Part shown: one piece after another, positions 1 to 60,885 of the stretch
How the letters are laid out: each line of letters begins with the position of its first letter
How positions within the stretch are numbered: the stretch's first letter is position 1
Virus record (IMG/VR): IMGVR_UViG_3300030419_000057
Coordinates: 1-60,885 of that record
From: a virus
Lineage: Duplodnaviria; Caudoviricetes
DNA length: 60,885 nucleotides
Strand: one strand, 5' to 3'
Notes under the pieces: generated by a model
The model's database searches: none
What the model was told of the DNA's origin: nothing
The model's input: only the letters and a program-made list of their open reading frames with translations
Made by a program: the position numbers and the translations under genes

Positions 1-248
1 CATTTGAAATAGATGATGGTTCTAGAATTATGTTTATGGATCGTATGATCCCTGACTTTACTATGGATAATAGTGGTACACTTCAATTTAGTATTACTAC
101 TAAGCAATATCCAGCTAATACCTCAGTTACAAAAGGACCGTTTGAAATTACCCCTACAACACAAAAAGTCGATTTGAGAGCGAGAGGGAGGGAGGCTGCT
201 GTAAGAGTATCATGTGATACGGCTGGTACTTCTTGGAGGTATGGCTCT
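1..248. repeat. Terminal overlap, left copy (about 93% identical to 60638-60885)
   Basis: Direct comparison by eye: first 55 nt and last 48 nt identical, about 17 substitutions between; indicates a circular or permuted assembly. Confidence 0.95.
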
Positions 249-284
249 CTTCGGTTAGCAGTTCAACCAGATGGGATGCGATAA
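3..284 (+). CDS. C-terminal end of the tail protein that starts at 58765 (gene wraps the window ends)
   Basis: Reads FEIDDGSRIMFMDR...WRYGSLRLAVQPDGMR*, the same frame and peptide as the open frame running off the right end. Confidence 0.9.
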   Translation, partial: FEIDDGSRIMFMDRMIPDFTMDNSGTLQFSITTKQYPANTSVTKGPFEITPTTQKVDLRARGREAAVRVSCDTAGTSWRYGSLRLAVQPDGMR

Positions 285-559
285 TGGCAAGGTATCCAGA
301 AGTTTCAACATTTATAATGGTTGATTTGTCTAATGAAGAGAGTCGTACAATCTATAATGAAATGCAATTATGGAGTGGAGCATTAATTAATGAACTAGAT
401 ACTCGTGATACAGAAGTAGACGCAGCACCAGCTACTACAGTTTTAGCTGTAACAACTGTTACAAATATTGGTGCTCCTATTGCAGGTAATATAGCTTTCT
501 CTACTGGTGAAAGTAAATTTAAGGGATATGATGGAACTAACTGGCAGGATTTACACTAA
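284..559 (+). CDS. Small virion/tail-associated protein (likely start MARYPEV at 284)
   Basis: ATG overlaps upstream TAA; C-terminal KFKGYDGTNW motif typical of tail proteins. Confidence 0.6.
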   Translation: MARYPEVSTFIMVDLSNEESRTIYNEMQLWSGALINELDTRDTEVDAAPATTVLAVTTVTNIGAPIAGNIAFSTGESKFKGYDGTNWQDLH

Positions 560-777
560 TGGATATGAATGAATTTTATAAATTTTTAAATGAGAGTACT
601 TATATTAATAATATAAATACTGGACAAACAGTAGTTCCTGATATGTTTCAAGGTCAACAATCATTTCAACCAATGAAATCAGGTGGACAAGTTAAGACAA
701 ATGTTTATACTGAAGGTACAAAAGCACAATCAAATTATATGAACCCTGTAAAGTTAAAGGACGGAGAATGGAAATGA
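559..777 (+). CDS. Hypothetical protein with MKSGGQV motif
   Basis: Coupled ORF in the structural arm. Confidence 0.55.
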   Translation: MDMNEFYKFLNESTYINNINTGQTVVPDMFQGQQSFQPMKSGGQVKTNVYTEGTKAQSNYMNPVKLKDGEWK

Positions 778-1790
778 ATACACCACCTTTAGGACGTATG
801 GCACAAACAATGGGGCGTATGGGGCGTGGTGGAGATACTACGTTAGTCCATATGAACCCACAAGAAGTACAAGGATTAGCCTCATTAGGAGAACTTACTT
901 ATAATCCTGTAACAGGTTTACCTGAAGCATTTAATTTTAAGAATCTTCTTGGACCTATTGCAGGAATAGGTGGAGCTATGATGGGATTACCAACATGGCA
1001 AATAGCTGGCCTAACAGGTTTAGGTACAGCCGTAGCCGAAAAAGATTTAGGTAAAGGGTTGATGGCTGGTCTAACTTCTTTTGCTACTAATCAGTTAATG
1101 CAGGGTTTAACTGGTAAGGATATGGTAGCTAGTACAGTGCAAGGAAAAGAAAATGCATTAATGAGTCAGATGGGAGCAGCAGGAGATTTACCTCCTCCTC
1201 AAGGATTTATGGAAGCAGCTAAGAATATGGAAGCAATGAATCCGATTATGGCTGATACGGTAGGAAAAGAAGTAGGTATGGGATTAGCTGCTGCACCTGG
1301 AGGGCTAATGGCTGCAAGTGTTACTGAAGATGTAACAGAAGCACCAATGGATATTCAACGTAGGACAACTCCTCCTAGACAACAACAGCAATTAAACTTT
1401 CAACCTACTCAACCTCGTGAAGGAGAATCAACAGAAGAAATGGTAGCTAGGATTGGTAGAGGTGAGGATAGGTTCTTTGATATGAAAGGTTATGCTCCTG
1501 TTGCTGAAGGGGGTCAGTTAGAAGAAGCCTTTGAAGGAATGGTGGAAGGTGATGGACATGGTATGGAAGATAATCAAATGTTTAAAATAAAAGGTGGAGG
1601 TCTTGCTGCTTTGTCTCCTAAAGAGTATGTTGTACCTGCTGATGTAATGGCTGGATTAGGTAATGGTAATCCTGATAAAGGTGCTCATGCAATGGATGAT
1701 TTTATCTCTGACTTCCGTAAAGAAAAATATGGAAGGGATGAGCAACCTCCTGAGATGGATGGGAGGAAAACATTGGAGAGCCTTGCTTAA
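768..1790 (+). CDS. Putative internal virion protein
   Basis: Gly/Met-rich with GRGGDTTLVHMNPQE segment, hydrophobic Gly-rich helices and C-terminal LSPKEYVVPADV; upstream of ejection genes. Confidence 0.55.
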   Translation: MEMNTPPLGRMAQTMGRMGRGGDTTLVHMNPQEVQGLASLGELTYNPVTGLPEAFNFKNLLGPIAGIGGAMMGLPTWQIAGLTGLGTAVAEKDLGKGLMAGLTSFATNQLMQGLTGKDMVASTVQGKENALMSQMGAAGDLPPPQGFMEAAKNMEAMNPIMADTVGKEVGMGLAAAPGGLMAASVTEDVTEAPMDIQRRTTPPRQQQQLNFQPTQPREGESTEEMVARIGRGEDRFFDMKGYAPVAEGGQLEEAFEGMVEGDGHGMEDNQMFKIKGGGLAALSPKEYVVPADVMAGLGNGNPDKGAHAMDDFISDFRKEKYGRDEQPPEMDGRKTLESLA

Positions 1791-2269
1791 TGGTTATTAG
1801 AGAAGCTCAATTAGCTGATATATTTGAAATAACAAATATACTAATAGATGAGATGTATAAAGAAGTAGGAATAGGAAAACCTGTACGATCAAAGATTTTA
1901 GATTATGTAACTTTCTTATTTGAAAATGGTGCTTTATATGTAGCTCAAACTAATATTGTAAAAAGAGATGGTAGTGGTACAGAATTAGCAGGTATGGTAG
2001 GTGCTCATGTAACTCAATGGTGGTGGTCAGATCAAGATTTTTTATCAGAAGATTTTACATTTGTTAGAAAGAAATTTAGAAAAGGTAGACTCGCTTTAAA
2101 TCTAATGAAAAAATTAGATGCTCATGCAAAGAAATTAAATATACCTTTAGTAACAGGGGTATTTAATGACGTACAACACGAAAGAAAAAATAAATTATTC
2201 TCTAAGGTATTCCAACATTACGGTTATATTTATCTTGGTGGTGATTTAAAAGTGATAGGGAGAAAATAA
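1790..2269 (+). CDS. GNAT-fold acetyltransferase-like protein
   Basis: IREAQLAD start; FVRKKFRKGRLALNLMK resembles the GNAT acetyl-CoA-binding motif A. Confidence 0.65.
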   Translation: MVIREAQLADIFEITNILIDEMYKEVGIGKPVRSKILDYVTFLFENGALYVAQTNIVKRDGSGTELAGMVGAHVTQWWWSDQDFLSEDFTFVRKKFRKGRLALNLMKKLDAHAKKLNIPLVTGVFNDVQHERKNKLFSKVFQHYGYIYLGGDLKVIGRK

Positions 2270-4846
2270 ATGTGCGGTGGAAAAGGTGGAGGTGGAAAAC
2301 CTCAAGTTGCTGGAACTCAAGTTGTAGAACAACGTAGTGAATTTCCAGATGAGATAAAACCATTTATTACAGATATTCTAGAGAAAGCTCAAGCTAGGTT
2401 TAACCAACAAACTGAGAGTGGATATCCTGTATTTCCTGGGGGAGTTGAGGGACGATTAGCTCCTATGTCAGCAGAGCAAACAGAAGCTCTTGAAGGATAT
2501 CGTCAAGCTGGTAGATCAGGTATAGCTGGTACTGGTATGAGTTCTGCACGACCCTATTATGAGGCTGGCCTATCCGCACTAGGTTCCTCAATGGGAGCGT
2601 TTGGTCCTCAACAGGCACAGCAATATATGAATCCCTATCAGCAAGCTGTAGTTGATGTAGCTAAACGTGAAGCAATACGATCTGCACAACCTACATTTAG
2701 AAACATTGGAGATCGTGCAGAACAAACAGGAGCCTTTGGTGGTAGTAGACAGGCTATTGCTGAAGCAGAAGCTAATCGTAATCTCCAACAACAATTAGGA
2801 GATATACAGACACGAGGAATGCAACAGGCTTTTGAACAGGGTAGGGCTGCATTTGAGCAACAGAAAGCTAGAGAAGCTGCTGGTGCTGGACGTATGTTTG
2901 CTCAAGCTCCACAAGCCTTTAGACAGGGATTGGCTGAGATGGCTGCACTAGAGGGAGTGGGTAAGACTACTCGTGCAGAGGATCAACGTAAAAAGAATTT
3001 GCTATATGAACAATTCCAAGAAGAACAAATGTATCCTACTAAATCTCTGGCTGAGTATCAGTCTATTGTTAGAGGATTTCCGTACCAACCTTCTATGTAT
3101 AGAACAGAACAGAACCTTGCACCATCCCCAGGATTAGGACAACAACTGCTTGGTGGTCTTGGTACTGCTGCATCTATCTATGGGGGTATGGGTGGATTTA
3201 GTAAAGGTGGATTTGGTAGCTTTGGAGCAGCTTCAGGTGGACAGGTAGGTGGTCTTGCTAGTCTAGCTAATGGTGGGCAACTAGGGCTTCCTTCTGGAAT
3301 AGCTGATGTTAGAATGAAGCAAATGGTATCAGTAGGACTTGATCCTAATAATCCTGATGATGTAGCTTTAATTCAATCAGCCACATCCTTTGCTGATGTA
3401 GAAAGGATAGCAAGAGATAAAAAAGCAAGAGAAAAAAGTAATGTATTACAAGCTGATGATCAACCTGGACAAAAAAGTTTAGCTGAAATAGAAGCTGAAC
3501 AAAAAGCAGGAATTATAGGGGTAGATAAGTTTATAGCTGGTGAAGATAAAAAAGGACAGTTAGCAGGATTAGCTCAAAGAGGAGCTAGAACTAAAGGAGT
3601 AGATACTTTTACAGGAGCTTCTGGTGTAAGTAGTCTTATAGGTGGTGCTGCTGATGATCAGCTAGTAAGTAAAAAAGGAAAACCTATTACATTAGGAGAA
3701 GTAAGTGATGCCATTAGACCTAATCTAGATGTATTAAAAAAATTAAGAGATTTTACCCAAGAAGGTACGGATGTTGCTAATAGAAAAAGAACTTTAGCTA
3801 ATAAAATGTTAGATGTTAAAGGGCGTATAGCTAAAGAGAAAAAAGGAATTGATAGTGCTTATAGTCATTTAGAAGACTATTATAAAAACTTTGGAACTGA
3901 TTTAACTAAGTTTACTAATAAACAATTAGCTGATAATAAGGTATTTAAATCAGAAAGAGAAGCAGCTATTAATAAAAGAGCATCTGATAAACTAGCTAAA
4001 CTTGCTTCAATGGGTAAGGATGCTAAGAAAACAGGTGAGGAAAATGCTATGCAAAATTTATTCCTTAATATGCTCTTACCTATGTCTCTTCAAGCTGGAC
4101 AAGACCCACGAGGATTTATAGCTGGAGCTTTACAAGGTGGACAAGATAATATGAAAGCCTTTGTTGATCGTTATTCTGAACTAAAGGATAAGTATGCTAC
4201 TGGAAAAGAAAAGCGTGAACGTGAAGGAATGGATATCAGAGATAAACAACAAGCAGATATCTTTGATATGCAGGATAAGTTTAATACTAGAAGAGATCAA
4301 ATTGAAAGTCAAAGATTTAGACTACAAAAAGAAAACGATAGACTTACTGCGACAACTGGTAAGAGTAAACAGACTGAGAAAAATGCTGCTGAACTATCGG
4401 CATTAGCTAAAGAAGCTGAAGGTATAAATATGGTTGCTGGTGCTCTTGATGTAGAGATGAATGTCCATAAAGCAAAGATGGATATGGCTCAAGGGAGTAT
4501 TAAAGCTATTGCTACCTTAATGGATGCCTTTGGTTTAGATTCTTCTAGTTCTAAAATATCTAATAAATCTCCAACTGAACAAGAAAAACTTATGCTTAAA
4601 GGTATTGAAAAGAAATATGGATTTATGTTAGGGGATGATGGTAAATCATTATTTATTAATGGAGAACCTATATCAGAAGATAATGCTAAATTTCAAGAGA
4701 TGCTTAAAGAATTACAGGCAGCTAGTGTTAAGTTTAATAGTATTTTATCAGCAGCAGGTAATACCAGTTATCCTCAACAGATTCAAGCTCGTCTTGCTGT
4801 ACTAGGACAAACACCTAATGTAGCATGGACGACAACAAGACCATAA
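2270..4846 (+). CDS. DNA ejection / internal virion protein
   Basis: MCGG N-terminus, Gln/Ala-rich YMNPYQQAVVD and GAFGGSRQAIAEAE segments, long coiled coils. Confidence 0.65.
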   Translation: MCGGKGGGGKPQVAGTQVVEQRSEFPDEIKPFITDILEKAQARFNQQTESGYPVFPGGVEGRLAPMSAEQTEALEGYRQAGRSGIAGTGMSSARPYYEAGLSALGSSMGAFGPQQAQQYMNPYQQAVVDVAKREAIRSAQPTFRNIGDRAEQTGAFGGSRQAIAEAEANRNLQQQLGDIQTRGMQQAFEQGRAAFEQQKAREAAGAGRMFAQAPQAFRQGLAEMAALEGVGKTTRAEDQRKKNLLYEQFQEEQMYPTKSLAEYQSIVRGFPYQPSMYRTEQNLAPSPGLGQQLLGGLGTAASIYGGMGGFSKGGFGSFGAASGGQVGGLASLANGGQLGLPSGIADVRMKQMVSVGLDPNNPDDVALIQSATSFADVERIARDKKAREKSNVLQADDQPGQKSLAEIEAEQKAGIIGVDKFIAGEDKKGQLAGLAQRGARTKGVDTFTGASGVSSLIGGAADDQLVSKKGKPITLGEVSDAIRPNLDVLKKLRDFTQEGTDVANRKRTLANKMLDVKGRIAKEKKGIDSAYSHLEDYYKNFGTDLTKFTNKQLADNKVFKSEREAAINKRASDKLAKLASMGKDAKKTGEENAMQNLFLNMLLPMSLQAGQDPRGFIAGALQGGQDNMKAFVDRYSELKDKYATGKEKREREGMDIRDKQQADIFDMQDKFNTRRDQIESQRFRLQKENDRLTATTGKSKQTEKNAAELSALAKEAEGINMVAGALDVEMNVHKAKMDMAQGSIKAIATLMDAFGLDSSSSKISNKSPTEQEKLMLKGIEKKYGFMLGDDGKSLFINGEPISEDNAKFQEMLKELQAASVKFNSILSAAGNTSYPQQIQARLAVLGQTPNVAWTTTRP

Positions 4847-4861
4847 GGAAAGTATGTATAT

Positions 4862-7800
4862 ATGCCGACTTTAGAAATAGGAGAATTTAAAGGAGTTGAA
4901 TTAGATGATTCTTTCAATTCCTTAACTCCTGACCAACAACAAGAAACTGTAAATAGGATTCACCAGCAATTAAAAGCTGGTAAAACTACTGGTGGTTCTC
5001 TTGATGAAACTGTAACAGAAGAAACTGAGGTACAAGAAACTCAGACCCCTTCTTCTGTAACCCAACCTGTTACCCAACAACCTCAACAGCAAGAACCTCA
5101 AGAACAACCATCATTTACTATGGATGATCTTGATACAGATGAAGAGTGGATACAAGATGCTGCTACTATCTATGAGAATGAAGAGGGAGAAACATGGAAA
5201 GGTTCTAAGGTAGCATTAGCGGAATGGTTAAAGAATAGGCACTCTGAAATTGGATGGGATGTTACAAGTATAGGTTCTTTGGCTTTACGATCTGATGAAT
5301 TTGATGACGATACAAAAGCAGCATGGGTACGTAGTATGGATAAGTACGATAATACTGATGCTGATACTATGTCTTTCTTTAGAGCCTTAAAAAATTTAGG
5401 ACAAGACCCTACTACATGGGTTAGTCTTATAGGTACAGCAGGTATTGGTACGATTGGAAAAATGTTTGGAGGTAAGGCTGCTGGTATAGCTGCTAAATTT
5501 CAAATGAAAGAACAGTTAAAGAAAGCCTTAGTAAAGAGAGGTCTGACTGAGGAAGCAGCTAAAGAAGTAGCAGAAAAAGGAGCAACAAAAGGACTAGCAA
5601 AAGAAACTTTAGCAGGTGCTCGTAAGGAAGCTGCAATAAAATTAGGGAAAACTCAAGGTGTTACTGGTGCTATAGGTACAGGTATTTATAGTGGGGCTGA
5701 TGACTTAGCTAGACAGAAAGCAGATATTAATTTAGATAGAAGTGAAGATGAAGAGATAAATGCTACTCAATTTGTACTTGCTTCTGGTTTAGGGGGAGCA
5801 TTAGGTTTCGTAGGTGGTAGGTATATTCCTACACTAACAGAAAAATTAGGGCGTAAGAGAGCTTTAATGAAACAAGAAGCTCTTGATCAGGCTTATGCTG
5901 CTATGCCTGTGCAAGTTAGAGAAACTTCTGCTGTTTTAGAGACAATGGCTCCAGAAAGTAAAGCTCCTAGTCTAGCTGCTAAAGCTCAGACAGAGTTAGA
6001 AGTAGGAGGAACTATAGATATAGATGCTGCTGGTTCACGAGTAGCTACTAAAGCAGAACGAGAAGCAGTAAAAATTCCTAAAAAACCTACAGAAGAGAAA
6101 TGGGCTGAAATGTCTCTTGCCCGACAAAATGCATGGAATCAACGTAGAAAAATAGCAGAAGAAAAAAGAAATAATTTATCAGATGAAGAACTTATAGAAA
6201 ACTTTAGGGCATCAGATATTGAATTAAAAAGAACTGGTCCTTCTAGTTTCAGAGGAACTAAAATTATTGATAGTACATTTGATGTAGCTAAAACACCTGA
6301 AGGTAGAACCCTTGGTCAAAAACTTTTAGCTAAAGTTAAGAGGGGATTCTTTGATGATGCTGGTTTAGGAGATAAATTTAAACAATTACGTAGTAGATTA
6401 GATACTGCTCCTGCTGTTATGGAACGTAATATTATGCAACAATTTAATAAATTACAAAATGCTTTAGATAAAGAGTACACAGGAGGAGTGTCAGAAGTAA
6501 GTACAGACTTTTATAAAGTAATGGACGATGCATTTAGAGGGGATACTAATGCTATAAATGCAGTTCGCTCTGAAGCTGGTGAAGAAACTGTTGAAGCACT
6601 ACAAGGAATGAGAAATCAAATTCAATATATTCAAAAACAATTATTAGATAGTGGTGCTATTGAAAAAGAATCAGACTTATTTTTAAAAATACAAAAGTCT
6701 ATGGATGATACAGGTAAACCTGATCTATATGTGACCAGACAGTTTGAAGTATTTGATAATCCTAATTGGAGTGAGAAATTTAATGCCAATCCTAATTCTT
6801 TAAAAATTAAAGAAGTAATAGGACAGTATTTTCAAAATCAATTACGACAGAGATATAGAGACTATGATGAAGTTTACAGACAGATTGAGGACAGGGGGGA
6901 AGAATCTTTAAATAATGCCCAACGTCAACTACTACGAGATTTTGAAGACCCTGATACAGGAGAAATTTCTAATAGAATTACTAGATTATTAACTTTAAAT
7001 AACGAAGAAGATATAACTAATGTTTTTAGCCAGTGGGGTAAAATAGGTGGTAGAAATCCTACTAAAATTTTAACTCAACGACAGGATATTCCTGATGAAA
7101 TAAAATTATTAATGGGAGAATATAAGAATCCATTTACTAACTATGCTAATAGTGCAATGAAATTGTTTCAAACTTTAGAAACATATAACTATGAAAAAGA
7201 ATTAGCTAAGTTAATAGATGATGGGGAGATTGTAGGGGCAGGAAGAAGAGTAGCAGGAGATCGTAATGTAGCTTTACAAAGCCGTATACCTGATGTAAAG
7301 GGAGTACAAGGACCACTTGATCCTATTAAAGCAGACTCTCCATTTAAGCAGCCATTAGAGGATTTGTTTGCTACATCTGAGGTAGCCTCTGCTATTAAAC
7401 AAGGTAATGAAATAGCTCCCATACAGTTTAAACCCTTACAACAATATCTATTGTTACAAGGTCATACTCGTGCAGCTAAAACTGTATGGAGTCCAACAGC
7501 TATTGCTCGTAACTTCTTAGGTGCTGGCTGGATGTCTATGGGGGCAGGTTACTTTAGACCTGGAGCTATTAAAGGTATGACCGAAGTAGCTAGAGGATTA
7601 GCAAGTATGTCTGATGGAGAACTTCAAGATCAGATTGAAAAGGGAATAGCTTTGGGATATATACAAAGTGGTACAGATTTAGGAGCATTTAGAGGAGCTT
7701 TACGAGATGCTGGAGATGAAGCCTTTTGGGAATTTAATTCTCCTTTGTATAAAAATAAAAATGCTATTGTAGACAAAGCTAAAAGACTGAATACTAAGGC

Positions 7801-9301
7801 TGTAAAATTTTATCAATCAATGGATGATATGTGGAAACAGTTTGCTTTTGTAAATGAACGTATGAATTACGAACAAGTTCTACGAGATATGGGTGAAAAA
7901 CCTAATAGAGTAGTACGTAGATTTATGGGTGGTAGTGGTAAAGAAGTAGAGATTACTTTACTAGATGAGTATGCAGCCAAACAAGTAAATAACCATATGC
8001 AAAACTACGGTGGTGTACCACAGTTTGTAAGGGCTGCTCGTATGGCTCCTGCTGCTGACTTCCTTGCATTTACTACAGAGATTATCCGTACTCAAAAGAA
8101 TATTATTAAGAGTGCCTTCAGAGACATGAGAGAAGGCAGAGCTATGATGGCTAAAGGAGAACTTAATGATCTAGGGCAATTAAAAGGACAGGCTCAAGCT
8201 AAAGCTGGTGAGCGTAGGCTAGGTGCTATCATAGCTGCACAGTCTGCTGCTCCTGCATTAGCTACTACTTCTGCATTAGTTACAGGTATAGACCAGAAAG
8301 AAGAGGGGATGCCGTATACTGTGCGACAGGCTATGGCTAAGTTTGATCCTGACTTTGATCAAGGGGCTAGTTATATCTATCTTGGTAAGCCTGAGAATGG
8401 TACAGGTAAAAAAATTAATATAGATTACATTAACCCTTGGGCAAAGACACAGTTACCTATACGTGCTGCTATGGATGCTCTTAATAAAGGAGAGTATGTA
8501 GATGGAAAAATAGATGATGCTTTTGATGCAGCGGTATTAACACCATTGGCAGATACGTTTGGTCTTTCTATGTTATTTGAAGCTGGCTCCCACATATTTC
8601 AAAATGTAGATGAATATGGTAGACCTATCTTTGGTGAGACAGACACAAATTTACAAAAAGTTGGTAAGGGATTAGCAACTGTATGGGAAGCATTTGAGCC
8701 TGGGTTTGTAAAGACTGCTAAAGATATAGCTACATCTATGAATTTAGAAGGGAAGGACTATGGGGTAAGGAAAGGTAAGACAGGTACTCGTCTATATATT
8801 AACGATGAGTTAGCTGGTCTTACAGGTATTAAACCTAAGTACTATGATATTAATAAATCTCTACGTTTTCAGGCTAACGATATTAAAAGAAACATGGCTG
8901 ATGCTGGTAAAATATTCTCTAATGCTTTACAACAAATGCAACCACAAACAGAAGAAGACATTGTTGGGGCATATAAAGAAGCATTAGAAAAACAGTATGC
9001 CCAAGCTACTAAGATGTTTGATCTTATTACAGCAGCAAAAAGTACAGGTATGAAAAATAGTGATATTATAAAAGCTATAACTAGAGGAGGATTATTTCCT
9101 AAAGGTGCAGATAAAAGGATTATTACTAACATGGTAAACCGTGGTGTGTATATTCCTGAACCTCCTGTAAGGTCTGATGCTTTTAAGTATGGTATAATAA
9201 TTGAAAAAGAGACAGGTCAAAAACCTCCGCTTAGAGAGTCATTAAATAAATTACAGGAAGTATATAAGACATATGCTGGTTCTATAACAGGAGAAAGATA
9301 A
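4862..9301 (+). CDS. Large internal virion (ejection) protein, 1479 aa
   Basis: Size, helical composition and position after tail/ejection genes as in podoviruses. Confidence 0.6.
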   Translation: MPTLEIGEFKGVELDDSFNSLTPDQQQETVNRIHQQLKAGKTTGGSLDETVTEETEVQETQTPSSVTQPVTQQPQQQEPQEQPSFTMDDLDTDEEWIQDAATIYENEEGETWKGSKVALAEWLKNRHSEIGWDVTSIGSLALRSDEFDDDTKAAWVRSMDKYDNTDADTMSFFRALKNLGQDPTTWVSLIGTAGIGTIGKMFGGKAAGIAAKFQMKEQLKKALVKRGLTEEAAKEVAEKGATKGLAKETLAGARKEAAIKLGKTQGVTGAIGTGIYSGADDLARQKADINLDRSEDEEINATQFVLASGLGGALGFVGGRYIPTLTEKLGRKRALMKQEALDQAYAAMPVQVRETSAVLETMAPESKAPSLAAKAQTELEVGGTIDIDAAGSRVATKAEREAVKIPKKPTEEKWAEMSLARQNAWNQRRKIAEEKRNNLSDEELIENFRASDIELKRTGPSSFRGTKIIDSTFDVAKTPEGRTLGQKLLAKVKRGFFDDAGLGDKFKQLRSRLDTAPAVMERNIMQQFNKLQNALDKEYTGGVSEVSTDFYKVMDDAFRGDTNAINAVRSEAGEETVEALQGMRNQIQYIQKQLLDSGAIEKESDLFLKIQKSMDDTGKPDLYVTRQFEVFDNPNWSEKFNANPNSLKIKEVIGQYFQNQLRQRYRDYDEVYRQIEDRGEESLNNAQRQLLRDFEDPDTGEISNRITRLLTLNNEEDITNVFSQWGKIGGRNPTKILTQRQDIPDEIKLLMGEYKNPFTNYANSAMKLFQTLETYNYEKELAKLIDDGEIVGAGRRVAGDRNVALQSRIPDVKGVQGPLDPIKADSPFKQPLEDLFATSEVASAIKQGNEIAPIQFKPLQQYLLLQGHTRAAKTVWSPTAIARNFLGAGWMSMGAGYFRPGAIKGMTEVARGLASMSDGELQDQIEKGIALGYIQSGTDLGAFRGALRDAGDEAFWEFNSPLYKNKNAIVDKAKRLNTKAVKFYQSMDDMWKQFAFVNERMNYEQVLRDMGEKPNRVVRRFMGGSGKEVEITLLDEYAAKQVNNHMQNYGGVPQFVRAARMAPAADFLAFTTEIIRTQKNIIKSAFRDMREGRAMMAKGELNDLGQLKGQAQAKAGERRLGAIIAAQSAAPALATTSALVTGIDQKEEGMPYTVRQAMAKFDPDFDQGASYIYLGKPENGTGKKINIDYINPWAKTQLPIRAAMDALNKGEYVDGKIDDAFDAAVLTPLADTFGLSMLFEAGSHIFQNVDEYGRPIFGETDTNLQKVGKGLATVWEAFEPGFVKTAKDIATSMNLEGKDYGVRKGKTGTRLYINDELAGLTGIKPKYYDINKSLRFQANDIKRNMADAGKIFSNALQQMQPQTEEDIVGAYKEALEKQYAQATKMFDLITAAKSTGMKNSDIIKAITRGGLFPKGADKRIITNMVNRGVYIPEPPVRSDAFKYGIIIEKETGQKPPLRESLNKLQEVYKTYAGSITGER

Positions 9302-10446
9302 TGAGTACAGGTATTAGAAATGCTTTAATGGCTACCCCTATAGGACAGGCAGCTATTAAACAGTATGCTCAAGGTGGGGAAGTTGAGGCTGAACAAATAT
9401 TTGAGATGGCTCAAACAGGAGCTAGTATAGAGGATATCTTAGCTGGTAGGGCTAGATTTTTTACTACACCTCGTTACCGTCATGCTGAAGTTATCTCTGA
9501 TATATCTGACACACTAGGATTAGGTACTCCTATTAAAAAGAAACGAGAAGAAGAACCGTATCAAGATGATGCTGGTGGAAGTGTAGTTAATGAACCAGAA
9601 ACAGATGTGGCAGATGATCCTAACGATCCTGGAGGAGTTCCTGGAGGATTTCAAGGAGTTGGAGGAGAATATGGAGGTGGAGGTGGTACTGACTTTGGAG
9701 GAGGTACTAGAAAAGGAAGCGAGAACTTTGGGCCGACATTGGGGGATAGATTTCAATCTGCTGCAAGGTTTGCTAGTAATTTTTCTCCTATGTTTCAACT
9801 AGTTAAAGGGGTTGGTAATCTTATTTCACCTCCAGAAAGTAGAAGAGGATCATGGGATTTAAATAAAGATGGGTATGGATTAGAGCCAACACCTACTACT
9901 CAAACTCCTTCTACTACTCCAAGCAAAGTTAATGAACCAACAGTACCAACACCACTACAAGCAAGTATTACAAAAGATATAACTAATAAAACTAATAAAG
10001 GTGGAATAAAATCTCTTGTACCTCCAGATAAAGAAACAAAACCTTCTCAACCACAACAACCAATAACCCCATTACAGACCCCTTCCCAAATGTTTGGAGT
10101 TCCTAATACTGAGATAAGTGATGCTTTAAAGCAAGCAATAGATAACCGTTTCCAAAGTCTAAAGGAAACTGTAACTCCTAATTACCTAACTTTTCAAGCA
10201 ACAAAAACTCCAGAAGAGTTATATCAAAGAGGTCCAGTAACAGACTTTCAAACTTATGCAAATGATCCTTTTGAGGCTATGAGAGATATGGGTATAGACT
10301 ATAGTGATCTAGACATAGATGACCCAAGAGCTATTGATGTAGAATCACAGGTAGATACCTTTAGTGAGATGTCAGGAGTAATGGGAGGTGATGAAGCAGG
10401 AAGTATTGGTTCTGATATGGATAGTGATGCAGAGGGTTGGGAATAA
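9301..10446 (+). CDS. Low-complexity acidic protein with YAQGGEV motif
   Basis: Long ORF coupled to the upstream stop; P/T-rich middle, D/E-rich tail. Confidence 0.6.
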   Translation: MSTGIRNALMATPIGQAAIKQYAQGGEVEAEQIFEMAQTGASIEDILAGRARFFTTPRYRHAEVISDISDTLGLGTPIKKKREEEPYQDDAGGSVVNEPETDVADDPNDPGGVPGGFQGVGGEYGGGGGTDFGGGTRKGSENFGPTLGDRFQSAARFASNFSPMFQLVKGVGNLISPPESRRGSWDLNKDGYGLEPTPTTQTPSTTPSKVNEPTVPTPLQASITKDITNKTNKGGIKSLVPPDKETKPSQPQQPITPLQTPSQMFGVPNTEISDALKQAIDNRFQSLKETVTPNYLTFQATKTPEELYQRGPVTDFQTYANDPFEAMRDMGIDYSDLDIDDPRAIDVESQVDTFSEMSGVMGGDEAGSIGSDMDSDAEGWE

Positions 10447-10471
10447 ATAAACTATAACAAAGGAGAATAAA

Positions 10472-10852
10472 ATGGACTGGCAGTACTTTACTGAAGAAGA
10501 GATGGCCTGTAAGGGTACAGGTGAATGTGAGATGGAACCAGAGTTCATGGATAAGTTAATAGCTATCCGTGAACAAATAGGAAAGCCTATGATTATTACA
10601 TCTGGTTACAGACATCTAGCTCATAACTCCACTATTGGAGGAGCAAAGAACTCACCACATCTCTACGGTAGGGCAGTAGATGTAAAGGTAGCAGGTGGAG
10701 AGGCACTAGAACTAATAGAGGTAGCACTTCACTATGGTATGACAGGGATTGGTGTTAAGCAGAGAGGACCATATGATGCTAGGTTTATCCATATTGATGA
10801 TATGCCTGACTCTGATGACCATCCTAGACCGTGGATATGGAGTTACAAATGA
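10472..10852 (+). CDS. Peptidase M15A family endolysin
   Basis: ITSGYR, HN..IGGAKNSPHLYGRAVD and FIHID zinc-ligand motifs; SD AAGGAG. Confidence 0.88.
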   Translation: MDWQYFTEEEMACKGTGECEMEPEFMDKLIAIREQIGKPMIITSGYRHLAHNSTIGGAKNSPHLYGRAVDVKVAGGEALELIEVALHYGMTGIGVKQRGPYDARFIHIDDMPDSDDHPRPWIWSYK

Positions 10853-11229
10853 GTACAGCAACTAAGCGTGACCCTAAGAAGTGGGCTGCTGCTAAAGCTA
10901 GAGCAAAGGCTAAGATGGGAGGGAAGCATAGTGCAAGAGCTATGCAATTAGCTGTTAAATATTATAAAGATTCTGGAGGAACATACTCAGGTGGGAAAAA
11001 GAAAAGTAATAAACTATCTAAGTGGAGTAAACAAAAGTGGAGAACTAAGTCTGGTAAACCATCTAGTAAGACTGGTGAAAGATATCTTCCAGAAAAAGCT
11101 ATCAAATCTTTATCTTCTAAAGAGTATGCTGCTACTACGGCAGCTAAACGTAAGGGAACAGCAAAAGGTAAACAGTTTGTTAGACAACCTAAGAGTATAG
11201 CTAAAAAAACTAAGAGGTTTAGAACATGA
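10849..11229 (+). CDS. Small highly basic protein (start MSTATKR)
   Basis: Lys-rich, with HSARAMQL and KWSKQKWRTKSG...ERYLPEKA motifs recalled from marine phage proteins. Confidence 0.65.
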   Translation: MSTATKRDPKKWAAAKARAKAKMGGKHSARAMQLAVKYYKDSGGTYSGGKKKSNKLSKWSKQKWRTKSGKPSSKTGERYLPEKAIKSLSSKEYAATTAAKRKGTAKGKQFVRQPKSIAKKTKRFRT

Positions 11230-11513
11230 CAAAACGTAAAGGAACTATGAAGGGTCACACTATAGGAGGAGGGCATAAGCGTCCTACTAAGAAGGGAGCA
11301 GGAATGACTGCTAAAGGAGTGGCTAAATATAGAAGGGATAATCCTGGGAGTAAACTAAAGACTGCTGTAACTGAAAAGAAACCTACTGGTAAACGTGCAT
11401 CTAGACGTAAGAGTTACTGTGCTAGAAGTGCAGGGCAAATGAAAAAGTTTCCTAAAGCTGCACGTAATCCTAATTCAAGACTAAGACAAGCTAGAAAAAG
11501 ATGGAGATGTTAA
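11226..11513 (+). CDS. Small highly basic protein (DUF6321-like)
   Basis: GMTAKGVAKYRRDNPGSKLKTAV, RRKSYCARS, NSRLRQARKRWRC. Confidence 0.6.
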   Translation: MTKRKGTMKGHTIGGGHKRPTKKGAGMTAKGVAKYRRDNPGSKLKTAVTEKKPTGKRASRRKSYCARSAGQMKKFPKAARNPNSRLRQARKRWRC

Positions 11514-11920
11514 GTATCCCACTTACAGGTTTTCATTAGCTTTTGCATTTCTTTTTTACCTATAATTTTCATGGCTGATTGAATATCACTTATTATCTTA
11601 TCTACATTAAGAATGTCATCATCACTAGTCTTATTACCCCGTACCCTTGAAAGTATTTCTAAGGCTTTGATGGCACTGTTAGTATGTCCATGTCCTTTAG
11701 CATAGCTGTACTGGTTTTCTAATTCAAAGATAACATCTACATCTGTAGTCATCTCTTGTTCAGCATCGTAAATACGTTGTTGTATTTCCTCATCTTGTAA
11801 AAGTCTATACCCTTGGTTATAAGCAGATTTAGAACTATAACCAGCAGACTTAGCAGCTTCAGTAGCATTACGAGTTAGCACATAATGTTGAACAAATGCT
11901 TCTTGTTTTTCATTTAGCAT
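11510..11920 (-). CDS. terS: Terminase small subunit
   Basis: LNEKQEAFVQHY...NATEAAKSAGYSSKSAYNQGYRLL HTH signature of the Terminase_2 family. Confidence 0.8.
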   Translation of the reverse strand: MLNEKQEAFVQHYVLTRNATEAAKSAGYSSKSAYNQGYRLLQDEEIQQRIYDAEQEMTTDVDVIFELENQYSYAKGHGHTNSAIKALEILSRVRGNKTSDDDILNVDKIISDIQSAMKIIGKKEMQKLMKTCKWDT

Positions 11921-12299
11921 TTTGAGTTAAGTCCATACCTGTTGGATCATAAGGACCAGATGTAAAGACTACACCTTTAGGAAAGAAACTTTCTCCACAA
12001 CCACACATGGATTGGACATTAGGATTTTCTACCATGAGCTTCTGTCCAAACAAGTCTTTCTTATAGTCTACTTCCATACCAGCTAGGTACATAACTGACG
12101 TACCATCTATTACAAGTTTACCTACATCCAAGTCTAATTCAAAGTCTGTTACTTTAGTATCTAATTCTTTAAGGGGTTGCCAGTCATAATTAAAACCAGA
12201 GCAGCCCCCTCCCTTTACTGCTAAGAGTATACCCTCAAGTTTATTCTCAGCAATAATAGAGGAGAGATGAAGGTCTGCTGCTTCTGTTATAGTTATCAT
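11910..12299 (-). CDS. iscA: A-type Fe-S cluster carrier (IscA/HesB)
   Basis: ITITEAA, VKGGGCSGFNY and NPN...CGCGESF motifs. Confidence 0.92.
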   Translation of the reverse strand: MITITEAADLHLSSIIAENKLEGILLAVKGGGCSGFNYDWQPLKELDTKVTDFELDLDVGKLVIDGTSVMYLAGMEVDYKKDLFGQKLMVENPNVQSMCGCGESFFPKGVVFTSGPYDPTGMDLTQNAK

Positions 12300-12706
12300 C
12301 TACTCTTTCTCATGTTCTCTCTGGCTACACCCTTGAACTTTTCTGCTGACCTAGCAGCACCTAGTCCTAGTAATGATAGAGTAAGGGTCATTAACCCTTC
12401 AGTAGGTATAACAGGAATAACTATGTCTGCACCTGATACAGCTATAGCCCATACGAATACAGGTTGGAATACAAACTGCCATCCTAATCCAAATGCACAT
12501 ATCCACATGATAGCTGGCCTACTTCCACTAACAAAGATAGAAGGATGCTTTGCCTGTTCTATATTAGCCTGTGCTTGAGCAAGGTCAAGGCTAACCATCT
12601 GTTGTTTAAGTTCTGCATTAAGTTTAGTCTTTAAGTCTTTATCTTCTACAAACTTATCTAAAACTTTTCCTGCTACCCCTACAATACTATCTGCTAATCC
12701 TAACAT
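12296..12706 (-). CDS. Holin (GTA 3TM holin-like)
   Basis: LDKFVEDKD, ANIEQAKH.SIFVSGSRPAIMW, LLGLGAARSAEKFKG. Confidence 0.75.
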   Translation of the reverse strand: MLGLADSIVGVAGKVLDKFVEDKDLKTKLNAELKQQMVSLDLAQAQANIEQAKHPSIFVSGSRPAIMWICAFGLGWQFVFQPVFVWAIAVSGADIVIPVIPTEGLMTLTLSLLGLGAARSAEKFKGVARENMRKSR

Positions 12707-14982
12707 GGTAGAAACTCCTTATAATGTTTAGTCTTACTCATACGTGAATTATTCCACAAAGTTTTTACAAGTGTGTTCTCTCCATGAACAGTGATCTCCA
12801 TATCTACATCATCACGTTCAAAGAGTTTTTCACAGTCCTGTGCCATAGCAAGTAACTCACCTGTAGTCCAGAACTTATGATCATCTACGGTCACATTCAT
12901 ATACTTAGGTCTGCCATCTCTCTCTTTCTTTTTCTTCTCTTTGTCTGATGGCTCTGGTATAATACAGTCATAACCAAACAAGTCAAAGGTTCTAAATCCT
13001 AGTATATGCATCATCCCTATAGCTCTCATAGCTGCACACGTTCCTCCTGTAATGAAGGTAGTATCAGGTGGTATATCAAACTCTTCAGAAACTTGTATTG
13101 TATTATCTCTTACAGGTCTATTCTTATCTGTAGATGCACGTAAAGTTTCTGAAAAGGCGTGCCATCCCCACAGATTAGCTCCCTGTTTTTTGAGCAGCCT
13201 TGTTACTGAGGGGTTAGTCATAGATGCTAAAAAGAATATAGTATTCTTATCTACCTTATTAAACAAACTCTTACGAATAATTCCATGCGTAGACTTACCG
13301 CTTAGTGGTCTTGGGTCTAGTATAACACATCCCCACGGTTGTATGCCATGTTTTAAAAGATGGGGGTATGAATGTTTAACACAGACTACACGAGTATTAT
13401 CTTTACGGCTTAGTTCTTTTACATGGCTCCAGTCTGTACTGGCTCCTCCTGATACGATAATTACTCTATCCGAATGTGCTCTACCCTTTTCTAACCAATT
13501 GTCCATAAGTTTAATATTCTTTTTAATATTACTTACAAGGTTCTGATCAGGTACACAGTCTTTAGGAGTGACATGAATAGGAACTTGCATAACCTTATTA
13601 GTTAAGTCTGGAATATCAGGATCATTAAGTATTACTGCGAGGTGAGTAAACCCTCCCTCACGTACCCCATCACTGGATGGTAGTACATACTTACGATTGG
13701 TTGTCTGTTCAATAATTCTATTTACTTCTTGGAACTCTGGTTCTACACAGTTACCATCCTTATCAGCCGTAAAGAAATCATCAAAGACCAATACAGGAAT
13801 ATGTTTAAGTTTACCATAATCATTCTGAACTGTAGCTGTACTATGTCCACCGTCAATGTAAGCTAGGTCTGCATTTATATCATTCTCTAATGTTTGGTTA
13901 GTATCTCCTTTTATTAATTCAAAAGTAAAAGTTTTATTCCTTTCTTTCATCTTAGCTTTGAACTCATTAAGATGTTTAGTAATATCTTTTACTGATACAA
14001 TCTTTTTAGCGTTAAGTTCTTTAGCACTAAGTTCTTCATTACCATCTTCAAATAGATCATGTCCTATATAATGAAAGTCATCTCTATTTTCAAAGGAAGC
14101 AAGAGCCATTTCAATAGCACGTTGTCCTATCCATGTACCTGTTTCTACTACCCTAGCTGGCTGGTACTGACGTATAATGTCTGCTAATTGTTTATACCGT
14201 TGTGCTGGAGGAATAGGTTTACCTTGTACTTTTTCTTTACGATCTCCTTTAAGATGTTCCATAAATTCACTTAGAGGAAAGGACTCAAAGGCTTGCTTAC
14301 CTTTTACAAGGTCTGTTATATCTAAGTGACCAGTGAAGTCTTGTACTCTCATACCATGAGCACGATAGATAGTTAGTAGTCTTTCAAAGACAAACCCATC
14401 ATGCCACTCACGATAGTTGACTACCTCACCAGAGTTGTAGGCTCCACGTAAATCACCTAGTAAATCTAAGGCTCCACGATATTTAAGATTAAATGCCATG
14501 AAGGATGTTTCACTGTAGTCAAAATGTTTTCTTCCTAAGAAAGCTAACTCTGCTTTAGGATTAAGAAATTTATCTAAGTCTTTGGAAGTAAAGTCTTTCT
14601 TAGTAAACGTATCTGCATCTAACCAGATACACCAGCCTGGATCACGGCTGTCATCAGCTAATTCAAATGCAAATTCTGTTAAAGCAAAAACTTTATGACA
14701 AAACTTTATAGCATCTAGTCTAAAGTTATACTGTAATTGTCCACCTTCTGTACCATTATGTTTTTTAAATGTTTCTCTAAAGGCAGTCATCTCTGTAAGA
14801 AGATTAAGATTACGATATTCTATATGAGGAGGACGAGGAACATCATGCTTATCTATATCAAAGTCATGGTAGTATACAGTCAACTTGAGTGGCTCTTTCC
14901 AGTGTCGTGCAGCAGTCTCAAGCATCTTCATACCATAAAGTTTTAGACCCTCTTCATTCATAGAGGTTATAAAGTTATACAT
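12700..14982 (-). CDS. Three-domain protein: GT-A glycosyltransferase-like, class I SAM methyltransferase, MptE/DUF115(Maf)-like
   Basis: KFCHKVFA..WLDAD (DxD); VVETGT, YIDGGHS, VFDD; IVSGGAS, ILDPR, LGFRTFDLFGYD. Confidence 0.65.
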   Translation of the reverse strand: MYNFITSMNEEGLKLYGMKMLETAARHWKEPLKLTVYYHDFDIDKHDVPRPPHIEYRNLNLLTEMTAFRETFKKHNGTEGGQLQYNFRLDAIKFCHKVFALTEFAFELADDSRDPGWCIWLDADTFTKKDFTSKDLDKFLNPKAELAFLGRKHFDYSETSFMAFNLKYRGALDLLGDLRGAYNSGEVVNYREWHDGFVFERLLTIYRAHGMRVQDFTGHLDITDLVKGKQAFESFPLSEFMEHLKGDRKEKVQGKPIPPAQRYKQLADIIRQYQPARVVETGTWIGQRAIEMALASFENRDDFHYIGHDLFEDGNEELSAKELNAKKIVSVKDITKHLNEFKAKMKERNKTFTFELIKGDTNQTLENDINADLAYIDGGHSTATVQNDYGKLKHIPVLVFDDFFTADKDGNCVEPEFQEVNRIIEQTTNRKYVLPSSDGVREGGFTHLAVILNDPDIPDLTNKVMQVPIHVTPKDCVPDQNLVSNIKKNIKLMDNWLEKGRAHSDRVIIVSGGASTDWSHVKELSRKDNTRVVCVKHSYPHLLKHGIQPWGCVILDPRPLSGKSTHGIIRKSLFNKVDKNTIFFLASMTNPSVTRLLKKQGANLWGWHAFSETLRASTDKNRPVRDNTIQVSEEFDIPPDTTFITGGTCAAMRAIGMMHILGFRTFDLFGYDCIIPEPSDKEKKKKERDGRPKYMNVTVDDHKFWTTGELLAMAQDCEKLFERDDVDMEITVHGENTLVKTLWNNSRMSKTKHYKEFLPC

Positions 14983-15769
14983 TAGATAGTCCTTCTTCCA
15001 TTGTAATCTTATCTTTCATATCATTCCACTCTGTAGCGTACTTAGTATCTACCTCACGAGAGGCTGACCAAGTATCAAACCAAGGTCCACCTGTAGTAAA
15101 GTGTACATTTTTAGGTTCTATAGTTTCAGAGGAGTGATGGTCTAACCAATTCCATTCCTCTTCAATTTTTCCAATAGGATATTGTGTCATTCTTCCATGC
15201 GCCCAACCATCTAACCACTTAAAGTTATGTAGCCAGCGACCAGACTTGGTATTAACATCATCTACAGTCAAGTTAAGATTAGCTTTATGTCCACAATTCC
15301 AAAGCATAAAACTTGACCAGTTTTTCATGGAGTAAGTCTCTTGTATTTGGTTATCCATTTTAGTTTCATTGTTAGGTTGATACTTATGCCACACACAAGA
15401 GACTGCATGAACATCATCAGAGTATCTATGAAATACTTCCATGATGTCTGACCTTACCATCATATCACAATCCATAAAGATTGCGTAACCATCGTACTGA
15501 TTAAGGTGAGGAATTAAGAACCTAGTAAAGCTGAAGTCAGTAGAAAAAGGTTTACCATCAGAGAGATCAATCTTTTGTTTTTTATTATCAGGACTGATAG
15601 ACCATGCTCTACGATATAATCCAGCAGCCCTTAATGCATCTTGATCTAGTTTTATAATGTTTAAGTCTTTAACTGAGGATGTTAATTGAATAGACTTAAC
15701 TAGAGTTTCAAAAGCTAGATGTTCTCTAGCATCATAGCCAATATAAATTGTTGGTTGTCTCTGATACAT
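14975..15769 (-). CDS. Glycosyltransferase (GT-A, GT8-like)
   Basis: IYIGYDARE, STDFSFTRF, FMDCD, KNWSS, EEWNWL, VHFTTGGPW. Confidence 0.8.
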   Translation of the reverse strand: MYQRQPTIYIGYDAREHLAFETLVKSIQLTSSVKDLNIIKLDQDALRAAGLYRRAWSISPDNKKQKIDLSDGKPFSTDFSFTRFLIPHLNQYDGYAIFMDCDMMVRSDIMEVFHRYSDDVHAVSCVWHKYQPNNETKMDNQIQETYSMKNWSSFMLWNCGHKANLNLTVDDVNTKSGRWLHNFKWLDGWAHGRMTQYPIGKIEEEWNWLDHHSSETIEPKNVHFTTGGPWFDTWSASREVDTKYATEWNDMKDKITMEEGLSNV

Positions 15770-15787
15770 AAACCTTTTCTATGCCTC

Positions 15788-16033
15788 CTATTCTTTATGT
15801 TCAAGTTGTGGTAGTGAATCTTCAACAGACTTACGATAAGTCTGGAGTTCTTCTATTCTATCATCAATAGATTTAAGAGTTTGTTTTTGTTTTTTCTGTT
15901 CCAACTCTTTCATTCTTTCTTCTGATACTACATAAACAGTAGGCTGTATATACCTACCTGAAAGTCCACGCCTCATACCAAATACATCATCAAACATAGC
16001 GTGAATAAAATCACCATAAAAATTACTATACAT
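15788..16033 (-). CDS. Hypothetical protein with C-terminal coiled coil
   Basis: SD AAGGAG; first gene after the promoter at 16106-16134. Confidence 0.65.
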   Translation of the reverse strand: MYSNFYGDFIHAMFDDVFGMRRGLSGRYIQPTVYVVSEERMKELEQKKQKQTLKSIDDRIEELQTYRKSVEDSLPQLEHKE

Positions 16034-16039
16034 ATCTAT

Positions 16040-16093
16040 CTCCTTTTTGTTTAAGCAAGAAGGGAAACTATCCTACCATAGCAATAATTCCCC
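16040..16093 (-). promoter_or_regulatory. ROSE-like RNA thermometer candidate in the 5' UTR
   Basis: CUUCUUGCUU-AAAC-AAAAAGGAG pairs a UUGCU segment against the SD; preceded by a GGGGAAUUAU/AUAGUUUCCC hairpin. Confidence 0.45.
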
Positions 16094-16105
16094 ATGATAC
16101 TATAT

Positions 16106-16134
16106 ATTGTATCAAATTATCTTACTCTTGTCAA
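16106..16134 (-). promoter_or_regulatory. Sigma70-type promoter
   Basis: TTGACA-17 nt-TACAAT. Confidence 0.85.
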
Positions 16135-16140
16135 GCATTT

Positions 16141-16218
16141 TTATAGTAGTTTAATCATATGAAAAACTAGAGGAGCAACTTGTATCACAACACCAGCTAT
16201 AAATAATCCTGTCAACAT
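16141..16218 (-). CDS. 25-aa hydrophobic peptide (not in ORF track)
   Basis: AAGGAGG SD; MLTGLFIAGVVIQVAPLVFHMIKLL*. Confidence 0.45.
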   Translation of the reverse strand: MLTGLFIAGVVIQVAPLVFHMIKLL

Positions 16219-16434
16219 TTAAACCTCCTTATATTTTTTATATGCACTATGTAAGATATAAAACCATATGCCATTTACAGTAGGTTCTACTAAAGCTACT
16301 GCTCCAGCTTCCCATAAACTAGCACCAGTTAGAATACTAACAACCATCATAGCTATACAAATATGACCTGTTGTATAAATTATAGTTAATCCTAAACTAC
16401 TTCCTCCTAATATTTTAGTAATAAGTTTTTTCAT
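16219..16434 (-). CDS. Small membrane protein (DUF2061-like)
   Basis: YTTGHICIAM...TGASLWEAGAVALVEPTVNGIWFYILH. Confidence 0.65.
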   Translation of the reverse strand: MKKLITKILGGSSLGLTIIYTTGHICIAMMVVSILTGASLWEAGAVALVEPTVNGIWFYILHSAYKKYKEV

Positions 16435-16441
16435 GGTAGCT

Positions 16442-16900
16442 TTAAAATCTCCCTATAAAACGTGCGATATGATTAACCCACGGCAGTAGCATTAATGCCA
16501 TTAATAGATTAGCTCCTGTATGAGCCATAGCTATTCTTAGTGTATCTCCTTTAGGGAACCCATCAGATACAAGTAATCCTGCCAACCAGATAGTACCTGT
16601 AGTCCCTATATTAGCTCCTAGAACAGCAGCTATAGCACTTGGTAAGGGTAAGAACCCACTAGCTACTAAGGCTATGATAGCTGTAGTACTTAAAGAACTG
16701 GATTGCCATGCTAACGTACACACAATTCCACCTAAGAACATCCAGTATGGATTATGAATAAACCACTCTAGATGTTCCACATTTCCTAGAGACTTCATAC
16801 CTCCAGCAAACATCTTTAAACCAAAGTAAAATACAACCAGACCTATACTTATCTGGACTAAAGGTATATCCCAATATTTAATCACTAATGTCTCCTCCAT
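16442..16900 (-). CDS. Na+/phosphate cotransporter-family protein (single repeat)
   Basis: GLKMFAGGM, QSSS motif and LGANIGTT signature of SLC34/NptA-type symporters. Confidence 0.8.
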   Translation of the reverse strand: MEETLVIKYWDIPLVQISIGLVVFYFGLKMFAGGMKSLGNVEHLEWFIHNPYWMFLGGIVCTLAWQSSSLSTTAIIALVASGFLPLPSAIAAVLGANIGTTGTIWLAGLLVSDGFPKGDTLRIAMAHTGANLLMALMLLPWVNHIARFIGRF

Positions 16901-17067
16901 GAGTTTTTAAATTTTAATTCATCAAGTATCTCTTCCAAGACTTGAGCAGCCGTATTGAACCTACCTCCATCGTGATCCATACTTTCATACTTCTCTTTTA
17001 AAAACTTTATCTCTGTTTCTAATGCTTCTATTCTATCATCAAGGTTATGATACACCATTAACCACAC
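16885..17067 (-). CDS. Hypothetical protein
   Basis: Coupled ORF between nrdJ and the transporter gene. Confidence 0.5.
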   Translation of the reverse strand: MWLMVYHNLDDRIEALETEIKFLKEKYESMDHDGGRFNTAAQVLEEILDELKFKNSWRRH

Positions 17068-18746
17068 TCCTTCTGGCCTGTTGCAGGATCAATGAAGCAA
17101 GCTGCTCCCTCATCTTCCTTAGTAGCTGGCTCACTCTTATTAAGAATACCATACCTCTTACCAGCTAGTCTAAACGTAGTAACTCCTTTTAACTTTCCTT
17201 TCCATCCTTTTATATAAACATCTTTGAACTCTTCAAAGGTTACATTATCACCTACATTAATAGTCTTGGATACAGCACTGTCTATGAATGGTTGTATAGC
17301 AACCTGCATCTTTAGATGATCCTCTACTGTTAGGTCTTCAGTTGTCTCTGCTTTAATACCTAGATTATTATAAACATAATCTTGTAACTTTACAATCTGA
17401 GCACCTCCCTCTTGGATTACAGTACGGTCTACTTCATGCATAAAGACAGGCTCAATACCACTACTAATATTATCAGCCGTGAAACTAATTGTACCAGTAG
17501 GAGCAATACTAGTTAGATGACTGTTGCGTATACCAGACTTAGCTATCCTATCTTGTAGGTCTGGTGGAAGTTTCTTTGCATACCCACTCTTTAAGTATTC
17601 AGGAGTGTAAAGAGGAAATGCTCCCTTCTCTTTAGCTAGGTTACAACTAGCTTCTACGGCTGTATAAGATAAAACTCTGCCTATCTTTCTTGTAAAGCGT
17701 ACAGCCTCATCTGATCCATACCGTAGACCTACCATCGTAAGACAGTTAGCTAGGCCAGTAATACCTAATCCCATCCTCCTTTTATTCTTCGCTTCAGTCT
17801 CTTGATCTGGTAGTGGATAACGAGTACGGTCAATAACATTGTCCATTGCACGTACCACTGAAAAAATATCTTCTTTAAATATATCAAAGTTAAACACCTT
17901 ATTCTCTACATATTTAACTAAGTTAAAACTACCTAGTAAACAAGCACCAAACGGTGGAAGGGGTTGCTCACCACATGGGTTGGTAGCTTCAATAGTTTCA
18001 CAATACCAGAGGGGATTGTCTTGGTTTATTCTATCTATAAATAGAACCCCAGGTTCAGCCCACTCCCAATTAGCTCTCATAATTTCATCCCATAAAGCTA
18101 CAGCATTTATTTCTTTGTATACTGTATCATTAAACTTTAATTGGAATGGAGTATTCTTTATTACAGCTTGCATAAACTCATCAGTAACACCTACTGATAT
18201 ATTAAAGTTAGTAAGTTTATCTTGGTTCTGCTTGGCCCTGATAAATTGTTCTATGTCTGGATGGTCTACACGTAAGACCCCCATCATCGCACCACGCCTA
18301 TGACCAGCAGAAACTATCGTTCTACAAACCGCATCAAATATGTGCATAAAAGATACAGGCCCACTAGCGGAACTATCAAGGCTAACAATCCTGTCACCAT
18401 CAGGACGTATGCGAGAAAAGTCATACCCAATTCCCCCACCTCTCCGCATCGTTTCAGCAGCTTCAGTAGCCCTTGCCATAATGGATTCCATACTATCCTC
18501 AATGACTCCTGATACAAAACAGTTATATGCAGTAACATCTCGTGGACTCCCCATTGCTGATTGAACTCTACCTGCTGGCATAAACCTTTGATTTAAAAAG
18601 ATTTCTTTTATTTCTTGCCTATGATCTTCATCGTCTGACATAGCAGACGCATTACGATTAGCTGCTTCTTCAAAGCTCTCATTTGGTAAACGATATTTAG
18701 TTGCGTGTAATTCTTCACAGGCTTGAACTTGTGGACCGTACCCCAT
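17058..18746 (-). CDS. nrdJ: Ribonucleotide reductase, class II (adenosylcobalamin-dependent)
   Basis: AYNCFV, RRGAMM, TNPCGEQPL, CLLGS, IAPTGTIS and C-terminal cysteines; no beta-subunit gene seen. Confidence 0.88.
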   Translation of the reverse strand: MGYGPQVQACEELHATKYRLPNESFEEAANRNASAMSDDEDHRQEIKEIFLNQRFMPAGRVQSAMGSPRDVTAYNCFVSGVIEDSMESIMARATEAAETMRRGGGIGYDFSRIRPDGDRIVSLDSSASGPVSFMHIFDAVCRTIVSAGHRRGAMMGVLRVDHPDIEQFIRAKQNQDKLTNFNISVGVTDEFMQAVIKNTPFQLKFNDTVYKEINAVALWDEIMRANWEWAEPGVLFIDRINQDNPLWYCETIEATNPCGEQPLPPFGACLLGSFNLVKYVENKVFNFDIFKEDIFSVVRAMDNVIDRTRYPLPDQETEAKNKRRMGLGITGLANCLTMVGLRYGSDEAVRFTRKIGRVLSYTAVEASCNLAKEKGAFPLYTPEYLKSGYAKKLPPDLQDRIAKSGIRNSHLTSIAPTGTISFTADNISSGIEPVFMHEVDRTVIQEGGAQIVKLQDYVYNNLGIKAETTEDLTVEDHLKMQVAIQPFIDSAVSKTINVGDNVTFEEFKDVYIKGWKGKLKGVTTFRLAGKRYGILNKSEPATKEDEGAACFIDPATGQKECG

Positions 18747-19081
18747 TACTTCTTCTCCTTTAACTCTATAAGTTTTCTATTATACCATTCTGCTTTCTTT
18801 AAATCTTCCGCACCATTCTTGTATCTATATCTCCATAGATACTTCATAACATTTCCCTGTAGGTAATACTCAAAGCCTTCATCTAATGCTGCTTCAATAG
18901 CATCAATACATTCTATACCAGCTTGATTATAATGTACAGGATTATTTACGTTATCTTTATTGGAAGGTCTTTTCTTAGGATGAGGTTTATCTTCTGTCGG
19001 ACTTTCCTCTTGTCTTTTGACTGTATTAATTGTTGGGCGAACACTCTGGTATCCTCGTAGTCTATTCCAGCGTGATCGCAT
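18746..19081 (-). CDS. DUF3310 / T7 gp1.7-like nucleotide kinase domain protein (start uncertain)
   Basis: DNVNNPVHY, ECIDAI, GNVMKYLWRY..KNGAEDLKKAEWY. Confidence 0.75.
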   Translation of the reverse strand: MRSRWNRLRGYQSVRPTINTVKRQEESPTEDKPHPKKRPSNKDNVNNPVHYNQAGIECIDAIEAALDEGFEYYLQGNVMKYLWRYRYKNGAEDLKKAEWYNRKLIELKEKK

Positions 19082-19317
19082 ACTGTTATATAATCTTTGC
19101 ACGTTACCCCCACACTGGCAAAGAACCATGCCTTTGCTCTCTCTCTATTTTCAGTTATCATATCAGTTTCAGTTTCAAATTTAGGTTTACTAGCATCAAG
19201 TAAAGCCTGTAAGACAACAGCAATAAACAGGCATTGTTCTGGCCTGTCACGTTGTAGTTTTTTTTCTATAGTATAGAGAAGATTTGTTCTCTTATTTTTT
19301 TTAGTCATAATCTTCAT
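18946..19317 (-). CDS. Hypothetical phage protein
   Basis: LFIAVVLQALLDA...AKAWFF...VCDHAGID; coupled to upstream gene. Confidence 0.6.
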   Translation of the reverse strand: MKIMTKKNKRTNLLYTIEKKLQRDRPEQCLFIAVVLQALLDASKPKFETETDMITENRERAKAWFFASVGVTCKDYITVCDHAGIDYEDTRVFAQQLIQSKDKRKVRQKINLILRKDLPIKIT

Positions 19318-19660
19318 AGAAATAATCTTCTAAGAATTGTTCTGCATCTAATACTACCAAAGGCTTTCTCCTGTTCATTTTAATAAAAAGAATTGGTGGT
19401 AAATCACCATGACTTTGTGCTTGGTCTAACATATTATAAATACCAGTAAACTTTTCTTGGTTCTTACACTCAATAGAGAAGGGGAACAGATGTTCGCAAG
19501 CACTACTGAGTTTAACATCTGCCCCATTCTCTCCCATGATAGCTGTAGTAATCTCTTTATCTAGCTCATGGGTATTATCTTCATCCAAATATTCTATGAG
19601 TTTACTTCTAACCCAGTCTTGTAGCTTACGTCCTTTAGCTTTGGCTGAAGATGTTTTCAT
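19301..19660 (-). CDS. Holliday junction resolvase-like PD-(D/E)XK nuclease
   Basis: SAKAKGRKLQ, GADV, SIECKNQE. Confidence 0.7.
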   Translation of the reverse strand: MKTSSAKAKGRKLQDWVRSKLIEYLDEDNTHELDKEITTAIMGENGADVKLSSACEHLFPFSIECKNQEKFTGIYNMLDQAQSHGDLPPILFIKMNRRKPLVVLDAEQFLEDYFYEDYD

Positions 19661-19672
19661 TTTACGTAACCT

Positions 19673-19834
19673 TTAATCAGGGGAAGGGAGATAGACAAGA
19701 ACAAAGCTATTACATTCAGGACAAGATAAATTAGTAACCATCATATACTCATTACTTGTAGCTGGATAATCATCTTCTTCTATATCGTGATCTCCTCCCC
19801 ATATTAATTTAGTCTGACAGTGCCAGCAATTCAT
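19673..19834 (-). CDS. 53-aa zinc-ribbon protein (not in ORF track)
   Basis: MNCWHCQTKLIWGGDHD...NLSCPECNSFVLVY; two CxxC pairs; ATG overlaps upstream stop. Confidence 0.7.
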   Translation of the reverse strand: MNCWHCQTKLIWGGDHDIEEDDYPATSNEYMMVTNLSCPECNSFVLVYLPSPD

Positions 19835-20691
19835 TAGATAAATATTTCTGGAACGTCAGGTAATCTATTAACACGAGTTAAATATACTGGTCCTTTTTTA
19901 TAATCAAAGACACGTAGCCCATGTCCATTATTAGAATCAGACCAACACTCTTTTTTATAGGAACAATAAAAACAATTAACTCCTAGTTTGTAGTTACCAG
20001 ATTTACCATCAGGTATGTCAGTGTAACATTTCTCTGGTGGAGTATCTGATTTAACCATTCCTTTTAAATATTTTATCCTTTCTTCTGTGTTAGTTATTTC
20101 AAGTTCATTTAATTCCATGAAACATAACTCACCTGATAACTTATTCATTACAAGGAAGCCAGCTTCATTAGCCTTTTCTGCGGTAGCATAGGAAGAAAGC
20201 TGATCTAGATAACCAAATGGATCATCACTATATAAAGTTTTTTCTTTAAACTTTCTATATGACATAGCTGATGCTGACTTAACATCTACAAGTACATCAT
20301 CTATGCGACCATCCATATGACCTTTTATTCCACCTAGATTAGTTTCTTTTTGACGGTCTGTTACCTTGTGTCCTGCTAACTCTGCAAAACAAAAGATAAG
20401 TTCTTCTATAATATGACCATATAAAAATTTAATAGGATCATTATCTTTTAGTGGTTCTTTTTCTGTACTTTGAAATTGATACCACAATAATCTGTCAGGG
20501 TATCCAACATTAGACATACGTAACTTTGCTTTATCTATATCTTTACCTGTAACAGAAACATTTAATTGATCTCGTATGTTCTCCACACATACATTAATGA
20601 TTTCATTTCGTTTCTTTTCCGATAGCTTACATCCTTTATCTTCTTTAAAAAGATTATAGATGTCTTTAATCAAAGAGTTTATTTTTTTCAT
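19834..20691 (-). CDS. PD-(D/E)XK exonuclease (Cas4/RecB-like)
   Basis: LRMS, GHIIEE, GHMDGRIDDVLVDVKS, C-terminal CFYCSYKKEC. Confidence 0.78.
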   Translation of the reverse strand: MKKINSLIKDIYNLFKEDKGCKLSEKKRNEIINVCVENIRDQLNVSVTGKDIDKAKLRMSNVGYPDRLLWYQFQSTEKEPLKDNDPIKFLYGHIIEELIFCFAELAGHKVTDRQKETNLGGIKGHMDGRIDDVLVDVKSASAMSYRKFKEKTLYSDDPFGYLDQLSSYATAEKANEAGFLVMNKLSGELCFMELNELEITNTEERIKYLKGMVKSDTPPEKCYTDIPDGKSGNYKLGVNCFYCSYKKECWSDSNNGHGLRVFDYKKGPVYLTRVNRLPDVPEIFI

Positions 20692-20692
20692 A

Positions 20693-20738
20693 ATAAAAAG
20701 TGGGGAGGATATACATAACTTTATATACCCTCCCCCTC
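20693..20738 (-). terminator. Intrinsic terminator-like hairpin after ssb
   Basis: GGGGAGGGUAUAUA/UAUGUAUAUCCUCCCC stem followed by ACUUUUUAUU. Confidence 0.6.
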
Positions 20739-20749
20739 CAAGTTAAAGG

Positions 20750-21223
20750 TTAAGCTGAAAAGGGGATGTCTTCAGCTTCATCGGAAGTAAAACCGTCAGG
20801 GACTACATCAAACGCATCGTCCTCTTCGGTTGAGTACGGCACTAATTCGGTCACTTGTACCGCACGTAGATCGGCAGAAACACCAGTCTTCCCACCGAAA
20901 TTCCACTCAAACGGCTCATAAAGTACATTAACTTTGGAACCATTACCAATCATAGTCTCAGTGATCAGACGCTTGTTAGCATCCACCACATTAGGCTGAC
21001 GATTAAGAGAACCTTTAGCGTTACGAACCTTACGCTTGATCGTAACAAAGTCTTCTTTCTCATCACCTTTGTTCTTAACAGTTAGCCCATCCTTCTGAGC
21101 TTTCTTTTTGTTAAGATCATCTAGGTTTCCAACATCAATAGTCCATACACCATCAGCATCAAACTTGGTGTTAGGGGTGATAACGGAAGCCCAATAAGCC
21201 GTACCTGAAATTACTTTACTCAC
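20750..21223 (-). CDS. ssb: Single-stranded DNA-binding protein (T7 gp2.5-like)
   Basis: IGNGSKVNV, LRAVQVTELVPY, acidic tail ending EDIPFSA; GTG start with AAGGAG. Confidence 0.8.
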   Translation of the reverse strand: MSKVISGTAYWASVITPNTKFDADGVWTIDVGNLDDLNKKKAQKDGLTVKNKGDEKEDFVTIKRKVRNAKGSLNRQPNVVDANKRLITETMIGNGSKVNVLYEPFEWNFGGKTGVSADLRAVQVTELVPYSTEEDDAFDVVPDGFTSDEAEDIPFSA

Positions 21224-21260
21224 TATATTTCTCCTTCATATGAGGTTTGTTGATGATAAC

Positions 21261-21289
21261 AGAATAACAAATTGTGTTGTAAATGTCAA
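21261..21289 (-). promoter_or_regulatory. Sigma70-type promoter for ssb
   Basis: TTGACA-17 nt-TATTCT. Confidence 0.75.
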
Positions 21290-21315
21290 GCGTTATTTTT
21301 TCTCCTTTCATAATT

Positions 21316-21364
21316 CATATATCTCTAAGTAGTTACACTACGTTACACTACTAAGAGATATATG
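21316..21364 (-). repeat. Dispersed intergenic hairpin element, copy 1
   Basis: CAUAUAUCUCU-U-AGUAGU...ACUACU-U-AGAGAUAUAUG. Confidence 0.8.
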
Positions 21365-21868
21365 TTAGTCTGTTTCAGCCGTGTAGTGCCGACTTTTCTC
21401 ATGTTGTTCTAAAAATTTCAAAGCTCTTCTTACATTAGAAATAGTATCTCCTAGAAACCCTAACCCTGAGTTACATTTCCAACATATGTACCCTCTAAAT
21501 TCTCCTGTATTATGATCGTGATCTAATACAAAAGTAGCATTATATTTTTTCTCTAGTTTCTGGTCTGATACTAAGTCACTATAACTTTTAGTACAGATAG
21601 GACATCTATACGTTTTATCAGGTGAAGGGTGTATGGTTTTAAGATACCTGATTCTTTGTCTATTTATGTCAACACATTTTTTACATATATTTCCTTTTAT
21701 TATTTCTTCATTAGGTAAATAATTTGATCTAGTAGTACCATTTACAAAAGAGTGAAGAGGTTTTTCTATTCCACATTTATGACATACTCTAACTCCCTTA
21801 GAAGTATCTATAGATATTTCATCTTTAAAAAATTCTAATTGTTCTTCTTCTAATGTGTCTCTGCCCAT
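21365..21868 (-). CDS. Endonuclease VII-family (HNH-like) free-standing homing endonuclease
   Basis: CHKC, CKKC, CPIC and LDHDHNTGEFRGYICWKCNSGLG; overlaps the polA stop. Confidence 0.82.
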   Translation of the reverse strand: MGRDTLEEEQLEFFKDEISIDTSKGVRVCHKCGIEKPLHSFVNGTTRSNYLPNEEIIKGNICKKCVDINRQRIRYLKTIHPSPDKTYRCPICTKSYSDLVSDQKLEKKYNATFVLDHDHNTGEFRGYICWKCNSGLGFLGDTISNVRRALKFLEQHEKSRHYTAETD

Positions 21869-23511
21869 GTTACACCTACTTTATATTCATTATCTAAAGG
21901 ACATTTGATATTAAATATTTCTTCAGTCTCTTTCATAGCCTTCTTTGTTATGGTACAAAATTCTTCTATATCTTTTTTATGTACCTCAAACTGATACTCA
22001 TCGTGAATAGACGCAACTAGTTTAACATCAAGATTCTTTGAATGATCCATCATCTGAACTAACCATTGCTTACAGATGACTGCCCCTGCTCCTTGGATTA
22101 AAGTATTCAAAGCACTATGAAAGTTTCTTACATGAAGTTTTCTTCCATCTATACCAGGAATTATCTTATTCTTTTTAGCAGCTACATCTACTCGTGACCG
22201 TAGCTTTTGTAAAGCAGGAACATTCCGTAGGAAATTATCTATTAACTTCTGTCCTTCAGTAGATTTAACACCAGCTACCTTACCAATCTTCTCTGCACCA
22301 GCACCATAAATTAAAGCATAAAGGAATGTTTTGGCTTGATCTCTAGTCTCTAGATTAGCCATCTTTTGATTAGCTGTATGCACATCACCTTCAATAACTT
22401 CTCTGATATAATCTTTATCCCCCATGTAATGAGCCAAGGCTCGTATCTCTAGACCAGAAGCATCTGTACCTACTAGACTATAGTTCTCTGGATCAGGGAC
22501 AGTCCAACAGTCTCTACACTCTTTACCATATGGTGAGTATACGGCTGGTATCTGTGCCATGTTAGGACTATTATGAGCCATGCGTCCTGTTATAGTCTTT
22601 AATGTCATCACTCTACCATGAACTCTACCATAATTATCTACAGCAGCTATCCATTGTTTAATTTGTGATACTCTTTTTTGTAGTAGTAAATAGCGTGAAA
22701 TTAATTTAGCTTCGGGAATGTTTACTGTCTCTAGTATCTCATCACTAACAGCAATACTTCCTTTCTCTGTCTTTAACTTTGGCTTCCATCCTTTCTCCAT
22801 TAGTTTTTCTGCTATCTGTTGACGAGAAGCAGGGTTAAATTTATCTATATGATCTAATAAAGGTTTACCAGTCTTCTTATGAAACCTTTTAGTAACTACT
22901 GTTGGAAATGCTTTCTCTAACTCTCGCTCTAATCCATCACACTCATCTTGAAATTTATTCATTAGTGTCATAGTTCTTTGTTCATTAAGATAAAAACCGT
23001 TATCTTCTTGTTGATTAATTAACTCACGTATCTTATGTTCTAACTTTATAGATTGAGAAGAAAAGCTACTACCTTCACCAACTAAACGCTTTAATAATTT
23101 AAGTGTAACATCTACATCTCTATTACAATACTCTAACATTTGAGGTGTATATACTTTAAAATCCTCTGGTGGATTACCTTTTGGAAATCCTAGTCTCTCA
23201 CCCCATGCTGATAATGAATGTCCTTTATCTCTCATAGGATTAAATAACTGTGATAAGATTAAAGTATCCACAATATTAGACATAGGGATGTTAGCATCAG
23301 TAAGTTTATTAATAACTCTCCCATCAAATGATACTCCATTATGCATATAAAATTTATCTACTTTCTTAGACCACTGAGGAAAGATAGTATAGCACTCATC
23401 TTGTACGAACTCCTTTACTTCATTAGTCTTTACATCTCTTGCTACTATACAATGTATTTTAGTTGCATCAAGAGCATCAGTCTCTATATCAAGTACTATT
23501 CCCTTGCTCAT
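21850..23511 (-). CDS. polA: DNA polymerase family A (T7-like, with 3'-5' exonuclease)
   Basis: LDIET, HNGVSFD, TGRMAH..PNMAQIP, DASGLEIR, AKTFLYALIYG, IHDE. Confidence 0.95.
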   Translation of the reverse strand: MSKGIVLDIETDALDATKIHCIVARDVKTNEVKEFVQDECYTIFPQWSKKVDKFYMHNGVSFDGRVINKLTDANIPMSNIVDTLILSQLFNPMRDKGHSLSAWGERLGFPKGNPPEDFKVYTPQMLEYCNRDVDVTLKLLKRLVGEGSSFSSQSIKLEHKIRELINQQEDNGFYLNEQRTMTLMNKFQDECDGLERELEKAFPTVVTKRFHKKTGKPLLDHIDKFNPASRQQIAEKLMEKGWKPKLKTEKGSIAVSDEILETVNIPEAKLISRYLLLQKRVSQIKQWIAAVDNYGRVHGRVMTLKTITGRMAHNSPNMAQIPAVYSPYGKECRDCWTVPDPENYSLVGTDASGLEIRALAHYMGDKDYIREVIEGDVHTANQKMANLETRDQAKTFLYALIYGAGAEKIGKVAGVKSTEGQKLIDNFLRNVPALQKLRSRVDVAAKKNKIIPGIDGRKLHVRNFHSALNTLIQGAGAVICKQWLVQMMDHSKNLDVKLVASIHDEYQFEVHKKDIEEFCTITKKAMKETEEIFNIKCPLDNEYKVGVTWAETH

Positions 23512-24169
23512 CTAAATCTCCTGTCATTAAACATTCCCACGAGGTAGGGAAGTGTTCCCTAACTAATGACGATATCTCATGGGCTATAAACCTAGTCTCA
23601 AGTTGAGTATCTTTCTTACATCGTAAGTTACATACCCTAGCAAAAGCAGCAAGACTACCACTCCAATACCATTCAGTATACATAGCTTGTGGTAGTACCA
23701 TACGTGCCTGTTCAGGACAGATACCTTTGTTTAACATATTCTCATAACACTGAGTAACATATTCAATTAAAGGTTTCATATCATACTCAATAGAGGATAC
23801 TGGTTTACTACCTTGCTTCTTATTCTCTGCTCTCCCTCTAAATAATATAGGGTCAAAGAACTCTGGCTTGCTGTCCACATACCTACGTGATACCTCATTC
23901 CAGACTAATCCTACCTGATGTTTACCTAATTGTCTAGCAATAAATATTGGAGCCTTGATATGGAACTGTAAGTAACAGTGACCAAAGGGAGTCCAATGAT
24001 TATGTTTAGCTAGATACTTTATAAGATTTTCATCTTCAACTTTTAAATACCCTTCTATTGGCCCTGCATCAGGAACCGCATCCCATTCAGATACTTTATC
24101 AAAAGATACACGAGCAGCATTAACGACAGTTAAATCACTACCCATATGGTCAATCAGTTTTACTTCCAT
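23489..24169 (-). CDS. thyX: Flavin-dependent thymidylate synthase
   Basis: VVNAARVSF, HWTPF, APIFIARQL.KH, NEVSRRY, EQARMVLP, TQLE. Confidence 0.92.
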   Translation of the reverse strand: MEVKLIDHMGSDLTVVNAARVSFDKVSEWDAVPDAGPIEGYLKVEDENLIKYLAKHNHWTPFGHCYLQFHIKAPIFIARQLGKHQVGLVWNEVSRRYVDSKPEFFDPILFRGRAENKKQGSKPVSSIEYDMKPLIEYVTQCYENMLNKGICPEQARMVLPQAMYTEWYWSGSLAAFARVCNLRCKKDTQLETRFIAHEISSLVREHFPTSWECLMTGDLDEQGNST

Positions 24170-24659
24170 CTTTAACTCCTAAGTCTATAAGTTCAGCTTT
24201 AGATACAGGAACTTTAAAAAAGTATTCACCTTTTCTTACAGCCCTGTTAGGAACCTCAACGACAGGGGAGTTCTGTACGACAGTGCCATGCATCTTCCAT
24301 GCCTTCTTACAGTCTCCCCTAATAATATAGAAATAAAATTCTATATCTTTATTCTTTCCCTTATTCCAGTCATTACCATAGACTTGAGTTAATAATCTAT
24401 TCTTTCTAAAAGGAATGTTTATATCCTTCCATACTGTAGGCCAGTCTCCCTCCCACATATGTTTCATTTCAACTTCATGTTTATAGATTACCCCATCTAA
24501 TATAGATGACAAGTCTACACCATAATCTTCTTTAATCTCTAAAACTTTATGTCCTAGTGACATTAGATACTTGGTAATACAATCCTTCGCTAATGTATCA
24601 GACTTCTTATAAGCAATAGGATCAAACCGTTTACGTTTAGATTTCAAAGGGTATGTCAT
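24150..24659 (-). CDS. Hypothetical PD-(D/E)XK-like nuclease (likely start MTYPLK)
   Basis: YGVDL...HEVEMK pattern; AAGGAG upstream of 24659. Confidence 0.5.
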   Translation of the reverse strand: MTYPLKSKRKRFDPIAYKKSDTLAKDCITKYLMSLGHKVLEIKEDYGVDLSSILDGVIYKHEVEMKHMWEGDWPTVWKDINIPFRKNRLLTQVYGNDWNKGKNKDIEFYFYIIRGDCKKAWKMHGTVVQNSPVVEVPNRAVRKGEYFFKVPVSKAELIDLGVKDGSKTD

Positions 24660-26298
24660 TAATATCATCTCCTTGTTCACGCTCTGGATCAAAAGGGTTA
24701 TCAATAGAAGTCATACGTCCTGTGTCTTTATCATAGTAAAGGTGAGCAGCTACACCCGTATCCCCTGTGTATCTATTCTTTAAGATACGAATAACCGTAG
24801 TGTTAGCTTCAGTCTCATCCTCACTCTGTTGGTTACGCTCCAACGCTATGACCGCATCACTAAGATGTCCAATAGAAGCTGATCCTCTCAAGTGAGAGAG
24901 GGTTACTTCTTTACCTTCTTCAAAGCCCTTGTCACCTCCACGCCTACGTAAGTGAGATACTAACAGTAGCCCTATCCCTGTCTCCTCTACAAGAGAGCGT
25001 AGCTTGGTCATTAGAATATCAATGGACTTACGCTCATCTCCCATATCCTCCTGACCTGATACGAGGATAGACAGGTGATCTAACATGATCCACTTACAGT
25101 CTAATGCTCGTGCCATGTATCGTACCCTGCCTAGTATCTCATCGTTAGAGATAGAACCAAAGTGGTCAAAGGCAAACAGCCTACCAGTACCAAGCGTAGC
25201 TTGTTCCCACTTGTTAAGCTCTTCACGATTGAATTGTTCTCGTACTTCTTTGATATACAACCTAGCGTTAGCTTCCACTGACATAATATTGAACGCAGTA
25301 TTTCTCACGTTCTCTTCTAAAGCCAGAATACCTATGTTATCCTCTGTACTTTTTAAGATATGGTGCATCAGTTCTCTGATGATACTGGATTTACCCATAC
25401 CAGAACCAGAGGTAAAACATACTAGCTCTCCTGTCCTCATGCCATATAGCTTTTCATTCATACCTTCCCAAGGATAAAGACACGTATCACAAAAGTCTTC
25501 TTCATATAACTTTGAACCTAAGTCTCTGAGATTTATAATACCAGCAGGAGTATGTGGTGCAGCAGCCCACCATGCCCTAGTAAAGTCTTCTCGTTTACCT
25601 ACCATAAGGTATTCATTAGCATCTTTGAAGTCTAGCTTTACTATCTTAGCTTTGTTAGGCTCAAACAATTCAGCTACTCTAGCACTGGCCTTACGTCCAG
25701 CCTCATCGTTATCAAAACAAAGTATTACATTATCAAATGAATTAAGATACTCAAGGTTAGCTTTACAATCCCTTACGGCACTAGCTGCACCAGATTTTAT
25801 TGAAACACAGGGATACCTTGAACCAGATAATTCAAAGACAGACATAGCATCTACCTCGCCCTCACATACAGTGATATACTTAGCACTGGAAGGAGGAAAT
25901 AAATTCTGTCCGAATAGTTGACTGGAGGTTAGATCACCTTCAACAAAGAAATTCTTTGGACTTGTCTGACGTACTTTATTAGCTACATGACATTGATCCT
26001 TATCAAAGTAAGGATATATATGTTTGTTTTCTTTAGCTGTAACACCATACTTCTTAGCTGTAGCTAATGAGATGTTACGGCTTTTTAGTTCCATGCTCTC
26101 TCCTTTAGACAGAACATTATTTATTACACCTTTAATAGGTGCTGGTGTTGGTTGGCTCATAGAAAATTCCCCTTCCTCTCTGCCATACTGGTCACATTTA
26201 AAACAATACCAATGCCCATCCTCGTAGAGGACACGAGCCATATCTGCTCCACACTCGTCATGTGGTAGACGATCACGTACAATCTTATTACTATCCAT
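24637..26298 (-). CDS. DNA primase/helicase (T7 gp4-like)
   Basis: N-terminal zinc motif, TOPRIM EGEVDA and FDNDEAG, Walker A GSGMGKS, LDHL, LRGS, KNRYTG. Confidence 0.93.
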   Translation of the reverse strand: MDSNKIVRDRLPHDECGADMARVLYEDGHWYCFKCDQYGREEGEFSMSQPTPAPIKGVINNVLSKGESMELKSRNISLATAKKYGVTAKENKHIYPYFDKDQCHVANKVRQTSPKNFFVEGDLTSSQLFGQNLFPPSSAKYITVCEGEVDAMSVFELSGSRYPCVSIKSGAASAVRDCKANLEYLNSFDNVILCFDNDEAGRKASARVAELFEPNKAKIVKLDFKDANEYLMVGKREDFTRAWWAAAPHTPAGIINLRDLGSKLYEEDFCDTCLYPWEGMNEKLYGMRTGELVCFTSGSGMGKSSIIRELMHHILKSTEDNIGILALEENVRNTAFNIMSVEANARLYIKEVREQFNREELNKWEQATLGTGRLFAFDHFGSISNDEILGRVRYMARALDCKWIMLDHLSILVSGQEDMGDERKSIDILMTKLRSLVEETGIGLLLVSHLRRRGGDKGFEEGKEVTLSHLRGSASIGHLSDAVIALERNQQSEDETEANTTVIRILKNRYTGDTGVAAHLYYDKDTGRMTSIDNPFDPEREQGDDINDIPFEI

Positions 26299-26321
26299 AG
26301 TAGCTCCTCAACTCTAGCTGT

Positions 26322-26350
26322 AGGATACATCAATCAGGTTGGAATGTCAA
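26322..26350 (-). promoter_or_regulatory. Sigma70-type promoter for the replication operon
   Basis: TTGACA-17 nt-TATCCT. Confidence 0.7.
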
Positions 26351-26354
26351 GTGC

Positions 26355-26407
26355 TAACAGTTACTACGTGTTAGTACGTAAGTACTACTAACACTAGTAA
26401 CTAGTTA
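26355..26407 (-). repeat. Dispersed hairpin element, divergent copy 2
   Basis: Plus strand AGTTACTA-c-GTGTTAG-TAC-GTAA-GTA-cta-CTAACAC-TAGTAACT. Confidence 0.6.
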
Positions 26408-26590
26408 CCTACTGTCATATGTTTTCTTAATTATATTCTCTGTAAAATCTAAACTATCTGTCATAATTTCTTCTGTCTCCTGTTTAGCTAAACGTCTAGC
26501 TTCTCTACGAGAATATCCTTCATTTAAATAATCTTGTGTTAAGTTTTTAAATAAAGATTCTCTATCTTTTTCCCATAAATTTTTACTCAT
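26405..26590 (-). CDS. Hypothetical protein
   Basis: ORF track; coupled start. Confidence 0.6.
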   Translation of the reverse strand: MSKNLWEKDRESLFKNLTQDYLNEGYSRREARRLAKQETEEIMTDSLDFTENIIKKTYDSR

Positions 26591-26742
26591 CCTATCGTTC
26601 CCTTGCTTGATAATACTTTAATTCTTTTATATGCTTCTTGTAATTGTCCTTGTAAAGTATAAATATTATCTTCTAATATTTTTACTTTTGCTTTTAACTT
26701 TTCTAACTCTTCCATATTTTTTATCCATTCATAACTAGGCAT
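26587..26742 (-). CDS. 51-aa coiled-coil protein (not in ORF track)
   Basis: MPSYEWIKNMEELEKLKAKVKILEDNIYTLQGQLQEAYKRIK...; GGAG upstream. Confidence 0.55.
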   Translation of the reverse strand: MPSYEWIKNMEELEKLKAKVKILEDNIYTLQGQLQEAYKRIKVLSSKGTIG

Positions 26743-26748
26743 TATTTT

Positions 26749-27273
26749 TTAATCTCCTCCATAATAATAGAATAAATGTTTACCTATCTTTGTTATAAAT
26801 TCTAGTTCATATATCCAATATGGACTAACATAAGATGCATGATAGAAAGTAGCACCCTGTATTTCTTCATAGATAACACCATCAATAGCCATACGTGCTA
26901 CATCCTGTGCCGTCTTAAGTGCTTGTTTATCCTGCATAATTTCTGGTTTACCATCACACCAGTACGAAAAGGCACATTTATTTCTTATAGGATTTCCCTC
27001 CCAATATCTTCCATCATGTACAACTTCACATACAGTTGATGGAAATCTACTATCTCTAACTCGTTCTAATATTACATTAGCTACTGCTAATTGTCCAATA
27101 AAACTTTCACTTCTTGCTTCAAAATATACAGCTTCAGTTAAACATTCTTCATCAGTTGGTTGAGCTTCAGCTTTATTTATTAGCGTTAATGTTGCAAAGA
27201 AAATTGCAATAGTAATCATACTAATAAATAATATTTTAAAAGAAGTACTATACTTTATGTGCGACTTATCCAT
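26749..27273 (-). CDS. Cell wall hydrolase, SleB/Hydrolase_2 family, with N-terminal membrane anchor
   Basis: CLTEAVYFEARSE, VANVILERV, FPSTVCEVV, FSYWCDG, GATFYHA, IGKHLFY. Confidence 0.88.
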   Translation of the reverse strand: MDKSHIKYSTSFKILFISMITIAIFFATLTLINKAEAQPTDEECLTEAVYFEARSESFIGQLAVANVILERVRDSRFPSTVCEVVHDGRYWEGNPIRNKCAFSYWCDGKPEIMQDKQALKTAQDVARMAIDGVIYEEIQGATFYHASYVSPYWIYELEFITKIGKHLFYYYGGD

Positions 27274-27557
27274 ACTACTCTCCCTTCTTGATCTTGACCA
27301 TAGAAATTATCTATCCAGTCTCCATGCTTGAGGTAGTGCCTCATGTGTTTTATATATCCTTCACATGAGGCACGATTAGCAATAGCTCCTTTTATATTCT
27401 GTCGTTCTTGTTTACGATACTCACCCACTAAGGATTGATTGTGGGTTATCCAATCCATCACTTTCAAGTAGTGGATAGGATGATCCTTTGACATTTTTCT
27501 TATTGATGGGTGTATCCCCTTTAGCGATACGCTCTGCCCTTTCTTCTTGCCACGCAT
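27255..27557 (-). CDS. Hypothetical phage protein
   Basis: AAGGAG/GAGG upstream; IHPSI...EGYIKHMRHYLKHGDWIDNFYG. Confidence 0.6.
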   Translation of the reverse strand: MRGKKKGQSVSLKGIHPSIRKMSKDHPIHYLKVMDWITHNQSLVGEYRKQERQNIKGAIANRASCEGYIKHMRHYLKHGDWIDNFYGQDQEGRVVWISRT

Positions 27558-27789
27558 CCTCTAACTCCTTTATCTTTTTATCATCATATCCCAGGATATC
27601 TACTGTTAAGATACCCCATGCTATATCCTTTTCAGCAGGGGTTAGCTGTTGTTCTTCAACAATCTCAGCTAACATCTTACGCCCATCCCATCCTCTGACA
27701 GGTGAGGCTTTACCCTGTGCCATCTTCTCTAGGAAGATAGCTTTTACTCCATCCATAAATGGAATGTAATCTGTTTTATTTAAGTCCAT
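27421..27789 (-). CDS. Hypothetical protein (overlaps next gene by 137 nt)
   Basis: AGGAG SD; ORF track. Confidence 0.5.
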   Translation of the reverse strand: MDLNKTDYIPFMDGVKAIFLEKMAQGKASPVRGWDGRKMLAEIVEEQQLTPAEKDIAWGILTVDILGYDDKKIKELEDAWQEERAERIAKGDTPINKKNVKGSSYPLLESDGLDNPQSILSG

Positions 27790-27790
27790 C

Positions 27791-28012
27791 TCACCACTCC
27801 TCTATTTCGTTTGATACCTCATTTAGATATCCATCTTTATCTATCTCAAAGACATCACCTATTTTAAAGTCTCCTGTTCCCCATCCAACATCTGCAATCC
27901 ATTCGCCTCCATCTATCTCTTCCGCTTTATCTCTAGCTTCAGTAGGATTACTAGCTTCTATATCTATGTGTAAATCAGTATACATTGTGGCTGTTACTCT
28001 ATACTTTGGCAT
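27791..28012 (-). CDS. Hypothetical acidic protein
   Basis: ORF track; GGAG upstream. Confidence 0.6.
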   Translation of the reverse strand: MPKYRVTATMYTDLHIDIEASNPTEARDKAEEIDGGEWIADVGWGTGDFKIGDVFEIDKDGYLNEVSNEIEEW

Positions 28013-28014
28013 CT

Positions 28015-28188
28015 CTAATCTCCAAATATAATATTAAAACCTTTGTTAGCAATAAATTCTAAAGCACTATGCTCTGTCTCATCAGCATTGATAGCTGACC
28101 AAGGCTGAAAGTCTGGGTCAATCCAACCCAAACTCTCAGCATCTTCTATGGTTTTACCATAAGATTTATACAGATATTCTTTCTGCAT
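28015..28188 (-). CDS. 57-aa hypothetical protein (not in ORF track)
   Basis: MQKEYLYKSYGKTIEDAESLGWIDPDF...; fills the gap with a coupled start. Confidence 0.55.
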   Translation of the reverse strand: MQKEYLYKSYGKTIEDAESLGWIDPDFQPWSAINADETEHSALEFIANKGFNIIFGD

Positions 28189-28358
28189 TACTCATCTCCA
28201 GTGTCTAGAACTTCATATAAATAATCTTCACACTGTTCAATTATACGAGCAAGCTCTTTATGTCCATGATTTGCAGCATCATCATACATTTCTTTGAATG
28301 TACCTAAAGTTTTTAATGCCCACTCTCTTTCTTTTATTGCAGCCTCATATAAATTCAT
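28188..28358 (-). CDS. 56-aa hypothetical protein (not in ORF track)
   Basis: MNLYEAAIKEREWALK...; ATGA overlap with upstream stop and GGAG SD. Confidence 0.55.
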   Translation of the reverse strand: MNLYEAAIKEREWALKTLGTFKEMYDDAANHGHKELARIIEQCEDYLYEVLDTGDE

Positions 28359-29311
28359 CTCAATTCTCCAGTTTCTTCGTAGTAATCAATCATAATGGGC
28401 CTTGTCCACTCCTTAGAGCGTAGCATCTTACGTACCCTTTCTTCACGCATCACCCTTACATTTTGTAAGTTCTCTGATCGTGCTTTAGCTTGGCCTTTAT
28501 TTGTATGTGTAGACCAGTGCGTAGCTGCTTGGTAAGCAGTCCATAGACTACCTACATCCTGCTTATTCTTTCCTTCATACAAAGCCTTGCCGTGACAGTG
28601 ACGGTTCTCTTGGTCAAAGATGTTCATCAGGTGAGAGAGAATAACTTTGTTATGTTTATTCTTACGGGTCACATTATCAGTACGCTTTGCTAATGTAGCC
28701 TTGAATAATTTTACCGCATCGTCACGGTGTAAGGGAGTGTTAAACCATTCCTTCATTTCTTTGATGGCATCTCCTCTAATATATTCTCCTGCATTTTTTA
28801 TCTTCGCAGTAAAAGCAGGGAGGTTAAAACCTTTGGTATGCCTACCATAGACATAAGCCAGCTTGTTGCCAGACACTAGACTATTCCAGCATGAGCTTCT
28901 CCATAGTCCCATCATTCCATTGTTAGCCCACGTTCCATCCTGACTAGTACGAAACTTGAACTCTGGTTTTACCACACCCACTCCATCTATGCTTGTTTCA
29001 TGGGCAGGGAAGTCTGCAATTAATTCTAATTGTGCTCCACCTCTGTAGACTTTAGTTTCAAACCTAGCATTAGTTAAATCCATACCAGATTTGGCAATAG
29101 CATTTTCTATGTCTTGTACTGTAGTCTTATACTGCATCACTTCGTACCTGTCTTTAACTACAGCAAAAGGTTTCTTGTTATCCTTCCTTCGGAGCAAGGA
29201 ACCTACATCTGATCCCACTTGTGGAAAATAATCTCCTCTTGATTCATACTGATACAGTGGAACTTTCTCTACTTCAAAATCTATTACATCGTGGTTAAAC
29301 ATCGTTGTCAT
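28355..29311 (-). CDS. DUF932-like protein
   Basis: VVKDRYEVMQ, TSQDGT, CWNSL, RHTKG, SLWTAYQAATHWSTH. Confidence 0.65.
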   Translation of the reverse strand: MTTMFNHDVIDFEVEKVPLYQYESRGDYFPQVGSDVGSLLRRKDNKKPFAVVKDRYEVMQYKTTVQDIENAIAKSGMDLTNARFETKVYRGGAQLELIADFPAHETSIDGVGVVKPEFKFRTSQDGTWANNGMMGLWRSSCWNSLVSGNKLAYVYGRHTKGFNLPAFTAKIKNAGEYIRGDAIKEMKEWFNTPLHRDDAVKLFKATLAKRTDNVTRKNKHNKVILSHLMNIFDQENRHCHGKALYEGKNKQDVGSLWTAYQAATHWSTHTNKGQAKARSENLQNVRVMREERVRKMLRSKEWTRPIMIDYYEETGELR

Positions 29312-29459
29312 AATACCATTCCTCTTGGTTATTTAAAAAATCATTGATATCTTTAATATCAATATCGTCAACGTCTTCTGCACCACTAACTGTCATTATA
29401 TAATCATAGACATTTAGTGGCAAGTCTTTTGTATTTCTATAGTTGAAAGGGTAACTCAT
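29295..29459 (-). CDS. 54-aa acidic hypothetical protein (not in ORF track)
   Basis: MSYPFNYRNTKDLPLNVYDY...; GAGGA SD. Confidence 0.5.
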   Translation of the reverse strand: MSYPFNYRNTKDLPLNVYDYIMTVSGAEDVDDIDIKDINDFLNNQEEWYYDNDV

Positions 29460-29460
29460 A

Positions 29461-29682
29461 TTATTCCTCAACATATTGGTTTATCATAGGTTCTTCTTCT
29501 GCCATTTGTGCTACCATTACAGTACAGTCTGTAATAACAGACATAGCTAAACATATTTCAGACCATTCATCAGCATACTCCATGCTGTCTTCATCTTGTC
29601 CTATCTTGTTTCCTAAAGAATCTTCAGCATAAGAATGTAATATATTCCATATGTGATCTAATGCTTGTTCAGTAGTCATCAT
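29461..29682 (-). CDS. Hypothetical acidic early protein
   Basis: ORF track; AGGAG SD. Confidence 0.6.
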   Translation of the reverse strand: MMTTEQALDHIWNILHSYAEDSLGNKIGQDEDSMEYADEWSEICLAMSVITDCTVMVAQMAEEEPMINQYVEE

Positions 29683-29879
29683 CTTACTACTCCTACAGTT
29701 TCTAATTTTTGATTACGTACTCCAAAGACATCTATCTTTTGAGCATCACCATCAGGTGATGTAACTTCTACACTTACTACTGTATAGAAATCTCCATCTT
29801 TATCATTCATTTCCATATGATCTACTCTAACTTCAATCTTTGAAGCCTCGTGAAAATATATATTTGTTTTACCAGCCAT
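29679..29879 (-). CDS. Hypothetical early protein
   Basis: ORF track; AAGGA SD. Confidence 0.6.
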   Translation of the reverse strand: MAGKTNIYFHEASKIEVRVDHMEMNDKDGDFYTVVSVEVTSPDGDAQKIDVFGVRNQKLETVGVVR

Positions 29880-29881
29880 AA

Positions 29882-30103
29882 TTAATTCCTTCTCTTTTTA
29901 AGATAATCAGATATAGCACAATGCACATCTATTTCTAGTTCATCTTCTCGTAACCATTCCTCTGCACGATTCTGATACAGAGCATGAGCGATAGCTTGCT
30001 CAATAAATTCTTCTATGTTATTATCTATATAATCATAGATCGTACTAACAGCTTCATCATACATATCTTCCAGTTGAGATTGGACTGGTGATGGTAACGA
30101 CAT
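29882..30103 (-). CDS. Hypothetical acidic early protein
   Basis: AAGGAG SD directly after hairpin copy 3. Confidence 0.65.
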   Translation of the reverse strand: MSLPSPVQSQLEDMYDEAVSTIYDYIDNNIEEFIEQAIAHALYQNRAEEWLREDELEIDVHCAISDYLKKRRN

Positions 30104-30119
30104 ATCATTCTCCTTATCT

Positions 30120-30165
30120 TATATCTCTAAGGTATTTCACTACGTTCAATACCGTAAGAGATATA
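30120..30165 (-). repeat. Dispersed hairpin element, copy 3
   Basis: UAUAUCUCU-UAC-GGUAUU...AAUACC-UU-AGAGAUAUA; loop shares ACGUAGUG with copy 1. Confidence 0.8.
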
Positions 30166-30252
30166 TAGGTTTACCAAACAATACTCCCACATAGTAATAA
30201 TGTAAAGAGTAAACTAAACAATAATATATTATTGTACATTACTAACCCTTTT

Positions 30253-30483
30253 TTATAACATCTCCCCATCTACTAGGATGGGACTGTCTGTTTCAATCCA
30301 TACGTGAGCACCACAAGACAAAGGTTTATCAGGTCTATAGACTACTCGTGCTTTACCAGAAAACTCTACGGTATTACCGTATCTATTTTCTTTGTAAGTT
30401 TTACAAGTCAAGACAGGATCACTCACGTTATTCTTACGATTAGCTTTGATAACGTGTTGATTTACATGGATAATTCTTTTCAT
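30253..30483 (-). CDS. Conserved small phage protein
   Basis: IHVNQHVIKAN...VVYRPDKPLSCGAHVWIET. Confidence 0.7.
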   Translation of the reverse strand: MKRIIHVNQHVIKANRKNNVSDPVLTCKTYKENRYGNTVEFSGKARVVYRPDKPLSCGAHVWIETDSPILVDGEML

Positions 30484-30484
30484 A

Positions 30485-30646
30485 TCATACCTCTATGTCT
30501 ATCTTATGTTTAGGTTTCCTAGTATAGGAACCCCTACCTCTTTTAGGTTTTTCTGCGTCAGCTTTTCTTTGCTTGGCATGAACTACAAAAGGATTTCTTT
30601 TGTACATCATTCTGTTAGATGTACTACTTGGTGCTGTTACTTTCAT
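30485..30646 (-). CDS. ArfA-like basic peptide, 53 aa (not in ORF track)
   Basis: GGAGG SD; ...RNPFVVHAKQRKADAEKPKRGRGSYTRKPKHK; resembles the ArfA KKGKGSYxRK motif. Confidence 0.6.
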   Translation of the reverse strand: MKVTAPSSTSNRMMYKRNPFVVHAKQRKADAEKPKRGRGSYTRKPKHKIDIEV

Positions 30647-30848
30647 GTCTATCCCTCCAGTAATCCTCCATTACTGTAGTATATCTTTCTGGATTATAGA
30701 TAAAGATAAATCTTTCATCTCTGTCTAATGCCCAAATAGGATAAGGTAATGGAGGTTTCATCCACCTATCTTCTACGTCTATCATTGTTTTAAGTTCAAG
30801 GTCTGTTAAGTAAACTTTTTTAAGTTTAGTATTCTTATCTACAAACAT
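30624..30848 (-). CDS. Hypothetical protein (likely start MFVDK)
   Basis: GGAG SD before 30848. Confidence 0.55.
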   Translation of the reverse strand: MFVDKNTKLKKVYLTDLELKTMIDVEDRWMKPPLPYPIWALDRDERFIFIYNPERYTTVMEDYWRDRHESNSTK

Positions 30849-31075
30849 TATGGTTTCTCCAATACACAACTAACTGTATAGGTTCCATCTTTGTTCTTTT
30901 GTTTAAAGACTATGTAAGGTTTATACCCCTCTACTTGGGCAGCATAGACTTTAGCTTTTGTCTGTTTAACCATTCCTACTTGGTTACATTCATGTTTACC
31001 TACATATTTCCAGTCGTTATCCTTAACTTGATAAGAAGTTAAGATAACAATAACAGCTAATACAAATCCAATCAT
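30848..31075 (-). CDS. Small protein with N-terminal hydrophobic signal or anchor
   Basis: MIGFVLAVIVIL; AAGGAG SD. Confidence 0.6.
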   Translation of the reverse strand: MIGFVLAVIVILTSYQVKDNDWKYVGKHECNQVGMVKQTKAKVYAAQVEGYKPYIVFKQKNKDGTYTVSCVLEKP

Positions 31076-31077
31076 TT

Positions 31078-31368
31078 TTATTCTCCTTTTGTGGTAATAT
31101 CAAGAAATAATTCTTCTTGTCCAGTGCAATCTTCTTGTAAAAAACCATTATCTAAACGTTTAATTGGGTAAGCTGTAGCTCTAACAGCTACTACATTTTC
31201 TTTAGACCAATCTAATTCTATGTTAATAGACTGTTTATGATCTTTTGTATCAACCCATATATCCCCTTCAAGTATCTCACTGGATACCTTACCATCATCT
31301 ACTGCTTCTTTAATTTCTCTTAGTAATCCTACGATTACAGCTTCCAACAGTTTTTCTCTGTGTTTCAT
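31078..31368 (-). CDS. Hypothetical protein
   Basis: AAGGAG SD; ORF track. Confidence 0.65.
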   Translation of the reverse strand: MKHREKLLEAVIVGLLREIKEAVDDGKVSSEILEGDIWVDTKDHKQSINIELDWSKENVVAVRATAYPIKRLDNGFLQEDCTGQEELFLDITTKGE

Positions 31369-31378
31369 TTCATTCTCC

Positions 31379-31990
31379 TTAATATTTCTTGACTTTTTCT
31401 ACAATCGTATCCGTAGTGCTATGATTATAACATAGTAAACAGTCTTTGCACTTTTGTCCAGTACAATTTTGTTGATCTACATGCTCATGCTCCAAGACAT
31501 TATTAAATGTCTTATCAAAGTATAGTGGTGGAGTAGCCATGATGCTACTAATAGTAGGGTTGCTATAGATTACAATCAAGTTCTTTGGCTTTTCAACATA
31601 GTCAAAAAGTCTTTTAATATAATCTTTACGCTTTGTCCACAAAGCAAAGTTACAATGCGGATTATGCTTAACGATAGCTACAAGGTTAGCTAAATGTTGC
31701 ATATTAATTAGCTCACCATGAGCATCAAACCTAAAGAAAGCATCCAGTATTACTGGCAATTCTTCTTTGCTCAAAGTCTTGGAACTTAGAAGATCACTGT
31801 TACGCTGCAAAGCAGCAGCCATATTCTTTCTATATCCTTTAAGCATGGTATGGCTGTAACAATGCTTGCAAATTGTTTCCTTCTTTGCTTTGTTCATCTT
31901 GATGCAAAAAGGATTAGTCAAAGTATTAGTGCTAATAGCTTTAAAACCGTCCAGCTTACCAGTCATTTTACTAATGTGAACATTAGTCAT
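31379..31990 (-). CDS. Cys-rich gp88-like / radical-SAM-related protein
   Basis: SKMTGK, C..CKHCY, FRFDAHGEL, ALWTKR, PKNL, C-terminal C...CKDCLLC. Confidence 0.55.
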   Translation of the reverse strand: MTNVHISKMTGKLDGFKAISTNTLTNPFCIKMNKAKKETICKHCYSHTMLKGYRKNMAAALQRNSDLLSSKTLSKEELPVILDAFFRFDAHGELINMQHLANLVAIVKHNPHCNFALWTKRKDYIKRLFDYVEKPKNLIVIYSNPTISSIMATPPLYFDKTFNNVLEHEHVDQQNCTGQKCKDCLLCYNHSTTDTIVEKVKKY

Positions 31991-32223
31991 TATATAAACT
32001 CCACTTTAAAATCTGCATCACCTTTACGGTGAATCCAACGTGTCCATTTAGTATCAACAGACTGTATTAAAATCATATCTTCTCCCAGAAACTTATAAGT
32101 TTCATTCATTAGATGATCTTCTGCATACAGTGGGCCAGATACTCCATCCCATAATTCTCCATGAGAATTAATACGTCTTTTACCATACTCAGTAAGCCCT
32201 GTCAAACGTACCATGTTAGCCAT
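31990..32223 (-). CDS. Hypothetical protein, paralog of 32338-32544
   Basis: VRLTGLTEYGKRRINSHGELW...RWIH..GDADFKVE. Confidence 0.65.
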   Translation of the reverse strand: MANMVRLTGLTEYGKRRINSHGELWDGVSGPLYAEDHLMNETYKFLGEDMILIQSVDTKWTRWIHRKGDADFKVEFI

Positions 32224-32240
32224 ATTAAAACTCCTTATAA

Positions 32241-32302
32241 ATATCTCTAGAAACTCTAAGTAGTATCATAAATGCTACTACTAAGAGTTTCATAAGAGAT
32301 AT
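32241..32302 (-). repeat. Dispersed hairpin element, copy 4 (extended)
   Basis: Plus strand ATATCTCT-a-GAAACTCT-a-AGTAGTA...TACTACT-a-AGAGTTTC-ata-AGAGATAT. Confidence 0.8.
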
Positions 32303-32303
32303 A

Positions 32304-32348
32304 TTACTTCTCCGAACCAAACGTGTTGATCCATTCTTCAGGTGTTAC
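32304..32348 (-). pseudogene. Relic duplicate of the 3' end of gene 32546-32746
   Basis: Encodes VTPEEWINTFGSEK* versus VTPQEWINTFGSEK*; 38/45 nt identical. Confidence 0.85.
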
Positions 32349-32544
32349 TTTTATTATTAATCTCCACTTCAAAGTCTCTATCAAATAGAGGATCAACCCA
32401 ACGTGCATCCCAAGTTAGGGTTGACCTAACAAATAATTTTTGGGGTTGTAACTCAGAAGCATGATCTATTACTTCCCACTTGTTTCCATTCTCTTTCACT
32501 CTATTCTTACCGTGATTAGTTTTACCTGTTAGTGTAACAAACAT
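32338..32544 (-). CDS. Hypothetical protein (start MFVTLTG), paralog of 31990-32223
   Basis: GGAG SD; VTLTGKTNHGKNRVKENGNKW...RWVD..FDRDFEVE. Confidence 0.65.
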   Translation of the reverse strand: MFVTLTGKTNHGKNRVKENGNKWEVIDHASELQPQKLFVRSTLTWDARWVDPLFDRDFEVEINNKSNT

Positions 32545-32545
32545 T

Positions 32546-32746
32546 TTATTTCTCCGATCCAAAAGTATTAATCCATTCTTGAGGTGTAACACCTGTCTTT
32601 AAAAATTCTCTGTCATTAGCAGAGACATTAGGCATAGCATCTTGAATAAGAGTACCACTTTCCCAATCGTCAATCTGTGATTGAGTAACAGGAATATCCA
32701 TTGTATTCCACTCGCCACTAAACATACTTTTCTTTGTAATAAGCAT
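32546..32746 (-). CDS. Conserved small phage protein
   Basis: ITKKSMFSG..NTMDIPVT...LIQDAMPNVS..DREFLKTGVTPQEW. Confidence 0.7.
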   Translation of the reverse strand: MLITKKSMFSGEWNTMDIPVTQSQIDDWESGTLIQDAMPNVSANDREFLKTGVTPQEWINTFGSEK

Positions 32747-32769
32747 AGCTTTTATCCTTTGACAAAGTT

Positions 32770-32955
32770 AAATTGGTTAAGGGGTACACTTCTAAGGCCT
32801 TATCTACAGATAAGGTAAATCTTACATTTCATCGTGACCCCTCTTACGGCTACCAGTACCGACACGTAACAGTGTTAGTCTTTTGTTTGTGAGTGCTACC
32901 TCACTTCTCATCATCGGAGGTTAGTCTCCGACTAGTCCCTGCTACAGGACACGTT
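32770..32955 (-). ncRNA. Structured ncRNA segment with repeated GUAGC-loop hairpins
   Basis: GUCC-UGUAGCAG-GGAC, GUGAG-GUAGCA-CUCAC, UAC-UGGUAGCC-GUA and GUCGGAG-ACUAAC-CUCCGAU. Confidence 0.5.
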
Positions 32956-32964
32956 CAAGAAAAA

Positions 32965-33053
32965 GGTGAGAGGGCAGGGAATTGAACCCTGCGTTAGCCT
33001 ACCCTAATAGACCTACAGTGTTTTAGGGACACTGTAAACCAGCCATGCCTCTC
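32965..33053 (-). ncRNA. tRNA-like RNA (non-canonical: no D-stem, 8-bp arm with CCCUAAA loop, long variable arm)
   Basis: Acceptor GAGAGG/CCUCUC-ACC, T-arm GCAGGG-UUCAAUU-CCCUGC, UACAGUGU/ACACUGUA, GGUCUA/UAGGCU. Confidence 0.7.
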
Positions 33054-33060
33054 GTAAATC

Positions 33061-33105
33061 TTCTTATGTGAAGCAGATACCCCGTTGATATCTGCCCCAT
33101 AAAAA
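33061..33105 (-). repeat. Second hairpin family, copy A (GG/UUCA internal loop)
   Basis: UUUUUAUG-GG-GCAGAUAU...GUAUCUGC-UUCA-CAUAAGAA, just after a stop codon. Confidence 0.65.
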
Positions 33106-33107
33106 GA

Positions 33108-33275
33108 CTATGCAATAGTCACAAGACCTTGCTTGTCTGTTAGACGGCTCATGCTATAGAACGGCATGAACAAGTATAGAGAACGCTTTCCAAAATGAAT
33201 CTGGAAAGATTTAGAACCACGACCAAAACCGTAACGGGTTTTCTTTGAACGCTTCCGATAAATATATTTAACCAT
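33108..33275 (-). CDS. 55-aa basic protein (not in ORF track)
   Basis: AAGGAGG after hairpin copy 5; MVKYIYRKRSKKTRYGFGRGSKSFQIHFGKRSLY... Confidence 0.6.
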   Translation of the reverse strand: MVKYIYRKRSKKTRYGFGRGSKSFQIHFGKRSLYLFMPFYSMSRLTDKQGLVTIA

Positions 33276-33294
33276 GAGCTATCCAGCCCTCCTT

Positions 33295-33361
33295 ATATAA
33301 GAAACTCTAAGTGGTGTTCGTAAGAACTCACACCACTAAGAGTATCTATATTAACAACAAG
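33295..33361 (-). repeat. Dispersed hairpin element, copy 5
   Basis: ACUCU-U-AGUGGU-GUGA-GUUC-UUAC-GAAC-ACCACU-U-AGAGU, then SD. Confidence 0.85.
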
Positions 33362-33822
33362 GTTGTAAAACAACCTACGATTAACAGGATCATCTTGAGA
33401 TCACTGTAAAACTTTTCGTCATCTTGATACATAGCCTTATGCCTTTGCCAAGATCAAAGAATAGATGCCGCCTTTAATTCTTTGCAGTCAGGTCTGCCGT
33501 GCCCTTCGGGAAGCAACGGTCTCTGTCTTCCCTGCACCTCTCACTATGCTTCACCATAGACAAAGTAGGGAGGATACTCTGTCGCTTTTTACGGTGTTAC
33601 AGTTACAACAATATCATTACTCCGTAATGAGTAACACATCAAGAAATAAATAAATCAAAGAGCAGTTTCTGTACGACTTACTCAGGTCGTCTTGACATTC
33701 TACCCACTATATTAGGTCAAGACTAATATAGTTTGTTTTGGACAGTTTTTCATGTTACCATTATCCAGCATAACTTCTGTTGACAGGCGTGGTAAGCCCC
33801 GAATCTTATTCAGAGTCAAGAA
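33362..33822 (-). ncRNA. Large structured non-coding segment (multiple hairpins and three H-type pseudoknots)
   Basis: No credible ORF; successive stems with G-U pairs that work on the minus strand; see findings. Confidence 0.55.
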
Positions 33823-33823
33823 C

Positions 33824-33875
33824 TATGTCCTTGTGTGAAGCAGACAGCCTAAACTGTCTACCCCACAAAGACATA
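33824..33875 (-). repeat. Second hairpin family, copy B (GG/UUCA internal loop)
   Basis: UAUGUCUUUGUG-GG-GUAGACAG...CUGUCUGC-UUCA-CACAAGGACAUA, just after a stop codon. Confidence 0.65.
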
Positions 33876-33879
33876 AGTC

Positions 33880-34095
33880 TTAGGCGGCAGTGGCTTCATC
33901 ACGACCAGCAACGAAAGACGTTGCCATCGTATCAGGCATAGCCTCTGCATTCTTGATGACCTTCCAACTACCGTTGGCATGGACAACCCGAACAGGACGG
34001 CCAGCAGCTTCGGCTTTCTTAGCCGTATCACCTTTGCTTTGGTGTGCAGTCCACTTGCCAGTTTTAACGTCAAACGATTGAAATTTAACAGCCAT
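33880..34095 (-). CDS. Hypothetical early protein
   Basis: AAAGGAGG SD after hairpin copy 6; Ala/Lys-rich, more GC-rich than flanking genes. Confidence 0.7.
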   Translation of the reverse strand: MAVKFQSFDVKTGKWTAHQSKGDTAKKAEAAGRPVRVVHANGSWKVIKNAEAMPDTMATSFVAGRDEATAA

Positions 34096-34111
34096 AATCG
34101 GCCTCCTTTGT

Positions 34112-34166
34112 TATAAGATAGTCTAAGTGATGTTCGCAAGAACTCACATCACTAAGACAATCTATA
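34112..34166 (-). repeat. Dispersed hairpin element, copy 6
   Basis: GUCU-U-AGUGAU-GUGA-GUUC-UUGC-GAAC-AUCACU-U-AGAC. Confidence 0.85.
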
Positions 34167-34263
34167 TGGTTTGGAAAAACGTCATTAGTCCAGCGTATGC
34201 CATGCTGAATAGCATAGGCCAGACTATGACAAACTTTGCAAAGATACAAAGATCAGAGATCAT
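34162..34263 (-). CDS. 33-aa hydrophobic peptide (not in ORF track)
   Basis: MISDLCIFAKFVIVWPMLFSMAYAGLMTFFQTI*; overlaps upstream stop; no clear SD. Confidence 0.35.
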   Translation of the reverse strand: MISDLCIFAKFVIVWPMLFSMAYAGLMTFFQTI

Positions 34264-34417
34264 ATGCATAGACAAATTCTATAGCTGAATCAAAAGATTC
34301 AAGCCAATGACCGTGAAGGCCATCCCATACATCAACAGATGTATCAGTTACAGATACTTGGTAAGACCAAGTACCATACTTCATGTCTAAAGCGTTTTGT
34401 AAATCAAATTCAGTCAT
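34253..34417 (-). CDS. 54-aa hypothetical protein (not in ORF track)
   Basis: AAGGAG SD; MTEFDLQNALDMKYGTWSY...; TAATG coupling. Confidence 0.6.
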   Translation of the reverse strand: MTEFDLQNALDMKYGTWSYQVSVTDTSVDVWDGLHGHWLESFDSAIEFVYAYDL

Positions 34418-34581
34418 TAGACTGCTCCTTTGTCTATGTTAGCTTGCAATCTATCTGCAAGAAGTTTGAACTGTTCTTCCTTTTGGAAGAAACCACACAT
34501 CGTTAAATGATCCTGCAAAGAATTAGCAGGATGATTCTGTAATTCAACAAGGTTGAATTTGTCAAGCATTGTTTTCAGCAT
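34417..34581 (-). CDS. Hypothetical protein (start corrected to MLKTMLDK)
   Basis: AAAGGA SD before 34581; the longer track start lies inside hairpin copy 7. Confidence 0.6.
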   Translation of the reverse strand: MLKTMLDKFNLVELQNHPANSLQDHLTMCGFFQKEEQFKLLADRLQANIDKGAV

Positions 34582-34601
34582 GGCATCCTTTGCTATGTAA
34601 A

Positions 34602-34646
34602 GGTTACTAAGTGTAGTTCGTAAGAACTTCACTACACTAAGTAACC
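34602..34646 (-). repeat. Dispersed hairpin element, copy 7
   Basis: GGUUACU-U-AGUGUA-GUGAA-GUUC-UUAC-GAAC-UACACU-U-AGUAACC. Confidence 0.85.
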
Positions 34647-34660
34647 CTAAGTGTCAAGTT

Positions 34661-34903
34661 TTAAATGTCTTTGCCATATTCTGATATGGCATTGTCCAAC
34701 AACTCAGTAAGTTTATGCTGAAGCATATCACGATTAACTTGCTTACCGTAGGTAAACCGACCAATCTTAATAACTTCAAGCAAAGCCTCTTGAACTTCTT
34801 CAAGATAGTGCTCATAGTTTTCACAATGGCAAGCTTCCAGCTTGGTCATTTCATACCCAGCTTTAGCTGTAACTTTCATACCAGAACCAATCCAGCAATC
34901 CAT
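34661..34903 (-). CDS. Hypothetical protein, first early gene
   Basis: AAGGAG SD directly after hairpin copy 8. Confidence 0.6.
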   Translation of the reverse strand: MDCWIGSGMKVTAKAGYEMTKLEACHCENYEHYLEEVQEALLEVIKIGRFTYGKQVNRDMLQHKLTELLDNAISEYGKDI

Positions 34904-34917
34904 ATCAATCTCCTTAA

Positions 34918-34961
34918 ATATCTCTAAGGTATTTCATTTCATTCAATACCGTAAGAGATAT
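34918..34961 (-). repeat. Dispersed hairpin element, copy 8 (near-identical to copy 3)
   Basis: Plus strand ATATCTCTAAGGTATT...AATACCGTAAGAGATAT shared with 30121-30164. Confidence 0.85.
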
Positions 34962-35177
34962 ATAGGTTTCATCACAACATCTCATCATCAACCTTGTTGA
35001 TGCACTGTCATCTCATCAAATCCGTTGCCGAAAGGCTCTGTCTTGATCTATGACTTTTGTCAAAGATGTCAACTACTTAGTAGGACTAAGTAGGTCTGGT
35101 GACTGGCTGAAAGTGTTGCCACTACAGCCAAGCTCTATGAGCTTACCAGACTTCATCAGCCTAACTCCAAAGAATCT

Positions 35178-35250
35178 CTCTGTATCTCAAGAGACTCTAA
35201 CTTACTTCCTAAGAAGTCAGTAAGTAAGAGTCTCTAAAGAGATACTAGAG
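35178..35250. repeat. Long nested hairpin related to the dispersed element (copy 9)
   Basis: GTATCTC..GAGACTCT-aa-CTTACT...AGTAAG-ta-AGAGTCTC..GAGATAC. Confidence 0.6.
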
Positions 35251-35442
35251 AAATCATAGACTTTGCCTCGCTATGCATAGACGGGGGGGCGCAAAAACGC
35301 CTAGGCACATATATATATAAACAGGGGGTGACATATATAGACCAAATAATGAGGGGTTCATCGTATTAACTTTTAAATCCGTAATAACAAGATATAAAAA
35401 TAGGGATAATAGATATACTATTACCCCCCTGACTACATAGAC

Positions 35443-35471
35443 AGTATAGCACATATTTTTCTACTTGGCAA
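35443..35471 (-). promoter_or_regulatory. Leftward sigma70-type promoter (early arm)
   Basis: TTGCCA-17 nt-TATACT with extended TG. Confidence 0.65.
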
Positions 35472-35493
35472 CTATTAAAAAGTATGTTATTAT
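35465..35493 (+). promoter_or_regulatory. Rightward sigma70-type promoter (terL/structural arm)
   Basis: TTGGCA-17 nt-TATTAT with extended TG. Confidence 0.65.
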
Positions 35494-35521
35494 AGTATAG
35501 TGAAATTAATAGGAGACACAT

Positions 35522-35809
35522 ATGGAAAATGATCCTTTAAGAGATATGGAGATACAACTAGACTTAGAAGAAGGAGAACTTCAGAACTTTATTCAACTAG
35601 ATTCTATCTCTTGTTGTAAAGTACTATCTTATATTATGAAAGATATTACTACAGGACTTGCTGTGTCTCCTGCTGCTTTAAAGCCTAATCGTAGGGGAGA
35701 AGCTATTAGAGATTATGTAACCCGTATGGTAGGGATTATAAGTGAACTTAGAGAATTATTTATAGAGGACCATGAACAGAATGAATTTAGAAGAGAACAT
35801 TTCAATTAA
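35522..35809 (+). CDS. Hypothetical protein upstream of terL
   Basis: AGGAG SD; ORF track. Confidence 0.65.
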   Translation: MENDPLRDMEIQLDLEEGELQNFIQLDSISCCKVLSYIMKDITTGLAVSPAALKPNRRGEAIRDYVTRMVGIISELRELFIEDHEQNEFRREHFN

Positions 35810-37337
35810 CTATGAGCAGATAGAAAGTTTATTATCTTTAAGAAACTCTTTAGATACGTATAAACATTCTAAGGCTCATACAAATTTCTTATCATTTGTA
35901 AAGATGATAGCTCCTACTCTTGTATCAGATTGGGAAATGGGTAGGCATATAAATGTTATATCAGATAAGCTACAGGAGATACAGGATGGTACACTAAAGA
36001 GATTGATGGTCTTCCTACCACCACGGAGTTCCAAGTCTGTTATCTGTTCCAAGTTATTCCCTGCATGGTATATAGGACAAAACCCTAACCATGAGATACT
36101 GACTGTCTCCCATAGTGATCAGTTGTCTTCAGACTTTGGTAGGTCAGTTAGGGATATAGTAAATAGTGAAGACTTTCAAAGAATATTTGGTGGAGTACAA
36201 TTAAGACAGGATGTACGGGCTGCTGGTAAGTGGCAGACTAATCAGAAGGGATCATACTACGCTGCTGGTGTACGGTCACAGATTGCTGGTCGTGGTGCTC
36301 ACATAGCCATACTAGATGATGTTATGTCTGAAGAGGATTCCTTTAGTGCAGCAGGTAGACGTTATGTTAAGGAATGGTGGCCTTCTGGTCTACGTACTCG
36401 TATCATGCCTAACGGTGCTATTGTTATTATTAATACCAGATATCACCATGATGACCTGTGTGGTTGGTTACTAAAACAGGAACAGGAGATGCATGACTAC
36501 GGTACAATACCGTGGGAGGTAATCAAGATACCTGCATGGGTAGACGAGGATACATCAGAACTCTTAGACCTACCTATAGGATCGTCCTACTTTCCTGAAT
36601 GGAAACCTAATGAACTTCTTAAGATAGATGAAGAAGAGATCAAGGCTACCAATGGAACAAAGTACTGGGAGTCACTGTATATGCAGAACCCCACACCAGA
36701 AGAGGGTGGTCTTATTAAAAAGAAGTGGATTGAGTGGTGGCCTTATGATGAACCTCCAGGCTGTGACTTTATTATTCAAACATATGATACAGCCTTTTCA
36801 ACCAAGACTACGGCTGACTATAGTGTAATCCAGACTTGGGGTATATTCTACGCACCTGAACAAACCCATGACGGTATGGAGAGTGCAGAGGCACAGCTTA
36901 TACTCTTGGGTAATCTACGTGGGAGATATGAATATCCTGAACTAAGACGTATGGCTCAGATGTCTTACGATGAACATAAACCTGATGTTTGTATTGTAGA
37001 AAAGAAAGCCAGTGGTCAGTCATTAATACAGGATATGAGAAGGAGTGGTCTACCTGTATTGGAGTATATGCCTGACAGGGATAAAGTATCCAGAGTATAC
37101 GCTGCTACTCCTTCAATGGAAGCTGGTCGTGTATGGTTTCCTAAAGGAAGAAAGTGGGCAGAAGAACTTGTAGATGAACTAATTACCTTTCCTAATGGAG
37201 CACATGATGACCAAGTAGATGCTATGACAATGGCTATTCACTACATGAAAGAGTCATGGAACTTACTCCATCCAGATGATCCTGATTGGGAAGATGCTCC
37301 ACCTACGAAAAAAAGAGTTGCGTACTGGAACTTTTAA
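35772..37337 (+). CDS. terL: Terminase large subunit
   Basis: LPPRSSKS Walker A, AILDD Walker B, TRYHHDDL, LYMQNP, YDTA, VEKKASG, HDDQVDA. Confidence 0.95.
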   Translation: MNRMNLEENISINYEQIESLLSLRNSLDTYKHSKAHTNFLSFVKMIAPTLVSDWEMGRHINVISDKLQEIQDGTLKRLMVFLPPRSSKSVICSKLFPAWYIGQNPNHEILTVSHSDQLSSDFGRSVRDIVNSEDFQRIFGGVQLRQDVRAAGKWQTNQKGSYYAAGVRSQIAGRGAHIAILDDVMSEEDSFSAAGRRYVKEWWPSGLRTRIMPNGAIVIINTRYHHDDLCGWLLKQEQEMHDYGTIPWEVIKIPAWVDEDTSELLDLPIGSSYFPEWKPNELLKIDEEEIKATNGTKYWESLYMQNPTPEEGGLIKKKWIEWWPYDEPPGCDFIIQTYDTAFSTKTTADYSVIQTWGIFYAPEQTHDGMESAEAQLILLGNLRGRYEYPELRRMAQMSYDEHKPDVCIVEKKASGQSLIQDMRRSGLPVLEYMPDRDKVSRVYAATPSMEAGRVWFPKGRKWAEELVDELITFPNGAHDDQVDAMTMAIHYMKESWNLLHPDDPDWEDAPPTKKRVAYWNF

Positions 37338-37346
37338 GTGTATAAT
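37318..37346 (+). promoter_or_regulatory. Promoter upstream of portal
   Basis: TTGCGT-17 nt-TATAAT. Confidence 0.7.
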
Positions 37347-37372
37347 ATATAGTGTAGAGTGGAGGAAATTAT

Positions 37373-39907
37373 ATGGCAATAGAAAAGAATCCTTATGATC
37401 TAAATAAATCTAATGTTGTTCCTATGAATATGGAAGCAACAGAAGAAAGTAGTGCATCTATTGAGGTAGATGACGATGGGGGAATTATTGTAGATTTTGG
37501 ATCAGAAGAAATATTATCAGAAGAAGATGCTGTAGGACTAGGAGAATGGTATGACGATCTATCTGAAGAGATAGATGAAGATGAACTAGACCATATCGCA
37601 AATCAAGTTTATAATAACTATCAAAGTGACAAGGACTCTCGTGGTGAGTGGGAGGATATGTTTGAACGTGGCTTTGATCTTCTTGGTTTAAAACTTCAGG
37701 ATGCAACAGAACCATTTGAGGGAGCCTGTACTGCTGTCCACCCTCTACTTATTGAGTCTGCCGTAAAGTTTCAGTCAAAAGCCTCTCAGGAATTATTCCC
37801 TGCTGGAGGACCAGTCAAGACACAGATTATAGGAAAGCAAACTCCTGAAAAGGAGATGCAAGCTAATCGTGTCAAGGACTTTATGAATTATCAATTAACA
37901 GAGCAGATGTCTGAATACTTTGATGAGTTTGAACGGATGTTGTTCCATCTGCCACTGATAGGATCAGCTTTCAAAAAGATATACTATGATGCAAATCTTA
38001 AACGTCCTGTTTCAGAGTTTGTACCTATTGATCAATTTTATGTGTCTTATTTTGCTAGTGATCTTCGTAGGGCTGATAGGTATACTCATGTCATCTACCG
38101 TAGTCCTAATGATCTTAAAAGGGATATCTCTGCTGGAATATATTCTGAAGTAGAATTACCTCAAGCAGGTACTCCTGAACAAAGTGCTATGGAAGAGAAG
38201 ATGAATACTATTTTAGGATTCTCTCCATCTAGTGATAATGATCCCCAATATGTATTATTAGAACAACATTGTTATCTTGATCTACCTGCACCATTTAATG
38301 ACCCTGATGGTGTAGCATTACCTTATATAGTAACGATAGAAGAAAAGTCTAAAAGGGTTTTAAGTATTCGTAGAAACTTCAACCAAGACGATCCCAATAG
38401 AGAAAAGAAAATACACTTTACACATTATAGATTCGTACCAGGGTTCGGTTTCTACGGGTTTGGCCTAATGCATTTCTTAGGTAATCTCACTATGACTGCT
38501 ACGGCAGCTATGAGAGCTTTAGTAGATGCAGGTCAATTTGCGAACTTACCAGGAGGTTTTAAAGCAAAGGGTGTACGGGTAGTTGGTGACAACGATCCTA
38601 TTGCTCCTGGTGAATTTAAGGAAGTTGAGTCAACTGGTATTGATCTCTCAAAGGCTATTGTTCCCTTGCCATACAAGGAGCCTTCCTCAACTCTCTACCA
38701 GATGCTTACGTTTGTATCCGCAGCAGGACAGAAGTTTGCTGATAGTTCGGAACAAGTTATTTCCGATAATGCTTCTTATGGTCCTGTTGGAACGACAATG
38801 GCTTTACTAGAAGCATCAAGCAAGTTCTTTAGTGCAGTCCACAAGAGACTCCACAAATCTCAGAAAGATGAATTTAGACTGTTAGCTACGATTGATTATG
38901 AGTATCTACCTTCTAAGTATCCGTATGAGATTCCTAATGCTAATCAGCACGTATTTAGGAAAGACTTTGATGGTCGGGTAGATGTCCTACCTGTTAGTGA
39001 TCCAAACATTCCTTCAAATGCACACAGGATGATGATGGCTCAGATGGCATTACAACTATCTCAGAACTCGCCTCCTGGTATGTTCAACTTAGAAGCACTT
39101 AACAGAACAATTCTTAATTCTGCTAATATGCCTAATATTGAGGAGATACTCCCACCAAAACAACAAGCTAAACCTCTTGATCCTGTATCGGATATTATGG
39201 CTGCAACAAAAGGATTACCTATTGCAGCATTCCCAGGACAGGATCACGATGCTCATATACAGGTAAAGATGGCTTATCTTCAAGACCCTGCTAATGGAGC
39301 TAATCCTATTATGCAACGTATAGCTCCTGTAATACAGGCTAATATACAGGAACATTCTGTAATGAAGTATCAAGAACAGATGAGTGGTATGACACAACAG
39401 TTAGCCCAAGGATCACAAGACCCTGCTGTTATTGAACAAGCTATGGCTCAAGCTGCTCAACAGGTTATGCAAGCTAATCAAATGGCTGCACAAGGAATGG
39501 GGCAATCTATTGAACAACAAACTATTCAACTACAAAAAGATCAGCTTATGTTGGATAAAGAGAAACTTGATTTAGAAGCTCTAAAGGATACGGCTGAAAT
39601 GCAGTTAAAGAATAGAGAACTAAATCTTAAAGAAGATACTCTAAAGGTACAGACAATTAAAGAAGGTTCTAATGCTTTAATGAAAGCAGAAGAAAAAGAC
39701 AAAGATCGTATTGCTAAAGAAACTGAGAATGCTATTAAAACTTTAATGAATGTTGCCAAGGTAACAGTAGAAGATGATACTAAAAAGAAGTTAAAGTTAG
39801 CAGATATTAAAGCTGACTTTGCTAAAGAAGAGGAGCGTACTGCTCGTGATATAGAATTAGAAAATATTAAAACCCATAGAGATGAAAGACTAGGAGGAGA
39901 GGAGTAA
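37373..39907 (+). CDS. Portal protein
   Basis: Follows terL; HPLLIESAVKFQ, GSAFKKIYYD, PGFGFYGFG, Gln-rich C-terminal coiled coil (P22-like barrel). Confidence 0.88.
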   Translation: MAIEKNPYDLNKSNVVPMNMEATEESSASIEVDDDGGIIVDFGSEEILSEEDAVGLGEWYDDLSEEIDEDELDHIANQVYNNYQSDKDSRGEWEDMFERGFDLLGLKLQDATEPFEGACTAVHPLLIESAVKFQSKASQELFPAGGPVKTQIIGKQTPEKEMQANRVKDFMNYQLTEQMSEYFDEFERMLFHLPLIGSAFKKIYYDANLKRPVSEFVPIDQFYVSYFASDLRRADRYTHVIYRSPNDLKRDISAGIYSEVELPQAGTPEQSAMEEKMNTILGFSPSSDNDPQYVLLEQHCYLDLPAPFNDPDGVALPYIVTIEEKSKRVLSIRRNFNQDDPNREKKIHFTHYRFVPGFGFYGFGLMHFLGNLTMTATAAMRALVDAGQFANLPGGFKAKGVRVVGDNDPIAPGEFKEVESTGIDLSKAIVPLPYKEPSSTLYQMLTFVSAAGQKFADSSEQVISDNASYGPVGTTMALLEASSKFFSAVHKRLHKSQKDEFRLLATIDYEYLPSKYPYEIPNANQHVFRKDFDGRVDVLPVSDPNIPSNAHRMMMAQMALQLSQNSPPGMFNLEALNRTILNSANMPNIEEILPPKQQAKPLDPVSDIMAATKGLPIAAFPGQDHDAHIQVKMAYLQDPANGANPIMQRIAPVIQANIQEHSVMKYQEQMSGMTQQLAQGSQDPAVIEQAMAQAAQQVMQANQMAAQGMGQSIEQQTIQLQKDQLMLDKEKLDLEALKDTAEMQLKNRELNLKEDTLKVQTIKEGSNALMKAEEKDKDRIAKETENAIKTLMNVAKVTVEDDTKKKLKLADIKADFAKEEERTARDIELENIKTHRDERLGGEE

Positions 39908-39910
39908 ACA

Positions 39911-40108
39911 ATGAGTAAATATATGAACCAAGGAAGTATTGGTAATAATGATTCCAATCGCTCAGTAGGTGATTGGGATGATGTTGATTATTCTAGCTGG
40001 AGTGTAAGAGCTAAGAAAGGTATTACGGAAGACTTTCCACCTGATACTTATAAAGTTCCTAACCCCAAACGGAGTACTCGTGAAACTAAAGGCCCAAGTT
40101 TATCATAG
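39911..40108 (+). CDS. Hypothetical protein
   Basis: GAGGAG SD. Confidence 0.55.
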   Translation: MSKYMNQGSIGNNDSNRSVGDWDDVDYSSWSVRAKKGITEDFPPDTYKVPNPKRSTRETKGPSLS

Positions 40109-40117
40109 GAGAATTTT

Positions 40118-40240
40118 ATGAAAGAATGGATAAACGATAAATTTCAAAAAATTTCTTGTAAGTGTGGGCTATCCTGTAAGGGGATGTGGATAGGTATAGC
40201 TTTATTTTTAATTATTGTAATAATGGTATCAGCATCCTAA
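40118..40240 (+). CDS. 40-aa membrane peptide (not in ORF track)
   Basis: AGGAG SD; MKEWINDKFQKISCKCGLSCKGMWIGIAFILIIVIMVSAS*. Confidence 0.5.
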   Translation: MKEWINDKFQKISCKCGLSCKGMWIGIALFLIIVIMVSAS

Positions 40241-40437
40241 TGGAATTGTGGGATGATATTATTCAATCTTATAATAAAGAAATAGAGAATTTAAAAAATT
40301 CTCTTGCATCTGGAAGTATGGAAGACTATGCACATTATAGACAACTTGTAGGTTCTATTAATGGTATAGAATGGTCACGGCAACAATTAACTGAAATTAT
40401 TAAACGTAGACAACATCTAGATGAAGAGGACTTTTAA
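40240..40437 (+). CDS. Small head-module protein (start MELWDD)
   Basis: LASGSMEDYAHYRQLVGSINGI; between portal and groES. Confidence 0.65.
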   Translation: MELWDDIIQSYNKEIENLKNSLASGSMEDYAHYRQLVGSINGIEWSRQQLTEIIKRRQHLDEEDF

Positions 40438-40857
40438 ATGAGACACGTTGAATTATCTGGTGCTATCAAAAACGATGAGTGGATTGATGCAGTAGATACT
40501 GAAGTAACTTTGGATGAACTTCCAGAAATTCCTGGGTATCATGTATTGGTGCGTCCCTTTTCAGTAAAGGAAAAAACTAAGAGTGGTATATTTATTCCAG
40601 ATTCCATTAAAGATGATATTGCCTATCTTACAACAGTAGGACAGGTTATTGTAGTAGGAGACTTAGCTTATGAAGATGTAAATAAGTTTCCTAAAGGACC
40701 GTGGTGTGCAGAAGGTGATTTTGTATGTTATGGTAAACATACAGGTACTAAACTTTTTTATCAGGGACAACGATTTATATTATTGTTTGATGACCAAGTT
40801 ATTATGAAGGTAAGTTCTCCTACTCATTTGGACCCTACCTTTAATTTAAGTCATTAA
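40438..40857 (+). CDS. groES: GroES-like co-chaperonin
   Basis: PGYHVLVRP, EKTKSGIFIPD, VGQVIVVG, GDFVCYGKHTG, LLFDDQVI. Confidence 0.82.
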   Translation: MRHVELSGAIKNDEWIDAVDTEVTLDELPEIPGYHVLVRPFSVKEKTKSGIFIPDSIKDDIAYLTTVGQVIVVGDLAYEDVNKFPKGPWCAEGDFVCYGKHTGTKLFYQGQRFILLFDDQVIMKVSSPTHLDPTFNLSH

Positions 40858-40863
40858 AAAAAG

Positions 40864-40893
40864 TTGCGTACCCTGTATATAATAGTGTATAAT
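40864..40893 (+). promoter_or_regulatory. Promoter upstream of scaffold/capsid genes
   Basis: TTGCGT-18 nt-TATAAT; shares TTGCGTAC...AGTGTATAAT with the portal promoter. Confidence 0.7.
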
Positions 40894-40942
40894 ATTATTA
40901 TTGGACGTAAATACGTTTGACTCGTCAACAACGGAGATTATT

Positions 40943-41938
40943 ATGGCAGAAGAAAAAGAAATTGAAGTACAAGAACAGGATGATGGTGGATGGAATAAAA
41001 TTACTGTTCCTTCTGAATCAGAGATGGAAGTTGAAGTAGTAGATGAAAAAGTTGAAGCAGTACAAGAAAAAGACAAACCTGACCCTGCTCCTACTACAAC
41101 TAAACCTGATGAACCTGAGTTAGAAGGAATAGAAACTCAAGGGGCAGAAAAAAGAATACGAAAATTAATTCGTCAACGTAAAGAACGTGATGAAGAAATT
41201 AGTAAGTTGATAGATCAAAATAATCAACTTAAATCTAAATTAAGTGTTAAAGAAACAGAAGTTGCTACAAATGTTAAACAGAATATTGAATTAAGTTCAA
41301 AACAGGTTGATGATAAAATTGAATTAGCTAGGGCTGCATATCTTAATGCATTTGATGGTGGAGATAAAGAACAGCTTCTTTCAGCACAAGAAATTTTAAA
41401 TCAAGCCCAATTTGAAAAACAAAGAATTGAAGATGCTAAGACTGCTCTAGATCAATATGAAACAACACAACAGAACCAACAGACGGTTCAACAACAACAA
41501 GAGGAATATACACCTGATCCTAAAGCAATGAGATGGGCATCTGAAAATGACTGGTTTGGTCAGGATCAGATTATGACTTACGGAGCTTTAGAGATTGATA
41601 AACAATTAAAAGCAGAAGGTTATGATCCTTCTGATGACGAGTTCTATGTAGAAGTGAATAAGAGACTAAAGGATACTTTTCCTAATAAGTTTAAGGGAGA
41701 ATCTGAAGTACAAAATTCACAACCCCGTAAGCAGGAAACGTCACCTGCTCAAGTGGTCGCTGGTACGTCACGCTCACCCAGTACTTCCAGTAACCGTAAG
41801 GTTAAGTTAAGTCCAGAGGATATTAGACTGGCTAATAAATGGAAGATACCACTTGAAGTATATGCAGCAGAGAAGCTCAAAGTTGATAAGGCTGAAGGCG
41901 AATATACTAATGTTGCAACTGAGAAGCGTGGAGGATAA
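40943..41938 (+). CDS. Capsid scaffolding protein (start MAEEKE)
   Basis: Acidic N-terminus, KRIRKL coiled coil, WASENDWFG, C-terminal KVKLS...YAAEK; upstream of capsid genes. Confidence 0.72.
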   Translation: MAEEKEIEVQEQDDGGWNKITVPSESEMEVEVVDEKVEAVQEKDKPDPAPTTTKPDEPELEGIETQGAEKRIRKLIRQRKERDEEISKLIDQNNQLKSKLSVKETEVATNVKQNIELSSKQVDDKIELARAAYLNAFDGGDKEQLLSAQEILNQAQFEKQRIEDAKTALDQYETTQQNQQTVQQQQEEYTPDPKAMRWASENDWFGQDQIMTYGALEIDKQLKAEGYDPSDDEFYVEVNKRLKDTFPNKFKGESEVQNSQPRKQETSPAQVVAGTSRSPSTSSNRKVKLSPEDIRLANKWKIPLEVYAAEKLKVDKAEGEYTNVATEKRGG

Positions 41939-41943
41939 TAATC

Positions 41944-42432
41944 ATGGCACGTACACAATCACGTAGTTTACAAGAACGGGAAAATCAAACTAGAGAAGAA
42001 GTCTATACCTTTGAAGAAGAAGATGCCCTAGCAATACCAGAAGATGTAAAAGCTAGATTTCTAAATCAGGGTATGGTTCTTCGTTGGATACGAATCCAAA
42101 TCAGAGGTGCAGATGACTATCAAAATGTTGGAAAGCGTCAACGAGATGGATGGGTGTTCGTAACACCAGATGAAGTACCAGAATTGTCAACAAGCTCCAT
42201 CGTGAGGGAGGGAGGTCGCTATGCAGGTACAGTTGTAAGGGGTGATGTAGCCCTAGCAAAAATGCCTGAAGGTCGTGCAATAGCGAGAAATGAGCATTAC
42301 CAGAAGAAAGCTCACGATTTAATGAACGCTGTAAATAGCCAATTAATGAGTAACAATGATTCTCGTATGCCCATTTATAATAATAGTAAGTCAACCGTGT
42401 CTAGAGGAAAGAGTCCTAAATTTCAGGACTAA
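41944..42432 (+). CDS. Head-module hypothetical protein
   Basis: LRWIR...NVGKRQRDGWVFV...ALAKMP; between scaffold and capsid. Confidence 0.65.
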   Translation: MARTQSRSLQERENQTREEVYTFEEEDALAIPEDVKARFLNQGMVLRWIRIQIRGADDYQNVGKRQRDGWVFVTPDEVPELSTSSIVREGGRYAGTVVRGDVALAKMPEGRAIARNEHYQKKAHDLMNAVNSQLMSNNDSRMPIYNNSKSTVSRGKSPKFQD

Positions 42433-42466
42433 CAATCTAGAATGATTATGGAAGGAGAAAACTAAA

Positions 42467-43060
42467 ATGGATACTAAAGTTTCCGTATTAGGTGGCTTCC
42501 GTCCTGCACGTAATTATGGCTCTACGTCTAACAGTACTGGTCAAAAGATAATGCCTATTGCTTCAGGGGATGCCCGTAGCATTTTTAAGGGTGATCTTGT
42601 AAAAGTCAGCCTTGGCAATATTGAACCAGTTAGTGCTGCTGCTGATTATGCAGTAGGTGTATTCCAGGGTGTATACTATGAGAGTGATGGTGTACCAACT
42701 TGGAAACAGTACTGGCCAGCTAATACATCAGCTACGAATATCCAAGCTAATGTTATTGCTGATCCTGATATGACGTACAACATTATGGCTGATGCCTCGT
42801 GTAGTTCTGGAGATATCTACTTAAACTTTGAACTGACTCTTGGTGCTGGTAATACCGCTACAGGTATTTCAGGCTTTGGGTTGAAAGCATCAACAAGGAC
42901 TGCTGCTACGGCTCCCGTTAAGGCTGTAGGAGTACAAGACATCCCTGGTAATGACATTGATGTAGCTACGGAACGTGCGTTCCCTATTATGGCAGTTAAG
43001 ATACTCCGTAATGAAGTAGCTATGTATGATGTAGCATCCAGTGTTGTTGGTCCAATTTAA
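42467..43060 (+). CDS. Capsid decoration / cement protein
   Basis: IFKGDLVK, GVFQGV.Y, ADPD; directly before MCP. Confidence 0.65.
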   Translation: MDTKVSVLGGFRPARNYGSTSNSTGQKIMPIASGDARSIFKGDLVKVSLGNIEPVSAAADYAVGVFQGVYYESDGVPTWKQYWPANTSATNIQANVIADPDMTYNIMADASCSSGDIYLNFELTLGAGNTATGISGFGLKASTRTAATAPVKAVGVQDIPGNDIDVATERAFPIMAVKILRNEVAMYDVASSVVGPI

Positions 43061-43076
43061 TAGGGGAGGATAGAAA

Positions 43077-44009
43077 ATGGCTATTTCAAGAGCTAGTATC
43101 GCCAAAGAACTTCTCCCTGGTCTTAATGCCGTATTCGGTCTTGAGTACGGGGAAGTCAACAACGAACATGAGGCACTCTTTGAGGTCGAAAATTCTGATC
43201 GTGCTTTTGAAGAGGAAGTAATGTTCACTGGCTTTGGAACTGCACCTGTAAAAGGGGAAGGCTCCGCAGTCAGTTATGATACCGCACAAGAAACCTACGT
43301 TTCTCGTTATACCAATGAAACGGTGGCTCTTGCATTCGCAGTCACGGAAGAAGCTATGGAAGATAATCTCTATGATACGTTTTCCAAACTTCGTGCTCGT
43401 GGTCTTGCTCGTGCAATGGCAAACACCAAGCAAGTAAAAGCTGCTGACGTTTTCAATAACGGATTTGACACGGCTCCTGCTTATATTGGTGGCGATGGTG
43501 TAGCTTTCTTCAGTGCTTCGCATCCAGTAATTGATGGTACACAATCTAATCTAGCTGCTGCTTCGGACCTTTCGGAAGCTGCACTAGAAACCATTATTAC
43601 GAGTATCCAGAAGATCAAAGATGATCGTGGTATTCTTATTGGTGCTAATGCTGTATCGTTGCATATCCCACCTGATCTGTGGTCAACTGCTGATCAGATT
43701 CTCCACTCGCCAGGAACTACGATTGCTGGTGGAACTGGTGATGGAACATATGCCCAGAATAACATTAATGCTATTCGTCACATGGGGATGATTCCAGAAG
43801 GGTTCATGGTGAATCGTAGGTTTACGGATACCAACGGATACTTCATTAAGACTGATGTACCTAATGGTGCTAAAATGTTTGTACGTGTTCCACTACAAAC
43901 TAAGATGGAGCCTGACTTTGATACAGGTAATCTTCGCTTTAAGGCTCGTGAGCGTTATAGCTTCGGGTTTTCTGACTGGCGTAGTTACTTTGGATCACGA
44001 GGTTCGTAA
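43077..44009 (+). CDS. Major capsid protein
   Basis: MAISRASIAKELLPGLNAVFGLEY, FAVTEEAMEDNLY, DFDTGNLRFKARERYSFGFSDWR. Confidence 0.9.
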   Translation: MAISRASIAKELLPGLNAVFGLEYGEVNNEHEALFEVENSDRAFEEEVMFTGFGTAPVKGEGSAVSYDTAQETYVSRYTNETVALAFAVTEEAMEDNLYDTFSKLRARGLARAMANTKQVKAADVFNNGFDTAPAYIGGDGVAFFSASHPVIDGTQSNLAAASDLSEAALETIITSIQKIKDDRGILIGANAVSLHIPPDLWSTADQILHSPGTTIAGGTGDGTYAQNNINAIRHMGMIPEGFMVNRRFTDTNGYFIKTDVPNGAKMFVRVPLQTKMEPDFDTGNLRFKARERYSFGFSDWRSYFGSRGS

Positions 44010-44020
44010 GTTTGTTTAGG

Positions 44021-44057
44021 AGAGGAGGGGGTTTCTTAACCCTCTCCACTCTATTTT
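44021..44057 (+). terminator. Terminator-like hairpin after MCP
   Basis: GGAGGGGGUU-UCUU-AACCCUCUCC followed by ACUCUAUUUU. Confidence 0.6.
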
Positions 44058-44072
44058 GATGAAGGGAACAAC

Positions 44073-44423
44073 ATGGCTACAAATATTAAAACAGCAACAG
44101 TTACAGGAAGTGGACAACTCTTAGATTATTCCAGAGGAAGTGGTACAGGTTCAACAAGTATTGGTAATGTATCAGCAGGATCAGCAGGAATGGGAGATAC
44201 GATTGCAGTAGGTACTCGTATATTAGGTATTACGGCTGCTGTTACAGGAACGTGTAATATTACTGACACATGGACTTCTGTAAATACTACTAAAACTCGT
44301 ATTCGTATTCGTTTTGCTGGTAATCACGATGCTTACTTTGGAGAACAGGGTGTAAAATTCTTAGGTAAAATGATGGTGTCTGCTCCTACATCTGGTTCTA
44401 CTGTTATGATTTATTATGGTTAA
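44073..44423 (+). CDS. Small virion protein
   Basis: G/T/S-rich, follows MCP. Confidence 0.55.
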   Translation: MATNIKTATVTGSGQLLDYSRGSGTGSTSIGNVSAGSAGMGDTIAVGTRILGITAAVTGTCNITDTWTSVNTTKTRIRIRFAGNHDAYFGEQGVKFLGKMMVSAPTSGSTVMIYYG

Positions 44424-44425
44424 TT

Positions 44426-45085
44426 ATGCCTGATTATGATTATTTGATTACAGATGTAAAAAATACGACAGAGAATGATGGTACAGAATTTACAGCACAC
44501 CTACCAAAGATTGTTAATAAAGCAGAAAATAAACTAACTACTGACTTAGACGATCATGGCTTAACCGTATATACATCTATAGCAATCCCGTCAGGACAGG
44601 CTATTGTTACAGTTCCTAGTGGTACTCGTATCGTTAGGAATTTCTCCATGACTCAAGATGGGTCAAGGAAGAATATGTTATTGCGTACAATGGAGTTTGT
44701 AAATGATTTCTGGCCTGTGAGTGCCAGTACCAGTGCTCCAATCTATTATGCTTATAGAGGTAATACTGAGATAAGAATTGCTCCCACTCCAGCATCTACA
44801 CATAACGGTGAGATTATGACAGTGGTTAGACCAACTACTCTTACCTCTACAGGTACAACTTCAAATTACTTTACAGATTTTTGTTATGATGCTTTGTTCT
44901 CTGCCTGTATGGTAGAAGCATCTTTATTTATGAAGGACTCTACAGCTACTCAATTATGGGAAACTCAATATCAGTATCATATTAATGCTTTACGTAATCA
45001 GGCACGTAGGACTAGACAGGATGATATGGCTGTTAATGCTAGTCCTGCTGGTGGTCCTGATACTCTTATAAAAGGTTCAAGCTAA
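44426..45085 (+). CDS. Head-tail adaptor-like protein
   Basis: IVNKAENKL, IAPTP, DALFSACMVEA..FMK; position. Confidence 0.6.
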   Translation: MPDYDYLITDVKNTTENDGTEFTAHLPKIVNKAENKLTTDLDDHGLTVYTSIAIPSGQAIVTVPSGTRIVRNFSMTQDGSRKNMLLRTMEFVNDFWPVSASTSAPIYYAYRGNTEIRIAPTPASTHNGEIMTVVRPTTLTSTGTTSNYFTDFCYDALFSACMVEASLFMKDSTATQLWETQYQYHINALRNQARRTRQDDMAVNASPAGGPDTLIKGSS

Positions 45086-45321
45086 TGGCAATTAGTAGAG
45101 CTAATATAGGGAAGGAAATTAAAATGGCAGGAAAGAAAAAGAAACTTGATATTAAGAAAGTGATTAAAAAACCTGGAGCTTTACGTGCAACATTAAAAAT
45201 TAAAAAAGGTAAAAAGATTCCTGCTTCTAAATTAAATGCTGCTGCTAAGAAAAAAGGTGTTACGGGAGACAGAGCAAGATTTGCTAAACTACTTAAAAAA
45301 TTAAATCAGAGGAGAGCATAA
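45085..45321 (+). CDS. Small basic protein
   Basis: IKKPGALRATL..KKGKKIPASKL...RARFA. Confidence 0.65.
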   Translation: MAISRANIGKEIKMAGKKKKLDIKKVIKKPGALRATLKIKKGKKIPASKLNAAAKKKGVTGDRARFAKLLKKLNQRRA

Positions 45322-45512
45322 TGGCTACTAAAGAAGCACTCTATAAAGATTCAGACCGTCCTGTAGCAAAGCCCACAGGTCAGGGATTTGGTGCAGCCCA
45401 TACAGGACCAGCAGTTCATGGTCCTATTCATGCTGTATGTGATTATGATTATCCACAGGGAAAAAGTTTTCCTATTGATAAGCATACAGCTTATAAGAGA
45501 GAGGGTAGTTAG
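45321..45512 (+). CDS. Hypothetical protein
   Basis: AGGAG SD; TAATG coupling. Confidence 0.55.
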   Translation: MATKEALYKDSDRPVAKPTGQGFGAAHTGPAVHGPIHAVCDYDYPQGKSFPIDKHTAYKREGS

Positions 45513-46286
45513 ATGACACAACTTTTAACTAAACCACTTAATGCAGCAGCTAAAGCTGCTTTAAAACTTTTAAAGAAGCCATCTATTATGGTAGATGATA
45601 CTGCTAAGTTTGCAGGAAAGTTTGGTGAAAAAGAAGCTGTTAAACATCTAGGTAAAACACGAGTTGATAAAGCAAAAAAAGCTATAGAGAAAAGAGGGGA
45701 AAAGAAAAAGGATAAAAAGAAAAAGAAAACCCCCAAATCTAAAAAAGGATTTACTAAAGAAGATTTAAAGCATATGACTAAAAAAGAACGTGCAGAATTT
45801 AGTAAATTAAGAAAACAACAAAAAGCAGATGAAAGAGGAACAGCTAGTGGAGGTTCAACTGCTGGTGGAGATCGTATTCAAACTTTAGTAAAACCTTCAA
45901 GAGTTACTCAAACTACTCCTGGTCAACCTTCTAGAAAATTAAAACGACAGCAAAGAATAGTTGTAGAACATCCACGAGGAGAACTTAAATCTAGAGCAAA
46001 AACATTTACGGATGACGAAATAAAGAATTTAGAACCACATGAGTTACGTGAACAACAGTTAGCTCCTATGCCTCCAGGTACACCTTCTCAGATTCACGAT
46101 ATGATGACAGGTAAAAAACTTCATCAATCTCAACTAGATGAAATTTATGATCAGATTAAGGAAGGAGCTATAAATCTTGATCGTAAACATGGTGGTAAAG
46201 TTAAAAAATATAAACATGGTGGTAAAATTAGTTCCCCCCGTGGAGTAGGTAAAGCTCTACGTGGTTGGGGTAAAGTTAGCTCATAA
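45513..46286 (+). CDS. Lys-rich protein with two HGGK[VI] motifs
   Basis: ORF track; ends RGVGKALRGWGK. Confidence 0.65.
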   Translation: MTQLLTKPLNAAAKAALKLLKKPSIMVDDTAKFAGKFGEKEAVKHLGKTRVDKAKKAIEKRGEKKKDKKKKKTPKSKKGFTKEDLKHMTKKERAEFSKLRKQQKADERGTASGGSTAGGDRIQTLVKPSRVTQTTPGQPSRKLKRQQRIVVEHPRGELKSRAKTFTDDEIKNLEPHELREQQLAPMPPGTPSQIHDMMTGKKLHQSQLDEIYDQIKEGAINLDRKHGGKVKKYKHGGKISSPRGVGKALRGWGKVSS

Positions 46287-46298
46287 AGGAGAAAAAAA

Positions 46299-47258
46299 AT
46301 GTTGGGAAAATTAAGTTCTAAATTAAGTCAGAAGATAGTAAAACCTAAAGTACGAAAGAAAAAACCAAATACAGCAGCAGATGAAGCACGTAAAAGTGAA
46401 GGAAGAAATATAGCTGATCTAACTCAACCTGCTGGAGGAAGTGCAGGACGTACTATAGATCAGGCTGATGATGGTGGTATACGTAGTAGTCAAAAGGCTG
46501 CGAAAGCTGCCTCTGGTTTTGATAAAGCTATAAAAAAGACAGAAAAAGAACTAGCTAAACAAAAAGAACTACTAAAAAAATTACAAGAAAATTTAAAAGC
46601 CTTTGGCTCAGTAAAGAATAAACCATTAAGACAAAAAATAAAAAACTTAAAGGAATCTATTGCATTAAACCAATCAAAACTTACTGGTAAAAAAGGTATG
46701 GTAACTAGAGGTGGTCCTAAAGTTAATAAACGTAAAACAGGAGGTCAAGTCGTGAAAAAAGCTGGTGGTGGTCAGATGAGCCGTGTAGGATTATCTCCTG
46801 CTGAAGAGAAACGATCAGGTACAATGTCTGAAAAGAAACGTGCTCAAAATATGCAGTATGGGGGTAAAGTTAAAAAGTATGATAAGGGTGGTAAAATAAA
46901 AGTAGCTGCTGTGCCAGATTGGATGAAAGGACTTAGTGAAGATGAAATTTCAGAAATATTAGGAGGTCCAACTAGACAGCCAGATGGTACAAAACGGCAT
47001 ACAGAACTTAAAAAGAAAAAGAAAAAGAAAGTACCTGTTAAAATGGCAAAGACTGGAGGTCAACTTAAAAAGTATGGTCATGGTGGTAAAGTAGATCATA
47101 ATACTTCTCGTATGAATAGACTTGAAGAACTTGGTAGACTGGATGCTGAACACGCTGATACCTCTAAAGGTAGGCGTAATCTACGTGCAGAGAAGAAACG
47201 TGTTGTAGCAGAAATTAAAGATGGAAATAAATTTGTTGCTCACTTTTATGATTCGTAA
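46299..47258 (+). CDS. Lys-rich protein with six xxGG[QK][VILM] motifs
   Basis: AAGGAG SD; ORF track. Confidence 0.7.
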   Translation: MLGKLSSKLSQKIVKPKVRKKKPNTAADEARKSEGRNIADLTQPAGGSAGRTIDQADDGGIRSSQKAAKAASGFDKAIKKTEKELAKQKELLKKLQENLKAFGSVKNKPLRQKIKNLKESIALNQSKLTGKKGMVTRGGPKVNKRKTGGQVVKKAGGGQMSRVGLSPAEEKRSGTMSEKKRAQNMQYGGKVKKYDKGGKIKVAAVPDWMKGLSEDEISEILGGPTRQPDGTKRHTELKKKKKKKVPVKMAKTGGQLKKYGHGGKVDHNTSRMNRLEELGRLDAEHADTSKGRRNLRAEKKRVVAEIKDGNKFVAHFYDS

Positions 47259-47329
47259 TGATTGACATTATCGTTAGTGCATATCTTGTAAAGTATATAG
47301 ATATTGTAACTATGGGATTTATTTGTTAG

Positions 47330-47467
47330 ATGCCTTTTAAATCTAAAAAACAACAAGACTTCTTAAAAATACACCATCCTGAGATTTACAGGAAGTGGAA
47401 AAAGAAGTATGGTACTAAGATTAAAAAGGCAACGAAAAAGAAGAAGACTACTAAGAAGAAGAAATAA
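47330..47467 (+). CDS. 45-aa very basic protein (not in ORF track)
   Basis: MPFKSKKQQDFLKIHHPEIYRKWKKKYG...; stop overlaps next ATG. Confidence 0.65.
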   Translation: MPFKSKKQQDFLKIHHPEIYRKWKKKYGTKIKKATKKKKTTKKKK

Positions 47468-47853
47468 TGGCAGAGATTAGTGATCAAACTTCTGTGGCTA
47501 TGCCCATACGTAATCTTTTAGCCATTATTTCTAGTGTGGTTGTAGGAGCATGGGCGTATTTTGGGGTAGTAGAAAGACTAAATAAAATTGAAACTAAGAT
47601 GCAGCTTATGGAAGCTGATCTTACAAAGAACAATGAGTTTAGAATTAAAACTCCTCAAAGCCCTACGGATAAAGAACAGTATATGTTAATAGAGCATATA
47701 GCAGGACAAGTAGAGAAAATTCAACAACAAATAGAATCAATGGCTCATAACAAAGTTAATATTAGTAGACTACAAAAAGATGTTGAAAAAACTATAAATA
47801 ATATAGAAGAGTTAAAAGATGGACAAAGAAATTTAAAGTATAATGGAAAATAA
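47467..47853 (+). CDS. Membrane-anchored coiled-coil protein
   Basis: N-terminal TM (LLAIISSVVVGAWAYFGV), then heptads. Confidence 0.65.
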   Translation: MAEISDQTSVAMPIRNLLAIISSVVVGAWAYFGVVERLNKIETKMQLMEADLTKNNEFRIKTPQSPTDKEQYMLIEHIAGQVEKIQQQIESMAHNKVNISRLQKDVEKTINNIEELKDGQRNLKYNGK

Positions 47854-47855
47854 TA

Positions 47856-48083
47856 ATGGAGTTATTTGTTGGATTTATTTTACACTTATATAATAGTGTG
47901 ACAGGACAGTTACTAGAGTTTACACCTAGAGATAGTTTATCGGAATGTCTTAAAGTTAAACGGGTAATTGAACGGAGTGATCCACCAAAAGAAAATCCAC
48001 GTTGGGTATGTAAAAAAGGAAAGTTAAAGTTAAAGAAGATGGGGGATGGAAAATATCATCCAGTAGAAATTATAGAGGATTAG
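47856..48083 (+). CDS. Hypothetical protein
   Basis: SLSECLKVKR.IER...WVC. Confidence 0.6.
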   Translation: MELFVGFILHLYNSVTGQLLEFTPRDSLSECLKVKRVIERSDPPKENPRWVCKKGKLKLKKMGDGKYHPVEIIED

Positions 48084-48085
48084 TT

Positions 48086-48511
48086 ATGAAAATATTAGGA
48101 ATACTATTAAGTATGTTTATACTAATAGGATGTAAAACAACAGACCCCGTAGTAGTTAAACCAAAAGTAGAAAAGAGTCAAGAGAAAAAAGAAGAAATTG
48201 TAATAGGTATTATGACAGTATCCTGTATTGAATTAAGTGCTATACAAGATTTATCTAATGGAGATAGAAACTCTATGGTAGATGTGCAACTTAGATTGCA
48301 ACAGCATATGGCAGCAGGTAAATGTGGTATTCATAAACCTAGAATAAGAGTACCTCTTGAAACTTTAGTTGATGAATACGTAGATTTTATGGGAATAGAA
48401 ACTCAAATATGGAAAGTAAAAAATTTAAATTTATGGACCTTAATTGCTAAAGGTACAGTAGAATATAAAAAATCACCCAAACAAGACGAGACACTTAATA
48501 TAGCTATATAA
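48086..48511 (+). CDS. Putative lipoprotein
   Basis: MKILGILLSMFILIG-C lipobox-like signal. Confidence 0.6.
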   Translation: MKILGILLSMFILIGCKTTDPVVVKPKVEKSQEKKEEIVIGIMTVSCIELSAIQDLSNGDRNSMVDVQLRLQQHMAAGKCGIHKPRIRVPLETLVDEYVDFMGIETQIWKVKNLNLWTLIAKGTVEYKKSPKQDETLNIAI

Positions 48512-48531
48512 ACTTAAATAAAAGGAATAAC

Positions 48532-49206
48532 ATGGCACTCTCAGGTACATACACATTTGACTTAGATATTGATGCTGTTATTCAGGAGGCCACTGAAATG
48601 ATTGGTGGTGGGGAAATCCTGGGACATGAACCTGCATCGGCACGTAGGTCACTTAATTTACTACTAGCAGACTGGCAGAATCAAGGAATACTCTTATGGT
48701 CTACAGATGTAAGTACGATTACTGTAGAAGTAAGTACAACTACGTATGACCTGAGTAGTGCTACTATTGATGTTATGGAAGCTGTCCTTAACAGGGATAA
48801 TACTGATCTCCAGATGACACGTATATCCTTTGAAGAATATTTAAAAATACCAACTAAGGGACAGACAGGTAGACCATCACAGTATACAGTTAAACGTAAT
48901 CAAAGTTATCCTACTATGTATGTGTGGCCTTTACCAGAAAATAGTACAGATGTTATTAAAGTAGAACGTATAGGATTTCTTCAAGATATAAATAAATCTG
49001 CTGGTCAGAATGCAGATATACCTCGTAGATTTTTACCATGTTTAACTACAGGACTAGCATACTATATGTCAATGAAAAGACCTGGAGTAGATGCTAATAG
49101 AATAGCAATGTTAAAAACAGTATATGGTGAACAATTTAAAAATGCTATGGAAGAGGATAAGGAGAGAGCAAGTTTGTATTTTAAACCTAAGTTAGGTTAT
49201 GTATAA
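48532..49206 (+). CDS. Tail tubular / adaptor-like virion protein
   Basis: SARRSLNLLLADWQNQG, GRPSQY, VWPLP, RFLPCLTTGLAYY. Confidence 0.65.
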   Translation: MALSGTYTFDLDIDAVIQEATEMIGGGEILGHEPASARRSLNLLLADWQNQGILLWSTDVSTITVEVSTTTYDLSSATIDVMEAVLNRDNTDLQMTRISFEEYLKIPTKGQTGRPSQYTVKRNQSYPTMYVWPLPENSTDVIKVERIGFLQDINKSAGQNADIPRRFLPCLTTGLAYYMSMKRPGVDANRIAMLKTVYGEQFKNAMEEDKERASLYFKPKLGYV

Positions 49207-49484
49207 TGGCTAATAATAAAAATGCTTTAGCTATTTGTGATACCTGTGGATTTAGATATCCTCATAGGGTAATGAGATTAAATAGTTATGGTATGCTTGT
49301 ATGTCCTACAGATTGGGATGGTGCATTTAACTTAGTTAATAATCCTCAAAATAAATCTCCTGATGTACGTGACGATGAAAACATTCGTAATCCCAGACCA
49401 GATGTAAACTTAGTTTTTGATACTGCTTGGAATACGAATATAAATCAATGGCAAGTTGAACAAAGACGGTGGGATTCAATATGA
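49206..49484 (+). CDS. Small Cys-containing virion-module protein
   Basis: ALAICDTCGFRY...LVC..DWD...PQ...NPRPD. Confidence 0.65.
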   Translation: MANNKNALAICDTCGFRYPHRVMRLNSYGMLVCPTDWDGAFNLVNNPQNKSPDVRDDENIRNPRPDVNLVFDTAWNTNINQWQVEQRRWDSI

Positions 49485-51502
49485 GCACAAAATTAACAGG
49501 TAAACAAATATCCAATACATATAACCAATTACTAAAGGTTAATGTATCTACCAATACAGGAATTACTTCTGACTTACAAACTATTCAGTCAGGAGATGCT
49601 ACTAATAGTGCCTTACAACTCTCACAAGGAGTAGTTAATATTAATGGCACATTTGCTTTAAATGGCGCAGAATTAACAGCTAATGCGTCTGCTTTAAATG
49701 CTATAACAGACTTATCTGGAGTTACTGGTATAGTAGCTATGGATAGTGGAACAGCAGCAGGTAGAACTTTAACAGCTGGTGCTGGTATTACAATTAGTAA
49801 TGGTAATGGTGTAGCTTCTAATCCTACTATTGCAGTTAGTCTTGCAGGTATTCATGTATCTACTTCTTCTGGACATTTTACTGGTAATGTTACTGCTGCT
49901 GGTTTTTATGGTCCTCTTATAGGAAATGTTACAGGAGATATTGATGGGGCTACAGGAGCTTTTAGTGATACAGTTAGTGCAACCAATGTTCATTCTGTTA
50001 GTATTAATAGCACTCGTTTAGTAGCTGATACAGGAAGTTTCACAACTAAAGTATCTGGTGTTGCAGCAGAGTTTAGTGGTAATGTTTCTGTAGGAGCTTC
50101 TATTTATGCTGCTGGTGGAGTATATACAGGTACAGTTAGTGCAGCATATTTTGTAGGAGATGGATCAGGATTAACTAATGTTCCTTCAGCAGAAGGTGGA
50201 ACTGTAAAGACTTTAGTAAGTGGTCCTGGTATGGCCTTTACTGTCGGAGGTTCTGCTGCTACAACTATTGCTGTAAGTGGTGTAATAGGTCTAGCTGCTA
50301 ATCAGACCTTTGGCACTGTATCCCTGGGAACGGTAGCTGTTACTACTGGATTATCAGTTCCTTCTGGTAGTGCAGCTACTTTTGGTGTGCCTATATCTGG
50401 AACATCAGCAGTATTTTCAGGAGATGTTTCAGCAGATAATGTTTATGCTGCTACACAGATGTATGTAGGAGGTGTGGCTGTTCCTGATGGGGCTGCTATA
50501 ACATCTATTAACAATGTAACTACATCTATTAATACTGTAATAACATCTATTAATAATGCTACAACATCAATTAATACCGTACTAGCAGCAACATCCTCTG
50601 CATTAGCAACTAGTATAGGAAATAGTAATACAAATATAACAACGAATACTAATGCTATAACATCTATTAATAATGTAACTACGTCTATTAATACTGTGTT
50701 AGCTAATGTATCTGCACTAACTACTGTTAATGCAGCAGCTATAACATCTATTAATACAGTTATTGCCAATACTTCTTCAGCTTTAGCCACAAGTATAGGT
50801 AATAGTAACACTAATATAACTACAAATACTAATGCTATAACATCTATTAATAATGTAACTACATCTATTAATACAGTTTTAGCTGCAACTTCTGCTGCTT
50901 TAGCTACAAGTATTGCTAATGTTTCTGCTGCAATGGCTACGAGTATAAGTAATAGTAACACTAATATAACTACAAATACTAATGCAATTACATCTATTAA
51001 CAATGTAACTACTTCTATTAATACTGTATTAGCTGCTACATCATCAGCTTTAGCTACTAGTATTGGTAATCATTTACCTCTAGCAGGGGGAACACTGACA
51101 GGGATAGTATCAGGTACAGATATTTATGTAAGTGCTATTGCTATTGGTGTAAATACTTTACTAGGTAAAGACTTACATATTGAAGCAGCAGCCGTAGCAG
51201 ATATAGTAAGTTTAACTGATGGTACTAATATTTCTGTAGATTTTAATGCAGGACAAAACTTTCATCTAACTTTAGCAGGTAATAGAACATTAGATAATCC
51301 TACTAACTGTGTTCCAGGTCAGGTAGGAAGTATATTTATTTCACAAGATGGGACAAAAACACTAGCTTATGGAACTTCATGGGAATTTATAGGGGGTACT
51401 ACTCCTAATCTAACAACAGGTTCAGCAGCAATAGATCGTTTAGATTATATAGTTCGTACCTCAACAGCAGTTCAGTCTATTTTATCACAAGGATATAGTT
51501 AA
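49481..51502 (+). CDS. Tail fibre with S/T/N-rich coiled-coil repeats
   Basis: YFVGDGSGLTN motif, repeated TSINNVTTSINTV, HLPLAGGTLTG, C-terminal beta domain. Confidence 0.75.
   Translation: MSTKLTGKQISNTYNQLLKVNVSTNTGITSDLQTIQSGDATNSALQLSQGVVNINGTFALNGAELTANASALNAITDLSGVTGIVAMDSGTAAGRTLTAGAGITISNGNGVASNPTIAVSLAGIHVSTSSGHFTGNVTAAGFYGPLIGNVTGDIDGATGAFSDTVSATNVHSVSINSTRLVADTGSFTTKVSGVAAEFSGNVSVGASIYAAGGVYTGTVSAAYFVGDGSGLTNVPSAEGGTVKTLVSGPGMAFTVGGSAATTIAVSGVIGLAANQTFGTVSLGTVAVTTGLSVPSGSAATFGVPISGTSAVFSGDVSADNVYAATQMYVGGVAVPDGAAITSINNVTTSINTVITSINNATTSINTVLAATSSALATSIGNSNTNITTNTNAITSINNVTTSINTVLANVSALTTVNAAAITSINTVIANTSSALATSIGNSNTNITTNTNAITSINNVTTSINTVLAATSAALATSIANVSAAMATSISNSNTNITTNTNAITSINNVTTSINTVLAATSSALATSIGNHLPLAGGTLTGIVSGTDIYVSAIAIGVNTLLGKDLHIEAAAVADIVSLTDGTNISVDFNAGQNFHLTLAGNRTLDNPTNCVPGQVGSIFISQDGTKTLAYGTSWEFIGGTTPNLTTGSAAIDRLDYIVRTSTAVQSILSQGYS
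50494..51070 (+). repeat. Intragenic imperfect tandem repeats
   Basis: Three copies of ATSI[GS]NSNTNITTNTNAITSINNVTTSINTVLA plus partial units. Confidence 0.85.
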
Positions 51503-54500
51503 TGGTATTTAGTAATAATCTTTTAATGGGTGCAGCAGCAGCAGCTAGTGGTGGGGGAGATGTAGTTTATGTTCCTAAAGGATCAATCTGGTTTGATAGA
51601 GGAAACTCTTATTTAACACGAACTCCTGGTAGTGCTGGAAACAGAAAAACATTCTCTTTATCGTGCTGGATAAAATATTCTACACTAAGTGCCGACCAAG
51701 TTATATGGGATGCTGCTCCTTCTGGTGATGGTAATGAAGATATGTTCCTTATAAGGAGTGACAATGTTCCAGAGTGGATGGGGGCAGGATATGATTATGC
51801 TAAAGCAACAAGAGTTCTGCGTGATCCTACTGCTTGGTATCATATATTAATAGTAATAGATTCAACTAATGTTGTTGCGAGTCAAAGAGCTTTAATGTGG
51901 ATAAATGGTGAGCTTATAACTAATACTGCTGGTAATACAATTACTTTGAATGCTGACGCAACGTATTGGAACAATACTAATCTACATTCTATTGGTAATA
52001 GACAACATCCAAGCGTAGGAGCTAGTAGTAGATATGGAGGATATTTATCTGAAGCTATTAGTTTAGATGGTTATGCAGCCACTCCTTCAGATTTTGGGCA
52101 ATATAATTCAAAGGGAGTATGGGTTCCTATAGACCCCACTGATCTTGTTACAGCAAATAAAGGATCGCTTGGTTTCTGGTTAGACTTTGCTGATTCTTCT
52201 GACTTAGGTAATGATGTTAGTGGAAACAATAATGATTGGGCCTTGACAGGTTTAAGCTCTACTAATGCTTCAGCGGATCGTTGTTCAGATGAAGCTGGAG
52301 ATACTGGAAATTTTGCAACATTTAATTCAGCCTATAGAGAAGGAAGTGGTTATAATGTACCGTTATCTAATGGTAATTTGACCTATGCTAACAGTGGGTT
52401 TGGAGCAGTATCGTCAGCAATAGGAACTATTGGTGTTTCTAGTGGAAAATTTTATTGGGAAGTATCATGGAGTGCAGCATCTCCATATTTAAGTAGTCGT
52501 GTAGGAATAGCTCAAGTAGATGACAGGGCTGCAAATCCTGATGGAGGTTCTTCTCAATATTTAGGAAGAACTGCTGGATCGTGGTCTTTTGCAGCTTGGG
52601 CATCAGGAGCAAATGCTGGCAAAAAAGAAACTAATGCATCATTTTCTAGTTATTACGACACAACTGTAGCTTTAACAGATAAAGTAGGCGTTGCGTTTGA
52701 TGCTGATAATGGAGCTATTTGGATATCAGTTAATGGAAGTTGGGTTGATGGAAGTGGTGGAGGACAGAGTAGTGCTACTGTATTAGCTTCTATTGAAACA
52801 TATGCCAATACTTACGTTATGTTTGATGGACTAACATCTGGGCCATATGTTCCTGTATGTACATGGGATGGAAGTGATGGAACAGGTGCAATAAATTTTG
52901 GTCAAACAGCTTTTACCTATACTCCTCCATCAGGATTTAAAAAATTAAATACTTCTAATATGTCTGAACCAGCAGTAAGTAAATCATCAGATAACTTTCT
53001 ACCTATTATTTATGAAGGCAACGGCACAGGACAACGTGTAGGAAACTTCATACCGTTTACAGATAGTTATGCAGTTAATTATTCTGCTAGGTTTGATGAA
53101 GGCGATCCAGATTACTTATCTAGAACTTTTAGGGGGGCTGGTTCAGGAACAGGAAAAACATGGACATATTCTGTTTGGGTAAAAAGAGGTGATCTATCCG
53201 CTGCTTATGGTGCTACATTATTTGGATGTAGTACAGGTGGAAGTAACGGGAATATTAAATTTGATGGTCCATCTGGAACAGTAGATAATGGGTTGGCCTT
53301 ATGGGTTGATAATGGCACTTACTATTTTAGAACTAATCAAAAAGTTACTACAAGCCAGAGTTGGGTAAATATTGTTATAGCAGTTGATACTTCTCAAGGT
53401 AGTGCAACCAATAGAGTTAAAATATATATTAATGGTAGTGAAGTAACTAGCTGGCAAGAATATGATACTCTTCCACTAAACCATGACACTTCATTTGGAC
53501 AAGCAAACGAACATTTTATTGGTTATAATATACCTAATGCTGGACAGCCTTATGATGGTTATATGGCAGAAGCTTGTTTTGTTGATGGTTATGCTTTATC
53601 TGCATCTGTATTTGGGCAAACTGATACATCTACAAATAGATGGATTCCAAAAGAAGTCACAACAGCTACACTAAATTCTGCTGGTGGTGGAAGTAGTGGT
53701 TGGGGAAATAATGGATTTTATTTTCCATTTCCACAAAAAACAGCATATGGACTAGATACAAGTCAGGGAGCTTCTGCTGCTTTAGATGCTCAAACATTAT
53801 TCTTAGCGAGTTTTGATGGCTCTGATGCAGCAACAAGTGCTACTGATGCTAGTAATTTTTCTCATACCATTACATTTGCAGGTAATGCTCAATTAGATAC
53901 AGCTATTAAAAAGTTTGGAACTGCTGCTTTATTGCTAGATGGTAGTGGTGATTATGTATCAATGGCCTCTTTTCCTGCATTAGGGTCTAATGCTTTTTGT
54001 ATTGAAGGATGGGCGTATTTAACTGATGGATCAGGAACTCAATTAGCATTTATAGGAAACCGTGATGGTGGTGCTGATGATGATAGTTGGCTAATTAATA
54101 TTGGTGGAACAGCAAAAAGAATGTCTGTAAGAACTGATAATACTGAAGTGATGTCATCTGATACAGATATTACTCTTAATACATGGACCCATATAGCTTA
54201 TACATGGGATGGAACTACTAATAGATTATTTCAAGCAGGAGCATTAGTTGCTTCTTCAACTAGTTTTAGTCCTAATTATTCAGATACTAATACATTATAT
54301 ATTGGACATGATGGAAGAGGAACAACTAATGATTGGCCTGGGTCTATTGATGAAGTTAGAGTTGTAAAAGGATCGGCTGTTTATACATCAACCTTTACTC
54401 CTCCAGCTTCAGCTTATTCTGCACCTGCTGCTGGAAATATGTTTATTCCTTTTAGTATGGATCAAACTTATGGCTCTAATCAGATGTATGATACACCTAC

Positions 54501-56136
54501 TAGAAATACAGCAGTTATATCACAAGGATTTGCTGCTAGTACTGCTGAATTAACTCAAGGTAATTTAACTCTTGGTGGTAGTTCGGGCGATCCACTTAGT
54601 AGTCCTTTCACTATACAAGAAGTTTCTAGTGGTAAATGGTATTTTGAAGGACGGCTTGATGCTATTGATACATCTACGGGTGGTCCTTCAATGGGATTCG
54701 CTCTATCAAGTGCTTTATCTAATTCTACTAATACTGCTGCAAGTCCAGCTAATTATTACACAATGAGAATAAGGGGAGGTCCATCTATTCAATGTAATAA
54801 TGATGGAGTCAGTTGGCAACCCTCTAATGCTCCTACTGTTGCTGTAGGAACGGTATATGGACTTTTTATTGATTGTGATAATGGAAAGGCATGGGGAGCC
54901 GTAGATGGCACTATAATGCAAAACTCAGCGGGAGATTCAGTTGGTAGTCCTAGTGCTGGAACTAATCCTACTTTTCTATTTCCAAATAATACTGCTATAA
55001 CATTTTTTGCAGGGGGTTCAAATGCTGGTGATATAACAATTAATACAGGAGCGTGGATATATTTTGATGGTGCTGCAACTACATTAGACTCTGATGCAGG
55101 AGGATATTTTCAATATACATCAATTCCTACTGGTTTTAAAGCTCTTAATCAAGATAACTTACCCGAAAACACGGCTGGTATTACAGGTTTTGCATGGATT
55201 AAAAACCGTGATGCTGCTGATAGTCATATATTAGCTGATAGAGTTAGAGGAGCAGGTTTATATCTTGAGAGTGATGATTCAGCAGTAGAAGCAACTAACA
55301 CCAACTCTGTTCAAAGATTTTTACAGCAGGGTGTTCAAGTCGGAAATATGGATGCTGTAAATACTGATGGGGAGTCATATGTACTTTGGCAATGGGCAGG
55401 TAATGGTACAGGCACAACTAACTCTGATGGTAGTGGGGCTGATGTTACTGTATCAGCTAATGCAACAGCAGGATTTAGTATAGTTAAATATGTAGGAGAT
55501 GATACTTCTGGTCGTACAATAGGAACAGGATTAACAGCACAACCAGCTTTTATATTAATAAAAAATATGGACAATGCTTCTTATGATTGGCAAGTCTATC
55601 ATCAAAGTATAGGTAATACAGCATCCCTTAGTTTAAATGTTACTGCTACAATATCTACTAGTTCTACATATTGGAATAATACTAGTCCTGCAACTTCAAG
55701 TCCTTTTGTATTTTCATTAGGAGATTCAGTTGCAACTAACAAAGCTAGTGATGATTTTATAGCTTATGTTTGGGCTGAAATAGAAGGTTATTCTCAATTC
55801 GGAGAATATACTGGAAGTGGTAATGCTGATGGACCTGTTATTAATTTAGGGTTTAAACCATCATTTGTTTTAATTAAGGCTACTCAACGATCAAACAACT
55901 GGCATATTTTTGACTCTGCTAGAAATCCCTATAACCAAATAACAAACGATGCATTATTCCCTGACCTTAATTTAGCGGAAGGTGGTACGAATGCTATAGA
56001 TTTTGGCAGTAACTTTTTTAAGTTGAGGACAGCAGAGGTTTGGTTGAATGCGTCATCTAGTAATAATTATATTTATGCTGCATTCGCAGAAAATCCATTT
56101 GGGGGGAGTGGGGTAGCACCTGCAACGGCTAGATGA
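51502..56136 (+). CDS. Large receptor-binding protein with LamG/ConA-like and SPRY-like domains
   Basis: TFSLSCWIK, RDPTAWYHI, SSGKFYWE and SSGKWYFE, NTWTHIAYTWDG, GSIDEVRV, YIYAAFAENPF. Confidence 0.8.
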   Translation: MVFSNNLLMGAAAAASGGGDVVYVPKGSIWFDRGNSYLTRTPGSAGNRKTFSLSCWIKYSTLSADQVIWDAAPSGDGNEDMFLIRSDNVPEWMGAGYDYAKATRVLRDPTAWYHILIVIDSTNVVASQRALMWINGELITNTAGNTITLNADATYWNNTNLHSIGNRQHPSVGASSRYGGYLSEAISLDGYAATPSDFGQYNSKGVWVPIDPTDLVTANKGSLGFWLDFADSSDLGNDVSGNNNDWALTGLSSTNASADRCSDEAGDTGNFATFNSAYREGSGYNVPLSNGNLTYANSGFGAVSSAIGTIGVSSGKFYWEVSWSAASPYLSSRVGIAQVDDRAANPDGGSSQYLGRTAGSWSFAAWASGANAGKKETNASFSSYYDTTVALTDKVGVAFDADNGAIWISVNGSWVDGSGGGQSSATVLASIETYANTYVMFDGLTSGPYVPVCTWDGSDGTGAINFGQTAFTYTPPSGFKKLNTSNMSEPAVSKSSDNFLPIIYEGNGTGQRVGNFIPFTDSYAVNYSARFDEGDPDYLSRTFRGAGSGTGKTWTYSVWVKRGDLSAAYGATLFGCSTGGSNGNIKFDGPSGTVDNGLALWVDNGTYYFRTNQKVTTSQSWVNIVIAVDTSQGSATNRVKIYINGSEVTSWQEYDTLPLNHDTSFGQANEHFIGYNIPNAGQPYDGYMAEACFVDGYALSASVFGQTDTSTNRWIPKEVTTATLNSAGGGSSGWGNNGFYFPFPQKTAYGLDTSQGASAALDAQTLFLASFDGSDAATSATDASNFSHTITFAGNAQLDTAIKKFGTAALLLDGSGDYVSMASFPALGSNAFCIEGWAYLTDGSGTQLAFIGNRDGGADDDSWLINIGGTAKRMSVRTDNTEVMSSDTDITLNTWTHIAYTWDGTTNRLFQAGALVASSTSFSPNYSDTNTLYIGHDGRGTTNDWPGSIDEVRVVKGSAVYTSTFTPPASAYSAPAAGNMFIPFSMDQTYGSNQMYDTPTRNTAVISQGFAASTAELTQGNLTLGGSSGDPLSSPFTIQEVSSGKWYFEGRLDAIDTSTGGPSMGFALSSALSNSTNTAASPANYYTMRIRGGPSIQCNNDGVSWQPSNAPTVAVGTVYGLFIDCDNGKAWGAVDGTIMQNSAGDSVGSPSAGTNPTFLFPNNTAITFFAGGSNAGDITINTGAWIYFDGAATTLDSDAGGYFQYTSIPTGFKALNQDNLPENTAGITGFAWIKNRDAADSHILADRVRGAGLYLESDDSAVEATNTNSVQRFLQQGVQVGNMDAVNTDGESYVLWQWAGNGTGTTNSDGSGADVTVSANATAGFSIVKYVGDDTSGRTIGTGLTAQPAFILIKNMDNASYDWQVYHQSIGNTASLSLNVTATISTSSTYWNNTSPATSSPFVFSLGDSVATNKASDDFIAYVWAEIEGYSQFGEYTGSGNADGPVINLGFKPSFVLIKATQRSNNWHIFDSARNPYNQITNDALFPDLNLAEGGTNAIDFGSNFFKLRTAEVWLNASSSNNYIYAAFAENPFGGSGVAPATAR

Positions 56137-56137
56137 T

Positions 56138-56731
56138 ATGGACCCAATTACAATAGGAACAGCTATAGGAGCATGTAAAGCAGCAGTAAATACAGCTAAG
56201 TCAATTCAAGAACTAAGCCATAGTTTACAAGATTTATGGACAGCAGAAACAGATTATAATGAAAAGAAAAGGAATAGAAAAAAAGAACCTGTTAAAGCTA
56301 CATCTCGTATGCAACAAATTATACGTAGACGAGCTAGAGAAGATGAAGATGCATATGGAGATGATACAAGTATAGCTAATGTAGCAACAGCCGTGTTAGC
56401 TGAAAAAGAAAACCAGATAGCTTTAGAAGAACTTGCTATTGAGATAGATAAAAAATGGGGAAAAGGAACGTGGGATAAGATAAGATTAGAAAGAGCTAGA
56501 CGTATAAAAGCAAGACATGAGGCAAAAAAAGAAGCAGCATTAAGAGCAAAACAAAAAAAAGAACAGGATGATGCTTTTATTAAAAAAGTTTTAATAGAAA
56601 GTGGTAAAGTAATACTTTTAATTATTTTTATTTTAGGGTTAATATATGGATTAATATGGGCTAAAGATAGAGAAAAGTCTAATAGATTTCCAGTAAAATC
56701 AGAAGTAGAGAAGTTATGGAATTTGGTGTAA
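56138..56731 (+). CDS. Coiled-coil membrane protein
   Basis: MDPITIG start, C-terminal TM. Confidence 0.6.
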   Translation: MDPITIGTAIGACKAAVNTAKSIQELSHSLQDLWTAETDYNEKKRNRKKEPVKATSRMQQIIRRRAREDEDAYGDDTSIANVATAVLAEKENQIALEELAIEIDKKWGKGTWDKIRLERARRIKARHEAKKEAALRAKQKKEQDDAFIKKVLIESGKVILLIIFILGLIYGLIWAKDREKSNRFPVKSEVEKLWNLV

Positions 56732-57054
56732 GAGAGTTAATTCAATTTGGTACTTTACTAGCTTCTTTAGCTGGAGCTTTTGCTGTTGTTAAATCTCAAC
56801 TAGCTAGAGTTATACAAGATATTAGTGCTATACAAAAAGAATTAGCTATTATTAATACTCGCATAGATCAAGCAGATGCAGATAGAGCAGTAATTAAACA
56901 TCAAAATAAAATATTTGGTGGTATCTTATCACCAGGAAATTTAGAAAAGTTAAATATAAAGATTGCAGAACTACAAACAGAAATGAAAATTGTTCATAAA
57001 AATTTAGATAAACTACATACGATGCATAATGGGAAACACCCTAGTATAAATTAA
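56716..57054 (+). CDS. Membrane-anchored coiled-coil protein
   Basis: N-terminal hydrophobic helix, ends MHNGKHP. Confidence 0.6.
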   Translation: MEFGVRELIQFGTLLASLAGAFAVVKSQLARVIQDISAIQKELAIINTRIDQADADRAVIKHQNKIFGGILSPGNLEKLNIKIAELQTEMKIVHKNLDKLHTMHNGKHPSIN

Positions 57055-57065
57055 AGGAGAAGACA

Positions 57066-57617
57066 ATGTTTGCGTTAGTAAAAGCTGGACAAGTTATTAA
57101 AGAGTTAAGGGGAGGAGCACCGTATACGGATGAAGCTGGTACTCAATATCCTGCTAGTATATTTTCTGTTTGGTCTGTTGATGAATTAGTTGCTATTAAT
57201 ATTTATCCACTTAATTATACAGATAATAACTTAGATGCTAAAACAGAAAAAGAAACTGGTTCTTATGAATATACTATTAATGATAAGTCAGTTTCTAAAC
57301 TAAAAGCTAAGTCAGACTTAGATATTGATGCTGTAAAGACTAATGAGATTTCTATAGTAAAAAGTAGTCAAAATAGTATATTAAGTTCTACTGACTGGTA
57401 TTATATTAGAAAGACGGATAAGGGTACGGCTATTCCTACAGATGTACAAAATTATAGAGATGCAGTAAGAACAGCAGGAGATAAAATGGTTACAGATATT
57501 ACGGCTGTAAGTGATAAAGCAGGATTCCAAGCATTGTATCCTGTATGGAATGAAGATAGAGAAAATACTGGTGGGACACTAGGCATTTGGCCTGATCCAG
57601 AAGATTATAATTTATAG
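57066..57617 (+). CDS. Tail fibre assembly chaperone-like protein
   Basis: QYPASIF..WS, LSSTDWYYIR...IP..VQNYRDAVR, terminal WP. Confidence 0.68.
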   Translation: MFALVKAGQVIKELRGGAPYTDEAGTQYPASIFSVWSVDELVAINIYPLNYTDNNLDAKTEKETGSYEYTINDKSVSKLKAKSDLDIDAVKTNEISIVKSSQNSILSSTDWYYIRKTDKGTAIPTDVQNYRDAVRTAGDKMVTDITAVSDKAGFQALYPVWNEDRENTGGTLGIWPDPEDYNL

Positions 57618-57627
57618 GAGATAAGTA

Positions 57628-58761
57628 ATGTCATCAACTTATACATCACGCATAAAACTGGAACTACAAGCTGATGGCGAAAATGCTAACACTTGGGGTC
57701 AGCGTTTAAATAATAATGTTATCCAACTGGTAGATGATGCTGTTGCAGCTTACACAACTATCTCAATAGGTAGTGCAAGTTATACACTTACAAATAATGA
57801 TGGTGCAACAGATGAAGCTAGAAGTGCTATACTAGAATTTACTGGAGTTGTATCTACTTCTATTAATGTTATTATTCCTAGTCAGTCTAAATTTTATTTA
57901 GTACGAGATAAAACTACTAGAGAAAGTGATGCATCTTATGTTTTACAAACGGCTGGTAATGCAGGAATAAGTCCTGCTGTAAGTTCTCGTGGAGTTTACT
58001 TCTGTGATGGTACAAATATTCATACCCTTAATGCTGCTGGATTAGGTTTAGGTACAGTAGCTTCTTTTGATGTAACAGATACTTCTATTGTAGGTAAAGC
58101 TGATGTTAATGGTGCTGTATCAGCAGCTACAGCTATAATAATAGATAATACTTCTACAGGTGGTGGAGCAGCCGTTAGTATTCAAGCTGGTTGGACAGTA
58201 CATGGTACATCCGTAGAAGCCAGTACCCACGTAGTTACTCGTGATAGTGCTACTCAAATTACAGTTAATACAGCACAAACATTAGCTGATGATACAGTAC
58301 TAACATTTAAATATCCTGTAAGTGCTACTCAAGTACCTGATGTATCTGCTGCTGATGCTAGATATGTACGAGTATCTACGGCTGATACAATTAGAGGAGC
58401 TAAGATATACACCAGTATAGCTACTTTTAATGCTCCTGTAGCTACTCCTGCTGTAACAGTTTCTTATCCTGGGTCATTAACTCTAGACTTTGCTACAGGT
58501 AATACATTTATTGTAAGTCTATCAGCTAATAATTGTAGTGTTAATACACCGTCTAATGCTACGGCTGGTCAATCAGGATCAATATATTTTATTCAAAATG
58601 TTTCAGGAGCACACACTGTAGCGTTTGGAAATGCATGGAGATTTCCAGAAGCTAGTGCTCCATCTAATAGTACATCAGTAAGTGCAGTTGATCTTGTAGT
58701 GTATAATGTACGATCAGCTACTACTATTGATGCCGTAATGTTAAAGTCCTTTGGAAGATAA
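57628..58761 (+). CDS. Tail protein / short fibre
   Basis: MSSTYT..LELQADGENANTWG N-terminus; C-terminal domain paralogous to that of 49481-51502. Confidence 0.68.
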   Translation: MSSTYTSRIKLELQADGENANTWGQRLNNNVIQLVDDAVAAYTTISIGSASYTLTNNDGATDEARSAILEFTGVVSTSINVIIPSQSKFYLVRDKTTRESDASYVLQTAGNAGISPAVSSRGVYFCDGTNIHTLNAAGLGLGTVASFDVTDTSIVGKADVNGAVSAATAIIIDNTSTGGGAAVSIQAGWTVHGTSVEASTHVVTRDSATQITVNTAQTLADDTVLTFKYPVSATQVPDVSAADARYVRVSTADTIRGAKIYTSIATFNAPVATPAVTVSYPGSLTLDFATGNTFIVSLSANNCSVNTPSNATAGQSGSIYFIQNVSGAHTVAFGNAWRFPEASAPSNSTSVSAVDLVVYNVRSATTIDAVMLKSFGR

Positions 58762-58764
58762 TAT

Positions 58765-60885
58765 ATGTCATCTATGAATTCCAAATATGTGAAGTTAAAC
58801 TTTAGGCCAGGGTTTCATAGGGAAACTACGCAGTATGCTGAAGAGGGTGCGTGGTATGATGGAGATCGTGTGCGTTTTAGAGCAGGAAGGCCAGAAAATT
58901 TAAGAGGGTATGCTCAAAAGACTACTACACCTTTTTTAGGTAATGCTAGAGATTTACTTACTTGGTCAGATAATGATACTCTTAAACATATGGTTTTTGG
59001 TACAGATAAAAAACTATATACCTATTATACTGATGATACAATCTATGATATAACTCCTATTGTTAGTAAAGTAAGTATACCTGCAAATCATATTAATACA
59101 GTTAATAATTCAAAGGTAGTAACTGTTTCTTTAACTTCACATAATTTAAGTGAAGGGGATTATGTTTTATTTACTAGTGTAAGAAATAGTGATAATACTT
59201 TAGATACTATTGGAGGTATAACTTTTAATAATAAAAATTTCCCTGTATCTTTAGTTGATATTAATATATTTACTATTACTGCTTCTACTAGTGCTACAGG
59301 TACAAGTACTGGAACTGGGCAATTAAATTATCTATTACCAACTGGAACATCTTCTGCTATTCAAGGTCTAGGTTATGGTGCTGGTGTATATAATGCAGCA
59401 TCGGCTGGAACTCCAGGTTATACCAGTACAGCTTTCTCTAATGCATTTAGTGTAGAAAGTGGTAAAACAAATGTAAGTGTAGCAAAAACAGGCCATAGCC
59501 ATGCGGTAGGAAACTTTGTAGAATTTTACGATGCTACAATGATTGGTGGTAATGTAGTCTTATCTTCTACGGCTCAAGGTGGACCTATATTCCAGATAAC
59601 AAGTGTACAAACTAATTCATTTAGTTTTTCTTTATCTTCTGTAGCTAATGCTACTAGTGCAGCAACAGGTACAGCTACAGGATTTTTCTTACCTGTATCT
59701 ATTACCACTACAGCAGGGTATAGAGCATGGGATGAAGAGGCAGATCAGAGTGGTATAACATTTGAAATATCTCAGTGGAGTTTAGATAATTGGGGTGAAG
59801 ATATACTTGCTAACCGTAGGGGTGATGGTATATACTATTATAATGTAGATGCAAGTTCTACCCCACAGAGAGCAGCATGGGTAACAGCTAATGATGCACC
59901 AACTAATGTTAGAACTATTTTGTTAGGAAATAAAAGACAGTTAATTGCATTTGGTTGTAGTGTTTATGGAGGTGATTATAGTCCAATGGCTGTTCGTTGG
60001 GCTGATTCAGAAAACTTTAATCAGTGGACACCAGCAACAAATAATACATCAGGAGATGTAATTCTTACAGATGGTACAGAAATTATAGGTGCAGTTAGAT
60101 CACGTAATGCTATTAATGTATGGACAGATAATTCTCTATGGTTAATGACATTTATTGGTGGTAATGATGTCTTTGGTTTTAAACAAATGGGTACTAATTG
60201 TGGATTGATTGCTACTCATGCAGCCGTAGACTTTGATGGTAGAACTTTTTGGATGGGAGAAGATAACTTCTATGCATTTGATGGACAGGTTAGAAATCTA
60301 GATTGCACAGTTAAAAGATATATCTTTGATAGGATTAATAAAACTAATAAGGATAAGATTTATGCTGGTATTAACTCAGAGTTTAAAGAAATTGTCTGGT
60401 TATATCCTTCAACAGGGCAGGATGAGTGCGATAGTTATGTTGTATTTAATCCAGTGGAAAACTATTGGGTATACGGAACAGGTTTCTGGACTACTTACTC
60501 AGATAAAAATGTCTATAATAATACCATTACTACTGGTACATCAAGCTCTGGTAATTCTTATCTTTATGATAATGAGCCAGTAAGTATTTATACAGGAACT
60601 AATAATACGGCCTTGACTTCTTACCTAGAATCTGCTACATTTGAAATAGATGATGGTTCTAGAATTATGTTTATGGATCGTATGATCCCTGATTTTACTA
60701 TGGATAATAGTGGTTCACTACAATTTAGTATTACCACTAAACAATATCCAACTAATACTTCAATTACAAAAGGACCATTTGAAATTACACCAACAACAAA
60801 GAAAGTAGATTTGAGAGCGAGAGGAAGGGAAGCTGCCGTAAGAGTATCATGTGATACGGCTGGTACTTCTTGGAGGTATGGCTCT
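58765..60885 (+). CDS. Tail (nozzle/stabilisation-like) protein, about 718 aa when joined to 249-284; missed by ORF track
   Basis: ATG at 58765; FRPGFHRETTQYAEEGAWYDGDRVRFR, WSLDNWGED, VRWADSE, MGTNCGLI; frame runs to the window end. Confidence 0.85.
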   Translation, partial: MSSMNSKYVKLNFRPGFHRETTQYAEEGAWYDGDRVRFRAGRPENLRGYAQKTTTPFLGNARDLLTWSDNDTLKHMVFGTDKKLYTYYTDDTIYDITPIVSKVSIPANHINTVNNSKVVTVSLTSHNLSEGDYVLFTSVRNSDNTLDTIGGITFNNKNFPVSLVDINIFTITASTSATGTSTGTGQLNYLLPTGTSSAIQGLGYGAGVYNAASAGTPGYTSTAFSNAFSVESGKTNVSVAKTGHSHAVGNFVEFYDATMIGGNVVLSSTAQGGPIFQITSVQTNSFSFSLSSVANATSAATGTATGFFLPVSITTTAGYRAWDEEADQSGITFEISQWSLDNWGEDILANRRGDGIYYYNVDASSTPQRAAWVTANDAPTNVRTILLGNKRQLIAFGCSVYGGDYSPMAVRWADSENFNQWTPATNNTSGDVILTDGTEIIGAVRSRNAINVWTDNSLWLMTFIGGNDVFGFKQMGTNCGLIATHAAVDFDGRTFWMGEDNFYAFDGQVRNLDCTVKRYIFDRINKTNKDKIYAGINSEFKEIVWLYPSTGQDECDSYVVFNPVENYWVYGTGFWTTYSDKNVYNNTITTGTSSSGNSYLYDNEPVSIYTGTNNTALTSYLESATFEIDDGSRIMFMDRMIPDFTMDNSGSLQFSITTKQYPTNTSITKGPFEITPTTKKVDLRARGREAAVRVSCDTAGTSWRYGS
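60638..60885. repeat. Terminal overlap, right copy
   Basis: Matches 1-248 with about 17 substitutions. Confidence 0.95.

Follow-up and report, generated by a model that had tools for sequence, protein, structure and literature searches.

Genomic locus of the ArfA-like gene

The window, i.e. the whole stretch of DNA that was analysed, corresponds to a complete IMG/VR virus record (60,885 bp) which, judged by its gene content, represents a tailed phage. Its minus strand harbours a leftward block, extending from about 35.4 to 11.5 kb, of small early genes together with the genes of a primase-helicase, a DNA polymerase and a ribonucleotide reductase, and terminase, portal and structural genes are found in rightward blocks. 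In this early/replication block, with a divergent promoter-like region (near 35.4 kb) on one side and the replication and reductase genes on the other, an ORF of 53 codons is embedded among small genes of unknown function (30646 to 30485, minus strand). It starts with ATG and ends with TGA at 30485-30487. Seven nucleotides before the ATG, and within the 3' end of the upstream gene (81 codons; 30624-30869, minus strand), a Shine-Dalgarno sequence, GGAGGG, is present at 30653 to 30658 of the same strand. An initial annotation of this DNA had reported a 53-codon ORF with a GGAGG Shine-Dalgarno sequence, giving no strand, and a characteristic motif, EKPKRGRGSYTRKPKH, within its product; all of these are found, the motif constituting residues 32-47 of the 53-aa protein.

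The TGA of the ORF is separated by a single base from the start codon of a downstream gene encoding 76 amino acids (TGA-T-ATG; 30253 to 30483, minus strand; phrog_8676, function unknown). This arrangement is shared by a sister phage of 62.7 kb (L002), where the ArfA-like gene is accompanied by the same neighbouring genes and preceded by a weaker Shine-Dalgarno sequence (GGAAGGA); it suggests that translation of the two genes may be coupled within one operon. No translation-related Pfam or PHROG family is present among the neighbouring genes within about 4 kb. Elsewhere, the leftward block encodes a protein of 760 aa that combines MptE-like and methyltransferase domains (12700-14982), a protein with a cell-wall hydrolase domain (26749-27273), a DUF932 protein (28355-29311) and a Cys-rich GP88-family protein (31379-31990), all on the minus strand.

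Among cultured phages, the group of the pelagiphages HTVC023P and HTVC027P and a few Roseobacter phages come closest when terminase and a capsid-module protein are compared, the identity amounting to no more than 32-42% for the former protein and 28-45% for the latter. DNA of the window occurs in marine metagenomes (20 sequencing-run entries, all of them marine metagenome DNA, with no RNA run among them). Searches of GenBank phages by megablast with positions 29500-32000 and by tblastn with the 53-aa protein yielded no match, for which a low-complexity filter or the exclusion of near-identical records is a possible cause.

Conservation of the reading frame

By means of a word-index search seven candidate relatives were obtained, all of which share 75-98% identity with the window protein. 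Four of them are uncut proteins of 53 aa, while the remaining three represent the same protein in longer form: in the public gene calls of P0002, P0003 and P0005 it is lengthened by reading TGA as tryptophan or by choosing an upstream start. Such extensions seem to stem from a gene caller using an alternative code setting and not to reflect a biological feature. Compared with the sister phage, 14 codons differ, eight of them synonymously and six non-synonymously; within residues 33-48 there are four synonymous changes, one exchange of Arg for Lys and one of Thr for Val. Since length and frame are maintained at 75-98% identity and since eight of the 14 codon differences are synonymous, we consider the ORF, on this comparative evidence, a genuine gene. 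An accidental open frame, with the true signal residing on the opposite strand where a 57-aa ORF (30506-30679) overlaps it, is extremely improbable, as all flanking genes are located on the minus strand, frame, length and motif are preserved at 75% identity, the synonymous excess falls in the minus frame, and Shine-Dalgarno sequence as well as start and stop codons are coupled with the neighbouring genes.

A HMMER search with a profile of the subfamily against 1.84 billion representative sequences returned 15 proteins at E≤1e-3, of which 12 are small (34-67 aa) and exhibit the same architecture as the window protein. The other three (P0009, P0011 and P0015; 456-913 aa) are tandem-repeat proteins with many weakly matching stretches and were dropped as artefacts. 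In the alignment of the 11 members of the subfamily (A4), Arg17, Asn18, Pro19, Phe20, Arg27, Lys28, Gly37, Gly39, Ser40 and Arg43 are invariant.

Relationship to ArfA

Among the Pfam families ArfA (PF03889) matches the window protein best, with 20.0 bits and an E-value of 4.8e-4, yet this score remains under the gathering cut-off of 25.5 bits and covers profile positions 27-44 of 44 only. Up to E≤10 it is accompanied by a single unrelated weak match. When the whole 60,885-bp genome was scanned in six frames with PF03889, one match resulted, at 30503-30556 on the minus strand (E 7.8e-5, 18.9 bits). In 14 control genomes scanned with the same profile E. coli was the sole match at E≤0.01 as well as at E≤0.001, while looser limits led to matches in seven (E≤1) or ten (E≤10) of the 14. 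Since loose limits thus match many control genomes, the sub-threshold Pfam match on its own is weak.

Searches of the PDB (177,635 sequences) gave a clearer picture. Whether the single sequence, the profile of the subfamily alone (A4; best E 4.8e-4) or a wider profile (A3; best E 2.5e-7) was used as query, all six matches were ArfA chains. The search with A4 is the cleaner test as its members were gathered without any reference to ArfA. Its profile aligns to ArfA over residues 30-48 only, and composition bias accounts for 4.2 of the 22.5 bits; the matched stretch is short and rich in Lys, Arg and Gly, so that the scores are somewhat inflated by composition. For a profile-profile comparison, ArfA sequences were collected among 81 genomes from the order to which a Vibrio genome belongs. 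Of these genomes, 22 supplied one; 17 of the sequences were usable, four of the others lacking the exact seed motif and one a start codon in range. Aligned by hhalign with these 17 gammaproteobacterial ArfAs, A4 attains a probability of 97.5% and an E-value of 7.7e-12 over 30 ungapped columns. Moreover, PF03889 is matched at E≤0.01 by all but one of the 17 members of A3, a relative with 75% identity (P0007) bears a precomputed PF03889 match, and two cluster members are named “stalled ribosome alternative rescue factor ArfA” in IMG. Graded intermediates link the subfamily of the window protein to phage ArfAs which pass the Pfam cut-off, and it is through these that the N-terminal halves can be joined.

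On the strength of these comparisons we regard the likeness to ArfA as homology that spans the functional core (E. coli residues 14-45). The suggestion of the initial annotation that an ArfA-like small protein is encoded is thereby borne out, and the profile comparison which it had proposed as a check places ArfA first and succeeds at the level of profile against profile, albeit not at the Pfam cut-off. It had also named the opposite outcome, a chance Lys/Gly-rich similarity without any profile match. One may indeed imagine an unrelated basic phage peptide, for instance a nucleic-acid binder, which shares such a stretch by chance or convergence: the Pfam match stays under its threshold, the stretch concerned is short and biased in composition, and PF03889 meets control genomes at loose limits. 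We nevertheless hold this to be very unlikely, since three PDB searches match nothing but ArfA, the profile-profile probability is high, graded intermediates lead to Pfam-passing phage ArfAs, the position of the motif and the protein length agree with ArfA, and at E≤0.001 no control genome other than that of E. coli is matched.

In scans with the family alignments at least 580 stretches of viral contigs and 191 of bacterial genomes matched the degenerate motif, of which two viral and one bacterial passed confirmation by tblastn against the first sequence, so that these counts must not be read as numbers of homologues. The subfamily carrying the RNPF motif described below was thereby confirmed in no bacterial genome.

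The predicted C-terminal tunnel segment

Residues 32-48 of the window protein, EKPKRGRGSYTRKPKHK (30503 to 30553, minus strand), are, according to the Pfam and PDB alignments, homologous to the segment by which ArfA occupies the mRNA tunnel (E. coli residues 30-46, including the KGKGS and KH motifs). At E. coli positions 30-45 the ArfA chains in the PDB show EKNKKGKGSYMRKGKH, in agreement with the motif as given in the initial annotation, and these positions align to residues 32-47 of the window protein. With the full-length E. coli chain the alignment comprises residues 20-45, matched to residues 22-47 at a constant offset of +2; residues 33-47, KPKRGRGSYTRKPKH, are hence in register with E. 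coli residues 31-45. The tail KGRGSY..RK.KH is conserved in the window protein and, written more generally as EK.K+G+GSY.RK.KH, is common to it and bacterial ArfA in the same register.

In E. coli ArfA, residues 31-48 occupy the mRNA tunnel, and truncation at Asn47 leaves the protein active while truncation after Met40 abolishes binding (PMC5378476); the KH motif touches the tunnel entry (PMC8012679). The window protein possesses the equivalent of this basic segment, with KGKGS and KH motifs, which reaches past the position of Asn47; its frame closes after six further codons beyond KH, matching residue 51 of E. coli ArfA in position. The mature form of ArfA measures 52-55 aa, and the statement of the initial annotation that the ORF stops just past the motif, as in the active truncated form of ArfA, is therefore accurate. 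Judged from these alignments, it is well supported that this part of the peptide would bind a vacant mRNA channel.

The KHK sequence is followed by an alternating hydrophobic tail, IDIEV (residues 49-53; 30488 to 30502, minus strand), which is invariant or nearly so in the close subfamily, has related counterparts in P0008, P0012, P0018 and P0020, and is without counterpart in the bacterial ArfAs aligned. The arrangement by which bacteria produce ArfA from a nonstop mRNA is absent: the frame is closed by an in-frame TGA and, unlike in bacterial ORFs, there is no long C-terminal extension. RNA folding of the 3' end of the ORF gave no single dominant hairpin. Because the gene possesses its own stop codon and the nonstop-mRNA control was not found, constitutive expression is plausible. 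With respect to the constitutive rescue factor put forward by the initial annotation, it is this part of the claim which is upheld; recruitment of RF2 is inferred, since the residues that grip it in E. coli, Leu24 and Phe25, are replaced by Gln26 and Arg27 (see below).

In the arfA frames of bacteria from the Vibrio-related order we observed that shortly after KH several end in ...KAA, ...MAA, ...IAA, ...ALA or ...MVA (L016, L030, L032 and L034-L038). In appearance they resemble degradation tags of the ssrA type encoded within the gene itself. Two loci, L019 and L024, display long hydrophobic extensions instead of such tag-like endings.

The putative release-factor-facing half

An invariant feature of the N-terminal half is the motif RNPF (residues 17-20; 30587 to 30598, minus strand), found in all 11 members of the subfamily. 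Asn18 aligns with the conserved Asn (Asn14 in E. coli) that marks the start of the ArfA helix and hardly varies among 15 ArfA-like sequences from phages and bacteria. The subsequent residues 21-31, VVHAKQRKADA (30554 to 30586, minus strand), correspond to the end of this helix, the Phe25 anchor and the β-strand Gln27-Glu30. This region is charged and two residues shorter than in ArfA.

In the E. coli complex, ArfA residues His21 to Glu30 are located in the A site, Leu19, Leu24 and Phe25 bind Trp319, Val198 and Phe217 of RF2, and Ala18 packs in the N-terminal minidomain (PMC5378476). Residues Gln27 to Glu30 pair as a strand with RF2 (PMC8012679), and Phe25 is said to account for the specificity towards RF2 (PMC5378476, PMC6299226, PMC8012679). 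The exchange Ala18Thr preserves binding and abolishes activation (PMC5378476, PMC8012679), and pairs of ArfA and RF2 are said to be adapted to each other within a species (PMC8012679).

The hydrophobic RF2 patch formed by Leu19, Leu24 and Phe25 is not found in the window protein. Irrespective of the alignment used (ungapped phmmer and hhalign, gapped HMM, MAFFT), Leu24 and Phe25 are replaced by Gln26 and Arg27, of which Arg27, like the following Lys28, is invariant in all 11 subfamily members. The counterpart of Leu19 depends on the alignment: it is Val21 in the ungapped one, position 23 in the gapped HMM (His in the window protein, Leu in relatives) and a gap in that of MAFFT. Likewise, the deletion removes the equivalents of either Ala18/Leu19 or His21/Asp22, the two residues missing between the NP motif and Gln26/Arg27 relative to all other ArfA-like sequences. 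Hydrophobic residues do follow Asn18, but two residues of the N-terminal helix region are absent. The equivalent of the strand Gln27-Glu30 is Ala29-Asp30-Ala31-Glu32, and the pairing of ArfA with RF2 runs through the backbone; Glu32, corresponding to Glu30 at the end of this strand, is nearly invariant in the subfamily.

An AlphaFold2 model of the monomer (mean pLDDT 64.5) predicts with low confidence a single short helix at residues 21-26. Prediction of a complex between the peptide (A4) and the Swiss-Prot entry RF2_ECOLI, E. coli serving as stand-in host, with neither the ribosome nor controls included, gave no answer (score 0.00). According to the alignments, Arg17, Asn18, Pro19, Phe20, Arg27 and Lys28 appear as a second surface under selection, as invariant as the tunnel motif. 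Since the tunnel segment and KH are kept and Leu24/Phe25 are replaced, the sensing half of the peptide would be ArfA-like, while the half facing the release factor is conserved within the subfamily but unlike ArfA.

Comparison with known rescue systems

With bacterial ArfA (E. coli YhdL; PF03889; PDB 5MGP, 5MDV, 5U4I and 5H5U) the window protein has in common its size (53 aa versus 52-55 aa of the mature form), the conserved Asn at the helix start and the Glu at the end of the strand pairing with RF2; it is also, as ArfA, predicted with low confidence to be largely unstructured on its own. It differs in scoring below the Pfam cut-off, in the two-residue deletion, in Gln26/Arg27 replacing Leu24/Phe25, in the extra IDIEV tail and in the RNPF motif, where bacterial ArfA shows D/E-N/S-A followed by a hydrophobic residue. 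Furthermore, bacterial ArfA arises from a nonstop mRNA cut by RNase III under the control of tmRNA, whereas the window protein is phage-encoded and has its own stop codon.

ArfT of Francisella and BrfA of Bacillus are likewise small peptides with a basic C-terminal tail, and the rescue which they perform depends on a release factor. The KH motif is found in BrfA too, and a normal mRNA is the template of ArfT (PMC6299226, PMC8012679); ArfT, 40 aa in length with a similar basic tail, activates RF1 or RF2 (PMC6299226). Its tail, KKGGSTNKK, differs from that of the window protein. The PDB searches at E≤10 gave ArfA chains only and no match to the solved BrfA chain, while for ArfT the comparison covers the tail. 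The ArfA, ArfT and BrfA families are regarded as independently evolved (PMC8012679).

A resemblance of another kind is presented by DUF7230 (PF23876), represented by the small protein Acj9p003 of a T4-like Acinetobacter phage, Acj9 (L043 1489-1620; 45.4 bits) and, weakly, by an ORF of Rhizobium phage IC12 (L042 1498-1641; 20.7 bits). The start of these proteins, K/R-N-P-I/V-A-K-A, resembles that of phage ArfA-like peptides, but the GKGSY tail is missing, and in Pfam the window protein has no match to PF23876 at E≤10. On the basis of these sequence features DUF7230 may have branched off from phage ArfA.

The tRNA-like element

About 2.3 kb upstream of the ArfA-like ORF a tRNA-like gene of 97 nt is located (32968-33064, minus strand), which contains a CUA anticodon and is designated “tRNA-Pyl” by ARAGORN. 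Rfam reveals a weak tRNA-Sec-like match (21.2 bits, E 0.27) and, at gathering thresholds, no match in the window. In the predicted fold an acceptor stem and a T arm are accompanied by an anticodon-type hairpin and a long extra arm. The copy of the sister phage (L002 3658-3749, plus strand) is about 96% identical, so that the element exceeds both the ArfA-like gene and the adjacent coding DNA in conservation; one change in the acceptor stem between the two phages leaves the pairing intact as G-U. Probably the element is a functional RNA belonging to the same leftward unit as the ArfA-like gene.

A genome recoded to be served by this element was considered and discarded: there is no sign of it, TAG being an ordinary stop which ends 12 of 83 putative genes and whose opening leaves the longest ORFs unlengthened. 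Suppressor read-through would create more ribosomes in need of rescue, which makes a functional link with the ArfA-like gene possible. Such a link to a nearby tRNA mimic had been drawn in the initial annotation. The element itself is present here and in the sister phage, but the link is weak, as in three other phage lineages (L003, L004/L005 and L009) ARAGORN finds no tRNA closer to the ArfA-like gene than about 5 kb (3 kb in the case of L009).

The surrounding ORF-poor stretch from 32.8 to 33.9 kb also contains a strong hairpin (33291-33354, minus strand; with a spurious mir-5 match of 29.9 bits, E 0.0017). Together, hairpin and tRNA-like element may mark a non-coding RNA region.

ArfA-like peptides of other phages

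By scans and tblastn, small ORFs resembling ArfA were detected in further phages. Six of nine phage peptides examined pass the Pfam cut-off for ArfA, four of them from cultured phages: Brevundimonas phage Kikimora (37.3 bits) and Citromicrobium phage RXM (g10; 29.6 bits), both annotated as ArfA in GenBank, the latter also so named in PMC8953757, Roseobacter phage CRP-212 (33.3 bits; “hypothetical” in GenBank) and Caulobacter phage Cr30 (27.2 bits; no CDS in GenBank). Two IMG/VR contigs, L004 from a 338-kb phage (37.4 bits) and L003 (25.8 bits), complete this group. Below the cut-off lies gp30 of pelagiphage HTVC027P (20.2 bits), which is “hypothetical” in GenBank and is described in PMC12753301 as an ArfA-domain protein highly expressed both early and late. 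The remaining two of the nine, Acj9p003 and the ORF of IC12, match DUF7230 instead of ArfA. The designation “unannotated” in the initial annotation is accordingly correct for the present record but not for the kind as such, annotated examples of which exist in IMG and among GenBank phages, where there are three.

The window protein resembles these peptides in being encoded by a short ORF with its own stop, in carrying [KR]NP before the helix and in its KGKGS[YF]-type tail. The [KR]NP start, where bacterial ArfAs show D/E-N/S-A, is shared by most phage ArfA-like peptides. Unlike the window protein, the others exhibit no two-residue deletion and retain P-x-Tyr/Phe/Leu at the position of Pro23-Leu24-Phe25, so that the subfamily of the window protein stands apart.

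The cultured phages above the cut-off infect Alphaproteobacteria. In a survey of 15,259 genomes arfA was present in none of 2,376 Alphaproteobacteria (PMC11633108), and C. crescentus, the host of Cr30, is said not to encode ArfA. In a full-text literature search, covering neither subscription journals nor supplements, phage ArfA was encountered as annotation only and no functional study was found; the accessible part of PMC6514570, which treats ArfT and ArfA, does not mention phage copies.

The ORF of Cr30 comprises 50 codons (L040 1450-1602; KF301602.1 about 11139-11291, complement) and is located two genes upstream of an annotated RNA ligase. That of CRP-212 (L041 1495-1620) lies inside the span of the 3' end of a 3.6-kb CDS for a “hypothetical protein”, gp38; either the annotation of gp38 may be over-extended or two frames may overlap.

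Discussion

Phage ArfA-like peptides are, in places, already annotated as such, and the window protein is, judged by its sequence, a divergent variant of them. We favour, with somewhat more confidence than doubt, its interpretation as a constitutively made rescue factor whose ArfA-type tail would sense the empty mRNA tunnel and whose own N-terminal surface would recruit a release factor of the host. A small, mostly unstructured peptide would be translated, within the leftward early/replication operon, from an ordinary mRNA, its frame being closed by a stop codon. Its basic C-terminal half would thread into the mRNA entry tunnel of ribosomes in which both A site and tunnel are empty, as is to be expected of those stalled at the 3' end of a cleaved or truncated mRNA. 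The conserved N-terminal half (RNPF...KQRKA..E) would then keep a class-I release factor of the host in the A site, which would cleave the peptidyl-tRNA without a stop codon and free the ribosome. In this way ribosomes would become available to the phage in the course of takeover, as host mRNA is broken down or as mRNA or tRNA is cut by nuclease defences, independently of the tmRNA capacity of the host. Ribosome binding, the identity of the release factor, activation of hydrolysis and the benefit to the phage are what we infer in this scheme.

The unusual release-factor half permits two further explanations. One is that the peptide plugs the tunnel without causing release: it would bind the vacant mRNA channel, not activate any release factor and compete with tmRNA-SmpB or ArfB, for instance to spare phage nascent chains from degradation tagging or to aid host shut-off. 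That the tunnel segment is kept while Leu24/Phe25 have become Gln/Arg with a two-residue deletion nearby is what such a plug might look like; the Ala18Thr variant of E. coli ArfA illustrates that binding can occur apart from activation, and a synthetic peptide of the SmpB tail inhibits binding of tmRNA-SmpB (PMC8012679). Yet the N-terminal half, needless in a simple plug, is as conserved as the tail, with RNPF, Arg27 and Lys28 found in each of the 11 members, and blocked rescue would trap the very ribosomes that the phage requires. In addition, other phage ArfA-like peptides keep the P-x-aromatic/Leu motif, and the ancestral function in phages was therefore probably rescue. Taken together, we assess mere plugging as unlikely.

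The second explanation retains rescue but assigns it to another partner, in that the peptide, like ArfT, would engage RF1, either alongside RF2 or in its place, by a contact surface of its own. Loss of the Phe25 anchor, the residue credited with specificity for RF2, counts against simple ArfA-type binding of RF2; RNPF and KQRK are new relative to bacterial ArfA, and ArfT, with its 40 aa and similar basic tail, exemplifies a peptide that accepts either factor. Glu32 and the register of the β-strand are, however, preserved and fit an ArfA-type pairing with domain 2 of RF2, for which reason we give an ArfT-like partner a distinctly low probability.

Extending the preferred reading, that of a constitutive rescue factor, to the phages as a group leads to a picture which we offer with considerable reserve and deem possible rather than probable. 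Minimal ArfA-derived peptides of 34-62 aa with [KR]NP and their own stop would form a clade peculiar to phages and would carry release-factor-dependent rescue to hosts devoid of ArfA, as in the case of phages of Caulobacter, Brevundimonas, Roseobacter, Citromicrobium and SAR11. The marine subfamily of the window protein would have rebuilt its release-factor contact, with RNPF/KQRK in place of the Leu24/Phe25 patch, so that a different partner or mode of contact is possible, and the peptides would recycle ribosomes stranded on mRNAs cut in the course of takeover or by RNA-cleaving defence.

Two features deserve attention, namely a release-factor surface that departs from that of ArfA and the seeming spread of such genes to phages of ArfA-less hosts. 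The ORF of Cr30, which passes the Pfam cut-off and has nevertheless escaped annotation, exemplifies how genes of clear function with fewer than 60 codons are overlooked in phage genomes. The peptides are tiny and readily synthesised and, as cultured phages with related genes exist (Cr30, HTVC027P), the idea is testable. ArfA-type rescue is regarded as a reserve mechanism which Gammaproteobacteria and some Betaproteobacteria possess and which tmRNA keeps silent. If the interpretation given here is true, a phage ArfA with its own stop would be an always-on rescue factor for takeover or counter-defence, and the subfamily of the window protein, since it dispenses with the Phe25 anchor, would constitute a natural experiment on the residues of ArfA that are required to recruit a release factor.

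What the first reader, a model, noticed from the sequence alone, without database searches (positions are those of the whole stretch)
32770..33880. 1.1-kb cluster of structured non-coding RNA modules in the early region
Seen: apart from one 55-aa ORF this stretch has no credible gene in an otherwise densely packed genome. On the minus (transcribed) strand it is tiled by stems: a GG/UUCA hairpin, a three-way junction (about 33776-33822), three pseudoknots (33660-33774), further hairpins (33362-33637), a dispersed-family hairpin, a second GG/UUCA hairpin, a tRNA-like fold and GUAGC-loop hairpins. Several stems contain G-U pairs that would be A-C mismatches on the plus strand, which points to RNA-level selection on the minus strand. 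Inference: a processed polycistronic ncRNA locus expressed at the start of infection, possibly decoys against host anti-phage RNases or translation-level host takeover. This is my best candidate for an undescribed system.
Basis: partly seen in the sequence, partly recalled or inferred. Interest (0 to 1): 0.88.

Follow-up and report, generated by a model that had tools for sequence, protein, structure and literature searches.

The report
Structured RNA modules in phage early operon
A marine phage packs the start of its early operon with conserved RNA hairpins and an anticodon-less tRNA look-alike placed between two tiny real genes, which most likely cut up and stabilise the early messenger RNA rather than forming one large non-coding RNA gene.

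Summary
The window is a complete 60.9-kb uncultured marine phage, distantly related to HTVC023P-type pelagiphages.

**Confirmed on the minus (transcribed) strand, with covariation in relatives:**
- Two copies of a 20-24-bp hairpin just after stop codons ("D9").
- One of three copies of a pre-RBS hairpin with an invariant GUGAGU-UCUU-ACGAAC tip ("D1").
- A tRNA-like element with no D-stem.
- GUAGCA-loop hairpins.
- Hairpins at 33552-33596, 33508-33532 and 33706-33732.

**Not confirmed:** the three-way junction and the three pseudoknots. The stretch 33600-33825 folds no better than 12 of 200 shuffles.

- The stretch holds two real genes: the 55-aa basic protein, with relatives in many contigs, and a conserved 28-aa hydrophobic ORF.
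- Dense structure is a property of the whole first ~3 kb of the early operon, not of this 1.1 kb alone.
- The pieces are shuffling modules. A close relative lacks 32774-33054 entirely, and others carry a different tRNA-like element in that slot.
- The "CUA anticodon" is incidental.

**Best reading (confidence 0.5):** cis-acting processing and stability signals. The D9 hairpins look like RNase III sites and the tRNA-like element like an RNase P punctuation site. A trans role such as a decoy remains open.

None of the elements reaches an Rfam threshold, and none was found in cultured phage records.

The parts
33824..33875 (-). D9a: long hairpin that starts right after the stop codon of the 71-aa gene. 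It has a 12-bp lower stem, a GGG/CUUCA internal loop that G-U pairs can close, and an 8-bp upper stem.
   Evidence: Alignment A3 and pair counts. Folding energy is -33.0 kcal/mol with z -6.8 on the minus strand, against -19.9 on the plus strand.
33706..33732 (-). 10-bp hairpin (ACUAUAUUAG / CUAAUAUAGU) inside a 172-nt module (33654-33825) that is shared at 92% identity with L047/L049.
   Evidence: two pairs change on both sides and stay paired (my reading of A8). The stem is also present in the centroid fold.
33597..33823 (-). Apart from the hairpin above, it shows no significant structure. It contains a 35-aa TTG ORF (33712-33819) of doubtful status.
   Evidence: Fold z -1.57, with 12 of 200 shuffles as good. 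One metagenome contig joins 33614 to 33821 and skips this stretch. The ORF is kept in L047 with 4 non-synonymous changes, 4 synonymous changes and a stop-to-stop change (my count).
33552..33596 (-). Conserved bipartite hairpin: 7 outer pairs (CACCGUA / UAUGGUG, one of them G-U) closing GACAGAGUA / UACUUUGUC.
   Evidence: In one search, 16 pairs are kept in L003 and 3 one-sided changes all pass through G-U. It is also present in L043 (93% identity) and L047 (83%). Fold z is only -1.9.
33508..33532 (-). Hairpin GGGAAG / CUUCCC with a conserved AGAGACCG loop.
   Evidence: My reading of alignment A6: L003 has GGCAA / UUGCC, which makes two pairs changed on both sides. RNAalifold did not call this stem.
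33346..33432 (-). 28-aa ORF (MYQDDEKFYSDLKMILLIVGCFTTLLLI), probably a small membrane peptide.
   Evidence: It is conserved in L003, L002 and L043. Against L003, 5 of 8 nucleotide changes are synonymous and 5 of 8 fall at third codon positions. The relatives have a GGAG RBS.
33300..33347 (-). D1b: pre-RBS hairpin with a covarying lower stem, a U-U mismatch, and the invariant tip GUGAGU-UCUU-ACGAAC (two Watson-Crick pairs, tandem G-A, two Watson-Crick pairs, tetraloop). Further copies lie at 34112-34167 and 34596-34651.
   Evidence: Folding energy is -23.8 kcal/mol, z -5.5.
33108..33275 (-). 55-aa basic protein gene (core motif YRKR..RYG..HFGKRSLYL) with an AAGGAGG RBS.
   Evidence: Relatives occur in 14 viral loci and 44 metagenome loci; alignment A7. 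The predicted structure is all-beta with pLDDT 79. There is no Pfam, PHROG or PDB-fold match.
33057..33109 (-). D9b: second copy of the post-stop hairpin. Its first pairs overlap the stop codon of the 55-aa gene.
   Evidence: Folding energy is -25.0 kcal/mol (z -7.7) on the minus strand against -13.4 on the plus strand.
32965..33053 (-). TLE-A, a tRNA-like element. It has a 6-bp acceptor stem, an 11-nt single strand containing GG where the D arm would be, an 8-bp hairpin (loop CCCUAAA), a 7-bp hairpin (loop UAGG), a 6-bp T stem with loop UUCAAUU, and then A-C-C.
   Evidence: ARAGORN calls it 'tRNA-Pyl (cta)'. The Rfam tRNA-Sec model gives 21.2 bits against a gathering score of 47. The fold gives -34.6 kcal/mol, z -2.77. 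A model built from the relatives' element in the same slot finds it at 21.3 bits, E about 0.008.
32847..32950 (-). H-module. It comprises a hairpin with a GUAGCA loop (32935-32950), a UAGUC/GACUA helix enclosing a variable hairpin and a second GUAGCA-loop hairpin (32876-32934), and two small hairpins (32862-32875 and 32847-32861).
   Evidence: The module is conserved in L003 and in L094, where it follows an unrelated gene and has no tRNA-like element. There is one compensatory pair plus several G-U-compatible changes.
32779..32842 (-). Long irregular hairpin closed by AGGGG / CCCCU. The interior differs from L003, including an indel, but both versions are self-complementary.
32774..33054 (-). 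Extent of the accessory block (TLE-A, H-module and long hairpin). The block is absent from the close relative L024 and is bounded by a short ATTTA repeat.
   Evidence: In L024 the D9 hairpin runs straight into the RBS of the 66-aa gene homolog.

Best explanation
The stretch is part of the polycistronic early transcript of a lytic marine phage. It consists of two small protein genes (55 aa and 28 aa) embedded among modular, mostly cis-acting RNA elements.

**(1) D9, the post-stop hairpins.**
- Shown: they are about two helical turns long, have an internal loop and are strand-specific.
- Inferred: they act like the RNase III sites of the T7 early region. A cut in or near the internal loop would separate the cistrons and leave a protective 3' hairpin on the upstream mRNA.

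**(2) D1, the hairpins before ribosome-binding sites.**
- Shown: the tandem G-A tip is invariant, the stem covaries, and every copy lies on the gene strand.
- Inferred: they are binding sites for a protein, phage or host, that sets translation or stability of the following cistron.

**(3) TLE-A, the tRNA-like element.**
- Shown: it copies only the top half of a tRNA. It has a 12-bp acceptor/T-stem stack, a canonical T loop, GG in the D region and a 3' ACC, but no usable anticodon arm.
- Inferred: RNase P cuts at its 5' end, four bases after D9b, and the tRNA 3'-end machinery trims it. It would thus work as punctuation and release a small stable tRNA-like RNA.

**(4) The modules are dispensable and shuffle between related phages.** The repeated hairpins lie at the borders of the exchanged blocks.
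For: **Position and strand.** All elements lie on the transcribed strand, downstream of the predicted early promoter at 35471-35443.

**D9.**
- It starts at or right after a stop codon in all 7 distinct copies.
- 137 of 138 cells are paired, 6 of 20 pairs are compensatory, and 0 of 500 shuffles reach the paired share or covariation score.
- It is 12-13 kcal/mol more stable on the minus strand because of G-U pairs.
- It forms 20-24 pairs with an internal loop or bulge. Passages of PMC1540722 state that E. coli RNase III substrates typically span two helical turns. They also state that internal loops limit cleavage to one strand, which leaves 3' hairpins that protect against exonucleases.
- It has no run of U after it (not among the terminator-like sites).

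**D1.**
- There are 26 distinct copies in the window and its relatives, all on the gene strand, with 13 invariant columns at the tip and three covarying stem pairs.
- An IMG/VR scan for one tip variant found 27 contigs, 24 of them with complementary flanks by eye.

**tRNA-like elements.**
- The same slot (55-aa gene, D9, then the element) holds a related element, TLE-B, in 5 further distinct sequences from 11 loci.
- In TLE-B, 130 of 130 cells are paired, 6 of 26 pairs are compensatory, and 0 of 500 shuffles match.
- The TLE-B model finds the window's element and L003's as the only extra hits in 294 kb (21.3 bits, E about 0.008). It aligns the supposed anticodon arm to a stem that carries a 12-nt loop in TLE-B.
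- L003 has a third variant after its other D9 hairpin (z -4.45).
- The abstract of PMC12710915 (listing) ties bacterial RNase P cleavage to a 3' RCCA motif.

**Modularity.**
- L024 lacks 32774-33054.
- L003 and L002 carry two extra genes where the window has a junction near 33465.
- L094 has the H-module alone.
- A metagenome contig skips 33615-33820.
Against: - No RNA data of any kind were available. Transcription, cleavage sites and stable products are all inferred.
- RNase III and RNase P recognition is argued from shape only, using E. coli rules, and the host is unknown.
- The invariant internal-loop letters of D9 and the invariant tip of D1 suggest sequence-specific protein recognition. 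Generic dsRNA cleavage does not need that.
- D1 folds equally well on either strand, so a DNA-level role is not excluded for it.
- TLE-A has only one close homolog, which differs by a 3-nt indel and one G-C to G-U change, so it has almost no covariation of its own. Its link to TLE-B rests on a weak model score with rough E-values.
- The element is absent from 3 of 10 distinct loci that have the 55-aa gene plus a post-stop hairpin (L024, L051/52, L053). Punctuation there cannot depend on it.
- The H-module, the long hairpin and the hairpins at 33508-33596 have no proposed role.
- About 200 nt (33597-33705 and 33733-33823) show no supported structure.
Confidence: 0.5

Rival explanations
1. Trans-acting tRNA mimic. 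The tRNA-like element, perhaps together with the hairpin module behind it, is made as a stable small RNA. It would titrate or mislead a host factor that recognises the tRNA elbow and acceptor end: a tRNA-targeting defence nuclease or transferase, the CCA-adding enzyme, EF-Tu or a synthetase.
For: - The top half of a tRNA is copied faithfully (T loop, GG, 12-bp stack, ACC) while the bottom half is free to vary.
- It has an early position and an accessory presence/absence pattern, with three structural variants in one clade. Counter-defence genes typically behave this way (general knowledge).
- It is always linked to the basic 55-aa protein gene: 7 of 7 distinct TLE-A/B sequences.
Against: - There is no conserved anticodon-like loop that an anticodon nuclease could take for its target.
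- No expression data and no known partner exist.
- The family is narrow. It was found in 7 distinct sequences only, and in none of 25 further loci searched with the model.
- This reading is compatible with the cis-punctuation reading rather than exclusive of it.
Confidence: 0.2
2. Evolutionary debris. The tRNA-like element is a decaying type-II tRNA gene, and the surrounding stems are remnants and recombination scars of a hyperplastic early region. They would have no function of their own.
For: - The block is dispensable (L024).
- The window carries a deletion junction where relatives have two genes.
- A duplicated gene end lies nearby (32293-32348 against 32535-32590, 80% identity).
- Part of the stretch has no significant fold.
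- ARAGORN and the tRNA-Sec model both see a degraded tRNA.
Against: - Compensatory changes maintain the stems of D9, D1, TLE-B, H-a and the hairpin at 33706-33732.
- The H-module is kept at 88% identity in an unrelated context (L094).
- Three different anticodon-less variants all retain a T loop, an acceptor stem and ACC.
Confidence: 0.12
3. Amber-suppressor tRNA, as ARAGORN labels it. The element would read UAG codons for the phage.
For: - ARAGORN calls 'tRNA-Pyl, anticodon cta' in the window and in L003.
- It has a 7-nt loop CCCUAAA, a canonical T arm and A73-CC.
Against: - There is no D stem.
- Position 33 of the loop is C, not U.
- The anticodon stem would be 8 bp.
- It scores 21.2 bits against a gathering score of 47.
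- The homologous stem in TLE-B carries a 12-nt loop.
- Under table 11 the genome has intact ORFs of up to 1544 aa, so no recoding is needed.
Confidence: 0.03
4. DNA-level elements. The hairpins would be recombination hot spots, replication or packaging signals, or an attP site derived from a host tRNA gene.
For: - Repeated hairpins lie at the borders of exchanged blocks. This resembles the PeSL cassettes of T4-type phages (abstract of PMC4122927; listing of PMC2839356).
- D1 folds equally well on both strands.
Against: - D9 and the hairpin at 33552-33596 rely on G-U pairs that exist only on the transcribed strand.
- All D1 copies share the orientation of the genes.
- The exact T-arm/acceptor sequence occurs in none of the 185,579 species genomes scanned.
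- No integrase was seen among the 19 larger proteins scanned.
- A role in recombination can coexist with an RNA role.
Confidence: 0.1

Closest known systems
RNase III processing sites of the bacteriophage T7 early region (R0.3-R1.3; R1.1 is the model substrate)
   Same: - Hairpins of about two helical turns with an internal loop, placed between the cistrons of an early polycistronic mRNA.
- The expected result is separated mRNAs with protective 3' hairpins. The substrate rules come from passages of PMC1540722. The T7 gene layout is recalled.
   Different: - There is no sequence likeness.
- D9 has invariant loop letters (GGG / CUUCA) and always abuts a stop codon.
- Cleavage is untested and the host enzyme is unknown.
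PeSL cassettes (promoter-early stem-loops) of T4-type phages
   Same: Short repeated stem-loop cassettes between small early ORFs in hyperplastic regions, lying at the borders of insertions, deletions and replacements (abstract of PMC4122927).
   Different: - PeSLs are terminator-plus-sigma-70-promoter composites.
- D1 and D9 have no U tract.
- They have no promoter-like site beyond chance: 17 sites found against 16.7 expected in the region.
- D1 has an invariant RNA-style tandem G-A tip.
tRNA-like 't-elements' of plant mitochondrial mRNAs, and RNase P-processed phage RNAs (P1/P7 C4 RNA, T4 stable RNAs C and D; the phage examples are recalled)
   Same: Acceptor/T-arm mimics within longer transcripts that provide RNase P and RNase Z cut sites and so define mRNA ends (abstract of PMC1920247, seen in the listing).
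   Different: - The setting here is a double-stranded DNA phage early operon.
- The element keeps a cloverleaf-like set of three hairpins, in three interchangeable variants.
- Cleavage is not shown.
Canonical and phage-encoded tRNAs, including type-II and tRNA-Sec
   Same: The T loop UUCAAUU, a 12-bp acceptor/T stack, GG in the D region, a long extra arm and A73-CC.
   Different: - There is no D stem and no U33, and the anticodon stem would be 8 bp.
- It falls below every Rfam tRNA threshold.
- Its relatives have a 12-nt loop at that position.
3' tRNA-like structures (TLS) of plant RNA viruses; tmRNA tRNA-like domain
   Same: Mimicry of the tRNA top half without decoding.
   Different: - TLSs sit at genome 3' ends and use pseudoknotted acceptor stems.
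- tmRNA carries a reading frame.
- Neither matched in Rfam searches run at E up to 10.

Membership tests
tRNA (canonical, Rfam clan CL00001) | Covariance-model score at or above the gathering score | tested here: not met
   The best clan hit is tRNA-Sec at 21.2 bits against 47. There is no hit at gathering score anywhere in the window.
tRNA (canonical, Rfam clan CL00001) | Cloverleaf with a D stem-loop and a 5-bp anticodon stem carrying a 7-nt loop with U33 | tested here: not met
   The MFE fold has 11 unpaired nt in place of the D arm, and an 8-bp stem whose loop CCCUAAA has C at position 33.
tRNA (canonical, Rfam clan CL00001) | T arm with a UUCRANY loop, and an acceptor plus T stack of 12 bp | tested here: met
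   A 6-bp acceptor stem plus a 6-bp T stem, with loop UUCAAUU.
Suppressor tRNA in a recoded phage | In-frame UAG codons in phage genes that need read-through | tested here: not met
   Long intact ORFs under table 11, including ones of 1479 and 1544 aa.
RNase III processing site (T7 R1.1 type) | Double helix of about two turns | tested here: met
   20 consensus pairs. The two window copies have 24 and 22 pairs in their MFE folds.
RNase III processing site (T7 R1.1 type) | Internal loop or bulge at the cleavage site, giving a single-strand cut | tested here: inconclusive
   The conserved 3 x 5 internal loop (GGG / CUUCA) is there. However, the MFE closes most of it with G-U pairs.
RNase III processing site (T7 R1.1 type) | Cleavage by RNase III | not testable with these tools
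   This needs an enzyme assay or end mapping.
Intrinsic terminator | G+C-rich hairpin followed by a run of U | tested here: not met
   D9 and D1 are not among the 13 terminator-like sites. The tails read UAGUUCUUGAC and UUUACGAG.
PeSL (T4-type promoter-early stem-loop) | Stem-loop immediately followed by a sigma-70 early promoter | tested here: not met
   There is no room between D1 and the RBS. The only nearby site (33369-33341, 9 of 12 matches) is at chance level: 17 found against 16.7 expected.
PeSL (T4-type promoter-early stem-loop) | Repeats lie at the borders of indels between close relatives | tested here: met
   The blocks bounded by D9a, D1b and D9b differ among the window, L003, L002, L004, L024 and L047.
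RNase P substrate (tRNA-like / t-element) | Acceptor/T-stem stack with a T loop and a 3' RCC(A) | tested here: met
   ACC follows the acceptor stem in 6 of 7 distinct TLE-A/B sequences; L050 has CCG.
RNase P substrate (tRNA-like / t-element) | Cleavage at position +1 | not testable with these tools
   This needs an assay or 5'-end mapping.
attP site derived from a host tRNA gene | Identity to the 3' part of a bacterial tRNA gene, plus an integrase | tested here: not met
   The pattern has 0 matches in genome contigs. No integrase domain was found in the 19 proteins scanned. Not every ORF was scanned.

The most novel reading that the evidence does not exclude
These phages carry a previously undescribed class of anticodon-less tRNA mimics. 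They come in three interchangeable architectures, TLE-A, TLE-B and TLE-C, and are always placed behind a post-stop hairpin. Types A and B always sit behind the gene of a conserved 55-aa basic all-beta protein. The mimic would be released by tRNA-processing enzymes, completed to CCA and perhaps charged. It would then act in trans, possibly as a ribonucleoprotein with the basic protein, to block or divert a host factor that reads the tRNA elbow or acceptor end, for example a tRNA-directed anti-phage defence. The D1 hairpin with its invariant tandem G-A tip would be the recognition site of a second, equally unknown early regulator. [quoted passage not shown]
Probability: 0.18. Interest if true: 0.8.

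Novelty: new variant of a known kind. Interest (0 to 1): 0.55.

Why it matters
**Relevance of the phage group.** The phage is a distant relative of the HTVC023P-type pelagiphages. [quoted passage not shown] Nothing is known about how these phages organise early gene expression.

**What this work defines.** It identifies three concrete RNA motifs, each with coordinates, a consensus and covariation:
- a post-stop hairpin;
- a pre-RBS hairpin with an invariant tandem G-A tip, spread over dozens of contigs;
- a family of anticodon-less tRNA mimics.

None of them reaches an Rfam threshold.

**Why that is useful.**
- The motifs give testable handles on mRNA processing in hosts such as SAR11 that are hard to work with.
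- They show that modular shuffling at repeated hairpins, known from T4-type phages, also shapes this group.
- If the tRNA mimic acts in trans, it would add a new kind of phage tRNA mimicry.

Tried and rejected
**Rfam.** No family reaches gathering score in the window or in 7 relatives. At E up to 10, only chance-level miRNA/snoRNA hits and the weak tRNA-Sec hit appear.

**Cultured phages.**
- blastn of the region, of D1b and of D9+TLE-B against 50,697 phage records gave no match.
- The one exception was a 25-nt chance match in an Aeromonas phage.

**Exact-pattern scans.**
- Two patterns from TLE-A found only the L003 contig in viral contigs.
- A TLE-B 16-mer found 14 contigs. The model recognises none of the 13 new ones as a tRNA-like element.

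**attP idea.** 0 matches in genome contigs.

**Expression.** No RNA holder was listed. The four runs laid were DNA contigs only and showed variants and one skipping joint, nothing on RNA.

**55-aa protein.** No Pfam or PHROG family. The AlphaFold model (pLDDT 79, six strands) has no PDB match at E <= 0.001, best E 1.3. No RNA-binding fold could therefore be claimed.

**Promoter reading of D1.** The consensus scan is at chance level.

**Closed or unavailable sources.**
- The catalogue of about 8,500 candidate structured RNAs from IMG/VR (PMC10690425, passages seen) lists its motifs only in supplements that I could not open. It may already include D1, D9 or the tRNA-like elements, so 'not described' rests on Rfam and on searches only.

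**Weak points in my own work.**
- The automatic stem counter was wrong for the extra-A variant, so the '24 of 27' figure is my reading of the printed flanks.
- The pattern covered only the GUGAA tip variant, not the commoner GUGA one, so its count is a lower bound.
- I did not build models for D1 or D9, and I ran no R-scape-type statistics.


Full report
**Context.** The window is a whole IMG/VR virus record of 60,885 bp, rated 100% complete.
- Its large terminase is 38-42% identical to those of Pelagibacter phages HTVC023P and HTVC027P.
- It encodes a family-A DNA polymerase, a primase-helicase, a ribonucleotide reductase and ThyX.
- Genes run leftwards from about 35454 to 11510 and rightwards elsewhere.
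- A pair of divergent sigma-70-like sites lies at 35443-35493.
- The finding therefore lies 1.6-2.7 kb into the leftward, presumably early, transcription unit, and the minus strand is the sense strand.

**Is the stretch gene-poor?** Yes, but less so than stated.
- The 55-aa ORF is a real gene. It has an AAGGAGG ribosome-binding site. Relatives occur in 14 viral loci and 44 metagenome loci, with a conserved core YRKR..RYG..HFGKRSLYL.
- A 28-aa hydrophobic ORF (33346-33432) is also conserved in L003, L002 and L043. Against L003, 5 of its 8 nucleotide changes are synonymous, and the relatives have a GGAG site.
- A 35-aa TTG ORF (33712-33819) is kept in L047. It shows 4 non-synonymous changes, 4 synonymous changes and a stop-to-stop change, and its Shine-Dalgarno-like bases lie inside a hairpin. 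I leave it undecided.

**Is it more structured than chance?** I scanned 468 windows of 120 nt on the sense strand.
- The finding's region has mean z -1.98 (n=8, p 0.027).
- The signal belongs to the whole first 3 kb: 32200-35400 has mean z -2.59, with 40% of windows below -3. Elsewhere the mean is -0.58, with 5% below -3 (p 2e-6).
- The roughly 530-nt leader upstream (34905-35440) is at least as structured.

**Post-stop hairpin (D9).**
- Two copies, 33824-33875 and 33057-33109, begin at or right after the stop codons of the 71-aa and 55-aa genes.
- In seven distinct copies from the window and its relatives, 137 of 138 cells are paired and 6 of 20 pairs change on both sides.
- No shuffle of 500 reaches the observed paired share or covariation score; 29 of 500 reach the number of compensatory pairs.
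- Sliding the 3' partners drops pairing to 41-56%.
- Several pairs are G-U. Accordingly the minus strand folds 12-13 kcal/mol better than the plus strand.
- The helix spans about two turns and has a conserved GGG/CUUCA internal loop. No U tract follows it.
[quoted passage not shown] They state that internal loops restrict cleavage to one strand and leave a protective 3' hairpin.
- I therefore read D9 as an RNase III-type processing and stability site, by analogy with the T7 early region. This is inference.

**Pre-RBS hairpin (D1).**
- The copy at 33300-33347 is one of three in the window; the others are at 34112-34167 and 34596-34651.
- I found 26 distinct copies in the window and the fetched loci. 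All lie on the gene strand, and most lie 15-50 nt before a ribosome-binding site.
- Thirteen columns at the tip are invariant.
- RNAalifold pairs the tip as G-C, U-A, tandem G-A/A-G, G-C, U-A around a UCUU loop. The three stem pairs below it each have 8 or 9 of 26 copies changed on both sides with the pair kept. A U-U mismatch recurs in the lower stem.
- A scan of IMG/VR for one tip variant found 27 contigs, two of them already known. In 24 of them the flanks are complementary, with quite different sequences, and one contig pair has five copies in 2.3 kb.
- The motif is not in Rfam and was not found in cultured phage records.
- An invariant tip on a covarying stem suggests a protein-binding RNA site. 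What binds it is unknown.

**The tRNA-like element.**
- ARAGORN labels 32968-33064 'tRNA-Pyl (cta)'.
- The fold of 32962-33056 gives a 6-bp acceptor stem, 11 unpaired bases containing GG, an 8-bp hairpin with loop CCCUAAA, a 7-bp hairpin with a tetraloop, a 6-bp T stem with loop UUCAAUU, and then A-C-C (-34.6 kcal/mol, z -2.77).
- It scores 21.2 bits with the tRNA-Sec model against a gathering score of 47.

**Related elements in the same slot.**
- In relatives, the same slot (55-aa gene, D9, then the element) holds a longer element, TLE-B. It occurs in five distinct sequences from 11 loci.
- For TLE-B, 130 of 130 cells are paired, 6 of 26 pairs are compensatory and 0 of 500 shuffles match.
- A covariance model of TLE-B finds the window's element and L003's as its only other hits in 294 kb (21.3 bits, E about 0.008, rough calibration). 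It aligns the supposed anticodon arm with a stem that carries a 12-nt loop in TLE-B.
- The model finds nothing in 248 kb of further loci.
- L003 has a third variant behind its other D9 hairpin (z -4.45).

**What the element is and is not.**
- The CUA 'anticodon' is incidental.
- What is conserved is the tRNA top half: the acceptor/T stack, the T loop and a 3' ACC.
- That top half is the part read by RNase P, the 3'-end enzymes and the CCA-adding enzyme.
- Hence the proposal that it punctuates the transcript, as t-elements do in plant mitochondria (abstract of PMC1920247).
- A trans role remains possible.
- An attP origin is unlikely: there are 0 matches in 185,579 species genomes, and no integrase among the proteins scanned.

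**Other hairpins.**
- Downstream of the tRNA-like element, 32847-32950 holds a hairpin with a GUAGCA loop, a small three-way domain containing a second GUAGCA loop, and two short hairpins.
- These are kept in L003 and, at 88% identity, in L094. In L094 the module follows an unrelated gene without any tRNA-like element.
- A long hairpin closed by AGGGG/CCCCU follows at 32779-32842.
- Upstream, 33552-33596 and 33508-33532 are conserved hairpins with G-U-compatible or compensatory changes. The hairpin at 33706-33732 has two compensatory pairs against L047.

**Modularity.**
- The close relative L024 (94% identical across the 66-aa gene) joins D9b directly to that gene's ribosome-binding site. It lacks 32774-33054, whose ends carry a short ATTTA repeat.
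- L003 and L002 have two extra genes where the window has a junction near 33465.
- A metagenome contig skips 33615-33820.
- The blocks between D9a, D1b and D9b differ in nearly every relative.
- This is the behaviour described for PeSL cassettes in T4-type phages (abstract of PMC4122927). However, D1 and D9 lack the promoter and terminator that define a PeSL.

**Verdict.**
- The interpretation as one processed ncRNA locus is too strong.
- The best-supported reading is a set of modular, mostly cis-acting RNA signals on an early polycistronic mRNA, together with a new small family of anticodon-less tRNA mimics.
- Every functional step is inferred. No RNA data were available.

Noticed in passing
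window 34905-35471 (minus strand): The predicted early promoter (TTGCCA-17-TATACT, 35471-35443) is followed at once by a terminator-like hairpin with a U run (35428-35402). After that comes about 500 nt with very strong predicted structure (z -4 to -6). It includes a long hairpin at about 35190-35250 whose counterpart in relatives carries the D1 tip. The listed 66-aa ORF 35254-35454 overlaps the promoter and may not be a gene.
   Followed up: partly
window 30121-30172 and 34918-34969: A second repeated hairpin family ('D2', 94% identical copies). Each copy ends just before the ribosome-binding site of a small gene (29882-30103 and 34661-34903). The lower stem resembles that of D1 (CUCUUA..UUAGAG), but the tip is different.
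   Followed up: no
window 32293-32348 vs 32535-32590: An 80% direct repeat. The 3' end of the 66-aa gene (…EWINTFGSEK) and the start of the next gene are duplicated 242 nt downstream. This looks like a remnant of a gene duplication or of a recombination event.
   Followed up: no
window 32338-32592, 31990-32223; L003 about 6640-6850: A family of small paralogous early proteins (…TGKTNHGKNRV…W…DRNFEVE…). It has two members in the window and further members inserted at different places in relatives.
   Followed up: no
L003 6372-6457: A third tRNA-like variant (TLE-C). It has a 10-bp acceptor-like helix, two hairpins, the T arm GUAGG-UUCAAAU-CCUAC, and then ACC. It lies behind the first D9 hairpin of that phage. 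ARAGORN does not call it.
   Followed up: partly
L043 2413-2550: Between D9b and TLE-B, this relative has an extra domain of about 130 nt, closed by a 13-bp stem (ACUGUAGUAUGUA / UACAUACUACAGU). It is another structured module of unknown role.
   Followed up: no
window 28030-28356 (minus strand): A stretch without a listed ORF of 60 aa or more. It folds far better than shuffles (z -5.3) and includes a 16-bp hairpin. It may also hold small ORFs.
   Followed up: partly
window 12700-14982 (minus strand): A 760-aa protein that combines a methyltransferase domain with an MptE-like (6-hydroxymethylpterin diphosphokinase-like) domain.
   Followed up: no
L028 4708-4793; L031 6530-6615: More distant relatives, found through the 66-aa protein, carry a regular tRNA-Tyr (GUA) gene a few kb downstream. 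Bona fide tRNA genes therefore do occur in this wider group.
   Followed up: no

What the first reader, a model, noticed from the sequence alone, without database searches (positions are those of the whole stretch)
32965..33053. Non-canonical tRNA mimic with a CUA (amber-reading) loop triplet and no D-stem
Seen (minus strand, 89 nt): GAGAGG CAUGGCUGGUU UACAGUGU-CCCUAAA-ACACUGUA GGUCUA-UUAGGG-UAGGCU AAC GCAGGG-UUCAAUU-CCCUGC CCUCUC A CC. Acceptor plus T stems total 12 bp (6+6 instead of 7+5), the T-loop is canonical-like, the D region is an unpaired loop containing GG, the anticodon-like arm has 8 bp, and its loop has C rather than U at the position-33 equivalent. Established: a D-loop without a stem is a feature of the tmRNA tRNA-like domain, and tRNA-Pyl has a CUA anticodon with a lengthened stem. 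Inference: probably not an ordinary decoding tRNA; it could be a tRNA or tmRNA-domain decoy (for anticodon nucleases, SmpB, EF-Tu or a synthetase) or an atypical amber suppressor. The genome itself uses TAG as a stop.
Basis: partly seen in the sequence, partly recalled or inferred. Interest (0 to 1): 0.82.

Follow-up and report, generated by a model that had tools for sequence, protein, structure and literature searches.

The report
Phage tRNA mimic with matching loops
This is a small tRNA-shaped RNA gene in a marine phage, one of a previously unnamed family whose two side hairpins carry mutually complementary loops, so its apparent amber anticodon is a structural pairing partner and not a codon reader.

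Summary
It is real: covariance models built from it find relatives in 40 of 58 viral or genomic loci and in 47 of 80 metagenome loci. Rfam 15 has no matching family.

All members share:
- a 6-bp acceptor stem stacked on a 6-bp T arm with a UUCRAUU loop;
- an unpaired D-like linker with invariant GG;
- usually an A discriminator;
- two adjacent hairpins, H1 and H2.

The main new result is that the H1 loop is Watson-Crick complementary to the H2 loop, and the two covary. The window has CCCUAA/UUAGGG. Relatives have CCCUAG/CUAGGG, UCUCAC/GUGAGA, CUGUAC/GUACAG, CUAUAC/GUAUAG and others.

CUA is therefore half of a loop-loop helix. It occurs in only 5 of 62 distinct sequences, and several relatives have 6-nt loops. 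TAG is an ordinary stop here (3 of 48 ORFs).

Most likely this is a non-decoding tRNA mimic cut out of early transcripts by tRNA-processing enzymes. Its target is unknown, as is whether the loops pair within one molecule or between molecules. It is an accessory element: the closest complete relative lacks it.

The parts
32965..33053 (-). whole tRNA-like RNA (TLS), 89 nt
   Evidence: Sequence; MFE fold with z -3.12; model R2 scores it 99.2 bits; homologs with covariation.
33048..33053 (-). acceptor stem 5' strand GAGAGG; pairs with 32968-32973
   Evidence: 6 pairs, 100% paired in 7 of 7 sequences; 4 of 6 pairs change on both sides. G1 and G6 are invariant in 16 sequences.
33037..33047 (-). unpaired D-like linker CAUGGCUGGUU with GG at 33043-33044
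   Evidence: G10 and G11 are invariant in 16 aligned members, and neither was part of the search pattern. Family consensus is YNUGG-N3-5-GUGWAU.
   Evidence: Stem covaries in relatives, e.g. UGUAAUGU/ACAUUGCA and UACAGUAU/AUACUGUA. Many relatives carry 30-65-nt insertions in this loop, on the 5' side of L1.
   Evidence: 97.6% of cells paired; 5 of 6 pairs change on both sides.
33023..33028 (-). L1 bases CCCUAA that pair with L2 UUAGGG (33002-33007): the loop-loop helix
   Evidence: Alignment columns 30-35 with 51-56: 100% paired in 7 of 7 sequences; 5 of 6 pairs change on both sides. A Watson-Crick run of at least 5 occurs in 31 of 33 distinct viral-set sequences and 22 of 29 new metagenome sequences. 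In the cross-pairing control, 20 of 306 pairings reach 5 or more.
32993..32995 (-). AAC spacer between H2 and the T stem
   Evidence: AAY in nearly all members, but it was part of the search pattern, so its conservation is partly by construction.
32974..32992 (-). T arm: 6-bp stem GCAGGG/CCCUGC with loop UUCAAUU
   Evidence: 100% paired; 3 of 6 pairs change on both sides. The loop and two stem pairs were fixed by the search pattern.
32965..32973 (-). acceptor 3' strand CCUCUC, discriminator A, then CC (next base is U, so CCA is not fully encoded)
   Evidence: Sequence. In the viral set almost all correctly aligned members have A after the acceptor strand (L094 has G); endings include ACC, ACU, AUC, AAC and AGC. 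The metagenome set adds a few G or C.
32774..33054 (.). 281-bp segment (TLS plus a 3' tail) present here and in L089 but absent from the closest relative L002; bounded by the 5-nt direct repeat TAAAT (+ strand)
   Evidence: blastn and MAFFT comparison of window and L002.
32774..32954 (-). neighbouring, separate conserved structured motif ('tail'), about 180 nt; not part of the TLS
   Evidence: Found without any TLS in L183 and L184, and with one in L089. RNAalifold: 41 pairs, 3 with compensatory change, 4 sequences.

Best explanation
The element is a genuine, conserved RNA gene, but it is a non-decoding tRNA mimic. It belongs to a previously unnamed family found almost only in marine phage contigs.

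Shown:
- Members share a 6-bp acceptor stem stacked directly on a 6-bp T arm with a canonical T loop.
- They have an unpaired D-like linker with invariant GG and usually an A discriminator.
- They have two adjacent hairpins (H1, H2; 0-1 nt apart) whose loops are Watson-Crick complementary to each other and covary.
- CUA is three of the six L1 bases (CCCUAA) that match L2 (UUAGGG).
- The element lies between genes, on the same strand as the early and replication genes. It is an accessory, absent from close relatives.

Inferred:
- It is transcribed with the early operon, released by RNase P and the 3' tRNA-processing enzymes, and probably given CCA.
- It acts through its acceptor/T-arm/elbow as a substrate, decoy or sponge for a host factor that recognises that part of a tRNA.
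- The loop-loop helix closes off the part that reads codons in a real tRNA. It does this either by a fold within one molecule or by joining molecules.
For: - **Fold and statistics:**
- **Family size:** the pattern scan gave 51 stretches in viral contigs. Model R2 gave 44 matches in 40 of 58 sources, 33 of them distinct. It gave 49 matches in 47 of 80 metagenome loci, 29 of them new and distinct.
- **Covariation:** 91.5% of 224 cells are paired, against 71.9% in shuffles (0 of 500 shuffles reach the observed value) and 42-51% when partners are slid. Acceptor, T arm and loop-loop helix are each 100% paired. The loop-loop helix has 5 of 6 pairs changed on both sides.
- **Loop-loop complementarity:** a Watson-Crick run of at least 6 occurs in 20 of 33 sequences and a run of 5 in 11 of 33. 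In the cross-pairing control, 5 of 306 pairings reach 6 and 20 of 306 reach 5.
- **Independent test set:** among sequences fetched after the idea was formed, 15 of 29 have a run of at least 6 and 7 of 29 have a run of 5. New compensatory pairs include CUAUAC/GUAUAG, CUGCAC/GUGCAG, UCUUAC/GUAAGA and UCGUACU/AGUACGA.
- **Conserved GG:** G10 and G11 are invariant although they were not in the search pattern.
- **Strand:** G.U pairs such as the first pair of H2 (6 of 7 sequences) show that the transcribed strand is the one under selection.
- **Position:** 24 of 30 elements are not spanned by a same-strand ORF. The downstream ORF starts within 13-37 nt in 13 of 30. All lie on the same strand as the nearest DNA polymerase or primase homologs.
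- **Not decoding:** no D stem, C at position 33, CUA in 5 of 62 distinct sequences, and 6-nt loops in several members. There is no TAG recoding.
- **Accessory:** it is absent from the complete closest relative and from 4 cultured or named relatives. It is present in 5 of 80 TerL-relative loci.
Against: - There is no expression or processing evidence of any kind. No RNA run holds the sequence, which is uninformative.
- The function is pure inference. No conserved protein partner or neighbouring gene was found across subtypes.
- CCA is only partly encoded, and no aminoacylation identity set is conserved. G3.U70 appears only sporadically.
- The family was collected with a pattern that fixes UAAYG, GGUUCRAUUCC and CC. 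Conservation of those bases is therefore by construction, and the family may be wider or more varied.
- CM-derived alignments lean towards the model's stems. The loop-loop helix, however, was not in the model.
- Cis versus trans pairing is unresolved. With an intact 8-bp H1, a 6-7-nt loop and a 0-1-nt H1-H2 linker, cis kissing looks sterically impossible (my inference from A-form geometry).
- Against trans pairing, some loop pairs are very weak as free duplexes, e.g. UUUAAG/CUUAAA at -1.6 kcal/mol. That fits a cis contact better.
Confidence: 0.7

Rival explanations
1. The RNA self-assembles. H1 and H2 stack end to end as a dumbbell of about 14 bp, as the D and anticodon stems do in tRNA, with L1 and L2 at opposite ends. 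L1 of one molecule kisses L2 of the next. This gives dimers, rings or filaments that display tRNA acceptor arms.
For: - Seven or more members have a fully covarying 8-bp H1 closed by a 6-7-nt loop, a 6-bp H2 with a 6-nt loop, and a 0-1-nt linker. With these dimensions the two loops of one molecule cannot meet (geometric inference).
- Covarying loop pairs once read as tertiary contacts turned out to be intermolecular in ROOL (PMC12286853, passages read).
- phi29 pRNA multimerises through complementary CE and D loops (PMC2241910, abstract seen in the listing).
- Two paralogs in one contig (L099) share the same CUGUAC/GUACAG pair although their stems differ.
Against: - Some loop pairs are weak as free duplexes, -1.6 to -4.3 kcal/mol.
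- About a third of members place L1 in a large multi-branched loop, where a cis pseudoknot is feasible.
- There are no physical data.
- The whole L099 subfamily shares that loop pair, so the paralog argument is weak.
Confidence: 0.25
2. It is a cis-acting punctuation signal, not a trans-acting RNA. The tRNA shape recruits RNase P and 3' processing enzymes to cut the early polycistronic transcript, setting the ends and stability of the flanking mRNAs.
For: - The elements are tightly embedded between same-strand ORFs. The upstream ORF ends within 1-130 nt in most cases, and the downstream ORF starts within 13-37 nt in 13 of 30.
- They are always co-directional with neighbouring genes.
- Only L087 showed a sigma-70-like promoter upstream, by eye. 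The scan placed no promoter immediately upstream of the window's copy; its one minus-strand site upstream lies about 290 nt away at 33369-33341.
Against: - It does not explain the conserved, covarying loop-loop complementarity or the GG elbow beyond what RNase P needs.
- The element is dispensable in near-identical genomes with the same flanking genes, and its position varies between subtypes.
Confidence: 0.2
3. It is an atypical amber-suppressor (or other decoding) tRNA that lacks a D stem and has a long variable arm.
For: - Within the closest subfamily the loop fits the pattern 32-CC-CUA-R-A-38.
- ARAGORN calls it tRNA(cta).
- It has G1-C72, A73 and a long extra arm, as in bacterial class II tRNAs (recalled).
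- A relative (L060) carries a true tRNA-Tyr(GTA) at a similar position.
Against: - CUA occurs in only 5 of 62 distinct sequences, and several members have 6-nt loops.
- C replaces the near-universal U33, the stem is 8 bp, and there is no D stem.
- All six loop bases covary with the neighbouring loop.
- There is no in-frame TAG, and TAG ends 3 of 48 genes, including the DNA polymerase.
- It scores below every Rfam tRNA threshold.
Confidence: 0.03
4. It is a DNA-level element: an attP copy of a host tRNA gene, a replication or packaging signal, or an inverted-repeat protein-binding site (CCCTAA-N15-TTAGGG).
For: - L1 and L2 form an inverted repeat in duplex DNA.
- Phages often carry tRNA-gene fragments at attP (recalled).
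- The window's copy lies 2.7 kb from the terminase gene, near the strand switch.
Against: - The 5' acceptor strand is present and covaries with the 3' strand, so this is not a 3' tRNA fragment.
- Conserved G.U pairs are strand-specific.
- The pattern occurs in only 47 stretches of 596 Gb of prokaryote genomes, and only one clear member was found there, in L132, a 10.5-kb MAG contig. No host tRNA-like target is evident.
- No integrase appeared among the 26 distinct proteins scanned, though not all ORFs were scanned.
- Position relative to the terminase gene is not conserved.
Confidence: 0.03

Closest known systems
Class II and D-armless tRNAs (bacterial tRNA-Leu/Ser/Tyr; mitochondrial tRNA-Ser lacking the D arm)
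   Same: 12-bp acceptor/T coaxial stack, canonical T loop, GG available for the elbow, A73, and a long extra hairpin 5' of the T arm. Features of the known tRNAs are recalled.
   Different: The stack is split 6+6, not 7+5, and there is no D stem. The 'anticodon' loop varies in sequence and length and pairs with the extra arm's loop. It falls below Rfam tRNA thresholds.
tmRNA tRNA-like domain
   Same: An acceptor/T-arm mimic with a stemless D-loop analogue containing GG. The Rfam alpha_tmRNA consensus shows GGGGgCGAAAuAGGAUUCGACG, compared with YNUGG here.
   Different: There is no mRNA-like domain, tag ORF or pseudoknots, and G3.U70 is not conserved. The molecule is a closed four-way junction. 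No Rfam tmRNA match appears even at E up to 10, and ARAGORN finds no tmRNA at default settings.
phi29 prohead RNA (pRNA)
   Same: A small phage RNA with two loops that are complementary to each other and whose pairing is kept across relatives despite sequence change. In pRNA the pairing is intermolecular (PMC2241910, abstract in the listing).
   Different: There is no sequence or Rfam match. This element has a four-way junction with a tRNA-like arm, where pRNA has a three-way junction (recalled). This phage has a standard large terminase. No link to packaging is shown.
ROOL / GOLLD phage-associated RNAs
   Same: Phage-borne, associated with the tRNA world, and carrying covarying kissing loops that proved to be quaternary contacts (PMC12286853, passages read).
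   Different: Those RNAs are 500-800+ nt with many domains, whereas this one is 89-144 nt and itself tRNA-shaped. No homology was found.
Bacterial Y RNA-like YrlA and mascRNA-type tRNA mimics
   Same: Non-decoding RNAs that mimic the tRNA T arm and elbow and are handled by tRNA enzymes (PMC4201824, abstract in the listing).
   Different: In YrlA the ends emerge from the Ro-binding stem, not from the acceptor stem (recalled). There is no YrlA match, and mascRNA scores 18.3 bits against a threshold of 42.5.
Candidate structured RNAs predicted in IMG/VR (10,006 csRNAs, some tRNA-like)
   Same: Same data source and same kind of object (PMC10690425; abstract and passages read).
   Different: The five tRNA-like candidates named in the text overlap ARAGORN calls for Tyr, Asp, Cys and Arg. 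No kissing loops are mentioned (0 occurrences of 'kissing'). The supplementary lists could not be opened, so this family may or may not be among the candidates.

Membership tests
canonical decoding tRNA (Rfam RF00005 / cloverleaf) | D stem of 3-4 bp | tested here: not met
   11 nt unpaired between the acceptor and the first hairpin. ARAGORN's D arm is forced and mismatched.
canonical decoding tRNA (Rfam RF00005 / cloverleaf) | 7-nt anticodon loop with U33, and an anticodon conserved among orthologs | tested here: not met
   C at position 33. Loop sequence and length vary, and CUA occurs in 5 of 62 distinct sequences.
canonical decoding tRNA (Rfam RF00005 / cloverleaf) | 12-bp acceptor/T stack with a T-loop consensus | tested here: met
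   6+6 bp, both helices 100% paired in 7 of 7 sequences, loop UUCRAUU. The split is 6/6 rather than 7/5.
canonical decoding tRNA (Rfam RF00005 / cloverleaf) | score at or above the Rfam gathering threshold | tested here: not met
   No match at gathering thresholds in the window or in 13 loci holding members. The best clan match is tRNA-Sec at 21.2 bits against 47.
amber suppressor tRNA / tRNA-Pyl | genome needs TAG read as sense (in-frame TAG in genes) | tested here: not met
   Genes are intact under code 11. TAG terminates 3 of 48 ORFs.
amber suppressor tRNA / tRNA-Pyl | tRNA-Pyl shape: D stem with a small D loop, 6-bp anticodon stem, 3-nt variable loop (recalled) | tested here: not met
   No D stem, an 8-bp stem under the CUA loop, and an 18-nt extra hairpin. 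ARAGORN's 'Pyl' label reflects only the cta triplet.
tmRNA | tRNA-like domain joined to an mRNA-like tag-coding domain; G3.U70 | tested here: not met
   Closed 89-nt molecule with G3-C70. No tmRNA match.
tmRNA | stemless D-loop analogue with GG contacting the T loop | tested here: inconclusive
   The sequence feature is present and GG is invariant. The tertiary contact cannot be tested with these tools.
phi29-type pRNA | two loops complementary between molecules, forming a ring on the portal | not testable with these tools
   Loop complementarity and covariation are shown. Whether it is intermolecular, and any link to the portal, are unknown. No Rfam match.
YrlA / bacterial Y RNA | Ro60-binding stem formed by the 5' and 3' ends, with a tRNA-like module at the other end (recalled) | tested here: not met
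   The ends form the acceptor stem. No Rfam match at E up to 10.
new phage tRNA-like family defined here (model R2) | 6/6 acceptor-T stack, GG linker, H1 and H2 with complementary loops, AAY spacer | tested here: met
   The window scores 99.2 bits and was one of the seven sequences the model was built from, so its match is by construction. All features are present.

The most novel reading that the evidence does not exclude
This would be a natural, minimal self-assembling RNA. Each roughly 90-nt molecule is a tRNA acceptor arm mounted on a two-ended kissing-loop dumbbell. Copies join L1 to L2 into dimers, rings or filaments that present many tRNA 3' ends at once. It would be a small phage counterpart of pRNA rings and ROOL/GOLLD cages, used to trap or organise a host tRNA-binding factor.
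Probability: 0.22. Interest if true: 0.88.

Novelty: new variant of a known kind. Interest (0 to 1): 0.62.

Why it matters
- **Annotation.** ARAGORN labels members of this family as tRNA-Pyl(cta), tRNA-Val(cac) or tRNA with a two-base anticodon. In phage genomics a 'suppressor tRNA' call is often taken as a sign of stop-codon recoding. Here that inference would be wrong.
- **Biology.** It adds a compact, widespread marine-phage RNA family, not in Rfam 15, that keeps the acceptor/T-arm/elbow of tRNA and replaces the decoding part with a closed loop-loop module. This points to a host factor that reads that face of tRNA as the target. The factor could be a processing enzyme, an acceptor-end toxin or another defence.
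- **Structure.** The dozens of compensatory loop-loop variants are a ready natural test set. They could show whether small RNAs use kissing loops for quaternary assembly, a question opened by the recent ROOL/GOLLD/OLE structures.

Tried and rejected
- **Exact match to the T arm and acceptor.** A 26-nt exact match found nothing in viral contigs. blastn of the element against 80 TerL-relative loci found only the upstream flank. blastn against the phage collection found nothing.
- **'Short 72-nt forms'.** With R2 they proved to be the 3' parts of 120-144-nt members that have a large insertion in the H1 loop, so I dropped that reading.
- **Expression.** No RNA holder is listed. Contigs of 4 DNA runs are fragmentary. 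Contigs in X2 and X4 cover the element. Contigs in X6 break at 33055/33057 and at 32956, each at depth below 5, so this is only a weak hint that the TLS and the tail are separate modules.
- **Dimer modelling.** RNAcofold of two copies cannot represent kissing loops and gave only a trivial acceptor-swap dimer.
- **attP idea.** No integrase appeared among the 26 distinct proteins scanned, and no host counterpart was found in the genome collection. Not every ORF was scanned.
- **Conserved partner gene.** A GP88/DUF5131 gene lies 0.5-1 kb downstream in the CCCUAA subtype (window, L089, L083, L090) but not in other subtypes.
- **Literature.** Searches for a described equivalent returned none. The supplements of PMC10690425 could not be read.
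Full report
**Observation.** The window is a complete 60,885-bp IMG/VR virus record. It carries a large terminase, portal, DNA polymerase, primase/helicase and ribonucleotide reductase. Its nearest cultured kin are Pelagibacter phages HTVC023P and HTVC027P, at about 40% TerL identity.

ARAGORN reports one gene, 'tRNA-Pyl(cta)' at 32968-33064. Its drawing needs a 5' extension, a mismatched acceptor and a forced D arm. Rfam 15 finds nothing at gathering thresholds. In E-value mode over 32700-33300 the best relevant match is tRNA-Sec at 21.2 bits against a threshold of 47, with the D stem deleted in the alignment.

**No recoding.** Sixty ORFs of at least 100 aa tile the genome under code 11. Reading TAG as Gln adds only overlapping or slightly extended frames. 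Of 48 non-overlapping ORFs, 36 end in TAA, 9 in TGA and 3 in TAG, including the DNA polymerase.

**An accessory insertion.** TerL found 476 relatives among 479 candidate stretches, and 80 loci were kept. None of the 80 holds this element by blastn. L002 (TerL 97%) and L004 match only the 64-65 nt upstream of it. Aligning the window with L002 shows that window 32774-33054 (281 bp) is missing from L002, with TAAAT on both sides of the gap. The whole L002 record is complete at 59,046 bp and has no copy anywhere. Neither do HTVC023P, HTVC027P, phage 023Pt_psg01 or DSL-LC04: 0 of 5 records with model R2.

**A family.**
- A single-sequence model (R1) gave weak hits on the same strand in five TerL-relative loci.
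- A degenerate pattern over the spacer and T arm gave 16 stretches and then, when loosened, 51 stretches in viral contigs.
- The same pattern gave only 47 stretches in 596 Gb of prokaryote genomes. Of those, only L132, a 10.5-kb contig of a Saprospiraceae MAG, is a clear member at 50 bits. L165 is doubtful at 38 bits.
- Model R2, built from seven sequences, gave 44 matches in 40 of 58 sources, 33 of them distinct.
- R2 found the element in 5 of 80 TerL-relative loci.
- R2 gave 49 matches in 47 of the 80 metagenome loci kept.
- No Rfam family reaches threshold in 13 loci that hold members.
- Caveat: the pattern fixes UAAYG, GGUUCRAUUCC and CC. Invariance of those bases is therefore by construction, and the true family may be wider.

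**Anatomy.** All members share the same plan:
- a purine-rich 6-bp acceptor stem;
- a linker YNUGG-N3-5-GUGWAU;
- hairpin H1, 5-8 bp, often with a 30-65-nt insertion in its loop;
- 0-1 nt;
- hairpin H2, 6 bp with a 6-7-nt loop;
- the spacer AAY;
- a 6-bp T stem with loop UUCRAUU;
- the acceptor 3' strand;
- usually A, followed by CC, CU, UC and similar.

G1, G6, G10 and G11 are invariant in 16 aligned members although none was in the pattern.

On the seven-sequence MAFFT alignment, 91.5% of 224 cells pair. Shuffles give 71.9% (0 of 500 reach the observed value), and slid partners give 42-51%. Acceptor and T arm are 100% paired and H2 is 97.6% paired. H1 scores 67.9% only because three sequences have a 6-nt loop that shifts the register by one column.

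**The key result.** The loop of H1 (L1) is complementary to the loop of H2 (L2), and the two covary. On the seven-sequence alignment the six L1-L2 columns are 100% paired, and 5 of the 6 pairs change on both sides.

Observed pairs include:
- CCCUAA/UUAGGG (window)
- CCCUAG/CUAGGG
- UUUAAG/CUUAAA
- UCUCAC/GUGAGA
- UGUGAC/GUCACA
- CUAGAC/GUCUAG
- CUGUAC/GUACAG
- UUACAC/GUGUAA
- CAUCAC/GUGAUG
- CUACAC/GUGUAG

Of 33 distinct sequences, 20 have a Watson-Crick run of at least 6 and 11 have a run of 5. The other two are a mis-aligned hit (L105, which by hand gives AUCGGA/UCCGGU with one G.U) and a weak hit (L112). When L1 of one type is paired with L2 of another, a run of 6 or more occurs in 5 of 306 pairings and a run of 5 or more in 20 of 306. 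An earlier, cruder version of the test gave the same picture.

The metagenome set was fetched after the idea was formed and serves as a test set. Of 29 new distinct sequences:
- 15 have a run of at least 6 and 7 have a run of 5;
- 4 have a run of 4, of which L208 is 6 with one G.U and L210 and L230 are truncated hits that really carry CUGCAC/GUGCAG;
- 3 weak hits have none.

New compensatory variants within one subfamily are CUGUAC/GUACAG, CUAUAC/GUAUAG and CUGCAC/GUGCAG.

CUA is part of L1. It occurs in 5 of 62 distinct sequences (window, L089, L090, L083, L087). Several members have 6-nt loops. ARAGORN reads two other members as '(cac)' and as a two-base anticodon. A decoy for anticodon nucleases is unlikely for the same reason.

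**Context.** Elements lie between genes, on the same strand as the early and replication genes, at different sites in different subtypes. Of 30 elements, 24 are not spanned by a same-strand ORF, and in 13 the downstream ORF starts within 13-37 nt. Trailers are A/U-rich. One relative (L087) has TTGACA-17-TACTAT about 40 nt upstream, seen by eye.

**Cis or trans?** With an intact, covarying 8-bp H1, a 6-7-nt loop, a 6-nt L2 and 0-1 nt between the hairpins, the two loops of one molecule cannot meet. If H1 stacks on H2, as the D stem stacks on the anticodon stem, they sit at opposite ends of a roughly 14-bp rod. This is my inference from helix geometry, not a computation. That favours pairing between molecules.

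There is precedent. A covarying kissing loop in ROOL proved to be quaternary (PMC12286853, passages read). phi29 pRNA multimerises through complementary loops (PMC2241910, abstract in the listing).

Two things count against this. About a third of members hold L1 in a large branched loop, where a cis pseudoknot is possible. Some pairs are weak as free duplexes, -1.6 to -8.0 kcal/mol. I leave the question open.

**Most likely mechanism.** The conserved parts (acceptor stem, T arm, GG, discriminator) are those read by RNase P, 3' processing and CCA-adding enzymes and other acceptor-side tRNA binders. That is established knowledge, recalled and not tested here. I infer a non-decoding tRNA mimic that is released from early transcripts and acts as a substrate, decoy or sponge for such a factor. 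The loop-loop module replaces the decoding end.

Its patchy distribution among near-identical genomes and its place among small, fast-changing early genes suit an accessory host-interaction function better than an essential processing signal. A punctuation role is the main conventional rival. Nothing here shows expression. No RNA run is listed, and the DNA contigs add little.

**Comparison with known families and novelty.** The element is not a member of the tRNA, tRNA-Pyl, tRNA-Sec, tmRNA, YrlA, mascRNA or pRNA families by the tests listed. It works like a tRNA-like structure and shares the stemless D-loop analogue with the tmRNA tRNA-like domain (for the tmRNA consensus).

Five literature searches found no description. 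A 2023 catalogue of 10,006 candidate viral RNAs from IMG/VR may contain it. I rate it a new variant of a known kind.

**The neighbouring tail.** Window 32774-32954 (-) is a second conserved, hairpin-rich motif. It occurs with a TLS in L089 and without one in L183 and L184. It is therefore a separate module that happens to share the 281-bp insertion.

Noticed in passing
window 32774-32954 (-): A second conserved structured motif of about 180 nt lies directly 3' of the tRNA-like RNA. It also occurs in L089 (with a TLS) and in L183 and L184 (without one), right after a gene end. RNAalifold gives 41 pairs, 3 of them compensatory, from only 4 sequences. There is no Rfam match.
   Followed up: partly
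window 32774-33054 versus L002 4122-4126: A 281-bp presence/absence difference between two complete, closely related phage genomes, bounded by the 5-nt direct repeat TAAAT. This looks like moron-type gain or loss by microhomology.
   Followed up: partly
window 33296-33351 and 34112-34167: Two copies (88% identical) of a 56-nt intergenic repeat that contains a long hairpin, with compensatory differences between the copies. Related loci match a third place near 34586-34645. This may be an early-region regulatory or terminator element.
   Followed up: no
window 33058-33082 and 33825-33849: A 25-nt repeat (80% identical). One copy lies immediately upstream of the tRNA-like RNA. It may be a shared signal.
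   Followed up: no
L106 2141-2569 (-): A related phage contig that also holds a family member encodes an alphaproteobacterial-type two-piece tmRNA (alpha_tmRNA, 136 bits). Two-piece tmRNAs in marine phages are already described (PMC9004378, passages read). This hints at an alphaproteobacterial host for that relative.
   Followed up: partly
L060 4338-4423 (-): A TerL relative carries a regular tRNA-Tyr(GTA) with encoded CCA, about 2.6 kb upstream of the terminase gene on the opposite strand. That is a position like the window's element, but the two are not alike in sequence by eye; no alignment was run.
   Followed up: partly
window 31379-31990 (-): A 203-aa Cys-rich protein of the GP88/DUF5131 family lies 0.5-1 kb downstream of the CCCUAA-type element here and in L089, L083 and L090, but not near other subtypes.
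   Followed up: partly
window 12700-14982 (-): A 760-aa protein combines a methyltransferase domain with an MptE-like (6-hydroxymethylpterin diphosphokinase-like) domain. It has no PHROG function.
   Followed up: no
window 17602-17678 (-) and 48165-48602 (+): At a lowered threshold ARAGORN also calls a tRNA-Tyr(gta) inside the ribonucleotide reductase gene and a permuted tmRNA inside structural genes. Both are probably false positives, and neither appears at default settings.
   Followed up: no
L109 7210-7302 and 7307-7401; L099 1252-1383 and 2580-2703; L104 3851-3940 and 4786-4880: Some contigs carry two family members, in tandem in L109. The two L099 copies share the same loop pair although their stems differ.
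   Followed up: partly
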